A DNA stretch of 64,000 bases from a virus, in IMG/VR virus record IMGVR_UViG_3300028844_006431, positions 20,111-84,110 of that record. The stretch is one strand, 5' to 3'. The first letter of the stretch is position 1, and each line of letters starts with the position of its first letter. Below, one piece after another: positions 1-64,000 of the stretch. The notes under the pieces were generated by a model, which was given only the letters and a program-made list of their open reading frames with translations, was not told the DNA's origin and did not search any database. Position numbers and translations under genes: made by a program.

Positions 1-1
1 C

Positions 2-3000
2 TTTAAAGAACACACCAAGATGAATGTTTATATTATTTAGTTTAGGCAATTCTCTGATGTTTAGTCCCGCCGCAGAAGAATGAGGTATAACTGACATTGT
101 AAATTCAAAACGATAAGTATATGTTTTTGCAACACCCGCAGACCATTTTGGTAGTGTCAAAACATTTTTACTTCTTACACCATGTAAATTCTTAAGTAAC
201 GGATTTTTCAAACGAAATTCATAATGAGGTGAAGAAGAAATTACCTCAAAGTAATCTGGATTTGTTGACTTATCAATTACATTTTCAAAATTTGTATCAC
301 TTACACAACGGAAAGGTTCCCATTCAATTTTGATTGGTTCTGGCTTTGCTATGTTTTGTGAAGATGGATTCATATTTTTTGCTTGTTTATCTAACGCACC
401 TTTTAAAGTATCTAATGTATTATTAGGTAACATTGCGGATGCTCTACCTACATCAATTTGTTCAAGAGAAGGTGCTGTGATTGGATTACCATCTTCATCA
501 ATCAAGCGCCAAGCATCAGCAAGCCATCTTACTGGATAGACATGCATTCCTTTTGGTAAATAACTTAAAAGAACCATTGAGAATCCAAATTCACTTGAAT
601 ACTTACGTTCTACTTTTGCAATTTCATTGTAGATTTTTCCTGTCCAATATTTTACTTTATCTTCTTTTGTATTTTTTTCATGCTGTGCTGTTTCAACAAT
701 TCCTGCATTGTCTAGATTGGCAAAAAGTCCGCTACCAATTTCAATAGGGAAAAAAGCAAGTTCCATCGCATCACTGATTTGTTCCGCTACTGCTTCCTTT
801 AACTTCAATGATTGTTCAATGACAGCCTCTCTTGCTCCGTAACCTTCATAAGGATTTGTAATACCAGGACGAATTTGACCATCAGGTGGCATCAAAGGAT
901 CTACTTGACTTTTTTCATTGATCGCCTTTATTCGTTCATCATGATTTTGTTGTTGAAGATATAATTGGTCAATATCTAATTTGATTCGATTTGCTTCCTC
1001 AGGATCAATTTTACGGATCTTCCCAAGATATTTTTGAACAGAAGAAAGTGAACTTGGTCTGAATCCTTTTTTTGGTGGTTTGGAATGGCCATTTGTATTT
1101 GTCAAATCAGCGGCAAGTTTATCATATCCTTCAATACCCTCTTCTCGGCAATACTTACCCCATACAGTTCCTTCAAATTCAATACTCAATAATAAAATGT
1201 TAAGAAGGTCGTCAATAATATCGATCAATTCAAGAAGCTTATCACGAATATCTCTTAAAACTCGAATCAATTGTTTCAACATTGTATCATTCGGAGTAAA
1301 CATATTCTCAAATGATTTCACTTTTTTCTGAAGTGCTTTAATTGTGGTTGTTGTTCCAATTAAATCTGAGAAATTTACACCAAACCAATTACCATAACCT
1401 CCTGGATTAAAGTTCATTAGATTTTCATCCATAATAAAACCATCACCTAAAAATTCAAAGGTTGAGGTTGATGATCCACCCCCTGCTGCGCTACCTTTGC
1501 GATAAAGATGAACATAATCTCCAGAAACAAAATGATCTCTGGACATAGGAGGTCTGCGATATGAAAATTCGTAAACATAATTTTGCTGAGAAAGAGCATT
1601 TGGTAAATTTACTTTATCATTTTTATAAATGTCCCAAATATCTTTCGTGAAAGCAGTTTTATAATAAGTTTCAAGATGATTGCGATATAAATGATTTTTA
1701 TTTTTGATAGGATAACTACGATGAAAATAAGACATATAAGTTGAATTCTCATCATCAGTGGGTGGAACCATACCTGTTGTATTCACCATCTTACTTTCAA
1801 AATTTTTCAATTGCTTTTGCTTTACAGCAACTGATTCATGAAGACCTTTAAAATGTTCATTGAAAATTACTAAAGCTTCTTCTTTGAAGGTTTTTTCCAT
1901 AATTTCAATATCTGAAATATATTCATCAATTTTCTTTTGTCTTTCTTCATTTGCCAAATTGGGTGGTGTGATTCGAAATATATCGGTTCTGCTTAGATAA
2001 TCATCTCTTATAGAACTTGACATATTTTTTAATTCTGCTCCTATGCTCATCAACTGTACATACTGAGGATGATCCTTAGTGAGAAAAATACCACTGGTGG
2101 CGTTCTCTACTTCAATCAGAGGGGCGTTTTCTGAAGTGTCTACTACTACCACATCACCTGTGACCGGATCAACGGTGGTGATAGATGTGAGACTTTTCGC
2201 TTTGAGATTCTTAACTTTCTCATATTGTTCACGAAATTGTTTTCTTTTTTCAATCAAAGTAAGAGTGTTATTTAATCGTGAATCTTTTGTCCAGGTGACA
2301 CCAAAACTTGGTACTGAAGAAGATGATTCGCTTGCTGTTTCCACAAGGTCACTATTATACTTATTCATAAACTCTTCAACAACATCTAAGCTTGGATCTG
2401 TTAAGTTTTCAAGAATTGATTCAGGATTTGAAAAATCAACACCTCTTGCGAATTCAGCAGCAGCATATTGTGAAGCATAGAAAGTGTGTTCAATTTTAAG
2501 TTGAGCTAAATTTTCTTTTTTCAAACGATACAGATTACTTTTACGAATAAGTTCATTTTCAATATCTTGAATAATTTCATTTACACGATCGGGATTATGT
2601 TTTACATCATCTATTGAAGCATCTAACGAATCAATTTCATCTTGAACATTCGCTTTCAATCTTTCAAAACGATCTTCAGGCATAAATTCGAGAGGATCGG
2701 CTTTGACCATAATAATATCAGTTAGTTCATCATCAATTGGTATTTGTTTTCTTGTATACGCATCCACCTTTTCATATCTTACTTTTGAAGGATTTGTTAC
2801 TTGAACTCCCTTCATTTGATAATTTGTAAGAATTTTTACTTTGCGTTGTTCATGTCGAAAGAAGAGAGAATCAAAATCTTCATGAAGCGCACCTAAACTT
2901 TCAATTTGAAATAAATTTGCTAAACTTGCTATTGAATCAATAAACTTACGAATATTTGGCATATTCGTATTTGAGTCTATACTGAAATATAAAAAGATTG

Positions 3001-3700
3001 CATCATATACACCAAGAGGTCTTGAAAGATTTTGAATTGACTTCTCAAAATCAATGTAATCGGTTTTCATTTCATCAAGAGAACTTTTAGCTCCTGGTAT
3101 CAATTGTTCGAGAAGTGAACGTCCTTTATTGTCATGATGAACTCTTGTATATTTTTCGATTTTATTTTGAAGTTTTTTACCGCTTTCAATGAGTCTTTCG
3201 TCTAGATCTTTTACATAAGGAAGTGCATAAGGAACATAAGGATCAGCAGAATCATAAAACTTTTTATAAACATTTTCTGCTTGCTCATCTAGTGATGTAG
3301 TTGGATAACCTTTATATGCTCGTTCTGTAAAATTTGGAGGAACAACTAATACATGCATACCTAAACGAAGATATGCATCAAGAGCATTATAAACCAGGTT
3401 GGAGAGATATGTCATTACCATCGACATAAAATTCGGCAGCAAAAACATAAAGTCATTAATCAAAGTCAAAGTAGTAATTGCAAAATCAAAATTGTTTACA
3501 ACTAAATTTCTTATGTTCTCTAGATATTCTTTTGAATCTTCAATAAATTCTTTATTACTGCCAGTAAGGCCTGCGGCTAAGTGGTTGATTTGACGCCACT
3601 CACCTTCACCTGTCGGATTTGCAAACTCATCGCTTTTCGATAATTGATTTCCAAATTCAGTAAGAGTCCTACCAATTGGATATCTTTGACCATCACTCAT
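2..3700 (-). CDS. Large hypothetical virion/baseplate-region protein (>1230 aa), running off the window start; absent from the ORF track
   Basis: ATG at 3700-3698 (MSDGQRYPIGRTLTEFGNQL...). The frame is open at every line spot-checked down to position 2 (...NIHLGVFFK). It lies in the baseplate operon. Confidence 0.8.
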   Translation of the reverse strand, partial: MSDGQRYPIGRTLTEFGNQLSKSDEFANPTGEGEWRQINHLAAGLTGSNKEFIEDSKEYLENIRNLVVNNFDFAITTLTLINDFMFLLPNFMSMVMTYLSNLVYNALDAYLRLGMHVLVVPPNFTERAYKGYPTTSLDEQAENVYKKFYDSADPYVPYALPYVKDLDERLIESGKKLQNKIEKYTRVHHDNKGRSLLEQLIPGAKSSLDEMKTDYIDFEKSIQNLSRPLGVYDAIFLYFSIDSNTNMPNIRKFIDSIASLANLFQIESLGALHEDFDSLFFRHEQRKVKILTNYQMKGVQVTNPSKVRYEKVDAYTRKQIPIDDELTDIIMVKADPLEFMPEDRFERLKANVQDEIDSLDASIDDVKHNPDRVNEIIQDIENELIRKSNLYRLKKENLAQLKIEHTFYASQYAAAEFARGVDFSNPESILENLTDPSLDVVEEFMNKYNSDLVETASESSSSVPSFGVTWTKDSRLNNTLTLIEKRKQFREQYEKVKNLKAKSLTSITTVDPVTGDVVVVDTSENAPLIEVENATSGIFLTKDHPQYVQLMSIGAELKNMSSSIRDDYLSRTDIFRITPPNLANEERQKKIDEYISDIEIMEKTFKEEALVIFNEHFKGLHESVAVKQKQLKNFESKMVNTTGMVPPTDDENSTYMSYFHRSYPIKNKNHLYRNHLETYYKTAFTKDIWDIYKNDKVNLPNALSQQNYVYEFSYRRPPMSRDHFVSGDYVHLYRKGSAAGGGSSTSTFEFLGDGFIMDENLMNFNPGGYGNWFGVNFSDLIGTTTTIKALQKKVKSFENMFTPNDTMLKQLIRVLRDIRDKLLELIDIIDDLLNILLLSIEFEGTVWGKYCREEGIEGYDKLAADLTNTNGHSKPPKKGFRPSSLSSVQKYLGKIRKIDPEEANRIKLDIDQLYLQQQNHDERIKAINEKSQVDPLMPPDGQIRPGITNPYEGYGAREAVIEQSLKLKEAVAEQISDAMELAFFPIEIGSGLFANLDNAGIVETAQHEKNTKEDKVKYWTGKIYNEIAKVERKYSSEFGFSMVLLSYLPKGMHVYPVRWLADAWRLIDEDGNPITAPSLEQIDVGRASAMLPNNTLDTLKGALDKQAKNMNPSSQNIAKPEPIKIEWEPFRCVSDTNFENVIDKSTNPDYFEVISSSPHYEFRLKNPLLKNLHGVRSKNVLTLPKWSAGVAKTYTYRFEFTMSVIPHSSAAGLNIRELPKLNNINIHLGVFFK

Positions 3701-3849
3701 TCACTTTTCTCTTTTCTTGGAGTTTTTTCATCAAGTTTATTAATGAAGTTAACACATAGAACAAGTGTTTCACGAAGTTCTTCAAGATGTTTTATTTGTT
3801 TTTGTATATTTTCTTTTTCTTTATGTCGATTCTGTGCATCTTCTGTCAT
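3697..3849 (-). CDS. Small 50-aa coiled-coil-like hypothetical protein
   Basis: MTEDAQNRHKEKENIQKQIKHLEELRETLVLCVNFINKLDEKTPRKEKSE*. It fills the intergenic gap and its TGA overlaps the next ATG (ATGA coupling). Confidence 0.6.
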   Translation of the reverse strand: MTEDAQNRHKEKENIQKQIKHLEELRETLVLCVNFINKLDEKTPRKEKSE

Positions 3850-5989
3850 ATAATTGTGTACCTATAGTGTGGAATTTTTCGATATCTGTGACGTCTGGAA
3901 TACCTTTATATTCTTCAAGTCTTTTGTCTAAGTATTCTTCATAAGCAATTAAGTTGTATACACTTTGTCTTGTTTTGAATGCAATTCCTTCTTTATTCAA
4001 ATACCATAACATAAATTCAATGAGTTTATATGTTAGGTTCTTAGGAACACCCGATGATAAAGTTTGAAATTGAGTAGGATCAGCGCATAAAGCACTCCAC
4101 GTGGCTATATCATATCCCACATCACTTTCAAGTATGCTCTTGATATTACTATGAAGTCCAATTATTTGATTGATCTCACCTACAGTATTTACATCGCAGA
4201 AAGGATAGTCTCGATTCAAAGCATTGGCATAAGGAAGCGGCATTACAGGATTTTTTAAAGTTGCTGCTTTTGTTGCCGAGGTAATAAAGTTTTGTAACCA
4301 AGATAAATTACCAGCACTGGCATCGTCCGGATAACCATTTTCAATATATGAATTCCAAACATCAAAGTTTGTTGGGAAAACTATTTGGTCAAGATACGGT
4401 TCAATTTCCCACTCTTCTCTTTGGACTTCAACATCCGGTCTTGAAGTATGATGTTCTAACTTAGTGAGTAAACTGTATCCATCAGGATGTTGAATCTTAC
4501 CTTCATTTTGTTTTGATAACTGTTCAATAAAAACACCAGGGTTTGTTTCAAATGTTAAGCGAAATAAATTTGGAACAAAATACTTGTATTTTCTACCTAA
4601 CTTGTGGTCATAATATTTATTTTTAAAATGATAGTCCGATTCAACAACTTTATTTTCTAAAAATGGTTTTTCGTAATGAAATGTATTTGTAAAGGGATGA
4701 CAAGGATTACGGTCAAAATAAGGATATTCAAACTGATTATAAAAGTAAGACCACTCGCTGATTTGTCCAAAGTTCATCATAATTGGATAAGCTTTAGAAC
4801 TTTCTTGATTTACTTCAGCTACTTTTGATCCAACTTTTTTCAAAGTAAAACTACCTCTAGCATGATGGGGTTTTTCATAACCAAAAGCGGCTTTGAATAA
4901 AGTATCAAGAAATTTAAGAGGAGCGCATATTGCTGCCCAAAGTTTGTCAAATACGTTAGGATTTCCAACACCAGGAACTTTATCTGTTATACTACCAATC
5001 AAATTATCAAGAGATGAAAGAATGCCTGGTTTAAGATTTTGATACACATAGTCATATATACCTGACGAATTCCAACCACCTCTTGTATAGATTACAAAAT
5101 GCCATCTTATTTTTTGGCTAAAAGGTCTTCGTGTAATTGTTACGATCTTTTTTTCATTCATTTTACCATCATTATTAACTGCCTTTGCGCCAGAGGCAAA
5201 ATAAGGATTATAAAACTTTTTCAAAAAACTTGCATTTGAAATACTAGCAGGTGCTTGTACTGTTCCATGACCTTTATGATAATTATTTGGATCTGGTGTT
5301 TTATCATAATCGTTTTCATCACCACACCAACAATAACTTAACATACCAGTTGGCCAATAGTCTCCATTCCAATTTCCAAAAACCCTATCATTACGGGCCC
5401 ATTGTGTAACTTCAAACCTTACTTCAGTTTCATATTCATCTAGTTGGTCACCCCAGTTTCCTACCCAATCATATATGAATGTTTTGGCTTCTACTTGTGA
5501 ATAAAGTGATTTATTTTCAAATTTGCTTTTGGTATCGCCATGTTCCTGACTAATTTCTGAGTGAAAATGAAATAATACTTTTTCTTCAAATTCATCTTCT
5601 TCAGTTCCACCAACAGCTTTATCGTAATTTATTTCTTGACGATGACATATACCAGGATTACTATAAAGCTGCGAATCTAAAGCCTTTGTCAAATCATTAT
5701 GGCATTGTGATAGAGGATCATAACTGAAAGGTCCTATACCTAATCCTCGTCCTTTAAATTCTTCATGAGGAGTATATGGTTCTGTATATGTTCCACTCTT
5801 TAGACCAATATCAGGTGTTAGCCAATGACCAAGATAATTATAAAATTCCTTTGCTGGAACTTTCATCATATCATTGACTTGATCTGTATTGGCATTCCAG
5901 CCTTTTTTGATAATCACTTCAGGGCATACAACTGTTAATATACCAATATTATCTTGAACTATTTTTACTATCTTTTTAAAAAATGCCAT
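3821..5989 (-). CDS. Hypothetical structural protein (722 aa), baseplate region
   Basis: Long ORF, tightly packed in the operon downstream of gp5. No family recognised. Confidence 0.7.
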   Translation of the reverse strand: MAFFKKIVKIVQDNIGILTVVCPEVIIKKGWNANTDQVNDMMKVPAKEFYNYLGHWLTPDIGLKSGTYTEPYTPHEEFKGRGLGIGPFSYDPLSQCHNDLTKALDSQLYSNPGICHRQEINYDKAVGGTEEDEFEEKVLFHFHSEISQEHGDTKSKFENKSLYSQVEAKTFIYDWVGNWGDQLDEYETEVRFEVTQWARNDRVFGNWNGDYWPTGMLSYCWCGDENDYDKTPDPNNYHKGHGTVQAPASISNASFLKKFYNPYFASGAKAVNNDGKMNEKKIVTITRRPFSQKIRWHFVIYTRGGWNSSGIYDYVYQNLKPGILSSLDNLIGSITDKVPGVGNPNVFDKLWAAICAPLKFLDTLFKAAFGYEKPHHARGSFTLKKVGSKVAEVNQESSKAYPIMMNFGQISEWSYFYNQFEYPYFDRNPCHPFTNTFHYEKPFLENKVVESDYHFKNKYYDHKLGRKYKYFVPNLFRLTFETNPGVFIEQLSKQNEGKIQHPDGYSLLTKLEHHTSRPDVEVQREEWEIEPYLDQIVFPTNFDVWNSYIENGYPDDASAGNLSWLQNFITSATKAATLKNPVMPLPYANALNRDYPFCDVNTVGEINQIIGLHSNIKSILESDVGYDIATWSALCADPTQFQTLSSGVPKNLTYKLIEFMLWYLNKEGIAFKTRQSVYNLIAYEEYLDKRLEEYKGIPDVTDIEKFHTIGTQLYDRRCTEST

Positions 5990-5991
5990 AA

Positions 5992-7617
5992 TTAATCACC
6001 AATTTTATTAACAAGTAAACTATGATTACCGGGTTTGCTACCAACAACTGTGTTTGTTGTAATATTCGTTACTGTACTCGTAGGCCCTGAGCCTGTGGTT
6101 TGTCCGATACTACCTAATCCTGAACCAATATATTTCAATTGAAATGTTTTTGATACTATGTCACCACAGCCATTGAACAACTCAATTTTTACAGATGTAT
6201 CTATGTCGCTCGGAAGAATATTAAGTTGTTTCGGAACATCAGCTTCAAGTGCACTGTAAACATGATAATCTTGAACAGGATAATGTATATGATAATACTG
6301 TTCGGGAAATTGATGTATTATTCTTTCAACATAAACATTTAATTTTAAACCAGCATCTGTAAATTCATACTCATTATTTGCATTGGGCGCAGATGCCATG
6401 TCAAAAGACTGCGTAACTATGTCAGGAATTGTACATTCATCGTAAACTGTAAGACCATTAAAAGATCCTATAAAAACACCAAGTTCATGTTTTACTGGAG
6501 GAACATCTGTATTTGTAAAATAATCCAGTGGTGACTTTTTAGAACCTTGTCCTTTAAGAGTAGTTAAGTCACCAAATTCAATAAAGGTATTTGAATCTGG
6601 ATCAGTTGTAACCCACCATTTAGTATAATTATTTGCTCCATCACTTTGTAAGTTAGGAAGATATACGTCAAAACTTGCGCCCGAACTTGACGATAAATTT
6701 TTTGTTGTCGCATTCGCATAACACTCATGAAAAGAAACATTAGGAGTAAATGTGTCTTCTGTGAAAACATCAGCACTCATCGCATAAAAGTTAGCCCATC
6801 CTGTATTATTTGCTGTTCTCCATTCAGCATCATTTTCACCTTTATGCACAATTGTTTTTATGGGTGTTAATACTTCAGGGCGCCAATCATTTGTTCCGAT
6901 TGAAAATGAATAGTCAACAGTCTTACCAATTATATCCGCATCAGTAACTCCTTTGACTTTAATATTATGAGAACCGATACCAGAAATAGTCTCAAGAACA
7001 GGAAAACTATTTGCGTTTGCCCAAGCACCACCATCAACAGAAATCATCACATGACTTACATTTCCTTCTGAGCATTCTTCCAAAGGATATGCCATGATTT
7101 CAATACTTACAGGACCTGTTGAATGAAAATGTCCTGTCTTGTTACGAAGAGTGACTATTGGTCCAGGAGGAGGTGGCGGTGATGGTATCCAATATATTGA
7201 ACCACCATTAGTTCCGTCATGGGAATCCTTAACACTTACGCTAACACTATATTCATGTAGTCCATCACTTTGTTGTATATTTTGATCTTTACCTAAGTAC
7301 CAGATACCATTTGTTGTATAACCATTCCCTGTTGTACTTAGGTAATCATAGTCAAGACTAGACCAAGAACTACTCCAAACTACTGTGCCACTTCCGGTAG
7401 ATCCGGCAGGTCGTTCAGTAATCGTAACAGAGTTGCCCTTACCTCCGCCAGGATAACTAAATCCGTAACAATTGTTACCACCTGCGCCGCATGATTCAAA
7501 ACCAAGACCAAAATGTAATCGTATAAAACCCTTTTCATGATAAGCCTGTCCTAAACCAACACCGCTTCCACTCGAAGGTGGTTTTGATATTCCTTTTAAA
7601 TATTCGATAGTGGACAT
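5992..7617 (-). CDS. Putative virion structural/fibre protein with Ig-like beta domains (541 aa)
   Basis: Gly/Ser/Thr-rich and beta-rich, with a PSPPPPPGP linker and an Ig-like segment (SVDGGAW...GSHNIKVKGV). Confidence 0.65.
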   Translation of the reverse strand: MSTIEYLKGISKPPSSGSGVGLGQAYHEKGFIRLHFGLGFESCGAGGNNCYGFSYPGGGKGNSVTITERPAGSTGSGTVVWSSSWSSLDYDYLSTTGNGYTTNGIWYLGKDQNIQQSDGLHEYSVSVSVKDSHDGTNGGSIYWIPSPPPPPGPIVTLRNKTGHFHSTGPVSIEIMAYPLEECSEGNVSHVMISVDGGAWANANSFPVLETISGIGSHNIKVKGVTDADIIGKTVDYSFSIGTNDWRPEVLTPIKTIVHKGENDAEWRTANNTGWANFYAMSADVFTEDTFTPNVSFHECYANATTKNLSSSSGASFDVYLPNLQSDGANNYTKWWVTTDPDSNTFIEFGDLTTLKGQGSKKSPLDYFTNTDVPPVKHELGVFIGSFNGLTVYDECTIPDIVTQSFDMASAPNANNEYEFTDAGLKLNVYVERIIHQFPEQYYHIHYPVQDYHVYSALEADVPKQLNILPSDIDTSVKIELFNGCGDIVSKTFQLKYIGSGLGSIGQTTGSGPTSTVTNITTNTVVGSKPGNHSLLVNKIGD

Positions 7618-7625
7618 ATTTTCTC

Positions 7626-10600
7626 CTAATCTAACTCAATATATTCAAATTCAACATTTCTTAAGAAATACGCATCAAGTAATCTTGGAGGTGATGAGAG
7701 TGGCTTATCTAAGCTCAACACAAATGTTCCGTCATCTGTTTCAGTCACCGAAGCAGCATCGACAATATGATTACTATTCACACTTATATTTACTGGAGAA
7801 GAACCAATCTCATGCGTGAATTCAGTAGCATTCATCAAATAGTTAAATTCATAATAAGATGCTGATGTTCCTTTACCACCAAAAATCATTGTCCTTGGAT
7901 CCGATACAGTTGAGTATATAATACTATTCGCATTTACTGATCCATCCATGAATACATGCTTGAAGTATTTTGCCCAGTATTCAACAATAGGTCCGTTTGT
8001 TGCTGTTAGATATAAATCTGGATTTACATCATAAGAATGGAAAAATTTGTTTGCTTCTGAGAAACCATAAGAGCCATTTTTCAAAACTTTAAATCTTGAA
8101 GAATCAATTACTTCCTCAACACGAACTTGTAAACCACAATGACTATAATCATATTCATTGAGATGAGGGCTTTCAAAATGTGATACGCAATCACCAAAAG
8201 GATCATCATATGAATGATGAGGTTCTTCTTTTACTTTACGAATCGTTAGAACATCTCCAGGAGAATATCCATTTGAAATGGAATCATCATTCTCAAGAGT
8301 TTCAAGAACAATATAAGGATCTGTTCCATCTGTGAAAGTGACCTGTCCATTTTCTTTTTGATTTAGAATTTCTTCAATCGCTTCGAAGTGTTCTTCATAT
8401 ATAAGCTGACCTAAATCCTTTCCTTTGCTCTGTAGAAACGCTTGAAATAAATTATAGTCATAGGCTTCCATGAATTTTTCAACACCTTTTTTCACATTGA
8501 AAACTGGTTTAGCAGAGAGTCCTGTTGGTGCTTTTGTGAAATCATTTCGATTATGATGATATAAAATTGCTCTTGAGGGGTAATTTGCTAGAGCATTGGG
8601 TTCAATAGCAGGAGGAATATAGAAAGTTGGGCTATCTTCATTATAAGCATTTGTTGTTGTATTGTATAATCGGAATTGACCAACACCTTCAATATCAAAT
8701 CCATTCAAATACATAGCAGGTGAAGGTTCTTGAGATTCAATGTTAAATCCAATGCGATTGACCGTACCTTCAAATCTTTCACCGTAATTATAGTCTGGTG
8801 TAATTTGAATGGTTGTTTGACTATCTACCGAAGATACTTTATGATATATTTTAAATTCAGGTAACGCTCCTGAGATACCAACATTTGATGAACGAGAAAA
8901 CTTTTCAAAACGAGTGAGTGTTACTCCTTGTTGACCCGCATTGATCGCAACATTATCAGTTCGATAAACACCTTTCAACCGGTTTCCTTCAATTGCTTGA
9001 AAACGATATTTTACACCATTGATTTGAATTAAATCACCCACTTCATAAAAATCAGAAACAAATCGTCCTGAATCTAAGTTTGGAAATTCTATTTGTGAAA
9101 TATAATTATTGATTGTATCTGGATAAAGATTGACTGTATCAGTTCTTTCTTTGAGTAAGTCAAGCATACCAAATTTGAGAGGTCTAATACCGGCAATTCT
9201 ATAAGTAGCATCATAAGTAATTGTATACCCATCAATTAATGTTTGTTGTTCCGAAGGATGTACTACTTGGTCAGTTAAGATATATTCCATATCAGCAATT
9301 TGAACACGAATATCATTATGATATTTCTTTGTAAAATCTGTTCCTGAATAGTATATTGTATGTCCGCCCATCGTATAGAAAGTACCACCTACATATCTTG
9401 TGGGGAAAACAATTTCTATAATATTACCTACTTTAAGTTCATCTTCAAATCTTGTATTTGTTCCTGTAACAGGGTCTCTTTGATACATTACAGAACCGGA
9501 ATAAACAACATCACCTAAGCCAGTTCCTCTTGCGAGAAGATCGTAAGAACTTGCAGTATTACCTGTGAATGTAAAGGTATTACCTGAATCATCTTCTCCT
9601 TCACCTTCCCACTTTGTTGGATTATATTCAACATCAATGTGAAGTAAATCGTCTTCATCATCAGTTACAAGAGTAAATGTTGTATTTGAATCAATAATAA
9701 CAGTATCTCCAGGACCTGTATCATCTCCTGGTCCTGGAGTAAAGGTTGGTTTACCTGGGCCACCAATTGGATTACGAATTGTTCCTGTTCCTGGATCACC
9801 AGGAGAAACTTCAGTAAATCCCGTAAGAGCAAAACGATTTTGTATAATGACTCTTTCTCCATCTACAGGTGAACCATCCATCACCATACGAAGTCTCAAT
9901 GGCTTAGGTTGAATATCTTTTAGATAAGGGAATCCGTTATTTGGTGTGTTATATGGATATTGATTAGTTCCATAAGGTATAAGAATATTCAAGTCAGGTC
10001 GGTCTAAAGCACCTGTTGAAATGTCTGTAGATGATACACAATTCTCTGTATCAGGTATGTTTCTCAATAAACTACATTTCATGTATGGCAGCCAGGGTAG
10101 GTCAGGATCATTTCCACCATCACGATATTTAGGAATAAATGAAGTCAATGGTAGCTCAAGTTTATTTGATGCTGTAAATGCTACTGATGTGCCATTCACT
10201 ACAGCATAGGCTTCACCTTCCATGTTGATTGCTTGAACAAGAATACTTTGCGTTTCACGGCTTGGTGAATCAACATAATAGTTGAAAGCAAATTTAGCAA
10301 AGTTACCACCACCTTTGAGGTCTGTTGACTCAGCACCTGTTGACCAAAATTGCTTTCCTGCTCCTGCTATACCATTCCATGATGAAACATAAATGTCATT
10401 GATACGACTGGCAAATGTTCCGCTAGTTTGTTTATAACTATAGCTCGAAGCATTATTCATAATCCAAGTACCTATTGAATCACGATTTATATTACCACTA
10501 TAACCGGCATTCATTGGTGAGACTGAAAATACACCACCTGAAAAATTGTTAAAGAAAGAAGGTGCTACAATATCAGGATTGTCTGTAATTTTTTGACTAC

Positions 10601-11138
10601 CAATTGTAATTGCTGAAAAAGGATCTGATCCTACCGTTGAAGCAGAAGTAACACCTGCGGCAGGAAAAGCTTGCTGAATCATTTGTAAGGCATTATCACT
10701 ACTTTGATACCCACCAATAATTGCGTAAGATTGTGAACCCGTGTTCATATAAGAATCTTCAACTAGAACAAGTGCTACATTTTTTGATCCAGTTGGTTCA
10801 ATTTTATCTTGCCATGGCAAAGCACCTAACATATTGAAACGATAGATGTAACGATTGATTTCACCTTCTTCTGTGATATCGTGTTGAAGTCCTCTTAGAA
10901 ATGCTCTTTTCATTCCAAGGGCTGTACATACACGAAGAATTTCAGATACTTCCGTGAAATCATGACTTCTCATTTCTTCAATAAGAAAATTCGCATTATC
11001 AATGATTGTTTTTCTCATTTGCTGAATAGCAGGTGGTGCTTGAAGAAGTTGTTGCTTTAGAACTTTTTTCTTCTGAGCAAGACCTATATTACCTCCGCCT
11101 GCTCCTACGGCAGTGGGTGGTTGAGAAGCTGATGCCAT
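7626..11138 (-). CDS. Large virion structural protein / tail-fibre adaptor (1170 aa)
   Basis: Repeated fibre-type motifs (GTNTRFEDELKVGNIIEI, GRFVSDFYEVGDLIQI, GYSPGDVLTI). Located in the baseplate operon. Confidence 0.65.
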   Translation of the reverse strand: MASASQPPTAVGAGGGNIGLAQKKKVLKQQLLQAPPAIQQMRKTIIDNANFLIEEMRSHDFTEVSEILRVCTALGMKRAFLRGLQHDITEEGEINRYIYRFNMLGALPWQDKIEPTGSKNVALVLVEDSYMNTGSQSYAIIGGYQSSDNALQMIQQAFPAAGVTSASTVGSDPFSAITIGSQKITDNPDIVAPSFFNNFSGGVFSVSPMNAGYSGNINRDSIGTWIMNNASSYSYKQTSGTFASRINDIYVSSWNGIAGAGKQFWSTGAESTDLKGGGNFAKFAFNYYVDSPSRETQSILVQAINMEGEAYAVVNGTSVAFTASNKLELPLTSFIPKYRDGGNDPDLPWLPYMKCSLLRNIPDTENCVSSTDISTGALDRPDLNILIPYGTNQYPYNTPNNGFPYLKDIQPKPLRLRMVMDGSPVDGERVIIQNRFALTGFTEVSPGDPGTGTIRNPIGGPGKPTFTPGPGDDTGPGDTVIIDSNTTFTLVTDDEDDLLHIDVEYNPTKWEGEGEDDSGNTFTFTGNTASSYDLLARGTGLGDVVYSGSVMYQRDPVTGTNTRFEDELKVGNIIEIVFPTRYVGGTFYTMGGHTIYYSGTDFTKKYHNDIRVQIADMEYILTDQVVHPSEQQTLIDGYTITYDATYRIAGIRPLKFGMLDLLKERTDTVNLYPDTINNYISQIEFPNLDSGRFVSDFYEVGDLIQINGVKYRFQAIEGNRLKGVYRTDNVAINAGQQGVTLTRFEKFSRSSNVGISGALPEFKIYHKVSSVDSQTTIQITPDYNYGERFEGTVNRIGFNIESQEPSPAMYLNGFDIEGVGQFRLYNTTTNAYNEDSPTFYIPPAIEPNALANYPSRAILYHHNRNDFTKAPTGLSAKPVFNVKKGVEKFMEAYDYNLFQAFLQSKGKDLGQLIYEEHFEAIEEILNQKENGQVTFTDGTDPYIVLETLENDDSISNGYSPGDVLTIRKVKEEPHHSYDDPFGDCVSHFESPHLNEYDYSHCGLQVRVEEVIDSSRFKVLKNGSYGFSEANKFFHSYDVNPDLYLTATNGPIVEYWAKYFKHVFMDGSVNANSIIYSTVSDPRTMIFGGKGTSASYYEFNYLMNATEFTHEIGSSPVNISVNSNHIVDAASVTETDDGTFVLSLDKPLSSPPRLLDAYFLRNVEFEYIELD

Positions 11139-11150
11139 AATAAATTCCTA

Positions 11151-11618
11151 TTAGATAAATGGTCCGGGGTAAGGTATGAATAAAGTCTTCGGATCAGAAA
11201 CTGTAATTACAATCGATGTTGCTTGTAAATGAATAGCATTTGCGAGTTCAATTGAAAATGGAACCGAATTCAAATTGAATTTACGAGCAGCCGCTACTAC
11301 TGAAGGAAGCATAACAAGACCAGGAGAAACAGCATTTACTTGAAACACTGTATATAATCCCATCAATCCTTGCCAAACAGCCATTGAAAATTTTAAAGCA
11401 AAGATTTCAGGAATTAGATTTGGTGTACGAAAACATTCGATCATTTGACCGTAAGGAAATCCCCAGCATACGAAAGATCCAAAAGCTGCATTATTTCCTG
11501 TAGATAGATAATTTGTAATATTATTTACAACTCGTACACCAATGATAGATGGATCAGGTGTGGGTGTTGCAAAAGCTGAAATAAATTCAGGATACATCAC
11601 TGCGGGGGCTAAAGCCAT
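11151..11618 (-). CDS. Putative spike-tip protein with three internal repeats (non-PAAR)
   Basis: Immediately downstream of gp5. Hydrophobic 155 aa with three ungapped 33-aa repeats. Confidence 0.6.
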   Translation of the reverse strand: MALAPAVMYPEFISAFATPTPDPSIIGVRVVNNITNYLSTGNNAAFGSFVCWGFPYGQMIECFRTPNLIPEIFALKFSMAVWQGLMGLYTVFQVNAVSPGLVMLPSVVAAARKFNLNSVPFSIELANAIHLQATSIVITVSDPKTLFIPYPGPFI

Positions 11619-11619
11619 A

Positions 11620-13701
11620 TCAAAATACCATTGTTTTTAAACATAAAGATTGAGCAACCCAAGTTGCTAACATAGGATTTGTAATTAAGTCTACGGGCGT
11701 TGTTGGTCCCATTGCTGTAAGATGAGTGTGTGACCAAAAGGCTTTGAGAAAAGAAGGACCTTTCAAAGCAGGCTCACAAGCAGCATGAGAACCCAAACGA
11801 ACTGCTCCACCAATTGAAGCAATTGAAGTATCAACACCTGAAGTCATTCTTGTTGCTGTACCAGAAAAAGCATGTAATTCTGTTTCTGAATAAATGACTG
11901 TTGCTGCTACTGAGTGTGTAAGCACAGCAGCATTCGCATGAACCATAAAGTTGACAGCAGCATTATTAATAATGTTTGATGCTGTTGAAGTTTGAACAAT
12001 CAATCCTCCAGTTTCTTCAATCATACCCATCGGTGTTGTTCTTGTGCGAACACTGTTTAAGAATTTAGCTTCTGAAACAATGTCACCAAAATAGGATTGC
12101 CAATAAATATATCCTGTTTTTGTCTGACCAACAATACTTCCTGGATGTGTTGGGTGAACTTCAATCATAGGTGATGGTTGCTGTTGAGCAATCGAAGCGA
12201 TTGAAGTAGGTAGAGCAGATGTAACTGTGAGTGATGCTGTATCAAAAACCCATCCTTTACCTCTTGCTGAAATTCTTGTATCACCATCCATTGCGTTCAT
12301 TTCAATGTGACCATGTGATGCTGTTACCTCAACCGCATTTGGAAAAGGTATGTAGAAAGGTAACATTGTAAAGGTATTCTCAGCATGAATCGCAACTGTA
12401 TGACCAGCACTCACATGTATGTTATCACCAGCACCCCAAGTTGAATTCATTTTTGAATTGAATCGTATCGATCCAGCAGTCATATCATATAGACCACCCG
12501 CATCAATGCGATAATTATTTTCAATTTCGTTTATTTGGTCACCAGAATTGATTTGAAATAAGGATGGTGTGACTTGAAGAATACGATTCAATGCTTCATG
12601 CTTGAGAGAATTTGTAACAAAAGTTGTTTCACCTGTTGGAACTTTGATTGTAAAATTACCCTCTTCTACAGTTAAATTATAATTCGCAGAACCTGCTACT
12701 CTTACTTCGTAGTCTTCTCCACCAAAATTTCCAGCATTGACTAAGAGAGCAGCACCTTTACGATATGTTTCATACTTTGATCCTTTAGTATATTCAAAAC
12801 TATCTGCTTCAACAATATCATATTTCTCATTCATTGTTTGAGAAACTAATTTACCATCAGGATGTATTTCACGAAAGGTTCCTGAGCGATGATATTCATG
12901 AATTCTTTCCGCCTTTGGTGTATCATCATACTCAATGATATGACCAGACTCTGTTTCTTGTACATGATTAAATGGATATACAGCATTATAAGGAGATGTT
13001 GGTTGATTGTAACTTACTCCTTTGCGAGATGTTTGAATATTTCTTGTTTCATTTAGATACTTTGAAAGCATCGGTTCTTTCATCGCCTTATTTGTTTCAG
13101 CGATTGTTGAAACAGAAGCACTTTCTTCATCTAAAAAAATATTACGATCTTGAACACCTCTCGCAAGTTTAGGAACAGTTGAATATTCTTGGCTCTCTGT
13201 TCTTGGATATCTTTCAACATAATCATCTTCTTCAATTTCAGCACCTAGACGGTCTTTATCCTTACGAATATTGACCGGAGGTGAGGGAAAGCCTCGATTT
13301 TCAAGATGATGTTCTTCACGAACATCTTTGAATCCGTAAGCAAACCAATCAGGAGCATCTTCTGGATTCAGCTTATCTGGTGTGTGAGCATAACCACCAA
13401 TTGAACCAATCACTAAAGGTTGTTGAGCTTCTTCTCCATCAATGAAAAATCCTACAACCCAAGAACCCTCAACAATACCTGTTGGACTTTGACCCACATC
13501 TGTTTGTGCTGCTGATGTCACTGGCTGCATCACCATTGCCCATGGCAAATCTTCAGTTGGTATTTCAAAACGATTTGGTGTGTGATGTCCAAAACAACGA
13601 ACACGAACACGACCTAAAAAATTTGGATCCATTCGATCTTCAACAACACCAAAGAACCAAACTAAATTTTGTCCAAAGTTTAATTTATTCAGGTCAAACA
13701 T
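11620..13701 (-). CDS. gp5: Baseplate central spike (T4 gp5-like) without a lysozyme domain
   Basis: OB-fold WFFGVVEDRMDP..LGRVRVRCFG. Also YPFNHVQETESGHIIEYDDTP..ERIHEYHRSGTF, a beta-helix C-terminus and a terminal HTH (HxH) motif. Confidence 0.92.
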   Translation of the reverse strand: MFDLNKLNFGQNLVWFFGVVEDRMDPNFLGRVRVRCFGHHTPNRFEIPTEDLPWAMVMQPVTSAAQTDVGQSPTGIVEGSWVVGFFIDGEEAQQPLVIGSIGGYAHTPDKLNPEDAPDWFAYGFKDVREEHHLENRGFPSPPVNIRKDKDRLGAEIEEDDYVERYPRTESQEYSTVPKLARGVQDRNIFLDEESASVSTIAETNKAMKEPMLSKYLNETRNIQTSRKGVSYNQPTSPYNAVYPFNHVQETESGHIIEYDDTPKAERIHEYHRSGTFREIHPDGKLVSQTMNEKYDIVEADSFEYTKGSKYETYRKGAALLVNAGNFGGEDYEVRVAGSANYNLTVEEGNFTIKVPTGETTFVTNSLKHEALNRILQVTPSLFQINSGDQINEIENNYRIDAGGLYDMTAGSIRFNSKMNSTWGAGDNIHVSAGHTVAIHAENTFTMLPFYIPFPNAVEVTASHGHIEMNAMDGDTRISARGKGWVFDTASLTVTSALPTSIASIAQQQPSPMIEVHPTHPGSIVGQTKTGYIYWQSYFGDIVSEAKFLNSVRTRTTPMGMIEETGGLIVQTSTASNIINNAAVNFMVHANAAVLTHSVAATVIYSETELHAFSGTATRMTSGVDTSIASIGGAVRLGSHAACEPALKGPSFLKAFWSHTHLTAMGPTTPVDLITNPMLATWVAQSLCLKTMVF

Positions 13702-15296
13702 TATACATTTTTATTTGTAGAGTTAATGAGTTGAACTTCAAGTTTTCTTAGTCTTGTTGCTAAGTTATAATCGTTTATAATCTCAGATGAAAGAATTGAA
13801 GTTCTTACAATATCTTGCTCTCGTTCTAAATCTAAATCTTTTGAGTTGACTTTGATTCCAATTTCATTTGATTTCTTTTTATCAGCAATATCAAATCGAT
13901 AATTTGTTGAAATCGAATCAGTGACCATTTCAACGAGAATACGATATTTACTATCTAGACTTACATTATGATGAATTCTTGTTACCATGTATTTACCCGA
14001 CAAATATAAATCACCTTCGGTATCCTGATGACGAGGAACATGAAAATGAACAAGGTCACCTACAGAAAGTCTACCTGAGCTATCACCAGCTAATTCAACT
14101 TGAACAACTAAAGCATCTAATTGAGCTTGCATGCTCATTCGTCTTTGATACATTTCTTTGCGATGGTCTGAATAATCTTGAGATTCAGGATCGCCCGAAT
14201 GAAACATTACAAGTTCATTGATTGTTGCTGGTGCTTCATTTTTAGGATCATGTAGAACATCACTATTTCGAGTTGTCAGTAAATAACCATCGTTGTTTAT
14301 ATGATGTTGTTTTGACGCCTCATCTTGATAATAATAAGATTTTGTTTCAAACTTTCTTTTCTCTATATCAACATATGAAACTTCAGAAGAATACATTCCT
14401 CTTGACATGTTTTGTAAAACATCAAATCTTTTAACTACTTTATAATCATAAACAATATTCCAAGAAAATTCAAATTCTTGACTTTTATCTTGAGAATCTT
14501 TTGGTATATAATATATTTTTTTTACATAATCATCATTTTTTGGTTTATTCTTAAAGATATCTTCGAGGCTTACAAATCGAAAACGATTAATATCTTGAAA
14601 GAAAAAGAATAAAGAACCAGAAGGTGAAAGATTTCTTTTACATAATTTATTGATTACACGAAATGGTGAAAGACTTGGCGCAATATATTTCTCAATGTAA
14701 GGTGTTGTAGTTTCAACTGAATAATAATTATTATTCACATCTTTATTTTTTGATAAGTATCCACCACTATCAGTTGTTTTTACAGTTTGTTCATTGACTA
14801 AACCTAATTTTTTCTCACACAAATAAGCAACTACATGAGACAATTTACTTTTTGGAAAAGACATCGAAATCTTTTGTTTTTGATTTCGAAGAGCAACCTC
14901 TGAAATTAGATGTAAAGTATACATCTTTGTTTCTTCATTGATTTTTTCAATATTACTAATACTCGTTACACGAAACTTTAGTTCAATTGCAATTGCTGTA
15001 TTCATTGAACGAAAAACAACATATAAAGTTTCTTCACCAATAAAAGGAAAATCAGTAAGTAAATTATTACCATCAATCAGTGTAATTGTACCCGATAAAC
15101 AATTTGAATATAAATCCTCATAGATACTAAAATTTTCAAAAATAAAATCAAGAGAAATCTTTTTCTGTAAAAAAGGCGCTGTTTCATCGCCTGAAAAGAT
15201 CTTTGGTGTTTCAATAGTAAGAGCAATTAATTCGTAATCACCTATTTGATCTGGAAATAAATCACTTTTTAAAGTTTTATTAAAAACTCTTCTCAT
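13701..15296 (-). CDS. Baseplate hub protein (gp27/late-control-D-like)
   Basis: FSIYEDLY..CLSGTITLID, PFIGEETL, FFFFQD, and GDS..LSVGDLV..YLSGKYMVTRIHH. Sits between gp53 and gp5. Confidence 0.75.
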   Translation of the reverse strand: MRRVFNKTLKSDLFPDQIGDYELIALTIETPKIFSGDETAPFLQKKISLDFIFENFSIYEDLYSNCLSGTITLIDGNNLLTDFPFIGEETLYVVFRSMNTAIAIELKFRVTSISNIEKINEETKMYTLHLISEVALRNQKQKISMSFPKSKLSHVVAYLCEKKLGLVNEQTVKTTDSGGYLSKNKDVNNNYYSVETTTPYIEKYIAPSLSPFRVINKLCKRNLSPSGSLFFFFQDINRFRFVSLEDIFKNKPKNDDYVKKIYYIPKDSQDKSQEFEFSWNIVYDYKVVKRFDVLQNMSRGMYSSEVSYVDIEKRKFETKSYYYQDEASKQHHINNDGYLLTTRNSDVLHDPKNEAPATINELVMFHSGDPESQDYSDHRKEMYQRRMSMQAQLDALVVQVELAGDSSGRLSVGDLVHFHVPRHQDTEGDLYLSGKYMVTRIHHNVSLDSKYRILVEMVTDSISTNYRFDIADKKKSNEIGIKVNSKDLDLEREQDIVRTSILSSEIINDYNLATRLRKLEVQLINSTNKNV

Positions 15297-15955
15297 AACT
15301 CAAACATTGATGATAGTTCAGAATATATACGAAATGCTACTTTTGAAGAAAATACTTTTATATTTTTCTTTTCTTCATTTTCACGAATAGCTTTTTGATA
15401 TGCAGTTTCTCTTGTGGGTTTTTGTCTTTCAATTAATTGACCTTTATGTACTTGCGATGCTCTTCTTGTAACAGAAAATCCTAAATTAGTTCGCTCATTA
15501 ACTGTCTGCTCACCATCTGTTTGTTTGAGAATCATGAAATTATGTGTTCTCCGTTTATATGCTAAGTTCAGTATTTCCCAACTCCTTTCGCTCACTTCAT
15601 GACCAAATTCAGAATAATAATGAGCATATGTTTGATTTGAATTTTCAAGTGAACCATATTTTTGAATCAATTGAGTCTCAACAATATCATTTGAGATCGG
15701 CCATTCATCATATATGCTGTATATCTTATTCAGTAATAAAATCATCCAAACATAATCGTATGTTCCATAAAGTTCATAAGATACTTCTTCTGGTCTTTTA
15801 TCATTTTCAATTAGATAATCAAGAATAGTTAAATTATCTTTATACTTTTCAATATATTCAAAAAATTTTATACGAACAGAAATATCAATCATTGAATATT
15901 TTTTATCGTTGGCATAAAATGTATCAAATCTTGGAAAGTCTGAAAAAAACTTCAT
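15293..15955 (-). CDS. gp53: Baseplate wedge protein gp53-like (LysM-like)
   Basis: MKFFSDFP, RPEEVSYELYG..DYVWMILLLN..Y.EWP, and a C-terminal NEEKKNIKV. Confidence 0.88.
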   Translation of the reverse strand: MKFFSDFPRFDTFYANDKKYSMIDISVRIKFFEYIEKYKDNLTILDYLIENDKRPEEVSYELYGTYDYVWMILLLNKIYSIYDEWPISNDIVETQLIQKYGSLENSNQTYAHYYSEFGHEVSERSWEILNLAYKRRTHNFMILKQTDGEQTVNERTNLGFSVTRRASQVHKGQLIERQKPTRETAYQKAIRENEEKKNIKVFSSKVAFRIYSELSSMFEL

Positions 15956-15963
15956 GTAAAACC

Positions 15964-17091
15964 TTAGTTTAGAATATGAACATCATCTACATGATCACGA
16001 TTATAAATTACATTTTCTTGAAGTGTTAAGTTTAATGTAGTCGATGTGTAATATTTTTTACCATCTGATTCAAGAAATGAAATTTCATTAAGTCCACTAT
16101 TTTCTTGATTGTTATTGTGCGAAACATCCACTCTTGTAACTACAGCAGGTAAGAACTTAAATTTCATAAACTCTTTTCCGTCAACAAAAATTTGCATTTG
16201 AACTTTGTTTGGATAAGTAAAATGATTATTGAAATTTATTGTTTTTTCAAGTTGATCATTGTTTACAATACCTGGTAAAGAATTTTTTAGAAATGCTTTT
16301 TCAATATCACTCAATGTGATCGCATCTTGTTCTGTTTTGGGTACAAGATTCCAAGACGGATAAAAGACACGATAATACATATAGTTTTCACCAGAAAATA
16401 ATGTAGTCAAATTTGGATTATAAGCAATACCTAAATTATATGGAAAAACTTTGACAGTTGAATCTTCTGTATTTAATAAACGATTCAAACCCCAAGCTTC
16501 TGCTAATGTTTGAAATTTAATTTCTTCATCAGACCAACCTAGTGATATTGCTTCTTTTAAACCATTTGGTGTTACACCAAATTCTCGAGCATTTTCAAAT
16601 AATACATTGTTAACAATACCCAAACGTTCAGGAACTGTTCTTGATGTTAGGTCTTCGTAAAATAATCTTCCTGGTAAAGGCATTATAATGGATGGATAAA
16701 CAATCTCTGTGAACGCCTGAGTTGTTTTTAGATCCTTAAAATTTGATTTATGTCGATAAAAACTGAAGTAAATATAATTCTGTTTATAAGGAACTGTTCC
16801 CAAATCATAAGGATATTTTAACAATTTATATTCTGATTTAGGCTCAGGTTTTCCTAATGACTTAGCATTTTGTGTATATTTCTGAAGTAATGCTTGAACC
16901 GTTTCACTCTGTTCATATTGAATTTGTCCAATAGGACTTATATTATTAGGTCTTTGATAACCAGTTGGTTCAGAAATATGTTGTGGTAATTCAGCACCGT
17001 AACTTTTTGCCAAAGCAACAAGTTGTTTTGAGATTTTATCTTGTTCAATGAGTAACTTTTGTTGGTCTGGAGGTGTAGCTGTTAATCCCAT
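15964..17091 (-). CDS. gp48: Baseplate tail-tube cap gp48-like, paralog 2
   Basis: LKYPYDL, IIMPLP, YNPNLTTLF.G..R.F..W.LVPKTEQDA, FTYP, LTLQE. Confidence 0.7.
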   Translation of the reverse strand: MGLTATPPDQQKLLIEQDKISKQLVALAKSYGAELPQHISEPTGYQRPNNISPIGQIQYEQSETVQALLQKYTQNAKSLGKPEPKSEYKLLKYPYDLGTVPYKQNYIYFSFYRHKSNFKDLKTTQAFTEIVYPSIIMPLPGRLFYEDLTSRTVPERLGIVNNVLFENAREFGVTPNGLKEAISLGWSDEEIKFQTLAEAWGLNRLLNTEDSTVKVFPYNLGIAYNPNLTTLFSGENYMYYRVFYPSWNLVPKTEQDAITLSDIEKAFLKNSLPGIVNNDQLEKTINFNNHFTYPNKVQMQIFVDGKEFMKFKFLPAVVTRVDVSHNNNQENSGLNEISFLESDGKKYYTSTTLNLTLQENVIYNRDHVDDVHILN

Positions 17092-18554
17092 TACACACTC
17101 TCATATTTAACAACATGTGTTGAATTGAATTGTTTTTGTTCTCTTACCATCCAAGTTACATCATAAGAAGTGAAAAAATATTCATTATCTCCTGAAATTT
17201 GATCAGTGTGTTTGACAAAAGTATCCGCATCAGCACCACCCAAAATTGTAGAAAAACTATCTGTCATAAAAGGAAATGGAAAGTTTACAAGATGAGTAAC
17301 TTCAGACATTTCTTTACCAACTTTTTCACAGACAGTAAATATAAATTCATGAGGAGCACGATAAGTTGAACTGTATAATTTATGATCGTATTCTTTTTTC
17401 TTTGTTACATCAGACTGTTCTTGTAGAGTTTCATCTGGTCTAGTTTCATCTACAAAAGCTGCAACTTCCTCTAAAGCATATTTAAATTCATCAACAACCG
17501 ATACATCTGATAACTGAGGTAATGATGCTTTTTGAAGTTTTTTGAGAATAAGTTCAAGTACAGTTGCATCTTCATAGGTTTTTGGACGAAAGGTCCATCT
17601 TAAGATCAATTCTCTTGTAGGACCACCAATACCTTGAAACATGTTTGTGAAGTTTGGTGCTCGAGCAAAACCAGCACCTGCTCTCAATGCCTGAAAACTT
17701 TGATCTTCTGTTTTTTGAATTTGTTGTTCTAACCAAGTCGCCGGTAATTTTCCTAAGTTATCATAAAAACTTGACATACTTTCTCCCATCACACGACCTA
17801 TTTGATTCATCGTTCCTTCAAGCCCCAAGATTTTAGTCAGATTTGCATTCTCTGTTTTCAATGCTTCAGCAACAGAACCTAATTCTTCAGGACTATAAAG
17901 TAAAGAATGATTCTCTTGTAACAAACCATTAGGAACTGGTAAATAAATAATCATGTAAGGATTACGATTCTTTTCTTTTATGTTGATCGCAAAAGCTTCA
18001 ATCCTCATGAAAAATTTTTGAAATTCTTCTGGGTTCGCAGGATAACTAAGTATTAAAGTTTGTTTTGGATCTTCAATTATATTCTTTGAACCTCTTTTCA
18101 TGGTGCCAGTTGGGGCAACTGACAATGTTCCAGAATCATTCGAAGTTCCTTGAGGTTGTCCATTAATTGCATCATATGTTTGTGGTCTTGCTGTTCCTCG
18201 AGGATTGACAACTTTATATTCAGTATCTGGACGATCATAGGGCCCTAAACCCTCTGCTGAAAAACCTGAACCACCTTTTAACTTCTGTTCAGCTTCTTTT
18301 ATTTCATTGCGTGTGTTTTTTTCTTGAAGATATTTTTTCAAATCTTCTTGAAAAACATCTATTTTTTTTGATTCAATTTGTGGTGGTGCTTCTTCTGGAA
18401 GTTTAACTGTAGGGTTTTTACTAGTATTTGGTTGATCACCAGACCCTGAAAATCGATCCCCAACAGAACTATTATCTGATTCTAATGTATTTTTTTTAAA
18501 TAATTCTTGAATTTGTTGAGCAGTGGTTACTCTTCTAGGACCGTTATAAGCCAT
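17091..18554 (-). CDS. gp48: Baseplate tail-tube cap gp48-like, paralog 1, with a long disordered N-terminus
   Basis: LSYP, IYLPVP, PNFTNMFQG..R...WTFRPKTYEDA, YRAPHEF. Confidence 0.7.
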   Translation of the reverse strand: MAYNGPRRVTTAQQIQELFKKNTLESDNSSVGDRFSGSGDQPNTSKNPTVKLPEEAPPQIESKKIDVFQEDLKKYLQEKNTRNEIKEAEQKLKGGSGFSAEGLGPYDRPDTEYKVVNPRGTARPQTYDAINGQPQGTSNDSGTLSVAPTGTMKRGSKNIIEDPKQTLILSYPANPEEFQKFFMRIEAFAINIKEKNRNPYMIIYLPVPNGLLQENHSLLYSPEELGSVAEALKTENANLTKILGLEGTMNQIGRVMGESMSSFYDNLGKLPATWLEQQIQKTEDQSFQALRAGAGFARAPNFTNMFQGIGGPTRELILRWTFRPKTYEDATVLELILKKLQKASLPQLSDVSVVDEFKYALEEVAAFVDETRPDETLQEQSDVTKKKEYDHKLYSSTYRAPHEFIFTVCEKVGKEMSEVTHLVNFPFPFMTDSFSTILGGADADTFVKHTDQISGDNEYFFTSYDVTWMVREQKQFNSTHVVKYESV

Positions 18555-18564
18555 ATATAAAACT

Positions 18565-18999
18565 ATGAGAAAAACTAAATTTCGTCAGGGAAAGTTCTTC
18601 CCTAAAAATGTTGAGAGGTACAAAGGAAACTCGACTGCAGTTATTTATCGTAGCAGTTGGGAGAAACGAGTGATGCACTTTTTTGACACTTCATCCAATG
18701 TTCAATGGTGGAACAGTGAAGGTCTAATTGTTCCCTATTTGAATCCGATTGACAAGAAAGTCCACAGTTATTTTCCTGATTTTGTCTACATGAGCAAATC
18801 AGGACAAGCCTACATGATTGAAATCAAACCATATCGTGAAACTCTTCCACCTTCGAAACGCCTGAGAAATCATAAAGCTGCCGTGATTACCTATATTATC
18901 AATCAGTCAAAATGGAAGCAAGCTCAAGAGTTTTGTAAGAAGCAAGGCTGGCAGTTTGTTGTCTGGACGGAGAATGAACTCAAGAAGATGGGAATTTAG
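18565..18999 (+). CDS. gp4: Head completion nuclease gp4 (TnsA-like PD-(D/E)xK)
   Basis: GKFFPKN..YKG..IYRSSWE, YFPDF, IEIKP, NQSKW. Divergent from the baseplate operon, as in T4. Confidence 0.92.
   Translation: MRKTKFRQGKFFPKNVERYKGNSTAVIYRSSWEKRVMHFFDTSSNVQWWNSEGLIVPYLNPIDKKVHSYFPDFVYMSKSGQAYMIEIKPYRETLPPSKRLRNHKAAVITYIINQSKWKQAQEFCKKQGWQFVVWTENELKKMGI
18642..18648 (-). promoter_or_regulatory. Possible T4-type late promoter (ATAAATA) for the baseplate operon, embedded in gp4
   Basis: TATTTAT on the + strand, about 90 nt upstream of the 18554 start. Only 10 bp separate the divergent starts. Confidence 0.4.
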
Positions 19000-19035
19000 T
19001 GAAGAAACGTTTTTAATATATTAACAATTTTCCAC

Positions 19036-19064
19036 TTGACAACGTAACTACGTTGTGTTACAAT
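19036..19064 (+). promoter_or_regulatory. Sigma70 promoter with an overlapping palindromic operator
   Basis: TTGACA-17bp-TACAAT. Inverted repeat ACAACGTA-AC-TACGTTGT at 19039-19056. AGGAG RBS before 19107. Confidence 0.8.
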
Positions 19065-19106
19065 GCAATCTGACGTGTTCTTTCCCATCAACCACGCAGG
19101 AGTGAA

Positions 19107-20972
19107 ATGAAAATATATCATATTGATAACTACCTTTCTGAACTGGACTCAAATCTCTTCTTTCGTCATAAAAAATATACTTCTCTGATTAACTCACCCA
19201 CTGGCACTGGCAAGACAGAAACAATCTTTGACCGAGCAAGAACTCAAGAGAAAGTGATTGTTGCTTTTCCTTACACTTCTCAGGTCATTCAACAGGCAAA
19301 GAAGAACCCTGGCTTTCAGTGCTTGTATGATGATGCTCAATACTCAACTGAGAAGACTCAGAGAATTATTTGTACCTATGACAAGCTTGTCACCTTAATT
19401 AATCATGACGTCAATCTGAATGAATATGAACTTCATCTAGATGAATGCCACAATCTCTATGTTGCTGCTGACTATCGAGATCGAGTCATGTACTATATTG
19501 CGTCCTCCATACGCCAGAGGGCTTACCAGCAGGTCTTTTGTTACTCTAGCACATATGACTCGAAGTATCTCAGTAACTATCTGGTGATAGACCAGCACTT
19601 TCGTATTCAGAAGAATCTTCCTGTTCGGGATGATGTTACTTGTGTTCACCTTAACAATCAGAAAATCACGCTCAATGAATCACTCTATGACTATATTCAG
19701 AAAAATGTCTCAGTCGATGAAAAAATTCTCATCTATCGCAATAACAAAAGTGAAAACACCGCCTTGGCTGATCTTCTGGAAGATGCGGGTATATCGACAA
19801 CGCTTGTGGATAGTGATTGCAAAAATGAGCAGGAGACAATTGAGCTTCTGGAGAACGAAATGCTTTCAAAGCAAACAAAGGTCCTCATTACCACATCAAT
19901 GTTGACAGAAGGAATCAATCTGCTGAACAATAACATCACTCAGATTCATTACATTGATAAGAGTAAGAGTGCTGCTACCATTCGTCAATTCGCAAGTCGG
20001 GCGAGGAACTCTACTCATAAAACTTTCGTCTGGTACAAGAAGGATGAGACACTTCATGTGAAGAAGGATATCTTTGAAGAGTGGATTGATTTCATTGAAA
20101 CATCTGGTCGGTTGGAGAAAAACTACAACAGTCTTGTAGCTGACACGCCAGATCATCTGAAACATAAACATATCAATCACTTGCTTCGTGGTTCTTCCAT
20201 GTATGACCGAACCTGGAGACAGAAAGGTTTTCGTAATGTCAGTGGTGAGATCAAGATTGATTACACCAGAATTGCGAATTATTTTTACGAGTTAGATGTG
20301 ACTAATCAAAGTCACAACTCATATATTCTGGGTGAAGAACTGGAGAAGTATGATTTTGATGTGTATTATATCAATTACGATACATCTAATATTGATCAAT
20401 CTGATATTGATTCCTCAAAAGAAAAGTCCAGAACTGTTCGTGCGATTCGTAAAGCGGAACGTCTTGAAATTCTTGAGGGTTATCGAGATGACCAGATTGA
20501 TGTGAGAAAGCGATTGAATGTTTTGCTGAGAAAAAAAGGCAAGACAGCCAATGAAAATCGTGAAATCAAGATTGCGAAAGAATGGATTGCACTGAAGAAG
20601 AGTAATGTGGCGGAAGATGATATCATTCAAATCATTCGTAAAAATAACACAAACAAAGCCAAGTTTCGTTTGTCATTAAAAGAACAGCAGAAGAATGATC
20701 TACTCTACAGTGAACTTTCATCACTCATTCATTTGAATCAAAGATATGATGTAACTGAGAGAAGTAATCTACTTGTAATTGCTGAGAAAAACATTCGAGA
20801 CAAACATTCAATTGAACTAAATATAAGGAAAACAAAAAACAATGAGATTCATGGTAAGATTAGTAAAGGTATTTTTAATACCTTGTTTAATACAGAGTCT
20901 CATGTCTACAGCGGCAAGCATTCAATCTCAGTCACAAACTTTGATCCGCTGTTCTTTAAAACTACTAACTGA
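19107..20972 (+). CDS. Superfamily 2 (DExH) helicase, possibly origin-binding-protein-like
   Basis: Walker A SPTGTGKT, Walker B LDECH, motif III SST, motif V TTSMLTEGINL, motif VI QFASRAR. Confidence 0.85.
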   Translation: MKIYHIDNYLSELDSNLFFRHKKYTSLINSPTGTGKTETIFDRARTQEKVIVAFPYTSQVIQQAKKNPGFQCLYDDAQYSTEKTQRIICTYDKLVTLINHDVNLNEYELHLDECHNLYVAADYRDRVMYYIASSIRQRAYQQVFCYSSTYDSKYLSNYLVIDQHFRIQKNLPVRDDVTCVHLNNQKITLNESLYDYIQKNVSVDEKILIYRNNKSENTALADLLEDAGISTTLVDSDCKNEQETIELLENEMLSKQTKVLITTSMLTEGINLLNNNITQIHYIDKSKSAATIRQFASRARNSTHKTFVWYKKDETLHVKKDIFEEWIDFIETSGRLEKNYNSLVADTPDHLKHKHINHLLRGSSMYDRTWRQKGFRNVSGEIKIDYTRIANYFYELDVTNQSHNSYILGEELEKYDFDVYYINYDTSNIDQSDIDSSKEKSRTVRAIRKAERLEILEGYRDDQIDVRKRLNVLLRKKGKTANENREIKIAKEWIALKKSNVAEDDIIQIIRKNNTNKAKFRLSLKEQQKNDLLYSELSSLIHLNQRYDVTERSNLLVIAEKNIRDKHSIELNIRKTKNNEIHGKISKGIFNTLFNTESHVYSGKHSISVTNFDPLFFKTTN

Positions 20973-20982
20973 ACAATGAAAG

Positions 20983-21516
20983 ATGACTTTAGAAGAAGCA
21001 TTTGAATATCATCACGAAGAAAATTTACCTTACTGTTTCAATCTTTTTCAACCTTACAGTAAAAAATTCTACGAGTTTTTTGCTGAAGCAAAAGAAAGGA
21101 AATTCACACATGAAGATGATCGAGAACTTTTTGAAGAAACAGATTTAGGTGAATTCGATACCTTTGAAGGTGCCTGGGTGCCTCTTGACTTACCTATTCT
21201 TTGTGAATCAAAGTCAGAGTATCAAGGTAAGAAAGTTGAACTGAACAAGCCAAAGCGAGGTGGTGACAAGAAATTCTATGTCTACACTCGCAATCCGCAA
21301 ACAGGGAAGGTTATCAAAGTTTCTTTTGGCGCTGAAGGTGGTGGTGGAAGTTTGAAAGTTAAGTTTAATGACCCAAAGGCAAGAAAAAACTTTGCTAGCC
21401 GTCATGATTGTGCGAATAAGAAAGATAAAACCAAGGCATCCTTTTGGAGTTGCAGGTTGCCTCGGTACGCTGCAAAACTTGGTATGAGTGTGAACAATCC
21501 AGGAGGCTATTGGTAA
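20983..21516 (+). CDS. Conserved phage hypothetical protein (probable internal head protein)
   Basis: EYQGKKVELNKPKRG..KKFYVY..VSFG..ARKNFASRHDC..WSCR, a motif familiar from T4-like marine phages. Confidence 0.75.
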   Translation: MTLEEAFEYHHEENLPYCFNLFQPYSKKFYEFFAEAKERKFTHEDDRELFEETDLGEFDTFEGAWVPLDLPILCESKSEYQGKKVELNKPKRGGDKKFYVYTRNPQTGKVIKVSFGAEGGGGSLKVKFNDPKARKNFASRHDCANKKDKTKASFWSCRLPRYAAKLGMSVNNPGGYW

Positions 21517-21776
21517 ATGAACACTTTGTTCAGAATGGAAACATTCGAACAATTGAAAATGATCCAAGCCATTTCATTTGGCATCAAGATGAATTTGACC
21601 GCATCATCTCTTTAATTTCAGGCGACAAATGGTTTCTACAAATGGAACATCAGTTGCCTGAAAAAATAGAGAAAAACAAAAACATGTATATACAAAAAGA
21701 AGTCTGGCATCGTGTGTTCTGTACAAATACGAATGCTGAGAATCATCTAATCATTTCAATACAAGACATTCAATGA
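21510..21776 (+). CDS. Small cupin-like phage protein
   Basis: WHQD..R and WFLQM..LP..YI.K.VWHRV motifs. Probable TTG start after AGGAGG; start position uncertain. Confidence 0.6.
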   Translation: MVNEHFVQNGNIRTIENDPSHFIWHQDEFDRIISLISGDKWFLQMEHQLPEKIEKNKNMYIQKEVWHRVFCTNTNAENHLIISIQDIQ

Positions 21777-22852
21777 AATCTTTTAAAGAATTACACGAAG
21801 AATATCTCGAGGAAAAAAAATATCCTAAACTGAAACAACGCAAAGATGTTAGTTCAAAAACTAAAAGCGGTAAAGATAAGTCAACACCTGAAAAAAATTA
21901 TCATGGTTTGAGCAAAGGTACCGCACAGGAAAGAGAGGATCATTGGAAGAAGCAGAGAGAAAAACATCATAGTGACTCTTCAGCTTACACACCCGCACCT
22001 GGTGATAAAAACGCCAAGACAAAGCCTTCCAAATATACAAAGGCCTATCATAAAAAATATGGTGACCCTTCAAAGGAAAAGAAGAAGGTCAGCGAAGATG
22101 TTGAAGGAGTGAACATACCATCCGAAACTTCAAAAGAAATTGAAAGACTTTCTAAATCATATAATGTAGAAGTATCTGAAATTGTAAAGCTTTATCGTAA
22201 ACTTTACGAAAGATATCGAATTATGATGAGAACTGGTAACAACGCAAGTGTTCCGAATGAAAAAGAAGCAAAGATTCTACAGGGTTCAACAATGTCGGCT
22301 ATGAAGAAAGCTTTAGAGAAAAAAGATGATGATGTAAATTCTGAAATAAAAAGAAGAAGAATGGGTGGTCAAGAACGACCTGTTCGAGAACCTCAGGATG
22401 ACCGTTTCGCTGAAATGAAAAGACGTTCACAAATGGAGTCAACTGAAAGTTCAATTAAAGAACGTGTTTTAAATGAATATTATGAAACTGTTTTTGAGGT
22501 AAATCCTGTTGAATTATATGGTGAATATTTGGAAGAAGGAAAAGCCGATACAGGATTAGCCGCTAAAGCCAAAAAAAGTGGCATATCTTTAAGTACGTTA
22601 AGAACTGTATATAATCGAGGGATGGCAGCATGGCGTGGTTCACATCGACCTGGAACTACACCTCAACAATCGGCGAATGCTAGGGTAAATTCCTATATTG
22701 CAAAAGGTAAAACTTGGCACACTGCCGATGCAGACTTACATGGCGGAAAAAAGAAAGATAATAAAACCAAGAAAAAGGGATCATCCACAAAACAATCAAC
22801 TAAACCACGTACTAAAACCGGAAGAGGTGGAAGGACTAAATTACATCCATGA
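21773..22852 (+). CDS. Basic internal head protein (DUF5824-like) with a capsid-targeting-like N-terminus
   Basis: MKSFKELHEEYLEE, KTKPSKYTK, and KAKKSGIS...VYNRGMAAW..HRPG..QQ..ARVNS. Confidence 0.7.
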   Translation: MKSFKELHEEYLEEKKYPKLKQRKDVSSKTKSGKDKSTPEKNYHGLSKGTAQEREDHWKKQREKHHSDSSAYTPAPGDKNAKTKPSKYTKAYHKKYGDPSKEKKKVSEDVEGVNIPSETSKEIERLSKSYNVEVSEIVKLYRKLYERYRIMMRTGNNASVPNEKEAKILQGSTMSAMKKALEKKDDDVNSEIKRRRMGGQERPVREPQDDRFAEMKRRSQMESTESSIKERVLNEYYETVFEVNPVELYGEYLEEGKADTGLAAKAKKSGISLSTLRTVYNRGMAAWRGSHRPGTTPQQSANARVNSYIAKGKTWHTADADLHGGKKKDNKTKKKGSSTKQSTKPRTKTGRGGRTKLHP

Positions 22853-23355
22853 AAACAAAATGTTGTGTGCCAACTGTAATACACCATATAAAACCACGTT
22901 ATATTGGTGGTACAGATGAGCCTGAAAATTTGATAGAACTAACATACAAAGAACATGCCACAGCACATTTTTTATTGTGGCTACAATACCATGATGAAAG
23001 AGATTGGTTAGCATGGCGAGGCTGCGAAGGACTTATCGGTAAAGAACAAATACATAAAGAGATATGTTCAATCGCTGGTAAGAAAAGTTACGCTGAAGGA
23101 AAAGGAATACACGATAAGACAAAAAAATCTGAATGGGCTAGAATGGGCGCAGCCGCAGCATATGCAAAACACAAAGAAAAGATAGATGCCCAGCTGAGAG
23201 AGAATGCCCGTAGAGGAGCAGAACTTGGACTTGGTGGGCATGAAGCAGGTAAATGGATTTGGATAACTAACGGACAAGAGAGTAAGAAAGTTTTGAAAGC
23301 AGAACAACTACCAGACGGATGGCGCAGAGGTCGTCATAGTCGAAAGGCAGCATGA
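22849..23355 (+). mobile_element. Free-standing HNH homing endonuclease
   Basis: HHIKPR..GGTDEPENLIELT..EH..AH, with a C-terminal WITNG..PDGWRRGR DNA-binding motif. Overlaps both neighbours by ATGA. Confidence 0.85.
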
Positions 23356-24563
23356 AAGCATTTAAACAATTCGTTATTGAAGAACAACTTTTAACTGAAG
23401 GTGGTAATTCACCTTTTATTAATCGTGAAACAGGACAAGTTCTAGGTCGTGCTGAACGTATGAACATGGCATCTGTAAATCGTAAACAGATTCAGGAGAA
23501 GTTGCTGACCATGCTTCAGGAACTTAACGTTAAATTCGGTAAAATGTTTGGCAAACCCTTATGGCCGTCTTGGTCAATTGTTGCGTCTGGTGAAGCTTTT
23601 AACGGTTCCAGTGAGCAATTTTTTGACAGCTCGATCTCTGATGCGGACTTCAAGAAATATAAGAAAACTGTTGGTGATATGGACCTGACAATCCCTCATG
23701 GTAATCTTGGACCTTTGTTTGACTTACTTGCTACTCTCGAAAATAAAAAGCTTGCTGGAGGAACTTTTATCTACAAGGGACAGAATAAAAAGAAACAGCA
23801 GGGACATCAAATCAATTCAATCTTTCAATTACAAAATCCAAAACTCAATCTTCAAATTGATTTTGAAGGTGTGAACTACGAGAAAGATAAACCAGACGCC
23901 TTTGGTAAGTTTTCACATAGTTCAAACTGGGAAGATATGAAAGCAGGTCTGAAAGGTCTGGGTCATAAACTTTTACTGATGAACATGGCAAGAGCCTTAT
24001 CCGCAATGCATAATGTAGTTGTGCTGACACCTTCCTCAACTGCTGAAAACCCTAAAGTTTCGGAAGCAGAAACAGAAAAGTTTCCCACGAACTTAGCATT
24101 CTCTGTTGATAGTGGCGCTCGTTTTAAATACGAGCCAGTGATGAAAGGTGAAACGCAATTAGAGATCAATGGTAAAAAGGCTTACAAGAAACTTCCGACA
24201 AAGAATAGTAAATACACAACAAATCTAAAAGAAATTTTTTATATGATGTTTTCAAAGAAACCATCAGAAACGGATCTGATTAAGTTTCGAAGTTTTGTAG
24301 GTATTCTTTCATTGCTCAAAGAAAAGAAAATAAAAAAACAAGTAATTATAGACATCTTTGAAAACCTTCTTACAAAAAGTATGTTCTGTAAACATTGTCA
24401 GGGAACAGAAGTAAATAATCCAGATGGTGATCGAAATACAAAAATGATCATTGTCAATAAAATGGTATCAGAATTTTCGTATCTCAAGCCGATTCTGGAC
24501 AAAGCTCAACCGATGATTGAAAAGTATTATCAAAACTATAAAGAAGTAAAGGTAGATTCATGA
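23352..24563 (+). CDS. Putative Pol-beta-superfamily nucleotidyltransferase with a capsid-targeting-like N-terminus
   Basis: MKAFKQFVIEEQLLTE, then FNGSS...GDMDL (GS..DxD) and a third carboxylate in LQIDF. Confidence 0.65.
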   Translation: MKAFKQFVIEEQLLTEGGNSPFINRETGQVLGRAERMNMASVNRKQIQEKLLTMLQELNVKFGKMFGKPLWPSWSIVASGEAFNGSSEQFFDSSISDADFKKYKKTVGDMDLTIPHGNLGPLFDLLATLENKKLAGGTFIYKGQNKKKQQGHQINSIFQLQNPKLNLQIDFEGVNYEKDKPDAFGKFSHSSNWEDMKAGLKGLGHKLLLMNMARALSAMHNVVVLTPSSTAENPKVSEAETEKFPTNLAFSVDSGARFKYEPVMKGETQLEINGKKAYKKLPTKNSKYTTNLKEIFYMMFSKKPSETDLIKFRSFVGILSLLKEKKIKKQVIIDIFENLLTKSMFCKHCQGTEVNNPDGDRNTKMIIVNKMVSEFSYLKPILDKAQPMIEKYYQNYKEVKVDS

Positions 24564-26173
24564 TGACTTTTCGCACTTTCGTAGTCAGAAAAAATTACAT
24601 AACAGAAGCCGCCTCAGGTAGACTTGATACAAGTATTGTAAATGCGGACAAAGCTTTCAAGAAGAAAGTTGAGTTCTTCTTTGTCTTAGATAAAACAGGT
24701 AATACACTCAATCCTAGAGAATATACGATTGAAGAAAAGTTTGATGGTGTCAAGTTGAATCTTTTTCGCAATAATCAAGATTTTGATCCAAAAGATTTTT
24801 CAAAGAATTGGATTGTTTCTTATAAGAACAATATTATGCATCCTGATGAATTCAAATCAGTTTCTGCTAAAAAATCAAAAGAGCAGGGAATTGGTATCAC
24901 TCAGTATCGTTTAGTGTTTGATCACTTAAGAAAGCATCATCGTCACACAAAAAGTATACCAAAGAACACTGAATTCTTTATTGAATACATGATGAAGAAA
25001 CCGACTCTCACTCGAGAGTATGAAACAAATCATTCGATGGTTCTGATTGGTTATGCTCATAATATGAAAATTGATAAGCAATCTGATTTTCGTATCTACA
25101 CTAAAGAAACTACTTTAGAGAATAAAGAAAATGCTCACTATGCGGAGATGCTTGGAATTGAAAGCGGTGCGGTAGTTTTCGAAGGATCAATTGATTCTTA
25201 TAATGACCTACATTCAGGTGCTAAGAATAAATCTTTGAAATCAGCTATTTCAAAGAATAAAAAGTTTCTACAGAAATTATATAAGGACCGTAATTGGGAT
25301 GAACTTTATACTCTGGTCAAAGAAATATTTCTTGAAGTGAAAAGTGTCTATGGTGGTAGTAAGACAGAAGGTGTTGTAATCAAAGATCATTTGACAAAAA
25401 AGACATTCAAATTCTTACAAGATGACCAACATGATAAAGATGTTCGAGCAAATGTCAAATCAAATTATAAAATGAACGATGAAGAAGAAAATAATTATTA
25501 TACAAAACTTCGTGAAATTGCTACTGAAATTTTGAATGACCTTGACCTTTCACAATCTTTCAGTGAAGTGATGAAAGAAATTTCAGCTAAAGTACATCGA
25601 TATAAACTACCTACCAAAATTCACACAAAGAAAAATATACATCAAGTTCGTGAAGACTTACATTTGACTACGAAGATGAAGTTTGAAAAACTGAAAGAAG
25701 GTTGGGCTGGTGTTGTAGGCAAGTTCCGAATTGTTACAAATGAACATGTCAAGATGATTGAATCCGCTTTTGACAAAGGTTATAAAGGTGTGACTGTAAT
25801 GATCGTTGCGGGTTCAAGAGATCCTGGATTAGCAAATGCGAGTAAAGAAATTCTTCAAGAAATCTTCAAAGGAAAGCCAATTGAATTTGTGATCGCAAAA
25901 ACAGGTAACATTGTTTCTCTTGAAAGAAAAACTCGTAATCCAATTGTAGCCTATATATGTGGACCAGATCGTGAATTAGATTATGAAAATCAACTCAAGT
26001 CAGCAAACAGTGATGCGATTGTTGATACTTACGATGGTGGTAAACGAGGAGAAGTTTCTGCGACTCAAGCAGAAGAAGCATTGAACAGTAATAACTATGG
26101 CAAGTTAGCCAAAATTGTACACGAAATTGCACTTAAACAAATTGATAAATGGTCTAAGTTTATAAAGAAATAG
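24560..26173 (+). CDS. Fusion of an ATP-dependent ligase-like (KxDG) domain and a HIGH/cytidylyltransferase-like domain
   Basis: EEKFDGVK (motif I), EFFIE, EGVVIK, FKF. C-terminal VGKFRIVTNEH, CGPDR and VSAT resemble the GRF.P.T.GH / GSDR / SAS pattern. Confidence 0.6.
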   Translation: MMTFRTFVVRKNYITEAASGRLDTSIVNADKAFKKKVEFFFVLDKTGNTLNPREYTIEEKFDGVKLNLFRNNQDFDPKDFSKNWIVSYKNNIMHPDEFKSVSAKKSKEQGIGITQYRLVFDHLRKHHRHTKSIPKNTEFFIEYMMKKPTLTREYETNHSMVLIGYAHNMKIDKQSDFRIYTKETTLENKENAHYAEMLGIESGAVVFEGSIDSYNDLHSGAKNKSLKSAISKNKKFLQKLYKDRNWDELYTLVKEIFLEVKSVYGGSKTEGVVIKDHLTKKTFKFLQDDQHDKDVRANVKSNYKMNDEEENNYYTKLREIATEILNDLDLSQSFSEVMKEISAKVHRYKLPTKIHTKKNIHQVREDLHLTTKMKFEKLKEGWAGVVGKFRIVTNEHVKMIESAFDKGYKGVTVMIVAGSRDPGLANASKEILQEIFKGKPIEFVIAKTGNIVSLERKTRNPIVAYICGPDRELDYENQLKSANSDAIVDTYDGGKRGEVSATQAEEALNSNNYGKLAKIVHEIALKQIDKWSKFIKK

Positions 26174-26178
26174 GTACT

Positions 26179-26778
26179 ATGAATGTGTTGATTGAAATTT
26201 ATGGAACACCAAAAGAAATTGTTGTTGGAGAAATCAATGAAGAACAATATGAATTCTGGAAAGAAAGAGAACATGACCTTTTGTATGGATCTGAAGGTGA
26301 ATTTCTTTCTTTCCAAGAATATTGTTTAGGAAAATATAATGAATATCAAGTCTATGAAGATTATGATTTTATTCTTGATGATTGGTCAGATGTAAATGAT
26401 GTTTATACGAATATAGGATTTTTTCAAGATGAAAACCTTAATGAAATTGAAGTCAAGTTTACACAGGTTGACTCTGAAAATTCTTTGACTATATCATATA
26501 CAGAACCTAAAATTGAAACATTCGTTGAAATTGATGAACCTGATGTTGGTTCTTTTCATTTCATAGGACAAGAAATTTATGAAAAACAATTATGTTTTTC
26601 TGCTACTGTAAATGAAGAAGATTTGAATGAAAGTATAGTCAAAGAACTATCTTTTCAGCAAGATATCATTTATGATCAAAAAATAATCACAGAGGTTTCT
26701 TTTCGAAATGTAAGTTTATTTAATAAAGCTAAAATAAATTCATCAGTGATTGAACAAAAATTCTATTTGAAACCTTAA
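26179..26778 (+). CDS. Acidic hypothetical protein
   Basis: 199-aa ORF in the operon, rich in Glu/Asp and aromatic residues. Confidence 0.65.
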   Translation: MNVLIEIYGTPKEIVVGEINEEQYEFWKEREHDLLYGSEGEFLSFQEYCLGKYNEYQVYEDYDFILDDWSDVNDVYTNIGFFQDENLNEIEVKFTQVDSENSLTISYTEPKIETFVEIDEPDVGSFHFIGQEIYEKQLCFSATVNEEDLNESIVKELSFQQDIIYDQKIITEVSFRNVSLFNKAKINSSVIEQKFYLKP

Positions 26779-27092
26779 TTTGACTCAGATATCAAGCGGT
26801 CGTAATCGACTTTAATTTCATAAGTGTAGTCCTCATAGAAATGAAATTTGATCAAATCATCTTCAAGCCGCTCTAAATATAAGAGTTGAAATTTGTTTAG
26901 AAAAACTTTTTTTGAATCAACTTCACATGTAAAAAAATACTCAGAAAATTCTGATGTGTCGATAGATTCATAGCCAGGAATTTTCAAAGATGTAGTTTTA
27001 TTGTAATGAACTGTAATGTTTTGACCTTCATATTCAATAACATTTGCATTTGAAAAATTAAATAAGAAATTATCAGCTTCGACTAAAATCAT
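26775..27092 (-). CDS. Hypothetical protein (105 aa)
   Basis: AAGGAG RBS. Possible late promoter ATAAATA at 27135-27129. Confidence 0.65.
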   Translation of the reverse strand: MILVEADNFLFNFSNANVIEYEGQNITVHYNKTTSLKIPGYESIDTSEFSEYFFTCEVDSKKVFLNKFQLLYLERLEDDLIKFHFYEDYTYEIKVDYDRLISESN

Positions 27093-27106
27093 GATTCTCC
27101 TTACGA

Positions 27107-27114
27107 TATAAATA
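27107..27114 (+). promoter_or_regulatory. T4-type late promoter TATAAATA
   Basis: Exact gp55 consensus in the intergenic region, 45 nt upstream of the fibre operon. Confidence 0.75.
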
Positions 27115-27158
27115 ATATAAGATTAAGTTATTTATCACAAAATTATAAAGGTTTATTA

Positions 27159-28439
27159 ATGGCTAGAGTAGATTCAATTCAAAAACCTACAACTCTTTTG
27201 ACTTTGAAAAAATCAAAGTCAGTAGCAAACGAAACTGCTGGAACATTAGCCGGTGAAATCATGCTGATTACAGATGATTTAGGTACTGTTCAGGGTGACA
27301 TTCGCATTTCTTCAGGTAGATACTATCATACTCTTCCTTTTGTTCAAGTAGGCTCAATTATTTATTACGCAGGAGAACACGTTCCTGATGGTTATCTTAT
27401 TTGCGATGGTTCACTTGTTTCACAAAGATTATATCCAGAACTATTTGATAAAATACAAAATTTTTGGTGGAAACGACCATTCAAACATGATAATCAACAA
27501 GATGCTACAGAAGTTTATTATGTAGGTTCAGGTGGAACTCGTCCAACGGGATCGTTAGAAACTTGGTTTTGGAGCAATTGGAAGATTAAATTTCTTCAAG
27601 AAGACCATCCTTCAGGTCCTCAATTTAATACATATGGCAAAATCTTTCAAGAAAGAGATGACCAATTTGAACCTTATTATCAAAAAATTCAGTATCCTTC
27701 ATGGACTAGATCTTGGATTTCCAGTGAAATATCATCTCAGGGTAATTTTTTATTTAATGGCGGTACAAATTTTAACGCAGAATTTAATGCTGCGTACGGT
27801 CGTCTTCCTGATCCAGCAATAGATATAGTTCGTGATCCTGTTTTTGCTTTACCCAACTTTACAAGTTTATATACGGCTGAAGCAACAGAAAGAGAAAAAT
27901 TACAAGGTTACTTTGTTCGTAATTTGAATGAAAATTATACAGAGTCGCATCCAGATTATTATAAAACTGAATATGATGAAAGAGGATTGTGGAATTGGTC
28001 TTATCATGATGGTTCAAATTATAGAAGTTCTGGACCAGTTGAATTTCATAAAATTATGAGAAGTTATAGTTCTCTTCAAGAAAATGAAGTTCGACGACAT
28101 CGACATCGACTTGAAGATGTTGGTGAAGGCCCGGGAAGGTCAGGTAAATCAGGCGCTCATGCTCATGATTATCATGGTTCTGTGAATTCTACCAATGGAG
28201 ATCCTTTAGGTAGAGCGGTTGCCGGAGTCGCCGGTAGAGAAGACCAATTCGGTAGAAGGGCAACAACAGTTGAAACTTTTGATTCTGGATGGCATAACCA
28301 TTTTGGTTATGTAGGGTTTGGACATTCTGTAGACCATGAGGAGCATGAAACTTATGTTGTCAATAAAAAAGATGAAACTCTGAATTCTATTGAAACAAGA
28401 CCATGGTCTTATTCAGTACAATTTTGTATAAAATACTAA
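27159..28439 (+). CDS. Tail fibre with phage tail collar domain, paralog 1
   Basis: VGSIIYYAG..VPDGYLICDG..YPELF, FALPN, HxH motifs, ETRP..FCIKY. Confidence 0.88.
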   Translation: MARVDSIQKPTTLLTLKKSKSVANETAGTLAGEIMLITDDLGTVQGDIRISSGRYYHTLPFVQVGSIIYYAGEHVPDGYLICDGSLVSQRLYPELFDKIQNFWWKRPFKHDNQQDATEVYYVGSGGTRPTGSLETWFWSNWKIKFLQEDHPSGPQFNTYGKIFQERDDQFEPYYQKIQYPSWTRSWISSEISSQGNFLFNGGTNFNAEFNAAYGRLPDPAIDIVRDPVFALPNFTSLYTAEATEREKLQGYFVRNLNENYTESHPDYYKTEYDERGLWNWSYHDGSNYRSSGPVEFHKIMRSYSSLQENEVRRHRHRLEDVGEGPGRSGKSGAHAHDYHGSVNSTNGDPLGRAVAGVAGREDQFGRRATTVETFDSGWHNHFGYVGFGHSVDHEEHETYVVNKKDETLNSIETRPWSYSVQFCIKY

Positions 28440-28453
28440 AGGTATAATTAACA

Positions 28454-30496
28454 ATGGCGTTACAATCAATTAAATCAGGAGCCTTCAAATTTTCAAAAAC
28501 AATTGAAAATCTTGATAAAGTTTCAACAGCAGGTTCAATTATTATTTCTGTAGATGATGATACAAATTTGACAGGTGATATTCGTGTTCATGATGGTGTA
28601 ACACCAGGAGGAATTTCTGCTCCTCCACCAGGAACAGTTTCTTATATTATTACTGAAAGAAAATTAATTGAAGAAGTATTTATAGCAAATGTTCATTCTG
28701 ATTTTATAACAACAGCGCCTGGAGGAATTGGCAACGCTATTTCATTTTCAGCAAATTATCCAGCTTCTGGTAATTTAGATACTGGTCCTTATCGTTTTTT
28801 TGGTATTCAAATAGAAACAGAACGTAAAGACATACCTTTGGATGCTATTGATGCTTTGAGTGATAAATTCTTTTTATTCCCAACACTAAGAGGAACGGGT
28901 GAGACAAAATTTGATATTACACATTTATTAAGAGATTCATCTACGGGATTTCAGTATCCTTATACAAGTGAATTAATGTCATCAAGTGCTAGTAATCCTA
29001 ATCGTAAAATCGAAAGAACTGGTTTAGTGATTCCCGATGATACTGAATTAAGCCGTTTTATGTATTCATTTGATGCTGATGCAAATACAATCACAATTTC
29101 TGCAGATGATTTTATTTTTCCTTTAAAGACAGGGGATAAAATAAAATTACAATATGTAGATGGTGATACAGGATTTCAAGATCCTGATGGTTGGTTTTAT
29201 TGTGATGGTAGAAGAGTGAAAAAAGAATTTTATTCTGCTTTGTTTCGTGAGATTGGTGATATATGGAATATATCACCAAGTGATAGAGATATCTTTGATC
29301 CAGGTTTTTATATAAATCGTGCTACTTTTCCATTTCAAGATATTCGTGAATATTTTTCACAAGGATTTGAAAAAAGATTTGATGTAAATTATTCAAACGG
29401 AAGAGTTCGTGTATTTAAAGCACCTTCGGGATTACCAAATGATATAGTTGAAGTTCCAACATCAGATTATACATTAGGGACAGCCGGAGATGGTCAGACT
29501 TATATTCGTTTTCCTGATGATAAAATACCGCAATCTGGAGAAAGAATTTTAGTTGTTGGAACTCCAGATAGTGATGAATTTCAAATACCAGATTTTCGTG
29601 GGTTTTATTTGCGGGCTTGGAATTCAAAAAGATTCATTGATACAAAAGGTGTAACTCATTACACGCCTCCTGGAATTCTATCAAAAAAACATTATGCTGT
29701 TCAAAAACACTCCCACTTTATAGGACTTGCCACTGGTGGTAAACACAAACATAAATATATACCTTGGGAATTTGGTGGAAATTCACCATTTGCAAAAGCA
29801 GTTTGGGGTGATTGGCCAACAAATATGCCAACTGGTGAAAACTCATGGCTGAGTTCGTATACTCATCACAGCCCAAGTTTAATTGGAACAGGGGAAGATT
29901 TTTATGGAAAATGGCAACATGATGCAACTGAAGCTGAAGTAGGAAGTAATATTGATATAAAACGAAGAACTAAGTTATGGCAAGTTGGAGTAGGAAATTA
30001 TTCAAAAGTAGAACCTGATAAAGCGCATAGAGGTTATAGTAATGCATCAGGATATCAAGATTGGTCTCTAGATGGTTCTTGGAATTATTCAAAAGATCAT
30101 GTTTCGTACGTTCTTGGTTCAGGGCCTTGTAATATGGTTGATTTTGGTCCTTCAAGAATTGAAAACACGACTTTTAATTATCGTCATAAACATTTTATAA
30201 AATTTTCAAAAACAATTATTGACCCAGGTGATATTCGTGGAAGAAGTTCAGCCGCTCTTGGATATGAAGGTCCAGGTTCAGGCATTTTCACTAATGGGCA
30301 TACATACCTAGGAACATCTCGAACTGGATGGCAAACTGAACATAACAATCAACCGGTATATGGTTACGAAAGCTATAACAGTGGTACTGGTGTATCAAAA
30401 GCTCAAGGTGGATATCGAGTTGAAGGTAGAGATACTACAAGTTTACATGAAGTTGATATCACAAATATAAAATTACCAACTTTTATAAAGTACTAA
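28454..30496 (+). CDS. Tail fibre with collar domain, paralog 2
   Basis: N-terminal RVHDGVTPGG (Mtd_N-like), PDGWFYCDG..YSALF, FQIPDFRGFYLR, HSH/HKH, FIKY end. Confidence 0.85.
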   Translation: MALQSIKSGAFKFSKTIENLDKVSTAGSIIISVDDDTNLTGDIRVHDGVTPGGISAPPPGTVSYIITERKLIEEVFIANVHSDFITTAPGGIGNAISFSANYPASGNLDTGPYRFFGIQIETERKDIPLDAIDALSDKFFLFPTLRGTGETKFDITHLLRDSSTGFQYPYTSELMSSSASNPNRKIERTGLVIPDDTELSRFMYSFDADANTITISADDFIFPLKTGDKIKLQYVDGDTGFQDPDGWFYCDGRRVKKEFYSALFREIGDIWNISPSDRDIFDPGFYINRATFPFQDIREYFSQGFEKRFDVNYSNGRVRVFKAPSGLPNDIVEVPTSDYTLGTAGDGQTYIRFPDDKIPQSGERILVVGTPDSDEFQIPDFRGFYLRAWNSKRFIDTKGVTHYTPPGILSKKHYAVQKHSHFIGLATGGKHKHKYIPWEFGGNSPFAKAVWGDWPTNMPTGENSWLSSYTHHSPSLIGTGEDFYGKWQHDATEAEVGSNIDIKRRTKLWQVGVGNYSKVEPDKAHRGYSNASGYQDWSLDGSWNYSKDHVSYVLGSGPCNMVDFGPSRIENTTFNYRHKHFIKFSKTIIDPGDIRGRSSAALGYEGPGSGIFTNGHTYLGTSRTGWQTEHNNQPVYGYESYNSGTGVSKAQGGYRVEGRDTTSLHEVDITNIKLPTFIKY

Positions 30497-30497
30497 A

Positions 30498-32975
30498 ATG
30501 TCTAGAAAAAATTATTTTTCAAATCGCATATCAATCAATCAAATTAAAGATGATTTAGGTATTATAGGTGATCCAAGCAGGGCTGCTTTAGAAAAACCTG
30601 GTATTCAAAGACTGAATAATTCAGCGATTCGTATAGTAAACAAGAGAGAATTTTCAGCATTTCGAGATTCTTTTATAACAACTGAAACTGCTTTTGATAC
30701 TTTCAACCAAAAAAAGACAACATCTTCAACTAAAACTTTGCACTATCGTGATCCAGTTTCAAACGCTCACGCACCAGAACCTTATAGTTGTTTTGATGGT
30801 CCTGACAAACCAACAAAAGGGCAAATTGTAGTTATTGAAAATCCTTATTATAAAGGTCAACTTGATGGTGATATACGAATTACAGATGGAGGTAAAAGTT
30901 TTTCCGGTGTAACATTCCCACCAACTGGAACTTTGGGATATTTTGCTTATGATGATAAAACACCAGACGGTTGGCTTGAATGTAATGGACAACCTGTTTT
31001 GTATCGTAAGAGATTAGGTCAAGGATATGTTGATACTGAATATACAAGATTATATGAAATTTTATATTCTTGGGGAATATTCACTGATTATACAGATATT
31101 ACACCAGATGCTACCTACGGTAAAGTTTTTCGAGCACCAAACTTAACAGGTTTCTTTGTTCGTGGTCTCAATGTAACAAGCACAGGCCTTGAAGATAATA
31201 GCAGTCTTCAAAGAAAACCTTTTGACCGAACAATCAACATTGATGTAGTTGATCATGAGCATACTGGATACAATCCTTATAATCGTCCTGAAAAAATTAC
31301 AAAAGTTTGGTTTCGAAGACCAAATTATACTCCACATCGTTCAGGTGAGTTGGGTCAGTGGGAAGATACATCAAGCCCGCCTCCAGATCCGGGTAGAGGT
31401 TACAGAAATCAAAATGGTTACAGACATCATAGGCGAGATGTTCATACCGCAAGATATGACAGTAATTCAGGTAATAAAATAGCTTATCAAGGTGATGGCG
31501 CTCAAGGAAGATACTGGTATCCAACACCTTCAACAGGATATGAAGTTTATTTCTTTGGCCGAGGTGGTGGAAAATTTTCTCTTTATGGAGAAACAAATCC
31601 ATATAGTTATGGTTGGGGCTATGATAAGTTATATTGGGATGATTATATGCTTGTTAATTATAAGTACTATAGAGGCGCTCCTAAAGGTTTGTGGATGTGG
31701 CATCACGATATTTGGCATCGCCATTCTAACTCAAATAGTCCATGGACTCATGGCTACATGAAAGTTTTTTATGCCAATGAAAAAAGCGCACATCCTTACG
31801 AAGGCGAAGGGGACGCAACTAAGGGACGCATCGATTACCAAACTTATGTTGAAGATTGGTCTCATGGAAATGATAATGGTACTTATCATCATGGAAATGC
31901 TGAAATGATGTGGGATGATTTATATGATTATAGTAACTTTGTTATAAATCTTGAGGTGGATAATCAAAACGCTGCTCAAACCACTGGCTGGTATAAAAAA
32001 TCATTTTCAAATGTTGGCCAATATTGTGACCATGCGCCTGATTATTTAATAGAAAACAAGCAAACGGTGTATCAACAAAATGTAGTTCTTCGTCAAAATA
32101 CTGGAAGACGATATGGAATATGGTGTGGTAAATATGCTAATCAATCATATTATTATAATTGGCAACGAGGTAGCGATTGGCACGATGAAGGTGTGACAGT
32201 TGGTGATGGTGCTGATAGTACTGGTAGATCGAATAGTCATATTTATTATCCAAATGCAAGTGTAGTTCGTAGAAAACATGAAAATGAACCCCCAACTGGG
32301 CCATATGGTACAGCTACAAGTTATAATGATAGCCAAGATGAATCAAAAAATAATTTTCGAAGAAATCCATGGATTTGGGGTTTTGACCGCCATTATCATA
32401 ATAATATTATGACATATTATCGTAGTACTTGGTTTCCAGATCCTGATCCAGCCTTAGGGTATTCTGGTTGGCAGTTTCCACAACATTCTGACCATACACG
32501 ATGTAATATTGATAAATTGACTTTAAGAAATGAGATTGGATGGAGGGCACTGAACAAAGATCGTTATGTTTATGATTCAAGCCGAGATGAAATTGATTAT
32601 TTTTATTGGTCAAATGAAGGTGGTGTTGTTTGGAAAGAAAGAGGTAGTAACAGTAGAAATGATGATTTAAAATCGATATATATGCAGGCTGGTCATAGTG
32701 GTATTACACGTCGAAGGTATATGGCAAAAAATGATACATACACTCCGCATAACGATCACTGGTGGGTATCTTTTTGTTACATAACAAAACCTTCTGTTGA
32801 TAGTTCTGGTAATGTTGAGGAGGCTCTACTAAATACAGGTGATAATGGAGCAAAAACTTCTTTAGCCGGAGATCACAATCATCTTGCTTTTGGTCATGAA
32901 GATAGTGTATTTTACCAAGGTCAAGAAGAAACAAGACCGCATAATGTGGCATTGAGAATGTTTATTAAGTATTGA
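30498..32975 (+). CDS. Tail fibre with collar domain, paralog 3
   Basis: PTGTLGYFA..PDGWLECNG, FRAPNLTGFFVRG, HEH...HNH, ETRPHNVALRMFIKY. Confidence 0.87.
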   Translation: MSRKNYFSNRISINQIKDDLGIIGDPSRAALEKPGIQRLNNSAIRIVNKREFSAFRDSFITTETAFDTFNQKKTTSSTKTLHYRDPVSNAHAPEPYSCFDGPDKPTKGQIVVIENPYYKGQLDGDIRITDGGKSFSGVTFPPTGTLGYFAYDDKTPDGWLECNGQPVLYRKRLGQGYVDTEYTRLYEILYSWGIFTDYTDITPDATYGKVFRAPNLTGFFVRGLNVTSTGLEDNSSLQRKPFDRTINIDVVDHEHTGYNPYNRPEKITKVWFRRPNYTPHRSGELGQWEDTSSPPPDPGRGYRNQNGYRHHRRDVHTARYDSNSGNKIAYQGDGAQGRYWYPTPSTGYEVYFFGRGGGKFSLYGETNPYSYGWGYDKLYWDDYMLVNYKYYRGAPKGLWMWHHDIWHRHSNSNSPWTHGYMKVFYANEKSAHPYEGEGDATKGRIDYQTYVEDWSHGNDNGTYHHGNAEMMWDDLYDYSNFVINLEVDNQNAAQTTGWYKKSFSNVGQYCDHAPDYLIENKQTVYQQNVVLRQNTGRRYGIWCGKYANQSYYYNWQRGSDWHDEGVTVGDGADSTGRSNSHIYYPNASVVRRKHENEPPTGPYGTATSYNDSQDESKNNFRRNPWIWGFDRHYHNNIMTYYRSTWFPDPDPALGYSGWQFPQHSDHTRCNIDKLTLRNEIGWRALNKDRYVYDSSRDEIDYFYWSNEGGVVWKERGSNSRNDDLKSIYMQAGHSGITRRRYMAKNDTYTPHNDHWWVSFCYITKPSVDSSGNVEEALLNTGDNGAKTSLAGDHNHLAFGHEDSVFYQGQEETRPHNVALRMFIKY

Positions 32976-32985
32976 AAGGATTTTT

Positions 32986-33579
32986 ATGGCGAATTTAAAA
33001 AAATATAAAGATGTATGTGTAGTTGATGAAGATAATATTTTTGTTTCAATAGCAAGAGCATATTTAGATCCCAAAGATCCAACTCGTTATTTGGTTGGTG
33101 ACTCAAGTTTAGATGTTGAACCTCCTCTTGTTGATAAGCTTCAAAAACATCTTGCTAAATGGGATAACGAAGAAAAACGTTGGAAATATATATTGCGACA
33201 TGAATATGAAACGAATCCAGAAGCAGAAGAAAAATTTGAAGAACCTCCTCAAGCACCAATTGAAGGTTTTACTGAAGAGTCTGCTGAAACAGAAGCAATG
33301 GATATTTTATATTTTATTCGAGAAAATCGATTGAAAGATACAGATCCTTTTGTTCTTGTAGCCTATGAAAAGGGGACTGAAGTACCTAAATATATTCAAG
33401 AATATCGTCAAAAGCTAAGAGATATACCAAATAAAATTCGTGAAGGTAAATTTGAAAAGCCTGTTCTTTCTGATGTTTATAAAACAACTTCAGAAAATGT
33501 GAGAAGAACAAAAGCAACTGATTTGATTGTATTCAATCATTGGCCGAAAACTCCAGACAAAATTACACATGGACTCTAA
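32986..33579 (+). CDS. Tail fibre assembly chaperone (Tfa-like)
   Basis: Follows the fibre genes. PP...W..RW and REN.LKDTD...YRQKLRDIP. Confidence 0.75.
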   Translation: MANLKKYKDVCVVDEDNIFVSIARAYLDPKDPTRYLVGDSSLDVEPPLVDKLQKHLAKWDNEEKRWKYILRHEYETNPEAEEKFEEPPQAPIEGFTEESAETEAMDILYFIRENRLKDTDPFVLVAYEKGTEVPKYIQEYRQKLRDIPNKIREGKFEKPVLSDVYKTTSENVRRTKATDLIVFNHWPKTPDKITHGL

Positions 33580-34345
33580 TAAAAAATATTGTGTCATTGA
33601 TGAAAAAAATAAATTTGTAAAAGTTCTTGAAACAGACAGTGCTAATTATAACACAGTGTATGCTGTTCCACCATTTCTTCGAGCAAATGGGGAAGCTTTT
33701 TGGAAAAATCCAGGTTGGTCTATTAAAGTAAATCGTTCTGATCAAAAAAATCGTATTGCTCTATCTGAAGAAAAAGAAACAGCAATAAGAAATATCACAG
33801 AAATGACTGTGAAGAATAGAAAAATGAGCTATGTTGATTTTCTTATTGAACGACTTGAAAAAAGAATGGAACAGTATGATGAAATGGTGATTTTTTATTA
33901 TGAAAAAAGAAAATTACCAGAACAATTTACAGGTTATAAAAAGAAACTTCAAGATGCATTGAATAGAGTAAAAGAAAATTATCTAAATTTTGAATTTTAT
34001 TTTTTATATAAAGGTGACCAAAATCAGTCATTTTCTGAAACAGAAGAAAAAGAAACTATAAAAGTAATGATGGAGAATATTATTACTTCAAATGAAGAAG
34101 AATCAACTGATAGTGGTTTAACAGTACCACCAGGTGCTTTAGATAATATTCCTGAAGAATTAGAAATAAAATATACATTTGATTTGATTACGCAAAAGTT
34201 ATTTACTGATTATACATTTGACTTAAAGAGAATGTTTCCTGATTTACTTGAAGAAGAGTTAAATTATCCCCTTGAGCTAAATTATTTTGTAGATACCGTT
34301 TCAGATATTATAAAAGAAGAAGAAGCTGCTGCACTAAATCAATGA
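33569..34345 (+). CDS. Second, divergent fibre-assembly chaperone-like protein
   Basis: ATG at 33569. CVIDE.N.FV..PP..W and YKKKLQD parallel the upstream gene (CVVDE.N.FV, YRQKLRD). Confidence 0.6.
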   Translation: MDSNKKYCVIDEKNKFVKVLETDSANYNTVYAVPPFLRANGEAFWKNPGWSIKVNRSDQKNRIALSEEKETAIRNITEMTVKNRKMSYVDFLIERLEKRMEQYDEMVIFYYEKRKLPEQFTGYKKKLQDALNRVKENYLNFEFYFLYKGDQNQSFSETEEKETIKVMMENIITSNEEESTDSGLTVPPGALDNIPEELEIKYTFDLITQKLFTDYTFDLKRMFPDLLEEELNYPLELNYFVDTVSDIIKEEEAAALNQ

Positions 34346-34500
34346 AAGAAGTACCAGAATCACTCAAGCTTGAGTTCACTATGGCAATTCGAGAATTACA
34401 AGATGAAATTAAAAAACAACAAGAACGAAAAATGATTCAACAGGCAATTGAAGAATCTTTTTCAGAAGATAAAAAATGGAAGAAGTTCCAGACGAATTAG
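34342..34500 (+). CDS. Small 52-aa helical hypothetical protein
   Basis: MKEVPESLKLEFTMAIRELQDEIKKQQ..., with an ATGA overlap on the upstream stop. Confidence 0.55.
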   Translation: MKEVPESLKLEFTMAIRELQDEIKKQQERKMIQQAIEESFSEDKKWKKFQTN

Positions 34501-34583
34501 ATTCAGGGGACTTAGATTTTCTTTTCCGCCTCGTTGTTGAGGCTCGTAAAAATAAAGATCGGCACAAGAAAAAAAATACTTGA
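34476..34583 (+). CDS. Possible 35-aa peptide
   Basis: MEEVPDELDSGDLDFLFRLVVEARKNKDRHKKKNT*. It fills the gap up to the hsp20 promoter. Confidence 0.35.
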   Translation: MEEVPDELDSGDLDFLFRLVVEARKNKDRHKKKNT

Positions 34584-34608
34584 CAATTTACTCGAAGTAT
34601 GCTATATA
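34580..34608 (+). promoter_or_regulatory. Sigma70 promoter of hsp20
   Basis: TTGACA-17bp-TATATA with an extended -10 TG. Confidence 0.75.
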
Positions 34609-34611
34609 TTA

Positions 34612-34698
34612 ATGCAGTGTGAATGGTTCGCACTGCATCAGCAATTGCTCGATTGAGGATTGCGTCTGACTAACCTTGCTTATTTAGGAGGCAATATG
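34612..34698 (+). ncRNA. ROSE-like RNA thermometer in the hsp20 5' UTR
   Basis: Three hairpins. The last, CCUUGCU-UAUUU-AGGAGG, pairs the U(U/C)GCU motif with the Shine-Dalgarno and leaves a bulged G. Confidence 0.72.
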
Positions 34699-35187
34699 TT
34701 TATTACAAATATATCTACCAATGAATTTGACCGTTTTCTACGTCATTCAATTAATGTATTTGACCACTTAGATGAAGTGTTTCGAGAATCTCGTTTCTCG
34801 AGCAACGTGACTTCAACGTTTCCCCCTCACAATATTCGCCAAAAAGATAATTCGTATCTGATTGAAATGGCTGTTGCTGGTTTCTCAAAAGATGAAATCA
34901 CAATCACAAAAGAAAAAGATTATTTACATGTGGAAGGAAAGAAAGCTGAAGATGAAAAGAACGATGAGTATCTAACTTATCGTGGCATCGCTTCACGTTC
35001 TTTTAAAAAGTCTTTTGTGTTAGGCAAAAACATGAAAGTCTTGGCTGCTGATGTGAAGGATGGATTGTTGTTTATTGGTCTTGAGAAGGAAGTTCCTGAA
35101 AAAGATAAACCTGAGACAATTGAAATCGGATCAGATGAAAATATATTGTCAAATATTGTTTCGAGTGTCAAGAAATTGGCCGCATAA
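34696..35187 (+). CDS. hsp20: Small heat-shock protein Hsp20 (IbpA-like)
   Basis: FPPHNI, IEMAVAGF, YRGIASRSF, DGLL.I.L. Start is the ATG at 34696 after AGGAGG. Confidence 0.95.
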   Translation: MFITNISTNEFDRFLRHSINVFDHLDEVFRESRFSSNVTSTFPPHNIRQKDNSYLIEMAVAGFSKDEITITKEKDYLHVEGKKAEDEKNDEYLTYRGIASRSFKKSFVLGKNMKVLAADVKDGLLFIGLEKEVPEKDKPETIEIGSDENILSNIVSSVKKLAA

Positions 35188-35197
35188 TATGAAGGAC

Positions 35198-35224
35198 GAG
35201 GTGACCAACAGGTCACCTCATTTT
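35198..35224 (+). terminator. Hairpin / intrinsic terminator after hsp20
   Basis: GAGGTGACC-AACA-GGTCACCTC followed by ATTTT. Confidence 0.65.
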
Positions 35225-35225
35225 A

Positions 35226-35240
35226 AACACACACACCACA
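35226..35240 (+). repeat. CA-rich leader motif AACACACACACCACA, copy 1
   Basis: Runs into the AGGAG RBS of 35249. Identical copy at 35560-35574. Confidence 0.85.
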
Positions 35241-35248
35241 GGAGAAAT

Positions 35249-35449
35249 ATGTCTTACTTCGATCTACATACCACCTTTCGGTCCACCCGCTACCAAGAAA
35301 TGCAAACTTATTTTAAGAATGAATATAAGCTTGACCACGAATGGGCTTTTAACAATTGGCTTGAATCAAAAACTGAAGCCAAAAAAAAAGTTTTTTCGCA
35401 TATTGCTGCGATCTTTGGAGTCTTGCTTTTCCTACGGAGCAACAGCTAA
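35249..35449 (+). CDS. Small hypothetical protein (66 aa in the zero frame); N-terminal half of a probable frameshifted gene
   Basis: AGGAG RBS, ATG 35249, MSYFDLHTTF.... A9 run at 35381-35389. Confidence 0.7.
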   Translation: MSYFDLHTTFRSTRYQEMQTYFKNEYKLDHEWAFNNWLESKTEAKKKVFSHIAAIFGVLLFLRSNS

Positions 35450-35556
35450 AAGAAAAATATTTAAGTCAGGCGACTGACCTTGTGGATCTTGAACATCGTT
35501 TAGAAAACTGGGATCGACGAAGTAGTCGCCAGAATAATTCAGGCGTAACATATTAA
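35377..35556 (+). CDS. DUF3563-like domain in the -1 frame, with no start codon of its own
   Basis: SQKKSFFAYCCDLWSLAFPTEQQLKEKYLSQATDLVDLEHRLENWDRR...; bounded upstream by TGA at 35374-35376. Confidence 0.65.
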   Translation, partial: SQKKSFFAYCCDLWSLAFPTEQQLKEKYLSQATDLVDLEHRLENWDRRSSRQNNSGVTY

Positions 35557-35559
35557 TAT

Positions 35560-35574
35560 AACACACACACCACA
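35560..35574 (+). repeat. CA-rich leader motif AACACACACACCACA, copy 2
   Basis: Directly before the AAGGT RBS of 35585. Confidence 0.85.
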
Positions 35575-35584
35575 AAAGGTAATT

Positions 35585-35863
35585 ATGGCTGATGGTAAAA
35601 ATCCATATCAAATTCGTCAAGAACTTCTGAATCAAGCACAATCGTTTGTTGAGAATGCGTATCAAATGCAACAATCTGTCATTGAACGAAATTTTCAACT
35701 TGCTGAAATGATGATGAAAACAAATGAAGCAGCAGGAGTGTCCTTGTTCAAAGCAACAACAGATAACTTAGAGAAATACTGTAAAGGTTATCCTGGTGTT
35801 GATGCTGTTGTTGAAGCAGCACGTGAGATGCAAAATTTTGTGGATAATAAATCAAAACAGTGA
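35585..35863 (+). CDS. Conserved phage hypothetical protein (KNPY.IR.ELL..A family)
   Basis: KNPYQIRQELLNQAQ...YPGVDAVVEAAREMQNFVD. Confidence 0.75.
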   Translation: MADGKNPYQIRQELLNQAQSFVENAYQMQQSVIERNFQLAEMMMKTNEAAGVSLFKATTDNLEKYCKGYPGVDAVVEAAREMQNFVDNKSKQ

Positions 35864-35868
35864 TTTAT

Positions 35869-35914
35869 TTGCTCCTAAATATTAAGGTCAATAATCTTCA
35901 GTATTTAGGAGCAA
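35869..35914 (+). promoter_or_regulatory. RBS-sequestering hairpin containing a late-promoter-like CTAAATA
   Basis: TTGCTCCTAAATAT...GTATTTAGGAGCAA, a 14-bp stem. The AGGAG of the resolvase gene lies in the 3' arm. Confidence 0.75.
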
Positions 35915-35915
35915 C

Positions 35916-36494
35916 ATGTTACACATTGGCGTTGATTTTTCCATCACAAGTCCTTGCGTTTGTTTTTGGAATACAAACAAAGAACATCTCTTTGAAAACT
36001 GTGACTTCTTTTTTCTAAAATCTCACAGCAAACAAAACGATTACCCATCAAATATTTCATTCGCAGATTCTTCATTTTCGAAAGACAACTCAATTCGTTT
36101 TTCTGAAAATGCTCAGGTTCTTAGGACTGAAATTAAAAAAAGACTTGACTCTTCACGCCATTATGCTATAATGATGGAAGGCTATTCAATGGGAGCAAAG
36201 GGTAGACTTTTTGACATCGGTGAAGCCACAGGAATTTTCAAGTATTTTCTTTCGCAAGAAAAAATTAACCCAATTATAATAGCACCTTCAGTGATTAAAA
36301 AGATTGCTACAGGAAAAGGTAATGCGAATAAACATCAAATGCTTGAAAAATTTTTAGAAATAAATAATAGTTTACTCGAATCACAATGGGTAAAAAATCT
36401 TATTACGGAAAAGCGTTTACAATCTCCGTTGACCGATATTGTAGACGCTTTTTTTATTGCTAACTCATTCACGGTTTCATATGATCAAGGCTAA
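35916..36494 (+). CDS. ruvC: RuvC-like Holliday junction resolvase
   Basis: IGVDFSITSP, MEGYS, P..IKK.ATGKGNANK, DIVDAF. Confidence 0.85.
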   Translation: MLHIGVDFSITSPCVCFWNTNKEHLFENCDFFFLKSHSKQNDYPSNISFADSSFSKDNSIRFSENAQVLRTEIKKRLDSSRHYAIMMEGYSMGAKGRLFDIGEATGIFKYFLSQEKINPIIIAPSVIKKIATGKGNANKHQMLEKFLEINNSLLESQWVKNLITEKRLQSPLTDIVDAFFIANSFTVSYDQG

Positions 36495-37395
36495 TATAGT
36501 TCAAGATAGTAGTCTTCCTACAGGAGAAAGATTATTGACATACAATCTCCGATATGGTAGACTTATTCATAGTGAACTTTTGCGGCATCGAGCAGCATCC
36601 CATTCAGTCAAAAGTTCAAGAGCAATTCCCACCAAGAAATATCGCAAAGAAGTTGAAAGCGATCCTTACATTCCAGTCAAATTTGGAACAAATCAGAAAG
36701 GTATGCAAGCTGGTAAACAAACAGCAGCCAGTGTAGCCTATGGTACTAAAATCTGGAAACTTTCAGCTAAGTTTGCTTGTATGGCACATTCACTCATGGA
36801 GTATGTGAATGTTCACAAAGAAGTTGCGAATCGTATTTTAGAACCTTATGTATGGGTTGAAGAAACATTGACAGTTGAATTTGACGCACTTCAACAAATT
36901 GCAGAGCTTCGTATTCATGATGATGCTCAAGAAGATATTCGTGCGATTGTTGAAGAAATGATTTATGAGGCAGAACAACATAAAGAGAGCAGTGTGATTC
37001 TTGAAGAAAATCAATGGCATGTGCCATATGTTATTCGTCAAGTGAATGGTAATATGATTTATAAAGATAATGATGGTAAAAACCTTACACTGGATGAAGC
37101 AATCATTTGTTCAGCTGCAAGGTGTGCGAGAAGTTCTTATGCAAATCATGATAATTCAACAACTACATATGATAATGATACAAAACTTGCTGATCGATTG
37201 ATTGGTTCTGAACCAATGCACTTGTCACCCTTTGAGCATCAAGCAAGAGCATTTATCAGTCAACAAGAACGTTATGAATTTGGCTCAAATTTTCGTCATT
37301 TCTTTCAACAACGAAAGGCAATTGAGAGACAATATGCATCTACAAATCAAACCTCTGAAACCTTTGAAGAAGAAAACCTTCAGAAAGCTAGTTGA
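36481..37395 (+). CDS. thyX: Flavin-dependent thymidylate synthase
   Basis: ELLRHRAASHSVKSSRAIP (RHRx7S), HKEVANRILEP, SAARCARSSY, HLSPFEH. Confidence 0.88.
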   Translation: MIKANIVQDSSLPTGERLLTYNLRYGRLIHSELLRHRAASHSVKSSRAIPTKKYRKEVESDPYIPVKFGTNQKGMQAGKQTAASVAYGTKIWKLSAKFACMAHSLMEYVNVHKEVANRILEPYVWVEETLTVEFDALQQIAELRIHDDAQEDIRAIVEEMIYEAEQHKESSVILEENQWHVPYVIRQVNGNMIYKDNDGKNLTLDEAIICSAARCARSSYANHDNSTTTYDNDTKLADRLIGSEPMHLSPFEHQARAFISQQERYEFGSNFRHFFQQRKAIERQYASTNQTSETFEEENLQKAS

Positions 37396-38668
37396 AGAGA
37401 ACTGGAGAAGTCCGAACAAAGCAATTCTTCAGCATATCGAAGATACAGCAGATCGAAAAGGCTATCCAAACATACCGAATTGGCTTGACTTCACTCAGGG
37501 AAAGAATGAAGTCGAAGTCTATTCGACATTGATGAATTATATTCTAACAAAACAACTTCCTCTACCAAGTTCAAGAGGAACGGAAGAGGAAGCTCAAAAG
37601 GCTTTTCACAAATATAAGTATAAAACATTTTCACCTTTTGTTCATTCGAATGATATTGATCGAGAACTCACACATCGCTTGACTGAAAGTTTGAAATATA
37701 AACATGACTATTGTGATGAGTATACATTAGGTTATTTTCCTCAATATACTCGAGCAAATCCTATTTCAAACTATTTTGCTGAAGGCGAGAGATTGTTATG
37801 TGAAGTGATCAATAAAGAATCACCAACTTTTCTCTGGACAGAAGAGCATGGTGTTTCTCGTTTGATGGACACAATGAGAAGAATCGGTGTGAAAAAATTG
37901 AATGAAGCAGCCTTCAAAAGTTTCTTTGCTCATGCGGGTCAAATTGCTGCTCAATTTAATGTGAACACGGCAAAGAACATTTATAACACCGCAAAGGGAG
38001 ACGTCATCTTTGACATCTCTTGTGGATGGGGTGATCGATTGACAGGCTTCTATCTCTCAGAGAAAAGCACATATTATGGCACTGATCCAAATCTAAATAT
38101 GTTTGAGATTTATAAAGAGATGTGTCACACATATGAAAAATGGTTAGGTTGTGAAAGTATCCTTTATAAGGAAGGAAAAGATTATTTTGAAATTCATGGT
38201 AAGAAACATGTTCGTATCTACAATCTTCCCGCTGAAGATGTGAACTACGATGAAATACCAGATATTGATTTGACATTTTCATCTCCGCCATATTTTAATA
38301 AAGAACTTTACGGCAAGAATTCAAAGGCGCAAAAGAATCAATCATGGAGCAGATATGTCACAGAGGATGCCTGGCTCACAGATTTTCTTTATAAGATTAT
38401 GGATGAACTCATACCTAAATCAAGAACAACAATGATCAATATCACTGATGTAGGTATTGATAAGAACCGAGTAAACATTTGTGATCCAATGGTAGAACGA
38501 TACAAAGATTCTTTTGTTGGTATCGCAGGATTTCAACTTTCAAAAAACATGAATGTCAAAGAAGAGAAAGATTTATTCCGAAAAGATACAATTTATACAG
38601 AACCTATCTGGACATTCGGTGAACCTTTAGTTGAAAAAAATCGTGCTAAACTTTTAGACTTATTTTGA
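37334..38668 (+). CDS. DNA amino-methyltransferase (N4-C or N6-A)
   Basis: SAM motif FDISCGWGDRL, Y.GTDPN, catalytic SSPPYF..E.Y. Probable ATG at 37334. Confidence 0.85.
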   Translation: MHLQIKPLKPLKKKTFRKLVEENWRSPNKAILQHIEDTADRKGYPNIPNWLDFTQGKNEVEVYSTLMNYILTKQLPLPSSRGTEEEAQKAFHKYKYKTFSPFVHSNDIDRELTHRLTESLKYKHDYCDEYTLGYFPQYTRANPISNYFAEGERLLCEVINKESPTFLWTEEHGVSRLMDTMRRIGVKKLNEAAFKSFFAHAGQIAAQFNVNTAKNIYNTAKGDVIFDISCGWGDRLTGFYLSEKSTYYGTDPNLNMFEIYKEMCHTYEKWLGCESILYKEGKDYFEIHGKKHVRIYNLPAEDVNYDEIPDIDLTFSSPPYFNKELYGKNSKAQKNQSWSRYVTEDAWLTDFLYKIMDELIPKSRTTMINITDVGIDKNRVNICDPMVERYKDSFVGIAGFQLSKNMNVKEEKDLFRKDTIYTEPIWTFGEPLVEKNRAKLLDLF

Positions 38669-38674
38669 GGAATT

Positions 38675-38959
38675 ATGGCATTACACCGCATCACTGCTAT
38701 CTTTGATAAAGATAAAGTATTTGAAAAGATGATCAATTTAGATTATCTAATTTCAATTGAACCTTATGCTGAAAAGAATAGTTGTTACTTAAAGTTTGTA
38801 ACAACAACAGAAGACTTTAGTTTTGTTTATAATAACATGGAAGACATGAAAAAAGATTATGACAAAATTCACGAAAGCATGTCAGACCAATTTAACTCAA
38901 CACAAACAGTAATTGACGGATGTGTAGATATTCAAACATCTCAACTACTTACGGGGTAA
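38675..38959 (+). CDS. Hypothetical protein (94 aa)
   Basis: GAGG RBS; packed in the operon. Confidence 0.65.
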   Translation: MALHRITAIFDKDKVFEKMINLDYLISIEPYAEKNSCYLKFVTTTEDFSFVYNNMEDMKKDYDKIHESMSDQFNSTQTVIDGCVDIQTSQLLTG

Positions 38960-38960
38960 T

Positions 38961-40415
38961 ATGAGAGAAGTAGACGTAGTAATCTTTGGCGCAGGTTCTG
39001 CTGGTATGTCAGTATATCGTGCCGTCAAGAAAGCAAACAAATCATGTATTCTAATTGAAAATCATCTTTACGGAACTACATGTGCGAGGGTGGGTTGTAT
39101 GCCTTCGAAATTGCTGATTGCTGCCGCTCATGCTGCTCATGAAGTAAAGAAAGCTCATCAGTTTGGAATTCATACAGACTTAAACTCTCTTGAAATAAAT
39201 CGTTCTCAAGTGATGAGAAGAATACGACAAGAAAGAGATCGTTTTGTTGGCTTTGTTCTTGAAGATATTCATGATTTTCCTAAAGAAGATATGGTGCTAG
39301 GTGATTATCATTTCATCAATGAAAACACAATTGAAAGTGAGATAGGTAGACAAATTCAAGCAAAAAGATTTGTCATTGCTACTGGTCAAAAACCATTTAT
39401 TCTACCTGTTTTCTCAAATATACCTGATCGAATTCTTGATACAGAAGATTTCTTTAACTTTAAAATTCTACCCAAGAGTGTTGCTGTAATTGGAACAGGA
39501 GCGATTGGTCTTGAAATCGGACAATCACTGACAAGATTGGGTGTAAAAACAACAATCTTGGGAATTGACCGTTTAATTGGTACACTTACAGATCCTGAGC
39601 TACTCAATATTGCGAATGATATATTCAAAGGTGAATGTCGAATCTTTAACGAAGCGAACATTCTTTCAGCAAATCTTGTAAATAAGCCCGATGATGAATA
39701 CGAAAAAGTTGTTGAACTTCATTGGGAAGAAAATGATATTCTACATACAGAACATTTTGAATATATTCTCTCAGCAACTGGTACAGTACCAAATCTCGCA
39801 TCACTCAATTTAGAAGCTACACCTTTAAAGTTTGAGAAGAAAAGACCAGTCTACAATCGTCAAACATTGCAATGCGAGAATCTAGATGGTTCTTCTTCAA
39901 ATTTCTTTATTGCTGGAGACATTACGGGTGAAAGAATGATTCTACATGAGGCAATCTGGGAAGGACAGTTTGTTGGTAAAAATGTAGTGGAATCAATGAG
40001 GGATGGTTATATTGATTCTGCTCCGAATCTAGTGATGTCAAGAGAAATTAAAACAGCATTGGGTGTAATCTTCACTGATCCTCAAATATGTATGGTAGGC
40101 AAAACCTATTCAGAACTTACTGATGAACATGCAATTGGTAGAGTTGATTATACAAGACAAGGTCGTTCAAGAATTGAACTGAAGAATTATGGCGCACTTC
40201 ACATCTATGGGAATCAAGAAACTCGCCAGATTGTTGGTTGTGAAATGTGTGGTCCTGCTGCTGAACATATTGGGCATCTGATTGCCTGGGCGATTGAAAT
40301 GGGCTTGACAGTTGAGCAAGCCTTAGAAATGCCTTTTTATCATCCTGTGAAAGAAGAAGGTGTTCGTACTGCTTTACGTGATTTACAAAAAGAATTCAAT
40401 GAACGACAAATCTGA
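38961..40415 (+). CDS. lpd: Dihydrolipoamide dehydrogenase-like pyridine nucleotide-disulfide oxidoreductase
   Basis: GAGSAG, redox GTTCARVGCMPSK, NAD(P) GTGAIG, AGD, C-terminal YHPVKEE. Confidence 0.88.
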   Translation: MREVDVVIFGAGSAGMSVYRAVKKANKSCILIENHLYGTTCARVGCMPSKLLIAAAHAAHEVKKAHQFGIHTDLNSLEINRSQVMRRIRQERDRFVGFVLEDIHDFPKEDMVLGDYHFINENTIESEIGRQIQAKRFVIATGQKPFILPVFSNIPDRILDTEDFFNFKILPKSVAVIGTGAIGLEIGQSLTRLGVKTTILGIDRLIGTLTDPELLNIANDIFKGECRIFNEANILSANLVNKPDDEYEKVVELHWEENDILHTEHFEYILSATGTVPNLASLNLEATPLKFEKKRPVYNRQTLQCENLDGSSSNFFIAGDITGERMILHEAIWEGQFVGKNVVESMRDGYIDSAPNLVMSREIKTALGVIFTDPQICMVGKTYSELTDEHAIGRVDYTRQGRSRIELKNYGALHIYGNQETRQIVGCEMCGPAAEHIGHLIAWAIEMGLTVEQALEMPFYHPVKEEGVRTALRDLQKEFNERQI

Positions 40416-40731
40416 AGAATATACTGATTACAATTCAGAAGTTGTTGATAAGATTGTTGAAAATGATCCGCAACTCAGTAAGATTGTTACACCTGTTGAT
40501 GATTGGACTTACTGGGCCAAGTGGATTGGCAATTTCTTTCTAATTGTAGGGACACTTCTCACGAATCTAGAAATATATCCTTTCAACTATATTTTCACAC
40601 TGATTGGTTTAAGTCTATGGGCAATTGTTGCTGCTCAATGGAATGACCGGTCACTTGTTGTACTCAATGTTTTTTTACTGGGAACAGTTTGTATGACTTT
40701 AGCTAATCACGTAAAACAATTCTTTTTGTGA
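40399..40731 (+). CDS. Small three-TM membrane protein (DUF6552-like)
   Basis: KW....L..IYP.N..L.W....W.D.SL..LN, three hydrophobic segments. Confidence 0.65.
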   Translation: MNDKSEEYTDYNSEVVDKIVENDPQLSKIVTPVDDWTYWAKWIGNFFLIVGTLLTNLEIYPFNYIFTLIGLSLWAIVAAQWNDRSLVVLNVFLLGTVCMTLANHVKQFFL

Positions 40732-41384
40732 ACAGATACATGGTATATTCAGACATCAAAATTGTAGCAGAGCGGGTTCAAACCGAGAACATTGAATTTT
40801 ATCAAATTGAAAATTTCCTCACCAAATATGAATGTGACAATTTGATTGAGATTATGAAACCGAAATTGACACCTTCAAAAATAGTTCAAAATTCGAATTC
40901 AAATGGATATCCAGATATAGTTAGCTCAGAGACACGAAGTAGTTCAACTTGTTATTTTTCAGACAAAAATGAATTACTTGTTTCAGTTGTTGAATCGAAA
41001 ATGTCTCTAGTATCCGGAAATGATCCAAAGAAAAGTGAATCTCTACAAGGTCAACATTATACTGTAGGGCAAGAATTCAAGAGACATTTAGATACCTTTC
41101 CTTCAGGTGATGAGAACAATGCTCATCTGAGCAGAGGTGGTCAAAGAACTTGGACCTTCATGGTTTATTTGAATGATGTCGAATCTGGAGGTGAAACAGT
41201 ATTTGATATGATTCCTCTGACTTTCATACCAAAAGCAGGAAAAGCAATTTTCTGGAATAACTTGACAATTGATTCAAAAGGTGATAAGATCGTTAACATC
41301 TATGCTTCGCACTGCGGCCTCCCTGTGGTCAGCGGTGAAAAATATATCCTCACTAAATGGTTTCGTGAATCTTATTTCAAATAA
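40728..41384 (+). CDS. Prolyl 4-hydroxylase-like 2OG-Fe(II) oxygenase
   Basis: NFLT..ECD.LI, RSSST, Y..GQEFK.HLD, QRTWTFMVYLNDV..GGET.F, HCGLPV..GEKYILTKW. Confidence 0.9.
   Translation: MNRYMVYSDIKIVAERVQTENIEFYQIENFLTKYECDNLIEIMKPKLTPSKIVQNSNSNGYPDIVSSETRSSSTCYFSDKNELLVSVVESKMSLVSGNDPKKSESLQGQHYTVGQEFKRHLDTFPSGDENNAHLSRGGQRTWTFMVYLNDVESGGETVFDMIPLTFIPKAGKAIFWNNLTIDSKGDKIVNIYASHCGLPVVSGEKYILTKWFRESYFK
41262..41290 (+). promoter_or_regulatory. Sigma70 promoter for DNA polymerase, embedded in the oxygenase gene
   Basis: TTGACA-17bp-TAAGAT with an extended TG, about 106 nt upstream of gp43. Confidence 0.6.
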
Positions 41385-41396
41385 TCAAGGATTATA

Positions 41397-43907
41397 ATGT
41401 TTTACACAAACGTTGCTCTCATAGGCAATAATATGCATATGAGGTATATTGAAAACGGTGTGAGAAAACAAGGTAAATTTCGTTTCAGTCCCGAACTTTT
41501 CATCTCGCACCCGAACGGTGATTATGTCGATCTCAAAGGTAAACCCTATAAAAGCAAAACAGTCAAAAGTGTTTACGATGCTCGACAATATGTCAAAGAT
41601 TATTCTGTTGATGGTAACACAATCTGCGGCAATCCTAAACCTGAATTTGAATTCATTGATAAGTTCTTCAAAGAAGATGTTTCATTCGATCAAGAATTGA
41701 TCAACATTGTCTATCTTGATATTGAAGTTTTCACTGATGGTACCTTTCCTGATCCATCAGAATCAAAGTTTCCCATCAATGCGATTTCACTTCGAACAAG
41801 AGGCGTCACCTATGCCTTTGGTCTCACCTATGAAGGTTGTGGTGATTTTGTAAATGACCGTGATGATATTATTGTTCAGCTATATGATAACGAAGAAACT
41901 CTTCTCTCAAAGTTTATTCAACTCTGGACTGAGCTTGAGATCGATGTCATCTCTGGCTGGAACTCAACTACTTTTGACTTACCTTACATCTGTGGAAGAA
42001 TTGAGAAAGTCTTAGGTGAAGACAGTATACGAAAACTCTCACCTTTTAACAATGTCTATGCTGGCACAAAACAAAACAGTTTCGGTCAGCGTGAGTTGTT
42101 CTATGTGATCAAAGGTATCTCTCAGTTAGATTATCTTGCTCTCTATAAAAAGTTCACCTTTGTCAATCGTGAAAGCTACAAGCTTGATTTCATTGCTGAA
42201 GTTGAGTTAGGTGACCATAAAGAAGATATCTCTGAGTTTGATAATCTGTTTGACTTGTATGAGAAAGACTTTCAACTGTTCATGGACTATAACATCAAAG
42301 ATACTGAACTTGTTGAACGGCTTGATGATCGATTGAAGTTTATGGATATCGCATTGACTCTTGCCTATTTTTCAAAGGTCAACTATGAAGATATCTTCAG
42401 TCCGATGCGATACTGGGAAAACATCATTCAGAACTATTTGTATAGTGAAAAGATTGTTGTGCCTTATGAAAAGACTGTCAGTGAGAAAACAGCCAAGTTT
42501 GAAGGTGCTTATGTCAAGTCACCGATCACAGGTAAGCATGAGTTTATGGTATCCTTTGACTTCACTTCTCTGTATCCTTATATCATTCGCACATTCAATA
42601 TCTCACCCGAGACAATTGAATATCAGAAGCCAATGACCATTGAGGATATTCTGAATCAGCAGAAAGATTTGTCTGAAGACTATCGTAAAGATGTTGCTGT
42701 TGCCGCAAACGGCGTTCGCTTCTCAAGGAATCGAACAGGTTTCATTCCGACTCTTGTCAAGAGAATGCTTGACCTGAGAGTTGATTCAAAAAAGGCAATG
42801 ATTTCAACGAGACAAGAAATTGAAAGACTGAAAGAAACAGGTGAAAAGTCTCGCATTTCTGAACTCGAAAAGAAGGCTGTTGCTCTCTATAATATGCAGC
42901 TTGTTGCGAAAGTTGCCGCAAACTCCTTCTATGGTATTTGTGGTCTGAAATACTTCCGTTTCTATGACATTCGTCTAGCTGAAGCCGTCACCTATTCAGG
43001 TCAGGCAGTCAATCGTTTTGTTGAAAACTATTTGAACAATTATCTAAATGAAACATTCAAGACAGACAACCTTGACTATGCTGCCTATATGGATACCGAT
43101 TCAATCTATTTTCGACTTGATGAGATTGTGAACAAGGTAATGCCAAACAAAAGTCGAGCAGAACAAAACAAGTTTGTTCAGAAAGTTGGCTACACAAAAC
43201 TCTCTGAAAAGATTGACGAAGCTGTCGACAAGTTCAATAAATATCTGAACGTTCATGAAGAAGTTCTGAACATGAAGATTGAAGCAGTTGGTAGTGGTGT
43301 GTTCATCGCAAAGAAAAAATATGTGATGTCAATTGTTCACATGGAAGGTGTTGACTATGCTACACCAAAGATCAAGATGACCGGCGTCGAAGCAGTCAAA
43401 TCATCAACACCCGCACCCGCAAGAGAAGCATTGACTGATTGTGCTAAGATTGTAGTTCAAGGCACAGAAGAAGAACTCATTGATTATGTTGCTGAATTTT
43501 CAAAGAAATGGTATTCACTCTCACCTGAAGAGATTGCCTTACCTACATCAATCAAAGGTATTCGCAAGTATCATCGTGGTGAAAATCAATATAAACTTGG
43601 ATGTCCGATTCATGTAAGAGCAGGCATCAATTATAATTATTGGCTGAAAAGCCACAAACTGGAGAACTATTATTCTGATATCAAAGATGGCGCAAAAGTT
43701 AAGTATGTCTTTCTAAAAGACCAAAACTACACGAAAGAGAATGTGATTGCCTTTCCAAATCGTCTACCAAAAGAACTTGACCTACATGATAAAGTTGATT
43801 TTGATGCGATGTGGGAAAGAGCATTTATCTCACCTCTCAAGATTATGTTAGAGCCAATCAAATGGCACTATGAAAAAAGAGTAAATCTTATGTCACTTTT
43901 TAGCTGA
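41397..43907 (+). CDS. gp43: Family B DNA polymerase (T4 gp43-like)
   Basis: Exo DIE, GWNS..FD, YN..D. Pol FDFTSLYP, K..ANSFYG, YMDTDS, KKKY. No intein. Confidence 0.97.
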   Translation: MFYTNVALIGNNMHMRYIENGVRKQGKFRFSPELFISHPNGDYVDLKGKPYKSKTVKSVYDARQYVKDYSVDGNTICGNPKPEFEFIDKFFKEDVSFDQELINIVYLDIEVFTDGTFPDPSESKFPINAISLRTRGVTYAFGLTYEGCGDFVNDRDDIIVQLYDNEETLLSKFIQLWTELEIDVISGWNSTTFDLPYICGRIEKVLGEDSIRKLSPFNNVYAGTKQNSFGQRELFYVIKGISQLDYLALYKKFTFVNRESYKLDFIAEVELGDHKEDISEFDNLFDLYEKDFQLFMDYNIKDTELVERLDDRLKFMDIALTLAYFSKVNYEDIFSPMRYWENIIQNYLYSEKIVVPYEKTVSEKTAKFEGAYVKSPITGKHEFMVSFDFTSLYPYIIRTFNISPETIEYQKPMTIEDILNQQKDLSEDYRKDVAVAANGVRFSRNRTGFIPTLVKRMLDLRVDSKKAMISTRQEIERLKETGEKSRISELEKKAVALYNMQLVAKVAANSFYGICGLKYFRFYDIRLAEAVTYSGQAVNRFVENYLNNYLNETFKTDNLDYAAYMDTDSIYFRLDEIVNKVMPNKSRAEQNKFVQKVGYTKLSEKIDEAVDKFNKYLNVHEEVLNMKIEAVGSGVFIAKKKYVMSIVHMEGVDYATPKIKMTGVEAVKSSTPAPAREALTDCAKIVVQGTEEELIDYVAEFSKKWYSLSPEEIALPTSIKGIRKYHRGENQYKLGCPIHVRAGINYNYWLKSHKLENYYSDIKDGAKVKYVFLKDQNYTKENVIAFPNRLPKELDLHDKVDFDAMWERAFISPLKIMLEPIKWHYEKRVNLMSLFS

Positions 43908-43914
43908 GGTTATT

Positions 43915-45012
43915 ATGTCAAAATTTTTCAAGAATTACGGTAAGATGATGGGAAATGAACTTGCGAGTATCGTAGGTGAAAAGGGAATGATTGGTGATTG
44001 TGAAGAGTTTCTTGATACAGGTTCTTATATGCTGAATGCAATCATGTCAGCAGATATCTTCAAAGGTATTCCGAAGAACAAAACGGTTGCGATTGCGTCT
44101 GATTCAGGTATCGGTAAGTCCTTCTTTTGTGTTTCGATTGCGAAAGAGTTTCAGAAAAATCATCCAGATGGCTATGTTGTCTACTATGAAACAGAGAATG
44201 CTTTCACAACAAAAATGTTTGAAGAAAGAGGTGTGGATACAAATCGTTTACTCTATGTGCCAATCGGTGTTGTTGAACAGTTTCGTCATGAAGCAACCAA
44301 GTTCGTCAAAGAATACAATGCGTTACCTGAAGAAGAACAAGTTCCTTTCATCATGATTCTTGATTCAATAGGTAATCTTTCAACTGAAAAAGAATATGAA
44401 GATGCCATTTCAGGTGCGAACAAAACAGATATGACAAAAGGCAGATTAGTCAAGTCAGCACTGAGAACATTGAAGATGGAGTTGTCAAAAGCAAACGCAC
44501 CTCTCATCATGACAAATCATGTCTACTCCGAAATCGGCAGCATGTATCCTCAAGAAGTGATGACAGGTGGTAAAGGTCCGTTATTCCTATCCGATGTTGT
44601 TCTCTTCTTATCAAAACGAAAAGACAAAGATGGTACTGTTCAAGTCGGTAACTTCATTACAGCCAGAGCCAGAAAGTCTCGGTTCACTCGAGAAAACTCT
44701 GTTGTTGAAATCTATCTAAACTTTAAAACAGGAATCAACAAGTATCATGGCTTGGTTCCATTTGCGATCAAAGCTGGTGTGTTTCAAAAAGTAGGCGCAA
44801 GATACACTGTGCCCGATGGTCGTAAGTTATACGAAAAACAAATCATGGCAGATCCTGGAGAATTCTTCACTCAAGAAGTTCTTGAGAAGATCAATGCAGT
44901 CATTCATGAAGAATTTTCTTATGGTGAATTTGATCCTGAACTTGAGAAAGATATCTATGAAGAACCTTTAGATGATTTGCATGAAGACCTTGTGGAGACA
45001 GAAAATGAATGA
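43915..45012 (+). CDS. uvsX: RecA-like recombinase UvsX
   Basis: DTGSYMLNA, SGIGKSF, LDSIGNLST.KE, TNHVY, GGKG, KSRF. Confidence 0.93.
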   Translation: MSKFFKNYGKMMGNELASIVGEKGMIGDCEEFLDTGSYMLNAIMSADIFKGIPKNKTVAIASDSGIGKSFFCVSIAKEFQKNHPDGYVVYYETENAFTTKMFEERGVDTNRLLYVPIGVVEQFRHEATKFVKEYNALPEEEQVPFIMILDSIGNLSTEKEYEDAISGANKTDMTKGRLVKSALRTLKMELSKANAPLIMTNHVYSEIGSMYPQEVMTGGKGPLFLSDVVLFLSKRKDKDGTVQVGNFITARARKSRFTRENSVVEIYLNFKTGINKYHGLVPFAIKAGVFQKVGARYTVPDGRKLYEKQIMADPGEFFTQEVLEKINAVIHEEFSYGEFDPELEKDIYEEPLDDLHEDLVETENE

Positions 45013-45430
45013 AAATCTAACGATTGATCCAGAGTTGCTTCGCAAAGAAGCAACTGTAGATGTAGACAAACTTGCTTATCAAGTTGTTCGTGATAATGAA
45101 GACAAGCGACTGAATGTTCATATTGGCAATGGCTATTTCAAAAATTTCTTTTTCAAAATCAATCATTTACGCTTGACTTATTTGACAGATGATGGTATGA
45201 TCAAGCCTGTAAGCTCATATGATGAAGTTGAAGAGAAAGATGTGACTCTTGATTTTGAATATGACCTAACATTTGTTCCGCCTGATTATGTAAATCAAGA
45301 TGATGATCAAGAAGAATTTGAACATGTTGTTCGAAATATTGTTATCGACGTATTGATGAATCGCCAAGAACTCTACACAATGGAGAATAATGAACACCAA
45401 ACTAATTCTGAATCAACTGATCAAGAATAA
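45005..45430 (+). CDS. gp40-like head vertex assembly chaperone
   Basis: Syntenic between uvsX and gp41. Acidic, with LDFEYD..F..VV..I. Confidence 0.5.
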   Translation: MNENLTIDPELLRKEATVDVDKLAYQVVRDNEDKRLNVHIGNGYFKNFFFKINHLRLTYLTDDGMIKPVSSYDEVEEKDVTLDFEYDLTFVPPDYVNQDDDQEEFEHVVRNIVIDVLMNRQELYTMENNEHQTNSESTDQE

Positions 45431-46742
45431 AAGTTATGTAAACAAGACGTTACCTTTTATCAAGAAAGAATACTTTGAAGATCCTCTGGATAAAGCAATT
45501 TTCAATTATATCAACACCTTCATTACAGAATACAATACTCTACCTTCTGATGATGTAATTGAATATTATGCTGGTCGTGATAACTCGCTTCGTGATGATG
45601 AACTCGAAGCGATGTCTGCGTTATGGAAAGAGGTCATGGATGTTGATACCGACAACATGACTGTTGATTGGCTCGTTGATATCACTGAAGAATGGTGTAA
45701 AGATCGAGCAATCTTTCTTGCTGTGAGTGAATCCATTTCAATCATCACAGATGAAAAGACAAAGAAAAGTAAAAATGAAATACCTGACCTACTCAAGGAA
45801 GCCCTCTCAGTATCCTTTGACACAAATGTAGGTCATGACTTTGTTCAAGATGCTTCTCTACGATATGATTATTACCACCGAAAAGAAGCTAAGATACCCT
45901 TTGACATTGAACTTCTGAACAAAATCACAAAAGGCGGCTTTACTCATGGCACATTGAATCTATTTCTTGGTGGTACAAACTCAGGTAAGACTTTGTTTAT
46001 GTGTCACTTAGCCGCCTCTTATCTTCAGCAAGGTTACAATGTTCTCTATATCACTCTTGAGATTGCTGAAGAATTGATTGCTCAAAGAATTGACGCCAAT
46101 CTAATGAACATGAAGATGGCAGATGTTTCAGGACTTACAAAGGATTCCTTTTTATCAAAGATTGACCGCATTCGTCAAAAGACAATTGGTGAACTTAAAA
46201 TCAAACAGTATCCTCCTGCTTCTGTGAACATCAATCATTTCCGAGCATTGCTGAATGAATTGAGTTTGAAAAAGAATTTTACACCTGACGTCATCATTGT
46301 TGACTATCTAGGTATTTGTTTGTCTGCTCGAGTCAAGTCTGCTGAGAATTCATATAATTATTACAAGTCAGTAGCAGAAGAAATTCGTGGTCTTGCAGTT
46401 GAGCGACAAATACCAATCATCAGCAATCATCAGTTCAATCGTTCAGGTCAATACAACACGGATGTTGACCTTGAAAACATTTCAGAATCTCATGGTATTT
46501 CAATGACAGCCGATTTCATGGCAGCAATTATTGTGACTGAAGAGTTTCTTGAGCAAAAGAAGGTAATGATTAAACAATTGAAGAGTCGCTATAATGATCC
46601 AAGCTATTATTCAAAGTTCATGATTGGTATGGATCGTGAAAAAATGCGCCTATATAATTTAGAAGAAGATGAAATTGTTCAGACAACTACTACAAGAAGT
46701 GATGTAGTTTCAAAACCTGTTTCAAAAATTGATTTCTCATAG
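45390..46742 (+). CDS. gp41: Replicative DnaB-like helicase
   Basis: LPFIKKEYF, GHDF, GGTNSGKT, YITLE, IVDYL, ISESHG, KQLKSRY. Confidence 0.95.
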   Translation: MNTKLILNQLIKNKSYVNKTLPFIKKEYFEDPLDKAIFNYINTFITEYNTLPSDDVIEYYAGRDNSLRDDELEAMSALWKEVMDVDTDNMTVDWLVDITEEWCKDRAIFLAVSESISIITDEKTKKSKNEIPDLLKEALSVSFDTNVGHDFVQDASLRYDYYHRKEAKIPFDIELLNKITKGGFTHGTLNLFLGGTNSGKTLFMCHLAASYLQQGYNVLYITLEIAEELIAQRIDANLMNMKMADVSGLTKDSFLSKIDRIRQKTIGELKIKQYPPASVNINHFRALLNELSLKKNFTPDVIIVDYLGICLSARVKSAENSYNYYKSVAEEIRGLAVERQIPIISNHQFNRSGQYNTDVDLENISESHGISMTADFMAAIIVTEEFLEQKKVMIKQLKSRYNDPSYYSKFMIGMDREKMRLYNLEEDEIVQTTTTRSDVVSKPVSKIDFS

Positions 46743-46750
46743 GAGAATAT

Positions 46751-47332
46751 ATGTATTTTGTTGGACAACCAAAATTTAATTATGACCCTAAAAATCATGT
46801 AAAACGAGGTCAGAATTGGGATGATGCTACAAGTATGAATGAAGATTTAATTTCATACTGGAATGATACTGTACCAGAGGATGCTCTTGTATTTGTTCTT
46901 GGTGAATTTCAAGATTCAAAAAATCCAAACATGCCCGGTTATTCGTACAAGGATTTAGTCTCTCGTTTGAATGGAAGGCTCTGTCATGTCTATCATCGAA
47001 AAGATGCCGAGCGAGAACATTCTGAGTATACTGAGCTTTGTGTTCTTGACACAATGATTCAATATGACCGTAAAACAATTCATATAACTAATTTTTTAGA
47101 ACATATAAATAGAATAGAGTCAAATCTTGTAATTACCTCTTGTGGAAGATATCTCTTGAAAGAGAATAACAAGAGCATTCATTTTAGTATGCATGGCTCA
47201 ACAATTTTTCAAAATAATATCATCAATCCCATTTATAATGTAAATCTTGATGAATGGGATTATAAACCGGTCAGTATTTCTGAAATACTTTCCCGATACA
47301 GCCTTTATCTAAAGCACAATGAAGAGTTATAA
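46751..47332 (+). CDS. Degenerate calcineurin-like metallophosphoesterase
   Basis: MNEDLI..WN.TV..D.V..LG, RLNG, NV.LD.W.YKPV. The metal ligands are substituted. Confidence 0.65.
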   Translation: MYFVGQPKFNYDPKNHVKRGQNWDDATSMNEDLISYWNDTVPEDALVFVLGEFQDSKNPNMPGYSYKDLVSRLNGRLCHVYHRKDAEREHSEYTELCVLDTMIQYDRKTIHITNFLEHINRIESNLVITSCGRYLLKENNKSIHFSMHGSTIFQNNIINPIYNVNLDEWDYKPVSISEILSRYSLYLKHNEEL

Positions 47333-47936
47333 CCAATTTTTAATAGATCATTTTCTTTCTGAAAAAAAGAAAGAAAAGAAAGAAGATGATTTCGATCTTG
47401 AATCTCTTTTCGATGATGAGGAGGAAAATGAAGAAGAAGAGGACACTGAAAGTTCTTCTGAAGATTCTGATAAGGATATGGATTCAGAGGAAACTGAGGA
47501 GGATTCTTCGAGTGATAATGACACTGAAACTGATTCTATGGATACGGAAAACGATTCAGAAGGAGAAGGAGAAGAGTTAGAACCAGATGAAGATGACGAA
47601 AAGAAAAAAGATGATGATAAGCTTGACCCTGATGATGAAAAACAGGTAACTCGTTCGAAAGATGATATTGAAAAAAAGGCAATTAAAAATGTCACTAAAG
47701 ACACTGAAAACAATGACACGGATCAAGAAACAGATCCTGAAGATGTAGAAGATAAGATTGACGATGAGATTGAATATCTAGAGAAGGATAAAGAACGATC
47801 CGATAAACTTTCCTACAAAGATAAGAAAGAAGAAGAGGATCGTCAATCAAAAGAGAAAAAAGACAAGGAAGGAAATAAAACAAAAGTTGTCATCAATCCT
47901 AATATTACAGAACATATAAATCATTGGATAAGGTAA
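47319..47936 (+). CDS. Highly acidic, disordered protein with a capsid-targeting-like N-terminus (scaffold/internal peptide candidate)
   Basis: MKSYNQFLIDHFLSE, followed by D/E/K low-complexity sequence. Confidence 0.7.
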   Translation: MKSYNQFLIDHFLSEKKKEKKEDDFDLESLFDDEEENEEEEDTESSSEDSDKDMDSEETEEDSSSDNDTETDSMDTENDSEGEGEELEPDEDDEKKKDDDKLDPDDEKQVTRSKDDIEKKAIKNVTKDTENNDTDQETDPEDVEDKIDDEIEYLEKDKERSDKLSYKDKKEEEDRQSKEKKDKEGNKTKVVINPNITEHINHWIR

Positions 47937-47942
47937 AAGAAA

Positions 47943-49163
47943 ATGCCATCATCAAACGATAGAAAAATTTCACAATTACCACTTCTCACTGAGATCAAAG
48001 AGGATACAACCTTTCTTGTTGTAAGTGACGTAGGCACAACGCCTAAAAATGAAAGAATGTTTGCTAAAACTTTTTTCCAACAGATTCCCTCTTCTATATC
48101 AGTCGGTCAAGAACTTGATGGTAGAGATGTAACATTTAATTCCACTCTCAACGCAACAAATCGTTTTCATTTCGACAGCATAACAGGTGATGTTTCAATT
48201 GGACATAATCTGAATGTAGCAAACAACGTGTCGATTGAAAATGATCTGTACTGCTCGGGGAATGTATATTTCGATTCATTCACACCAAATTTTGCAAATC
48301 TTGAAATTGACGGAGATTTCTTGTGTGGTGGGCAAATAGGTGTTGGTAATACACTTACTGTATTGGGTGAAACAAATCTTCAACAACATGTTCATATTTG
48401 GAATGATGTTCATATTGACCAAGATTTATATGTGACAGAACTTTCAAGTCTTGATAAAATAAAGAATAATTATTTCGAAGGTTTACACGCAAATATTGTT
48501 CAAGCAAATATCACAACTCTTCAAGCTACACATCTTGAATCTTCAACAGCCAGTTTAAACAAATTACATGTAGAAACTTCTTATACTTCGAATGGTTCGA
48601 TTCAAATTCAAGGCAATTTGTGGGCACAAATCGGAACCTTTAGTGGTGTAAACATTACTCAAGATGCTACAGTAAATCGTGTGCTGTATACTAAAGACAT
48701 TGTATCCTCAACATTTGTTGATACACCATATGTTCATACTCAAAATGTAAAATCAATTCATGTTGAAACATATACTCTTGCTGCTACGAATCAACTCACA
48801 TCTCCTGTTGGTAACTTCACAAACCTTTTATCACAAAGTGTAACTTCATCAGCAGTTTCTACGGATGTAATCACTACAGAACACATCAAATCAAATACAA
48901 CAGACTTTGGTTATTTTTCAACTAAAGAATTTGATGCAAATAATATTACAGCAAATACGGTCACAACTGACCTTTCAGTTGCAGATTTGATGCAGACAAA
49001 AATTTATACAACTCGTCCTGATGGAAATTTATACCCTGAAGGAACTATGATTCTTTTCCATGATTCAAATGCAGATAATTTAACGCTTGAAGTTCTTTAT
49101 CGAAATACTAGCGGAACAAAACAATGGAAAACAGTCTATCTAGGAAATGTAGTTCCGATATAA
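47943..49163 (+). CDS. Putative structural fibre protein with beta-helical repeats
   Basis: N-terminal RKISQLP motif and Thr/Asn-rich short repeats. Confidence 0.6.
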   Translation: MPSSNDRKISQLPLLTEIKEDTTFLVVSDVGTTPKNERMFAKTFFQQIPSSISVGQELDGRDVTFNSTLNATNRFHFDSITGDVSIGHNLNVANNVSIENDLYCSGNVYFDSFTPNFANLEIDGDFLCGGQIGVGNTLTVLGETNLQQHVHIWNDVHIDQDLYVTELSSLDKIKNNYFEGLHANIVQANITTLQATHLESSTASLNKLHVETSYTSNGSIQIQGNLWAQIGTFSGVNITQDATVNRVLYTKDIVSSTFVDTPYVHTQNVKSIHVETYTLAATNQLTSPVGNFTNLLSQSVTSSAVSTDVITTEHIKSNTTDFGYFSTKEFDANNITANTVTTDLSVADLMQTKIYTTRPDGNLYPEGTMILFHDSNADNLTLEVLYRNTSGTKQWKTVYLGNVVPI

Positions 49164-49174
49164 CATGAAAATAT

Positions 49175-49567
49175 ATGCTTATAATAACTGAGGAAAATTT
49201 TTATCAGTTTGCGCTTTTTAGTTTAAAATCAAAATATTTATCAGAAGCAGAATTTAAGTCATTACTTAAACATATAACTTATATAAAAAGACTGCTAAAA
49301 AAATATAAAGATAATCCTAAAAATATCAACATAAATTTACTGATAAATCATTTTATCATTATATTCAATGAATTTGAAATGGAAATGGCAAACGTATTGT
49401 TGTTTTATCAAATTAATGAATTGTATTATCCTCAGTTAAAAACAGCTTTGGTAGTTTTGAATAAACTTAAAAATGATGAAACATTTGAATTTAATTATAA
49501 AAAAATTGAAGTTATAAAAATACAAAAAGATTTTGCTTTAGAACAAATTTTAAGAAAGATTATATAA
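49175..49567 (+). CDS. Conserved T4-like phage hypothetical protein
   Basis: ITEENF..FA...EF..LK.I.YIKRLL..Y..LLINH.II.FN.F...LKT.L. Confidence 0.75.
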   Translation: MLIITEENFYQFALFSLKSKYLSEAEFKSLLKHITYIKRLLKKYKDNPKNININLLINHFIIIFNEFEMEMANVLLFYQINELYYPQLKTALVVLNKLKNDETFEFNYKKIEVIKIQKDFALEQILRKII

Positions 49568-50671
49568 ATGTCCTTTTCAAAATACAGTTTTCGAAATTTA
49601 CTTGACGAATTCACAAAAGTAGAAGAAGACAGTGATGGAGCGCCTTTAACTACAACGAGTGTTGGTTTACCTCAAACAGGTGATGATGCCTTTATTGGTA
49701 AAACTTATTCGAATCTTGAAGGTGCTACAAAAGGATATGCTTATGACCATTCTTCAAAGAAAAAGAAGAAATGGAAATTAGGTAAATCATTTATGGATCA
49801 TATACTGAAGAGAGGTAGTATTGCTGAAGAAGCTGAATCACCAATTGATTTTGCTCTTGAGATCAATGCGAAAAAATTAGGAGAACTTTTCGGTGAATCT
49901 GTATATGATTTTGGTTCAAAAAAGTATACTGTAAAATATTATCGTAAAGGTGAACAGTATGCTTTTGGTAAAATGTTCTTTGTAGGAAGTGAATCATTCG
50001 CAATGAGATTCAATAAAATCAAAGGGTCAAAAAACGAGGTAGACAGTATCTCCTTTTGGAGTAATTACTCTACAGAAATCATCAACGATGACCTGAATTT
50101 TAGCACAACGCCTGATTCTGATGTGGTCACAGAAGGTCTCAGTCTTGACAAGTGCTTTTTAATTGCGAAGCAGATTTATAAAAATCAAAAACCCAAACTT
50201 CTGAAAATCGAAAATATCAAAATCGAAAAGAAAGGAAAACCAGCAAACAAAGAATTTGAGAAAGAACTCAGCGCAAAAGGAAAAAGTGCAATTAGTTTTG
50301 CGGAATTACTTGACTTTGCCCAGGAAAACGGGTATAATGTAACTGAGCCCTCTGACGGTTCTCTGAACATCAACCTCGTAGTTCCGATGAAGATGGTCAA
50401 GAAAGAGCATGTGATTCCTCATGAAGTCGAATATCGCAAATCAATGGAGACTGATAAGTTTGTTGTTGATGGTAAGCTTCGATTGACATCTGTCAACATT
50501 CAAAACTTTGTCTCAAACACTCAATATGCGGAGGAGCTTCTTGAATTTTTCAGAAGTTTATTTAAAGACAATCTAATCAACAAGTTATCCTTTGAAGCAA
50601 TTGTGTTTGCTTCAAAGATTCGAGAAAGTAAACATCCAAATTGGTTGAAAATTTTAGTCCCGAAAGCCTAG
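49568..50671 (+). CDS. Hypothetical protein (367 aa)
   Basis: Long ORF abutting the upstream stop. Confidence 0.7.
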   Translation: MSFSKYSFRNLLDEFTKVEEDSDGAPLTTTSVGLPQTGDDAFIGKTYSNLEGATKGYAYDHSSKKKKKWKLGKSFMDHILKRGSIAEEAESPIDFALEINAKKLGELFGESVYDFGSKKYTVKYYRKGEQYAFGKMFFVGSESFAMRFNKIKGSKNEVDSISFWSNYSTEIINDDLNFSTTPDSDVVTEGLSLDKCFLIAKQIYKNQKPKLLKIENIKIEKKGKPANKEFEKELSAKGKSAISFAELLDFAQENGYNVTEPSDGSLNINLVVPMKMVKKEHVIPHEVEYRKSMETDKFVVDGKLRLTSVNIQNFVSNTQYAEELLEFFRSLFKDNLINKLSFEAIVFASKIRESKHPNWLKILVPKA

Positions 50672-50674
50672 ATT

Positions 50675-51109
50675 ATGAAAAAAGTTAGTGCTGGTGTAGT
50701 GATTACGAATGGAAAAGTTGTTCTTGGTGTCAAATCTTATAAGTGGGATTTACCAAAAGGAGAGATTGAGCCAGGAGAAAAACCAATTGATGCTGCGGTC
50801 CGAGAAGTTGAAGAAGAAACAGGACTCAAGCTGAACAAAAAAGACCTAACAGAATTAGGATTTTTTGACTATACAAGAAACAAAGATTTATGGCTTTATT
50901 TGTATGTTCCTAAAGAATTACCAGACACTTCAAAGATGAAGTGTTCAACATACTTCAAAGATGAAGATGGTAATCAAACATTAGAAGTTGAGGGATATCG
51001 TTATATTAACTTTCGTTACTTAGAGCGGTTTTATTATCGTTCAATCGTAAAGGTTTTAAGGCAAGTTGAAGAACTTCCAGTTTTTACTCATTACTTTCAC
51101 GGAGACTAA
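50675..51109 (+). CDS. Nudix hydrolase
   Basis: Nudix box WDLPKGEIEPGEKPIDAAVREVEEETG. Confidence 0.92.
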   Translation: MKKVSAGVVITNGKVVLGVKSYKWDLPKGEIEPGEKPIDAAVREVEEETGLKLNKKDLTELGFFDYTRNKDLWLYLYVPKELPDTSKMKCSTYFKDEDGNQTLEVEGYRYINFRYLERFYYRSIVKVLRQVEELPVFTHYFHGD

Positions 51110-51110
51110 G

Positions 51111-51491
51111 ATGAATCATTTTACTGCTTTATTGAATGTTCTCGAAGCTGTTGACTTTGATAAAAAAATGTCAAAAGCTTTTTTTGAAAACTATCTTCAC
51201 GAATACTTATCACTTTCACATACTCAAAAAGATCCTATTTCTGAGCAAGATTTTGACACGATGAAAGAAGTAGCAATTGCTTGTGGACTCCAACCTCAAG
51301 AGTTTGAATCAATTGTTAACGAAGCAGATGGAGATGAAAAGGATGATGAAAAAGAAGATAAATATGACAGACAGATAAACAATGTGGTTGAGCATCCACC
51401 GGGAGTATACGCATTCAATCATTTCTTGAATAAGTGGTACTCAGATCCAGACACCGAGCCAACCATTACAACACCAGGATATGCCCATTAA
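51111..51491 (+). CDS. Hypothetical protein
   Basis: GGAGA RBS, ATG at 51111. Confidence 0.65.
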   Translation: MNHFTALLNVLEAVDFDKKMSKAFFENYLHEYLSLSHTQKDPISEQDFDTMKEVAIACGLQPQEFESIVNEADGDEKDDEKEDKYDRQINNVVEHPPGVYAFNHFLNKWYSDPDTEPTITTPGYAH

Positions 51492-51864
51492 GAAGAAAAT
51501 GGAATCAAAAGCTTTTCGGCAAATCAATGAAGATATTGCGAAACTAATCAATTCAAAACCTAAAGCGATTGTTTGCAAGAAGCCGAGAAAACTACCTGTA
51601 TTTGAAAGAGTAAATGATGATGTACCTTATCTAACTGAAGAGAAGTTAGAAGAAGCATACATGTCGAAAAATTTGTCACTCAAGACAAAGAAACTATTAG
51701 AATGGCTTGTTGTTCGTGAAAATGTTGAAATCGCAGAAAATTATTTTCAGAGCAACCGTGCTAAGTTCGAAGAAATTTCCTTCCTCCTTGAAACTGAAAA
51801 AGTTAACTTTACAACATTCATCAGGAAATTATTAGAAAAACATGAACAAGCGATCTCTAACTGA
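51481..51864 (+). CDS. Hypothetical protein
   Basis: AGGA RBS; overlaps its neighbours. Confidence 0.6.
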   Translation: MPIKKKMESKAFRQINEDIAKLINSKPKAIVCKKPRKLPVFERVNDDVPYLTEEKLEEAYMSKNLSLKTKKLLEWLVVRENVEIAENYFQSNRAKFEEISFLLETEKVNFTTFIRKLLEKHEQAISN

Positions 51865-52876
51865 GAACAAATCAATTCAAAAAGAGTTCATCTTTCGTCT
51901 ATCTAACTCACTTCGAAATTTTAAATGGAAAGCAAACGGAGCAAACTTCTCCTGTCCTGTTTGTGGTGATAGCCAAAGAAATGAAACAAAAGCCCGAGGT
52001 TATCTTTTTGAAAAAGAAAATCTCTATCAATATTTTTGTCACAATTGTTCTTTCAGTGCTAAATTCTCTTTCTTCTTAAAAACTATAAATCCTGTTTTAC
52101 ATACAGAATATCTAAAAGAACTATTTTTAGATTCTCGTCGAGAAGAAAAGATTATGAAGCCGCACAATCTTAAAGCAAAACCCATACCTTCTGATAACGT
52201 CAGTGCTTCAAAAATTGTTGATGCTCTTTCGATTGAGCAATTATCAAATTCACATGAAGCAAAGGCCTATGTTCTTCGTCGACAGATACCAGAGAAGTAT
52301 CATAAGAAATTATTTTATGTAGAAAACTTTGGTAACTGGGTTCGTCAGTATTATGATCCAAATTATGCTGGTGGTAACGATGAAAGAATCATTATACCTT
52401 TTTATAATGGTAGAAAAAAGCTTGTAGCCTTTCAAGGCAGAGCATTGTCAGGTAACACAAAACTTCGTTACATTACAATCAAGCTCAACGAAAAAGCTCC
52501 AAAGATTTTCAATTATGATCAAATTGACACTTCAAGAAAAATCTATATTGTTGAAGGTCCGATTGATGCGATGTTTCTACCAAATGCAATTGCAATTGCC
52601 GGTTCAGATGTTTCAAAAACTTTAGATAAACTTAACTTTGATTTTGTTTTTGTTGCTGACCGTGAACCTCGCAATCCTGAAATCATCAAAAAAATTGCGA
52701 ACATGATTGACCGCAAATATAAAGTTGCTCTGCTTCCTGATTCGATGCCGGGAAAAGATATAAATGAATATATACTAAATGGGTATACAGCATCTCAAAT
52801 TGTTTCAATGATTGATCGATTTACCTTTGAAGGACTTCAAGCAACCTTTCAACTCAAAATGTGGCAGAAGATATGA
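51842..52876 (+). CDS. gp61: DNA primase (T4 gp61-like)
   Basis: Zn finger CPVCGDS..CHNC, RIIIPF, FQGRAL, TOPRIM VEGPIDAMF, D.EPRN, KDINE. Confidence 0.95.
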   Translation: MNKRSLTENKSIQKEFIFRLSNSLRNFKWKANGANFSCPVCGDSQRNETKARGYLFEKENLYQYFCHNCSFSAKFSFFLKTINPVLHTEYLKELFLDSRREEKIMKPHNLKAKPIPSDNVSASKIVDALSIEQLSNSHEAKAYVLRRQIPEKYHKKLFYVENFGNWVRQYYDPNYAGGNDERIIIPFYNGRKKLVAFQGRALSGNTKLRYITIKLNEKAPKIFNYDQIDTSRKIYIVEGPIDAMFLPNAIAIAGSDVSKTLDKLNFDFVFVADREPRNPEIIKKIANMIDRKYKVALLPDSMPGKDINEYILNGYTASQIVSMIDRFTFEGLQATFQLKMWQKI

Positions 52877-53301
52877 CACCAATGGACATCGCTAAAATTT
52901 ATTTCATTGATGAGAAGATTGAAGAGATTCGATCTCACACAACTGAATATAATTCAAGAAATTATGATGACGACCTGAAAGAATACTATGATGAATTTGT
53001 TGAACCTTTGGCAGAGTATTATGACTGTTCTTATTCATCATCTTATGAGTATCTAAAGGCATTGGTTCATTACTCTTTGGATCATTCACCCTCACATAAA
53101 ATTGCTGAAAAGTTTATTTCAATTCTTCACAATACTCGTTCTTTATTTGAAGACTTTGGTATTCTAACTATTCAAGAAAATCAGCATCTTATGAAACATT
53201 TTCTCTTCACACAAATTGAAGACTTCAATGAGGATACAGATAAATGGTCTCCCAATGATCAACGCATTCGTTTTGATGTTCGAACAGTGAAATCGAATTG
53301 A
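52873..53301 (+). CDS. Hypothetical protein
   Basis: ATGA overlap with the primase stop. Confidence 0.6.
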   Translation: MTPMDIAKIYFIDEKIEEIRSHTTEYNSRNYDDDLKEYYDEFVEPLAEYYDCSYSSSYEYLKALVHYSLDHSPSHKIAEKFISILHNTRSLFEDFGILTIQENQHLMKHFLFTQIEDFNEDTDKWSPNDQRIRFDVRTVKSN

Positions 53302-53362
53302 GTATGAAGACCAAAAATTGCTAAATAGAGATACGCTTTCAAAACATTTTATTGGATAAATT

Positions 53363-53587
53363 ATGGCTTTTCCCGGAATCAGTTCTTTCAAATCAACATA
53401 TTCGGATACGAAAAAAATTGAAATTATGACAACTGCAGAAAGCATTCTTATACAGGATGTAGATCTTCTGGAAGATTTTTCAGGTATGATTTTGATCAAA
53501 AACGCAACAGGCAAAAAACTGATGTGTATCACACGGGAATCCATCATTGGAGTCCGCTTTCTTAATGACACTACAAGTATGGTATAA
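53363..53587 (+). CDS. Small beta-rich protein, tandem paralog A
   Basis: SFKS..KIEIMT..IQD..LI.N..KK.M...IIG. CTAAATA at 53321-53327 upstream. Confidence 0.65.
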   Translation: MAFPGISSFKSTYSDTKKIEIMTTAESILIQDVDLLEDFSGMILIKNATGKKLMCITRESIIGVRFLNDTTSMV

Positions 53588-53588
53588 A

Positions 53589-53810
53589 ATGGCAGTTGCA
53601 AGTTATAATAGTTTTAAAAGTCAATTTAGTTCTGAATTGAGTTCAAATCCAAAAATTGAAATCATGACTATGGATGGTGGTCATATTATTCAAGATCATA
53701 CTTTACAAGTTGAAAATAAAACTGACCATTTATTGATTTGGAATGTAAACAAAACAAAGAAGATTATGGTTTTGTATGAAGACCATATCGTTGGTTACAA
53801 ATTGAGATAA
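53589..53810 (+). CDS. Small beta-rich protein, tandem paralog B
   Basis: SFKS..KIEIMT..IQD..LI.N..KK.M...IVG. ATG at 53589. Confidence 0.65.
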   Translation: MAVASYNSFKSQFSSELSSNPKIEIMTMDGGHIIQDHTLQVENKTDHLLIWNVNKTKKIMVLYEDHIVGYKLR

Positions 53811-53901
53811 ATCCCTAAAATTCAAACACTTTTTCTAAAATGATCAATCATTTCGATGCATTTCTACACTCTTTTTTTCACAATTTAGCCGGAGTCCTTT
53901 C

Positions 53902-55698
53902 ATGAGTGCCCAGATTTTGACAATGCCTCAAACGGAGAATCGATATCATGATTTAGAAATACATGAAGAAAGAAATGAACTTTTTTCTGAGATGGCTGTA
54001 AAGATGCTCAGTCAATTTTATTGTAATGATAATGAAACTCCACAACAGGCTTTTGCCAGAACAGCACTTTGTTTTTCAGCAGGTGACTTAGAATTAGCAC
54101 AGCGGCTATATGATGCGGTTTCAAAAGGTTGGTTCATGTTTGCCTCACCGGTTCTTTCCAACTCCGTCCTTCCTGGAGTTTCACCAAAGGCAATGCCAAT
54201 CTCTTGTTTCCTTCTTGACATACAAGACAACTTAGAATCAATCATTGACCACTCAACAGAAGTTCGGTGGCTATCTATCAAAGGAGGAGGAGTCGGAGCT
54301 AACTGGTCCAAAGTCCGATCTGTCTCAAATAAAGCACCAGGACCCATGCCATTTCTACACACGATTGATGCCGACATGATTGCCTATCGTCAAGGTAAAA
54401 CCCGTAAAGGTTCACTGTGCGCTTTCTTGGACATCTCACACCCTGATATTATGGAATTCATTCACATGAGAGTTCCGACAGGAGATGTGAATCGTAAAAA
54501 TCTCAATCTTCATCATTCAATCAACATTCCTGATGAATTCATGAGAGCAGTTGAACGAGATGAAATGTGGGACTTGATTGATCCAAATGATGAAACAGTT
54601 CGTGATACCATTCGTGCTCGAGAGTTATGGGAAACATTGCTTGAGATTCGTTTCCGCACTGGTGAGCCATGCATTCATTTCATCACAGAGTCCAATCGTC
54701 AGCTACCTCAAGCACTGAAGGATCAAGGTCTGAGAATCAACAGTTCAAATCTCTGTCAAGAAATCACTCTTCCCACAAATGAAGAGCGAACAGCCGTGTG
54801 TTGTTTGTCTTCATTGAATCTTGACAAGTTTGATGAATGGAAATATTCAACACTTGTTGAAGATATGATCACCATGCTTGATAATGTTCTTCAATTCTTT
54901 ATTGACCACGCACCGAACGAATTGTCAAAAGCAAAGTATTCTGCGACAAGAGAAAGGTCACTTGGTCTTGGAGCGATGGGCTTTCATTCATGGCTTCAAA
55001 AGAACAACATTGCTTGGGAGAGTGAAGAAGCACGTCTTGAGAATGAAAAATTGTTCAGTCATATTGACAGTCGAGCAAAAGAGCAGACAATACGATTGGG
55101 TCATGAAAAGGGAGAGTATCTGGATGGAATTGGCACAGGAAGACGCAATGCTCATCTGACCGCCATCGCACCAAATGCTAACTCTGGAATGCTCTTAGGT
55201 GTCTCACCATCAATCGAACCATACAACGCCAATACTTTCACACAACGTTCAAGAATTGGCTCATATTTAATCAAAAATCCATATCTCGCAAAAGTTCTCG
55301 AAGCTCATGGCAAGAACAATGATGCGACTTGGTCAAACATCATGTTGAATCGTGGTTCAGTTCAACATCTCAAGTTTCTCACAGAACATGAGAAAAATGT
55401 CTACAAGACCGCAATGGAAATTGACCAGACAACAGTAGTTCAACATGCTGCGGATCGGCAGAAATATATCGAACAGGGTCAATCAGTGAATCTATTCTTT
55501 CCCGCAAAACAAGATAAAGCTGAAATGAGCAAAGTTCATTATCTTGCCTGGAAGAATAAGTTGAAAACTCTTTATTATCTGCGAACAGAAGCAGAGCATC
55601 GAGTTGAGAATGTTTCAGAAAAAGTGGAGCGGGATGCTCTACGAGATTACATGGATAAACCAAAAGAAGAAGAGGAGTGTTTAAATTGTCAAGGCTGA
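53902..55698 (+). CDS. nrdA: Class I ribonucleotide reductase alpha subunit (short, no ATP-cone)
   Basis: ASPVLSN, PISCF, SNLCQEI, AIAPNA, KTLYYLR, C-terminal CLNC. Confidence 0.96.
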   Translation: MSAQILTMPQTENRYHDLEIHEERNELFSEMAVKMLSQFYCNDNETPQQAFARTALCFSAGDLELAQRLYDAVSKGWFMFASPVLSNSVLPGVSPKAMPISCFLLDIQDNLESIIDHSTEVRWLSIKGGGVGANWSKVRSVSNKAPGPMPFLHTIDADMIAYRQGKTRKGSLCAFLDISHPDIMEFIHMRVPTGDVNRKNLNLHHSINIPDEFMRAVERDEMWDLIDPNDETVRDTIRARELWETLLEIRFRTGEPCIHFITESNRQLPQALKDQGLRINSSNLCQEITLPTNEERTAVCCLSSLNLDKFDEWKYSTLVEDMITMLDNVLQFFIDHAPNELSKAKYSATRERSLGLGAMGFHSWLQKNNIAWESEEARLENEKLFSHIDSRAKEQTIRLGHEKGEYLDGIGTGRRNAHLTAIAPNANSGMLLGVSPSIEPYNANTFTQRSRIGSYLIKNPYLAKVLEAHGKNNDATWSNIMLNRGSVQHLKFLTEHEKNVYKTAMEIDQTTVVQHAADRQKYIEQGQSVNLFFPAKQDKAEMSKVHYLAWKNKLKTLYYLRTEAEHRVENVSEKVERDALRDYMDKPKEEEECLNCQG

Positions 55699-56072
55699 TT
55701 GATATCTCTCAATATCATAATCAAGGAAGTGTCGAAGGTTACGTTGTAGATACGAAACGAGAACAACTAGGAAATTTTTTCACCTCAAATGGTATATCAA
55801 AAGAAGTTGCGAACAAGTATCTACACAAGTTTCGTAATATTGCTATTCTTAAGAATATGCAAGTGAGTCAAAAAGGAAAGGGTATCGGAAGAAAACTTTT
55901 TGATCAATTCATCGATCAAGCATATGACGAAGGTGCAGAGGCAATTTTTCTGGTTGCTGATGTGAGTGAGAAAAATGACTTCGATCTGATTCAATGGTAT
56001 GAGAGGTATGGCTTTGAGAAAATCGCAAAAACTTCAAACTCAGACTATCTCATGCTCCTTCATGAAGAGTAG
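55686..56072 (+). CDS. GNAT-family acetyltransferase
   Basis: QKGKGIGRKL acetyl-CoA motif and L..WYERYGF. TTG at 55686, 8 nt after GAGGAG. Confidence 0.8.
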   Translation: MSRLIDISQYHNQGSVEGYVVDTKREQLGNFFTSNGISKEVANKYLHKFRNIAILKNMQVSQKGKGIGRKLFDQFIDQAYDEGAEAIFLVADVSEKNDFDLIQWYERYGFEKIAKTSNSDYLMLLHEE

Positions 56073-56131
56073 TCTGGGTAGTCTCAGAATCGTCACCAGC
56101 GGTATTTTATCAGAAAGGTATAGACAAACAT

Positions 56132-57352
56132 ATGGAAGTAAAAATTTACAGCAAAACAGGTTGTAGCTATTGCGTGAAAGCAAAAGAATTTTTCAAGAAT
56201 CATCGCATCGACTTTGTAGAAATTCTGCTTGATGATTATCAAGAACGCATGGACTTTTATCAGAGAGTTTCAAATGGTGTTCAAGTGACTTCCGTGCCAC
56301 AGATTTTTATTGATGACAAGCACATCGGAGGATACACTAACCTGATCTCTCAGGAAGATTTGATTCTGAAAAAAAAGTTCGGTGGGCTAGAGGTCTCATC
56401 CGTGACTTACAAGCCCTTTCGATATGAGTGGGCTGTAGAGATGGCTCAGAATCATGAAAAGATTCATTGGATTCCAGAGGAGGTTTCTCTTGAAGATGAT
56501 GTTCATGATTGGAAATCAAAGAAACTCTCACAAGGTGAGAAAGATTTCATTCGTAGTGTATTGACATTGTTTGTTCAAAGTGATGTCAATGTAGGTGAAA
56601 ACTATATCAATTACTATCTAAAGATTTTTAAGAACAATGAAGTTCGCAAAATGCTGGCAAGCTTTGCTGCGAGAGAATTCATTCATCAGGAAGCCTATGC
56701 GTTGTTCAATGATACAATTGGATTTCCTGAAAGTGATTACAGCGCCTTCTTAGATATCGAACAAATGAGAGACAAGCATGACTTCATGCTTGACATTGAT
56801 ATTCATTCGAAAGAAGGAATTGGTTTATCAATTGCAAAGTCCGTCATCAACGAAGGTCTTGTATTGTTCAGTTCATTTGCCATGTTGTTGAATTTTCAAC
56901 GATTTGGTAAACTCAAAGGTTTTGGCAAAATCAACGAATGGTCTATTCGTGACGAAAATCTTCATGCTCATGGAATGGCAAAACTCTTTCGAACTTATTG
57001 TAATGAAAATCCACGAATTGTCAATGATGATTTCAAGAAAAAGATTTACAGTATGGTTCGCACCGCTGTGAAATTAGAGGATATCTTCATTGAAAGAGCC
57101 TTTGGCTTTTCTGAAATGGAAGGTTTGACACAAGAAGAAATGAAGATGTATATTCGTTACATGGCAGATCGACGTTTGATTCAGTTAGGAATGAAAGGTA
57201 ATTATAAGGTCAAAGAAAATCCATTATCTTGGCTTGACTTTATTCTCAACGCACCAGACCATACCAACTTTTTTGAGAATCGAGTTACAGAATATAGTGT
57301 TGGTGGTCTGACAGGCAAGTTCAATTATGACTTTATCGAAGAGGTCGCATGA
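56132..57352 (+). CDS. nrdB: Glutaredoxin-NrdB fusion (RNR beta subunit)
   Basis: N-terminal CSYC..SVPQIFI..IGGY, then HWIPEE, EFIHQEAY, EGLVLFSSF, RDENLH, NFFENRVTEY. Confidence 0.95.
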   Translation: MEVKIYSKTGCSYCVKAKEFFKNHRIDFVEILLDDYQERMDFYQRVSNGVQVTSVPQIFIDDKHIGGYTNLISQEDLILKKKFGGLEVSSVTYKPFRYEWAVEMAQNHEKIHWIPEEVSLEDDVHDWKSKKLSQGEKDFIRSVLTLFVQSDVNVGENYINYYLKIFKNNEVRKMLASFAAREFIHQEAYALFNDTIGFPESDYSAFLDIEQMRDKHDFMLDIDIHSKEGIGLSIAKSVINEGLVLFSSFAMLLNFQRFGKLKGFGKINEWSIRDENLHAHGMAKLFRTYCNENPRIVNDDFKKKIYSMVRTAVKLEDIFIERAFGFSEMEGLTQEEMKMYIRYMADRRLIQLGMKGNYKVKENPLSWLDFILNAPDHTNFFENRVTEYSVGGLTGKFNYDFIEEVA

Positions 57353-58050
57353 CACATTTCTTAGTTAAGCTTGATCGAAAGGTCAAGCTAGTATTTCTAC
57401 TTTACTTTTTCTTTGCGGGCTTTTGGACATTAAACGGATTTGATAAATTCTTCAATGGAGAATTTCGGCATGATACAAATCCAAATGTAGCAAAGTTTGC
57501 TATTCTTGATGCGGAAACAGGTGAGTTAGAATATCGAATTCACAAGTATCGAGTACATGGACTTTTTGGCGTGAATCGTGATGAAGCATTTCGAGAATAC
57601 TTTTCTCAGTTAGGTTTATCCTATGAGGTCTCTCAGTATGCTCTCTACACAATTAGCTATATTGAAATTGTTCTTGGGTTGGTCTTTCTTTATATTTTCT
57701 TGAGGTCAATTCTCGGAATCAAGAACGAATATTCAAAACGAACTTTGTATGGTACAAGAACTCTTCATCGTTTGGCATTCAAAGTTTCAACTCTACTGTT
57801 CACAGCATTTGTCATGTTTGACAATCTCACTGGTGATAGATTTGAGAACCTGGAGCATTCGATTTTCTTCTTGTTGTTGCTCTTTACATACTATCTGTTT
57901 TTACAAGCAGAAAAGATTGAGAAGGTTGAATATGACCAGCTGATCAAGGGTTGGGAGGGTGAGAAGAATCGCCGTTCAAATTCTGTTCAATATGCTGGTG
58001 TTGATCGACGTGCCGCAAGAAAATTAGATCATGCCAAAGAACTTCATTGA
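57349..58050 (+). CDS. Membrane protein, DoxX-like
   Basis: About four TM segments, FWTLNGFDKFF, EIVLG. ATGA-coupled to nrdB. Confidence 0.6.
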   Translation: MTHFLVKLDRKVKLVFLLYFFFAGFWTLNGFDKFFNGEFRHDTNPNVAKFAILDAETGELEYRIHKYRVHGLFGVNRDEAFREYFSQLGLSYEVSQYALYTISYIEIVLGLVFLYIFLRSILGIKNEYSKRTLYGTRTLHRLAFKVSTLLFTAFVMFDNLTGDRFENLEHSIFFLLLLFTYYLFLQAEKIEKVEYDQLIKGWEGEKNRRSNSVQYAGVDRRAARKLDHAKELH

Positions 58051-58055
58051 TTACG

Positions 58056-58340
58056 TCAGCCTCTCGGAATCCCACCATAAAAACGCTTGTGACCAGTCGG
58101 AAAAGGAGGTCGGATTGGTTCACGATAAATTGTTTTTGGAAAAATCGGTTCTGTACAACAATTCGTATAGGCATTCTTCAGTATACGATTAATACGAGGT
58201 GATCCTTTCGGAGATGGTTGCTGTTGAGCTTTCAACGAAAACGCAATCATCTCCTCAATTCTTTTCTGTTCTGTTCTTCTGTCAGCATCACTCATACCCA
58301 TCAATACAAACGCACTGAGAATAATAATAAGTTTTTTCAT
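58056..58340 (-). CDS. Small secreted hypothetical protein
   Basis: Signal-peptide-like MKKLIIILSAFVLMG. Confidence 0.55.
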   Translation of the reverse strand: MKKLIIILSAFVLMGMSDADRRTEQKRIEEMIAFSLKAQQQPSPKGSPRINRILKNAYTNCCTEPIFPKTIYREPIRPPFPTGHKRFYGGIPRG

Positions 58341-58456
58341 TTTGATTCTTTGTGTTGAATCCATCTTTTATCTTTTTCAACAATTTCTTTGAGTATAAAC
58401 AGAATTACTCCTGTTCCAATAAAATGCATAATTATAAGTGCTATGGTTTCAACCAT
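58337..58456 (-). CDS. 39-aa single-TM peptide
   Basis: GGAGA RBS, MVETIALIIMHFIGTGVILFILKEIVEK.... ATGA overlap with the next gene. Confidence 0.5.
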   Translation of the reverse strand: MVETIALIIMHFIGTGVILFILKEIVEKDKRWIQHKESK

Positions 58457-58464
58457 CGTATCTC

Positions 58465-58692
58465 CTAGTAGTGTCCGTGGTCACGAATAAATTCATATTC
58501 TAAATCAATTTGAATATCTTCAAGAGTGATGTCAAGGCTTGTGAGAGCATCCTTTGCTTCACGAATCGCCTTACCTAAATCTGCTCTGTCTTTTCCATTC
58601 GACATTTTCTCATAAATTTCAATCGCAAGCTTAAATGTTTCAGGTGCTGACTTTATTTCCGCGAGAATTTCTGTGATTTCTTTTTTGTCCAT
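58465..58692 (-). CDS. Hypothetical helical protein (75 aa)
   Basis: ORF in a packed minus-strand cluster. Confidence 0.6.
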   Translation of the reverse strand: MDKKEITEILAEIKSAPETFKLAIEIYEKMSNGKDRADLGKAIREAKDALTSLDITLEDIQIDLEYEFIRDHGHY

Positions 58693-58799
58693 TGGGTGCT
58701 TTCTTGAATTGCACGTTTTGCCCAGATAGGCAAATCTTTGAATTTATAAGATGTCATACCAATTTGTTCCTCAGGGTCAATCTCATTTGAACTAATCAT
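58653..58799 (-). CDS. 48-aa hypothetical protein
   Basis: GGAG RBS, MISSNEIDPEEQIGMTSYKFKDLPIWAK.... Confidence 0.45.
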   Translation of the reverse strand: MISSNEIDPEEQIGMTSYKFKDLPIWAKRAIQESTQWTKKKSQKFSRK

Positions 58800-58807
58800 T
58801 TTTACTC

Positions 58808-59182
58808 CTATTTTAGATTGAATTCGTTTCGTTTAAAACTACCATAATTACCATACATTTCAACTTTACCATCTTCATTAAAAATCTTTGAGACATCATC
58901 CTCACGGAACTCTTGTATGATTGTGTTACCAATTGGCACCTGTACATACAAGCCCTTTTCATCCCAGAAATAATAGTATGAGGCAGAGCCATTCTCTGCC
59001 TTACCGCTAGTGATTTTACCATCACGCACAATCCATGTCTGAACAATTGTACCATAATCTGAAACATAAGATACTTTAAGGTTTGAACCAACCAAATTAT
59101 CAACTGAGCGTGAAAACTTATTTCTTGCTTCTTCTGTGCAACCAACTAAAAATAATAAACTAATCAATAAAAATTTTTTCAT
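58808..59182 (-). CDS. Lipoprotein
   Basis: MKKFLLISLLFLVGC lipobox. Confidence 0.75.
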   Translation of the reverse strand: MKKFLLISLLFLVGCTEEARNKFSRSVDNLVGSNLKVSYVSDYGTIVQTWIVRDGKITSGKAENGSASYYYFWDEKGLYVQVPIGNTIIQEFREDDVSKIFNEDGKVEMYGNYGSFKRNEFNLK

Positions 59183-59185
59183 TGT

Positions 59186-59284
59186 CTACCTAAAAATATT
59201 TGATGTTCTGGCGCATAATAAAAAAACCACATTGAACCATAAAAACAAAAATATAAAAATAAAAACAAAACGAAATACATCCAT
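59186..59284 (-). CDS. 32-aa single-TM peptide
   Basis: MDVFRFVFIFIFLFLWFNVVFLLCARTSNIFR*; fills the intergenic gap. Confidence 0.35.
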   Translation of the reverse strand: MDVFRFVFIFIFLFLWFNVVFLLCARTSNIFR

Positions 59285-59294
59285 TGTTGCATTA

Positions 59295-59615
59295 TTAAAT
59301 CCAAATGGTAGATTTCTTTTCACTTACCATTTTCTCACACATCTGAGATACATAAGTGAACTCTTGATTGACTGGCATGTTTGCCGAACTTTGATCATAC
59401 CAAAAATTTCTGAATTGATCAAAGCTAAATTTTTTCTGATAAAACGAACCAACACACTCAATCATGTTGACCATTCGAATTTTTGAATCAAAATCAATTA
59501 CTTTATCTGGATTGTATAACAATTCAAAGAAGGCACTCCTCTCTTCAGTTGACCAACCAGCATAGGCTACTGAAGCAAACAGCAACATCATTGTTGCTGC
59601 CATAAATTTTTTCAT
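59295..59615 (-). CDS. Secreted/periplasmic protein with two Cys
   Basis: Signal peptide ending in AYA; GGAG RBS. Confidence 0.7.
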   Translation of the reverse strand: MKKFMAATMMLLFASVAYAGWSTEERSAFFELLYNPDKVIDFDSKIRMVNMIECVGSFYQKKFSFDQFRNFWYDQSSANMPVNQEFTYVSQMCEKMVSEKKSTIWI

Positions 59616-59770
59616 AGATTTTCTCCGTTTACTTTAAATCCTAATGGATGCGAGGCATCCATAAAGAAAAGTAGATATAAAAAAAATCCCACAGCATAAG
59701 CCAATGAAGTGAATATAAAAATTCTACCAAGCCAATAATAAACTTTCTTGAGTGAATTGTTTTCTTCCAT
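59612..59770 (-). CDS. 52-aa single-TM protein
   Basis: MEENNSLKKVYYWLGRIFIFTSLAYAVGFFLYLLFF...; ATGA overlap with the next gene. Confidence 0.5.
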   Translation of the reverse strand: MEENNSLKKVYYWLGRIFIFTSLAYAVGFFLYLLFFMDASHPLGFKVNGENL

Positions 59771-59843
59771 TACATTGAAGTGCTGAAGAAGTTATAAAAA
59801 TAAAAAAACAAAGCCGACAATTCAATTACCCACATATAAACCT

Positions 59844-60449
59844 TTATTTAACATAAATTGTATATTCAATTGGCTTCATCTCGTAAATTTTTGTATTATC
59901 TTTGATGTAGCCATACAAATCAGTTTTATAAACTAATGTAATATCTGAAGTATTATCTGGGTTTACATTGGCTTTCTCTAAAAACATATCACTCTTATTT
60001 ACAGTGTAGGCAAAAAAGCCTGTTGAAGTTGAAGTGAAGTTATCTAGAGAAGGTGTAACCCCTGTTTGATTCATGGTATAATCAGTTGAACCCATTACAT
60101 AAAATGTCAATGAAGGCATTGCGCCAAGTGCCCAGTTGACTGCGGTGACATTGGCAGATGCTTCATCAAACATCGCAATTTTGAAATCATCGTCAGTTGC
60201 TGGTTCGGTTGTGGTTGTCCCGCCAGAACTTGAACTGTCTGATGTTGACGACGTGTTCGTTGTGTTTGTGACTTCCGTCGTGGTTGTTGTGGTGATATTC
60301 GTGTAGTTATCAATCTTCTCTACAATCTCCGTGTAAGAATGATTGTCACGAATTTCTGTTGTTTCTTTCTCAGTTTCCTTTTCAGGCATCATGTCTCGAC
60401 ATCCAATCAAGGCAACCGTTGCCAATCCTAAAACCATAAGTTTAAACAT
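59844..60449 (-). CDS. Ser/Thr-rich lipoprotein with many N-x-S/T sequons
   Basis: Lipobox ALIGC and a Thr/Ser linker. Confidence 0.75.
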   Translation of the reverse strand: MFKLMVLGLATVALIGCRDMMPEKETEKETTEIRDNHSYTEIVEKIDNYTNITTTTTTEVTNTTNTSSTSDSSSSGGTTTTEPATDDDFKIAMFDEASANVTAVNWALGAMPSLTFYVMGSTDYTMNQTGVTPSLDNFTSTSTGFFAYTVNKSDMFLEKANVNPDNTSDITLVYKTDLYGYIKDNTKIYEMKPIEYTIYVK

Positions 60450-60452
60450 ATG

Positions 60453-62339
60453 TTATCCTTCTTTGAGTGTTTTTTTCCAGCTATTTGTGTGATTCTGTCC
60501 CTCCCAATCAAGACCTCCAATGTACTTCAATAAAATCTTCTTGATCTTATCTCGACTTGGTCCCTCTTCAATAGCATTATCTTTTTGTAAAACCTTCACT
60601 ACTTTTTCACCAATCTCAAACTGAATTCTTTCATAAGATGCTTTGATTGGATAAGCTTGAGAATAGGGTGAGGGATTACCCACATCAGGTGTTGCTTCTC
60701 CGTACAGCCTTTCAAGACAATAAGCCAAATTCTTTTCGTCATTTTCTTGACTCAAATTTCTCTTGAGCATCCTGAGTACATGGGCATAAGGATGCCACTC
60801 CATGATCACCTTTTCGATTAGACCGTGATATTTTTTATCAAGCCGTTCATCCTCAATATAAACATATGTGGCGTCTGCGATTTTTGTTTTGATTGAAATC
60901 AAGACTTCTTTGTCTTGAAAACTTCTCTTAATAATATCTGCCCAAGACTGTTGAAGTTCTTTCGGTATGTCATGGTCAAATGATTCAAAGAAAGGATTGT
61001 TTTCAGCTTTGTCATCGAAGACATCCATATGACGAGCATCTTTTGTAAAAGCTTTTATAAAAACTTTCGCATTTGGTTTGAAATCAATAAGTGCCTTAAT
61101 CAGATCAGGTTTCTTCGCAACAATCTCTACCATTGTTTCGTTTCCGATCTTCAATCCTGTCTTGTGTAATTCTTGACGAATAACTTTTGGTGGCTTACGA
61201 ACGGCATTTACCATTGCTGCGAGAATTTCTTTTTGACTTACATCCACAAGATACTTCGCATTCTTAAAGGTATCCATCAGAATATCTCGTTGTATAACCG
61301 GCGGTAACTTTACTTTCATAGGATGTTTGCTCAAAAGATTTCCTGAATCACCCTTATAATTTGTCAGTAATACATCTTTGACGGCATCTCCTTTTACGCC
61401 AAGCTCTGCAAGCATGTGTTCAGTTACCTTGTCGCCACCAAGTTTGTTGATTTTACCTGTTGTGATTAACTTCTTTGCTTTACCTGACTCTGCCATTTCT
61501 TGTTTCAGCGGTCCGAAATTATAGTCTTTGTTCGGTATGGCATCAAGTGTTTTCCATCCGTAACGTGATTTACCCGTGAAGAACACACACTGAGTTCTTT
61601 CCGCAGGATGAATGATACCTTTGTTATCTGGATCACAAACTGAATCATAGAAGAATTTCTTACCAGCACCTCTTGTCCAAAGTAATGCCCAGAGAGTAGC
61701 CTTTGGTTCATATTTCTTGAATGTTTCATAAGATGCATTTCGTCCAGCAAGTGCTTCAACATTATTCCAATTCGATTCAGCATAAACAAATGAAATTACT
61801 CTTGTAATATTCCATAACATGCCCGCATAAGATTTCTCTCGAGCACCCTTTTGTGCTTGAGCAATTGCTGAAGAAATGATTCTTGGAAAGATTTTAGCAT
61901 CTTTGTTTGACCATTTCTTTTTCATCTGAATCAACACATCATGTGTCAAATCTTTGATATCTCGTTGATACTTAGCACCATCATAATCATCAGTCAAATT
62001 GAGATGTTTGCCTTTAGGCAATCGTTGAATGAGTCCAATCCAAGGCATGTCACCCGCAAAAGGCACATCAAATTCTTTTGCATCATCATCTGTTTCTTCA
62101 TAAGCATAAACAATCGGATAAGTATAAATGCCGTTTGGTGTGTTATATTTTGATTTCGTATTCAAACCAATCTGAACAGTTTCATCTGCTGTATCTGTAA
62201 AAGCATTTGCATTCTTGACAAAAGAAATGAACATGTCTCCTCGCTTACGATAAGGAGATAACTTCTTGACTGGATTCTCTTTTGGATTTTTCTCTGGATT
62301 TCTTCTTGCTTCAACAAGAAATTGATTGAATGATTTCAT
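60453..62339 (-). CDS. Putative encapsidated protein, possible ADP-ribosyltransferase-like fold
   Basis: MKSFNQFLVE N-terminus, YNTPNGIYTYP, YDSVCD..GIIHPAERTQCVFF. Confidence 0.55.
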   Translation of the reverse strand: MKSFNQFLVEARRNPEKNPKENPVKKLSPYRKRGDMFISFVKNANAFTDTADETVQIGLNTKSKYNTPNGIYTYPIVYAYEETDDDAKEFDVPFAGDMPWIGLIQRLPKGKHLNLTDDYDGAKYQRDIKDLTHDVLIQMKKKWSNKDAKIFPRIISSAIAQAQKGAREKSYAGMLWNITRVISFVYAESNWNNVEALAGRNASYETFKKYEPKATLWALLWTRGAGKKFFYDSVCDPDNKGIIHPAERTQCVFFTGKSRYGWKTLDAIPNKDYNFGPLKQEMAESGKAKKLITTGKINKLGGDKVTEHMLAELGVKGDAVKDVLLTNYKGDSGNLLSKHPMKVKLPPVIQRDILMDTFKNAKYLVDVSQKEILAAMVNAVRKPPKVIRQELHKTGLKIGNETMVEIVAKKPDLIKALIDFKPNAKVFIKAFTKDARHMDVFDDKAENNPFFESFDHDIPKELQQSWADIIKRSFQDKEVLISIKTKIADATYVYIEDERLDKKYHGLIEKVIMEWHPYAHVLRMLKRNLSQENDEKNLAYCLERLYGEATPDVGNPSPYSQAYPIKASYERIQFEIGEKVVKVLQKDNAIEEGPSRDKIKKILLKYIGGLDWEGQNHTNSWKKTLKEG

Positions 62340-63442
62340 CCTTCTTTCTTTTGAATTTCTTTTAGATAATCTTTCAACACACTCTTACTCGCATCGAGTG
62401 TAGCATAACGCAAAACTTTAGTTGGAAAGTTGAATTGCTTACGATAGGCGTCAACATCTTCTCCCTTATTTAAAGCACTCGTAGCAATAAACGCATAAAC
62501 AATTTCAAAATTACCAACTACAATCTCATCGTAAGTGTCTTGTTTTGTTTTTGTTCGCATTCTTTTTGCTTGAACTTTAGGCCAAGATAAAATATATTCA
62601 GTGAAAGCCTTTTTCCATTCAGGCTTGCTAGCGATAATTCTTTCTGCTCCGATTACATACTTTCGTATATATTGTTGTTTGACTGAGCCAGGTATGTCAT
62701 ATGGACGAAGAGTTTCCCAGCGTTGTTCACCTTTAGTCTTAGGAGCAACTCGTTTATCTTCATATTCTTTTTTCAAAGTTTCAATCATATCTCTTTTCAT
62801 ATCAACTAATTCTTGTGTCATGTTTTCATAATTTTTGATGAGCGCCATGAACTTAGCATTACTTTCTTTATTCCAATTTCGTATACCGCTACGAAAAACG
62901 GTAGCTGGCCGAAGACCACCATTTGTTGTGATATCTAACAAACGTTTACCCTGTTTATCAACTTTACTCCATAAATCTTTTTGTAGACCAGCAACTGCTT
63001 GACCTTTGACAACCGCAATAATTCCACCATTACTGTCAGACCAGATTCCTGATGTCATATCACCATACGGATCAACTGTATAAGCTGAGATTTGTTTTGT
63101 TCTTTTTTTCTGAATCTTTACAAGATTTTTAAGACCTTGAGAACCTGTTGAGTGACAGGCGAGTAATTGTATCTCTCCCGAAACTCTCTCAATAAATCTT
63201 GAGTTGAGTGGTAACTGAAAGGATCGATCTGTTTGTTTTTGAAAAACATATTGATTTCGTTCTTTCTTAAACCCCTCAGACCTTATATCGTCTTCATCAT
63301 CTTCATCATAACTTTTACTTTCTTTACCATACATATCTGAAGTCATGAGTAAGTCAGCATCATAGAAGAGATGGTCAAACAATGACCTTTGCCATTGAAC
63401 TTGTTCAGATAAGAATTCTGTAAATTCAGTGTATGTTTTCAT
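62336..63442 (-). CDS. Putative encapsidated protein, possible ART-like (H-S-E) fold
   Basis: MKTYTEFTEFLSE N-terminus, ACHST, QISAYT, YDEIVV. Confidence 0.55.
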   Translation of the reverse strand: MKTYTEFTEFLSEQVQWQRSLFDHLFYDADLLMTSDMYGKESKSYDEDDEDDIRSEGFKKERNQYVFQKQTDRSFQLPLNSRFIERVSGEIQLLACHSTGSQGLKNLVKIQKKRTKQISAYTVDPYGDMTSGIWSDSNGGIIAVVKGQAVAGLQKDLWSKVDKQGKRLLDITTNGGLRPATVFRSGIRNWNKESNAKFMALIKNYENMTQELVDMKRDMIETLKKEYEDKRVAPKTKGEQRWETLRPYDIPGSVKQQYIRKYVIGAERIIASKPEWKKAFTEYILSWPKVQAKRMRTKTKQDTYDEIVVGNFEIVYAFIATSALNKGEDVDAYRKQFNFPTKVLRYATLDASKSVLKDYLKEIQKKEG

Positions 63443-63999
63443 GGTGCGAAACCCCACTCTGCTAAACTGTCACCTGAGGTGAAGATTTGACTTGCCTTAA
63501 CTTTCTTTGAGAGTATTCTATATTTATTTCTTAGATGATCTTTACCATGTTCTTTTGCATAGTTTCTCACAATTGTCACCCAATCACCAGGATTGATCTC
63601 TGAAATGTTTTCTACCTTCTTGTCACTCTTCTTCACCTTCTCTTCTTCATTCCCCAACCATTCATAATACTTTTTCTTACCCATTTTATGAAATTCAGAT
63701 TCAAATGCGGGATAGGGCTTGGCTCTCTTCAACCATAGTGCCTGAGCTTTCTGGAGGTCTGCCAGCAGGTCTTCTTTGGTCTGTTGATATGGAACAGCAC
63801 GATAGATGGTAATCAATTTATTTGGCTTATTTCGGTATCCGTTGACAATCAGAGCAGCATCTTTCTCATTCTGAGCATACTCATGCCAGCGGTCATAGTA
63901 GTCTTTAGGATATACTTCATTGTGTGTCATGTCATGAAGAGGTGCTCCTTCTTTGCCAGCAGATTGATGCTCACCTTTGTAGTCTTCTGAAATGTTTTT
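63439..63999 (-). CDS. ART-like protein, N-terminus truncated by the window end
   Basis: The frame stays open to the window end (KNISEDYKGEHQSAG..APLHDM). Motifs IYRAVP, INPGDWVT..YAKEH, DSLAEWG. Confidence 0.55.
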   Translation of the reverse strand, partial: KNISEDYKGEHQSAGKEGAPLHDMTHNEVYPKDYYDRWHEYAQNEKDAALIVNGYRNKPNKLITIYRAVPYQQTKEDLLADLQKAQALWLKRAKPYPAFESEFHKMGKKKYYEWLGNEEEKVKKSDKKVENISEINPGDWVTIVRNYAKEHGKDHLRNKYRILSKKVKASQIFTSGDSLAEWGFAP

Positions 64000-64000
64000 C

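Follow-up and report, generated by a model that had tools for sequence, protein, structure and literature searches.

Two overlapping genes of an uncultured T4-like phage are, in our best explanation, which we hold with slightly better than even confidence, the source of head-loaded, injected enzymes of a polynucleotide break-repair kit. That some polynucleotide is repaired seems a little more secure than the kit as a whole. The genes lie in the window, i.e. the whole stretch of 64,000 nucleotides that was analysed, which belongs to IMG/VR record IMGVR_UViG_3300028844_006431, an 84-kb fragment estimated to be 38% complete. Their features are as follows.

23352..24563, + strand: gene 1, Pol-beta-fold nucleotidyltransferase of 403 aa (ORF; match to PHROG 19290)
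23352..23399, + strand: gene 1 leader, a predicted capsid-targeting propeptide
24560..24563, + strand: ATGA in which the stop of gene 1 and the start of gene 2 overlap (sequence)
24560..26173, + strand: gene 2, ligase and HIGH fusion of 537 aa (ORF; match to PHROG 27149)
24560..24607, + strand: gene 2 leader, capsid-targeting-like, with a candidate protease site
24617..25699, + strand: gene 2 ligase domain, residues about 20-380 (invariant columns; VIA-align; Foldseek)
25700..26170, + strand: gene 2 HIGH-type domain (PPAT/NMNAT-like), residues 381-537 (VIA-align; domain profile; conservation)

Both ORFs, and every motif quoted for them in a sequence-only reading of this DNA, are present at these + strand coordinates and in the translations. 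The three distinct nucleotidyl-transfer folds which that reading had proposed (Pol-beta, ligase/ATP-grasp-type and HIGH) can be seen in the AlphaFold2 models, and searches with these models found the Pol-beta family and T4 Rnl2 (Foldseek) and NMNAT/PPAT (VIA-align). The TGA of gene 1 (24561-24563) overlaps the ATG of gene 2 (24560-24562), an arrangement consistent with translational coupling. No clear T4-type late promoter could be identified for the block of genes 1 and 2, which speaks against our best explanation; TATAAATA was counted 3 times in the window, where 4.4 would be expected, and never upstream of the two genes.

The catalytic set of gene 1 consists of G85-S86, D109-x-D111 (D109-M-D111) and D170-x-E172, with Q168-I-D170 in the translation, and G85, D109, D111, D170 and E172 are invariant in an alignment of 47 relatives. 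Its AlphaFold2 model has a mean pLDDT of 91.1, falling below 50 solely in the leader (residues 1-15), and includes a C-terminal helical bundle at about residues 328-397. Gene 1 matches PHROG 19290 (function unknown) with E 4e-53, and a Pfam scan found no family at E<=0.1. The identification of gene 1 as RlaP (PF10127) was rejected because PF10127 gave no match at this threshold, and a six-frame search of the record with PF10127 at E<=10 left gene 1 unmatched. The gene 1 family comprises 773 clusters at E<=0.001, and the Atlas clusters closest to it are all viral. Foldseek against the PDB returned Pol beta, lambda and PolX with a probability of 0.99, yet with TM scores of 0.26-0.38. VIA-align superposed gene 1 on Pol beta (4rpx; Z 7.6, rmsd 4.1, 173 aligned) and on ASFV PolX (5hr9; Z 6.8, 164 aligned out of a 176-residue chain), Z values of 6.8-7.6 being, per the tool, frequent even between unrelated models. 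By these weak matches of the model, the nearest structures appear to be family X DNA polymerases and not RNA-specific enzymes, a point against our best explanation.

The N-terminal part of gene 2 is an Rnl2/Rnl5-like ligase domain. It carries ligase motif I, K60-x-D62-G63 (K60-F-D62-G63), as well as E138/E142, E270-G271 (EGVVIK) and K284, and K60, D62, G63, E138, E142, E270, G271 and K284 are invariant in an alignment of 56 relatives, in which T393, H396 and S500 of the HIGH-type domain are at least 90% conserved. Because of these invariant or conserved columns in the alignments of relatives, the motifs of gene 1 and gene 2 are not chance occurrences. In the AlphaFold2 model of gene 2 (mean pLDDT 89.7; below 50 solely in N-terminal residues 1-24) the ligase domain has a helical C-terminal part at about residues 293-380. 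VIA-align matched the domain to NgrRnl (5cot; Z 10.5, 191 aligned), T4 Rnl2 (2hvq; Z 10.5, 190 aligned), REL1 (1xdn; Z 9.7) and Trl1-LIG (9r3w; Z 9.5, 229 aligned across residues 17-362), and the Foldseek matches of gene 2 include T4 Rnl2 and a Candida tRNA ligase. At the sequence level gene 2 matches PHROG 27149 (function unknown) with E 2.5e-58, precomputed PF09414 and PF01467 are present on its relatives, and Pfam RNA_ligase falls just under the cut-off in relatives (e.g. 25.8 vs 27 bits). Nick-sealing Rnl2/Rnl5-type RNA ligases (T4 Rnl2, Naegleria NgrRnl, T. brucei REL1) and the ligase domain of fungal Trl1 share with gene 2 the nucleotidyltransferase fold and the motifs KxDG, EG and K, but lack its C-terminal HIGH-type adenylyltransferase. 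The profile of the ligase domain has no match to solved ligases at E<=1, which speaks against our best explanation.

The linkage of the two genes was followed in 81 loci (80 IMG/VR loci and Vibrio phage Va1). In 65/81, relatives of gene 1 and gene 2 are found no more than 8 kb apart, which supports the coupling proposed earlier and shows that related phages tend to carry both genes; the other 16 loci have no nearby gene 1 relative, and 8 of these have less than 700 nt of upstream sequence. In 29/81 loci the genes keep this order and strand and either overlap or are separated by no more than 60 nt, and 12 loci contain a single fused ORF of 958-1350 aa, LIG(-HIGH)-...-POLB. Further fusion orders are KIN-LIG-HIGH (L029), LIG-HIGH-KIN (P0029), KIN-POLB (P0120) and POLB...HIGH (P0200). 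Among cultured phages, each gene was found in 15 Campylobacter and 6 Vibrio records, with 19 records common to both, and in IBB_35 the genes are on different contig records. In the Campylobacter phages they are about 64 kb apart, which counts against our best explanation.

Further enzymes accompany the pair. A Pnkp-type polynucleotide kinase is present in 18/81 loci, its profile matching the C. thermocellum Pnkp kinase domain (4gp7; E 6e-12), T4 Pnk (E 2.4e-5) and Pnkp1 (E 8e-5), and a metallophosphoesterase with every metal ligand invariant is present in 21/81. Together with genes 1 and 2, these are the components of a kit that heals and seals breaks. In Vibrio phage Va1, an annotated tRNA nucleotidyltransferase gene is located about 3 kb upstream and an AAA_33 kinase nearby. 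From the list of functions suggested earlier (end repair by tailing and ligation, protein nucleotidylation, or a role in signalling nucleotides or NAD), the kinase and metallophosphoesterase partners and the fusions in multiple orders favour end repair. The window's own 84-kb record contains no kinase, metallophosphoesterase or prohead protease, so that the evidence for the healing partners comes from relatives alone, a point against our best explanation.

The same parts could serve DNA. Such a repair kit would mend the genome that the phage injects, be it damaged inside the virion or nicked at entry, before phage genes are expressed; gene 1 would fill short gaps or extend 3' ends, perhaps with ribonucleotides, and the Rnl2/Rnl5-like ligase would seal nicks bearing a 3'-ribonucleotide. 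In the PDB, gene 1 best matches Pol beta, mu, lambda, TdT, bacterial PolX and ASFV PolX, across palm and thumb, those of its BFVD matches that bear a name are family X polymerases of giant viruses and, as a lead, PF14792 (DNA_pol_B_palm) occurs in 13% of one Atlas cluster near the fused proteins. Packaging beside the DNA would suit genome mending, and DNA strand-break repair likewise combines a kinase and a phosphoesterase with a polymerase and a ligase. Rnl5-type ligases close duplex nicks having an RNA 3'-OH strand, according to the available text of PMC4408790 and PMC7261155. However, the Pol X matches stay below Z 8 with the low TM scores given above, the gene 1 model is without an 8-kDa or helix-hairpin-helix DNA-binding domain, gene 1 has no Pfam Pol X match, and the ligase domain lacks an OB domain and is nearer to RNA ligases (Z 10.5) than to the best DNA ligase among the matches listed (Z 8.9). 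The kinase is closest to the RNA-repair Pnkp kinase, and some related loci already possess a distinct ATP-dependent DNA ligase (PF01068). We consider genome mending unlikely on this evidence.

The C-terminal domain of gene 2 contains the motifs G387-K-F-R-x-x-T393-x-x-H396, G468-x-D470-R471-x-x-x-Y475 and S500-A-T502; the translation reads G387-KFRIVTNE-H396 and G468-P-D-R471. A domain alignment of 50 sequences shows no variation at H396, D470, Y475 or S500 and conservation of 90% or more at G387, T393, G468 and R471. The suggestion that a degenerate HIGH motif makes this domain a mere ligand sensor finds no support, since T393-x-x-H396 aligns onto the T-x-G-H of phosphopantetheine adenylyltransferase (PPAT) and the residues just named are conserved, a pattern which fits a working nucleotide site. 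VIA-align gave Z 16.9 (rmsd 2.3, 148 aligned) for M. jannaschii NMNAT (1f9a), Z 15.6 for PPAT (4nah) and Z 15.3 for NadM (2qjo), and the domain profile matched PDB sequences of PPAT (E 4e-9) and NMNAT (E 1.2e-8). The compact 155-residue HIGH fold (Z 15.6-16.9) and the T/H-x-x-H and S-x-T nucleotide-binding motifs are thus common to CoaD (PPAT), archaeal/NadM-type NMNAT and gene 2. In contrast to these enzymes, the Gly of (T/H)xGH is unconserved, and the gene 2-type domain is always fused to or beside a ligase/Pol-beta domain; it was found in 60/81 loci, every time within an ORF bearing a ligase match. It is predicted to be an ATP- or NTP-using transferase. In characterised members of the HIGH superfamily the NMP is known to go to an oxygen of a phosphate, sulfate or carboxylate, which makes a hydroxyl a less likely acceptor than a terminal phosphate group or some small metabolite that carries a phosphate. 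RNA repair leaves the fusion of this transferase to the ligase unexplained, which is a point against our best explanation.

It could be argued that the domain is a true NMN adenylyltransferase that rebuilds NAD+ after injection, e.g. against NAD-depleting defences, with the remaining domains processing related nucleotides. An archaeal NMNAT is indeed its top structural match, NadM and NadR match too, one relative is named 'predicted kinase/NMN adenylyltransferase' in its source, and phage NMNAT fusions with kinase or Nudix domains are known (available text of PMC7824862). However, the profile matches PPAT no worse than NMNAT, the first His of HxGH is replaced by Thr as in PPAT, and the kinase that is fused or adjacent most resembles polynucleotide kinases, the NadR ribosylnicotinamide kinase being absent from its best 60 matches. 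The invariant ligase lysine motif and the Pol-beta partner would be left unaccounted for, and a few dozen injected enzyme molecules would be unlikely to restore a metabolite pool. A role of the module in nucleotide or NAD metabolism therefore seems improbable.

The case for delivery in the virion comes from the N-termini. Gene 1 starts with MKAFKQFVIEEQLLTE, then GGN; its residues 4 and 7 are aromatic, and V-I-E10 and L-T-E16 are candidate protease sites. Gene 2 starts with MMTFRTFVVRKNYITE, then AAS; its residues 4 and 7 are both F, and the candidate site is I-T-E16, followed by A. According to the available text of PMC9026906, the T4 gp21 prohead-protease motif is L/I-X-E and the CTS has 10 residues; a leader ending in (L/I)-x-E has, by its sequence, this cleavage motif. 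Among 91 distinct gene 1 family members with GGN inside the first 70 residues, 37, Vibrio phages among them, start with M-GGN and have no leader, and 50 have a leader of 8-40 aa, with E at -1 in 48/50 and L/I at -3 in 45/50. Since many relatives are leaderless, packaging would be optional for the gene 1 family, which counts against our best explanation. Gene 2 relatives either start at (M)LDISI or have a leader with (I/L/V)-x-E-(A/S/G) a few residues before LDISI. Leaders co-occur across gene 1, gene 2 and the kinase, and T4-type head and tail genes (gp15, gp20, gp21 protease, gp23 and terminase) are among the neighbours. The capsid-targeting-like N-termini noticed earlier are thus conserved and behave like removable T4-type propeptides, and both gene products are probably packaged in the head and injected with the DNA. 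The T4 capsid-targeting system, as far as PMC9026906 is available, likewise uses a short N-terminal leader in which residues 4 and 7 are key and processing occurs at L/I-x-E; its prohead protease strips the leader and the cargo is injected alongside DNA. In T4 the cargo is small basic proteins or an ADP-ribosyltransferase, whereas here it would be two enzymes that act on nucleic acids, 45 and 60 kDa in size, with packaging predicted from sequence. The CP21 phage paper names neither gene 1 nor gene 2.

Three other ORFs of the window were annotated.

21773..22852, + strand: lysine-rich DUF5824 protein of 359 aa, with CTS-like leader MKSFKELHEEYLEE and C-terminal DUF5824
22849..23355, + strand: HNH homing-endonuclease-like ORF of 168 aa, flanked by the DUF5824 gene and gene 1
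60453..62339, - strand: distant ORF of 628 aa, with close T4-type leader MKSFNQFLVE, then A

The first product matches Pfam DUF5824 (E 5e-22) and, in its C-terminal part only, PHROG 3041 'cytidyltransferase' (E 1e-11), and is a probable further packaged protein within the same block. The second matches PHROG 655 homing endonuclease (E 6e-14), with Pfam HNH at 18.8 bits, under the 21.4 cut-off, and is probably a mobile insertion outside the module. The 628-aa ORF has no family match; a relative of it adjoins the module in locus L040.

Modification of host proteins, with gene 1 or the HIGH domain AMPylating or nucleotidylating a host target at entry, has precedents in packaged T4 Alt, which ADP-ribosylates RNA polymerase (available text of PMC9026906 and PMC5512222), and in Pol-beta-fold enzymes of phage polyvalent proteins predicted to target proteins (PMC5512222, likewise), but it is very unlikely given the constant partners (a full-motif polynucleotide ligase, a Pnkp-type kinase and a phosphoesterase) and the lack of any match to a protein-modifying family.

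Literature searches found no paper with a characterised function for this combination, as the sequence-only reading had supposed; in general terms, however, the association of a Pol-beta enzyme with an RNA ligase has already been described, as RlaP (available text of PMC12776372 and PMC7824862, the latter a review of phage RNA-repair kits). RlaP (PF10127; with Rnl- or RtcB-type ligases, including T4 NrdC.11) is likewise a Pol-beta enzyme tied to an RNA ligase and end-healing enzymes, and is described in these texts as adding 1-2 NMP onto damaged RNA 3' ends ahead of ligation. Unlike RlaP, gene 1 is unmatched by PF10127, its extended fold best matches family X polymerases, and it often has a capsid-targeting leader; packaging of RlaP is not reported in the same portions of the two sources. 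The bacterial RNA repair systems Pnkp/Hen1 and Pnkp1-Rnl-Hen1 and the tRNA repair pathway of T4, Pnkp with Rnl1, likewise combine a 5'-kinase, a phosphoesterase and an ATP-dependent ligase, and the CthPnkp phosphoesterase is calcineurin-type, as in the related loci (available text of PMC2190708). The module differs from Pnkp/Hen1 systems in lacking the Hen1 methyltransferase and in having a ligase-fused HIGH transferase and a Pol-beta enzyme, and from Pnkp systems in that its parts are separate or differently ordered in fusions, the window fragment holding the tailing and sealing enzymes only. T4 Pnkp and Rnl1 are produced post-infection, whereas the leaders here point to virion delivery.

In the break-repair explanation that we prefer, the leader of about 16 residues on each protein would direct entry into the prohead core and the prohead protease would cut it off after (L/I)-x-E, as the sequences suggest, giving mature starts at GGN... 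(gene 1) and about AAS...LDTSI (gene 2); the enzymes would then exit the capsid with the genome. In many relatives the Pnkp-type 5'-kinase and the metallophosphoesterase would first heal 5'-OH and 2',3'-cyclic/3'-phosphate ends. Gene 1, with its two-metal D-x-D...D site, would put one or a few nucleotides onto a 3'-OH end, and in the gene 2 ligase ATP would adenylylate K60, from which AMP would pass to the 5'-phosphate before the break is sealed. The likeliest substrate would be host or phage RNA, and we tentatively propose, at somewhat short of an even chance, that the kit targets RNA specifically, above all tRNA cleaved by defence ribonucleases.

The window belongs to an uncultured T4-like myovirus; among its PHROG matches are a T4-type DNA polymerase, UvsX, a DnaB-like helicase, a primase and a ribonucleotide reductase, together with a head-closure protein and collar-domain tail fibres. 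Its IMG/VR record is an 84-kb fragment with an estimated completeness of 38%. Genes 1 and 2 are located within a tight gene block on the plus strand (19107-26778), in which the stop codon of gene 1 and the start codon of gene 2 overlap in an ATGA.

Features of the gene block around genes 1 and 2
19107-20972, plus strand: SF2 helicase, first gene of the block; Helicase_C match, DEAD and ResIII below cut-off
21773-22852, plus strand: lysine-rich protein of 359 aa with a C-terminal DUF5824 domain
22849-23355, plus strand: HNH homing-endonuclease-like ORF of 168 aa, between the DUF5824 gene and gene 1 and overlapping both at its start and stop
23352-24563, plus strand: gene 1, 403 aa, Pol-beta-fold nucleotidyltransferase
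24560-26173, plus strand: gene 2, 537 aa, ligase-type domain fused to a HIGH domain

All of the motifs quoted for these two genes in an earlier, sequence-only reading are present in their translations. Both proteins belong to PHROG families of unknown function. A Pfam scan gave no family for gene 1 at E ≤ 0.1 and a chance row only for gene 2, phmmer against PDB sequences returned nothing for gene 1 and chance rows only for gene 2 (E > 0.8), and blastn with the 2.8-kb region as query gave no match among 50,697 phage records. The T4 late promoter TATAAATA is present in three copies in the window, against 4.4 expected, and none of them precedes gene 1 or gene 2; a CTAAATA is located 166 nt before the ORF at 20983.

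Co-occurrence of the two genes in related phages, on which the sequence-only reading had staked its two-gene module, was borne out. Among cultured phages, 21 records contain gene 1 and 21 contain gene 2 (for each gene, 15 of Campylobacter Firehammervirus type and 6 of Vibrio), and 19 of these are common to both; phage IBB_35 splits the two genes over different contig records. They are about 1.3 kb apart in the Vibrio phages and about 64 kb apart in the Campylobacter phages. Scanning of IMG/VR yielded 100 viral contig stretches that encode a relative of gene 2; 80 were retained and, with Vibrio phage Va1, make up a set of 81 loci. In 65 of the 81, the gene 2 relative has a gene 1 relative no more than 8 kb away. 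The arrangement of the two genes could be counted in the 80 loci where the gene 2 relative was placed by BLAST.

Arrangement of gene 1 and gene 2 relatives (80 loci)
Gene 1 ahead of gene 2 on the same strand, overlapping or at most 60 nt apart: 29
Gene 1 ahead of gene 2 on the same strand, further apart: 21
Single fused ORF of 958-1350 aa, ligase N-terminal and Pol-beta C-terminal: 12
Other arrangements: 2
No gene 1 relative: 16, of which 8 have less than 700 nt of upstream sequence

Further fusion orders were observed, in which the ligase (LIG), HIGH, Pol-beta (POLB) and kinase (KIN) domains are joined as LIG-HIGH-POLB, POLB...HIGH, KIN-LIG-HIGH, LIG-HIGH-KIN and KIN-POLB. In the fused proteins of about 1300 aa from L070-L081, the stretch of roughly 400 residues that separates the HIGH-like motif from the Pol-beta domain has no family match, and the Atlas neighbours of these proteins are viral clusters only, with CTP_transf_like labels. 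The other members of the block are less constant. Relatives of the helicase are present in only 2 of the 81 loci, and a functional link between helicase and module is therefore not supported. Since relatives of the HNH ORF occur in just 3 of the 81, it looks like a mobile insertion into a block of capsid-tagged genes.

The Pol-beta superfamily is recognised by hG[GS], followed by DxD and a third carboxylate on a later strand, according to an excerpt of PMC12776372. Gene 1 contains G85-S86, D109-x-D111 and D170 with E172, and G85, D109, D111, D170 and E172 are invariant in an alignment of 47 relatives; the distance of 22 residues from GS to DxD is above the usual. The AlphaFold2 model (pLDDT 91.1) has a Pol-beta nucleotidyltransferase core, so that the fold which had been proposed from the motifs is seen together with its invariant catalytic set. 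Structural alignment of this core (approximately residues 38-200) gives Z of 5.5-7.6 with Pol beta, cGAS-like receptors, OAS, TUTases and poly(A) polymerases. Matches to cGAS-like receptors, OAS and TUTases are limited to the core, and the top matches in the model comparison are family X polymerases, in which both palm and thumb are covered. Of 1.84 billion cluster representatives (clusters at 50% identity), the gene 1 profile matched 773 at E ≤ 0.001; with E ≤ 1e-30 as threshold, 514 were matched. The Atlas clusters near gene 1 are viral only, and the relatives' profile against PDB sequences returned a single chance row (E 0.21). One relative, P0258 (2078 aa), combines the gene 1 domain with a second NTP_transf_2 domain, Amidoligase_2 and DUF6934 in an architecture like that of polyvalent proteins.

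Two more specific identities were considered for gene 1. For a family X DNA polymerase speak the matches to Pol beta 4rpx (Z 7.6, 173 aligned) and to ASFV PolX (Z 6.8, 164 aligned of a 176-residue chain), both below the Z of 8 under which a match is not decisive by the tool's own note. Foldseek gave a probability of 0.99 with Pol X chains, yet TM of only 0.26-0.38. Among predicted viral structures, the named matches that follow the uncharacterised phage proteins are giant-virus family X polymerases. The model is without the N-terminal helix-hairpin-helix or 8-kDa DNA-binding domains, and PF14792 was seen solely as a 13% label on an Atlas cluster near the fused proteins. The scores are too weak for gene 1 to be assigned to family X, and a Pfam Pol X match is lacking as well. 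The second candidate was RlaP, a name said to have been given by Burroughs and Aravind in 2016. Gene 1 keeps one RlaP-like trait, its conserved neighbourhood link with an RNA ligase (65 of 81 loci, fused in 12). It has no match to PF10127 at E ≤ 0.1, which led us to reject RlaP, and a six-frame search of the window's record with PF10127 returned nothing at E ≤ 10 while the control genomes matched.

ATP-dependent polynucleotide ligases share the motif I lysine (KxDG), motif III, motif IV (EG) and motif V (K). In 56 relatives of gene 2, residues K60, D62, G63, E138, E142, E270, G271 and K284, which supply these motifs, are invariant. In the AlphaFold2 model (pLDDT 89.7), residues 20-293 match the nick-sealing RNA ligases NgrRnl (Z 10.5), T4 Rnl2 (Z 10.5) and REL1 (Z 9.7), and residues 17-362 match the ligase domain of fungal Trl1 (Z 9.5). 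PF09414 gives no match in gene 2 itself and 17-26 bits in the relatives scanned (cut-off 27), and a precomputed PF09414 label is attached to four gene 2 relatives. When PDB sequences were searched with the full gene 2 profile, PPAT and NMNAT chains were the only matches, with no ligase at E ≤ 1. Motifs, modelled fold and near-threshold PF09414 scores in the relatives together suggest that residues 20-380 constitute an RNA-ligase-type polynucleotide ligase, in agreement with the ligase-type domain claimed for gene 2 from its sequence.

The HIGH superfamily is characterised by (H/T)xGH and ISxT motifs. In gene 2 these correspond to T393-N-E-H396, with conservation of T and H but not of G, and to S500-A-T502. 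Residues 381-537 of the model superpose on archaeal NMN adenylyltransferase 1f9a (Z 16.9, rmsd 2.3, 148 aligned), PPAT 4nah (Z 15.6) and NadM (Z 15.3), which places the HIGH-like domain recognised earlier in the NMNAT/PPAT fold. A profile of 50 HIGH-domain sequences detected PPAT (E 4e-9) and NMNAT (E 1e-8) among PDB sequences, and gene 2 relatives score above the PF01467 threshold of 21 bits (one of them with 28.7 bits). An NMN adenylyltransferase proper carries HxGH with both histidines; the first of these is Thr in the HIGH domain of gene 2.

The sequence-only reading had regarded the motif as degenerate and the domain as perhaps a ligand sensor, which our alignment does not favour. H396, D470, Y475 and S500 are invariant among the 50 sequences, and T393-x-x-H396 aligns with T-x-G-H of PPAT (T-L-G-H). 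Therefore, the domain looks functional and not decayed, and this conservation argues against a dead sensor. A 'cytidylyltransferase', ORF154, is listed in the virion proteome of cyanophage S-CREM2 according to a portion of PMC10665884. Homology between ORF154 and the HIGH domain is unsupported, since tblastn with the domain at E ≤ 1 matched no cyanophage and all 21 records were from Campylobacter or Vibrio phages.

Profile searches of the 81 loci revealed the domains that accompany the module.

Domains found in the 81 loci
Ligase: 80
Pol-beta: 66
HIGH: 60
Metallophosphoesterase, about 185 aa: 21
Kinase, about 175 aa: 18
Unknown family, about 450 aa: 11

Pfam matches mark the kinase as AAA_33/Zeta-like. 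Loci L030 and L031 are examples in which kinase and phosphoesterase are both present. Its profile has 4gp7 as the best match listed (E 6e-12), followed by PSTK, T4 Pnk and Pnkp1. We take 4gp7 to be the kinase domain of C. thermocellum Pnkp (CthPnkp), although its PDB molecule name reads 'Metallophosphoesterase'. In most of the aligned kinases (e.g. L030:7468-7986) the Walker A motif reads GGxxSGKN, with Asn in place of the usual Ser/Thr. The possibility that kinase and HIGH domain form a NadR-like pair for NAD salvage was discarded, as the best listed match of the kinase profile is the CthPnkp kinase, with PSTK and T4 Pnk also near the top; no NadR kinase is present among the 60 kinase-profile matches listed. 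The phosphoesterase is a homologue of Aquifex aq_1665 and all of its metal ligands are invariant.

Published RNA repair systems comprise a kinase, a phosphoesterase, a ligase and a Pol-beta enzyme, and damaged RNA is extended by RlaP with one or two NMP, as stated in sections of PMC7824862 (for the systems) and PMC12776372 (for both). Kinase and phosphoesterase, the Pnkp-type part of such a kit, are present in relatives, and neither was found in the window's fragment. Searches of this 84-kb, 38% complete record also found no prohead protease and no RlaP. In the Va1-like Vibrio phages (for Va1 itself, L001, 735-10926), genes 1 and 2 are leaderless and share a block with an AAA_33 kinase, detected by Pfam, and a gene annotated as tRNA nucleotidyltransferase; these phages look like carriers of a non-packaged version of the kit. 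As for the target, ligase and kinase lean towards RNA as substrate, and the modelled fold of gene 1 leans weakly towards family X DNA polymerases.

Both proteins begin with a leader resembling the capsid-targeting sequence (CTS) of T4 internal proteins, and two further leaders of this kind were seen in the window.

CTS-like leaders in the window
Gene 1 protein (23352-24563, plus strand): MKAFKQFVIEEQLLTE then GGN; F4, F7; L-T-E16
Gene 2 protein (24560-26173, plus strand): MMTFRTFVVRKNYITE then AAS; F4, F7; I-T-E16
DUF5824 protein (21773-22852, plus strand): MKSFKELHEEYLEE
628-aa ORF (60453-62339, minus strand): MKSFNQFLVE then A, very near the T4 CTS pattern; no Pfam or PHROG match

In T4, the prohead protease gp21 cleaves after L/I-X-E, and the CTS of IPIII consists of the first 10 residues, of which 4 and 7 matter for targeting and 8 and 10 for processing, according to an extract of PMC9026906. 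The gene 1 and gene 2 leaders are at least about 10 residues long, with Phe at positions 4 and 7 and an L/I-x-E site, and they are the sole low-confidence parts of the two AlphaFold2 models. In the gene 1 family, 91 distinct sequences have GGN within the first 70 residues (8 others are without it). A leader of 8-40 residues is present in 50 of the 91, with E at -1 in 48 and L/I at -3 in 45, and another 37 begin at M-GGN. These leaderless relatives thus start exactly at the predicted cleavage point. Campylobacter Firehammerviruses such as CP220, CPt10 and F379 are cultured relatives with a leader, their gene 1 homologue opening with MKLSELMFILE before GGN. The same holds for the gene 2 family, where (I/L/V)-x-E-(A/S/G) stands shortly before a conserved LDISI. 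The capsid-targeting-like N-termini noted from the window's sequence are confirmed, and conserved among the leader-bearing relatives.

Leaders on gene 1 and gene 2 relatives
Gene 1 with leader, gene 2 with leader: 13 loci
Gene 1 without, gene 2 with leader: 16 loci
Gene 1 without, gene 2 without leader: 11 loci
Gene 1 with leader, gene 2 without: 0 loci

The leader is frequent on the kinase and absent from the phosphoesterase. T4-type head and tail genes are the usual neighbours of the module. A gp21-type prohead protease is present in 2 of 5 related records searched and lies within 8 kb of the module in 10 loci; none was found in the window's own record. From these sequence features, the gene 1 and gene 2 proteins are predicted to be packed in the phage head. 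Neither gene is named in the publication on phage CP21.

Similar tags were observed on other genes. DUF5824 also forms the C-terminus of PHROG 3041 (678 positions), annotated 'cytidyltransferase', which may point to another connection of DUF5824 with HIGH-type enzymes. A 488-aa relative of the 628-aa ORF lies a few genes from the module in L040, and the ORF next to it (62336-63457) has a relative beside the module in L031. At L040:3124-9787, at least five genes start with MKT(F/Y)xEF or MKSFNEY, including the kinase, an unknown 425-aa family, gene 1 and several small ORFs; the group resembles a cluster of capsid-tagged proteins of the kind encoded by the T4 ip genes. In L014, L015, L042 and L044, many small genes and the gene 2 relative share a leader M-I/L-R/K-E-A/I-I/L, which may be a second type of targeting tag; the gene 1 relative of this clade begins at M-GGN.

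It is conceivable, though we consider it improbable, that the three nucleotidyl-transfer domains work together as a single injected machine for repair, with the HIGH domain acting on the terminal phosphate of a broken polynucleotide, a chemistry undescribed for its superfamily. The domain could adenylylate the 5'-phosphate directly, use pyrophosphorolysis to undo dead-end adenylylation, or add or take off an NAD-type cap. An NMNAT/PPAT-like site could perform these three reactions because A5'pp5'N-RNA shares the linkage of NAD. If so, the ligase would gain a built-in priming or proofreading partner. The acceptor of the HIGH domain, once found, could reveal a new step of polynucleotide end processing.

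Phage kits for polynucleotide repair in which a Pol-beta enzyme accompanies the ligase are already known, and so are capsid-targeted internal proteins. Our literature searches found no paper on the module, while supplements and further papers may hold more. What is new is that the Pol-beta family differs from RlaP, that the ligase is regularly joined to a PPAT/NMNAT-like domain (HIGH in 60 of 81 loci, ligase in 80), that all three domains are fused in some phages, and that predicted capsid-targeting leaders are present. The module thereby holds two enzyme families without a Pfam model, the non-RlaP Pol-beta enzyme and the ligase with a PPAT/NMNAT-like domain, and it is widespread, with 773 clusters in the gene 1 family and gene 2 relatives on 100 viral contig stretches. 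These enzymes could be of use as reagents.

Where PMC7824862 treats RNA repair by phages, the enzymes concerned, T4 Pnkp and Rnl1, are ones that the phage makes after infection; in contrast, the gene 1 and gene 2 proteins are predicted to be injected ready-made. If they are indeed packed in the head and injected, these phages would deliver finished repair enzymes on infection, and such enzymes would join anti-restriction proteins and Alt as a new class of injected cargo. Repair would then be possible before phage gene expression, for example against RNA-cutting defences that are already active, or on a damaged genome.
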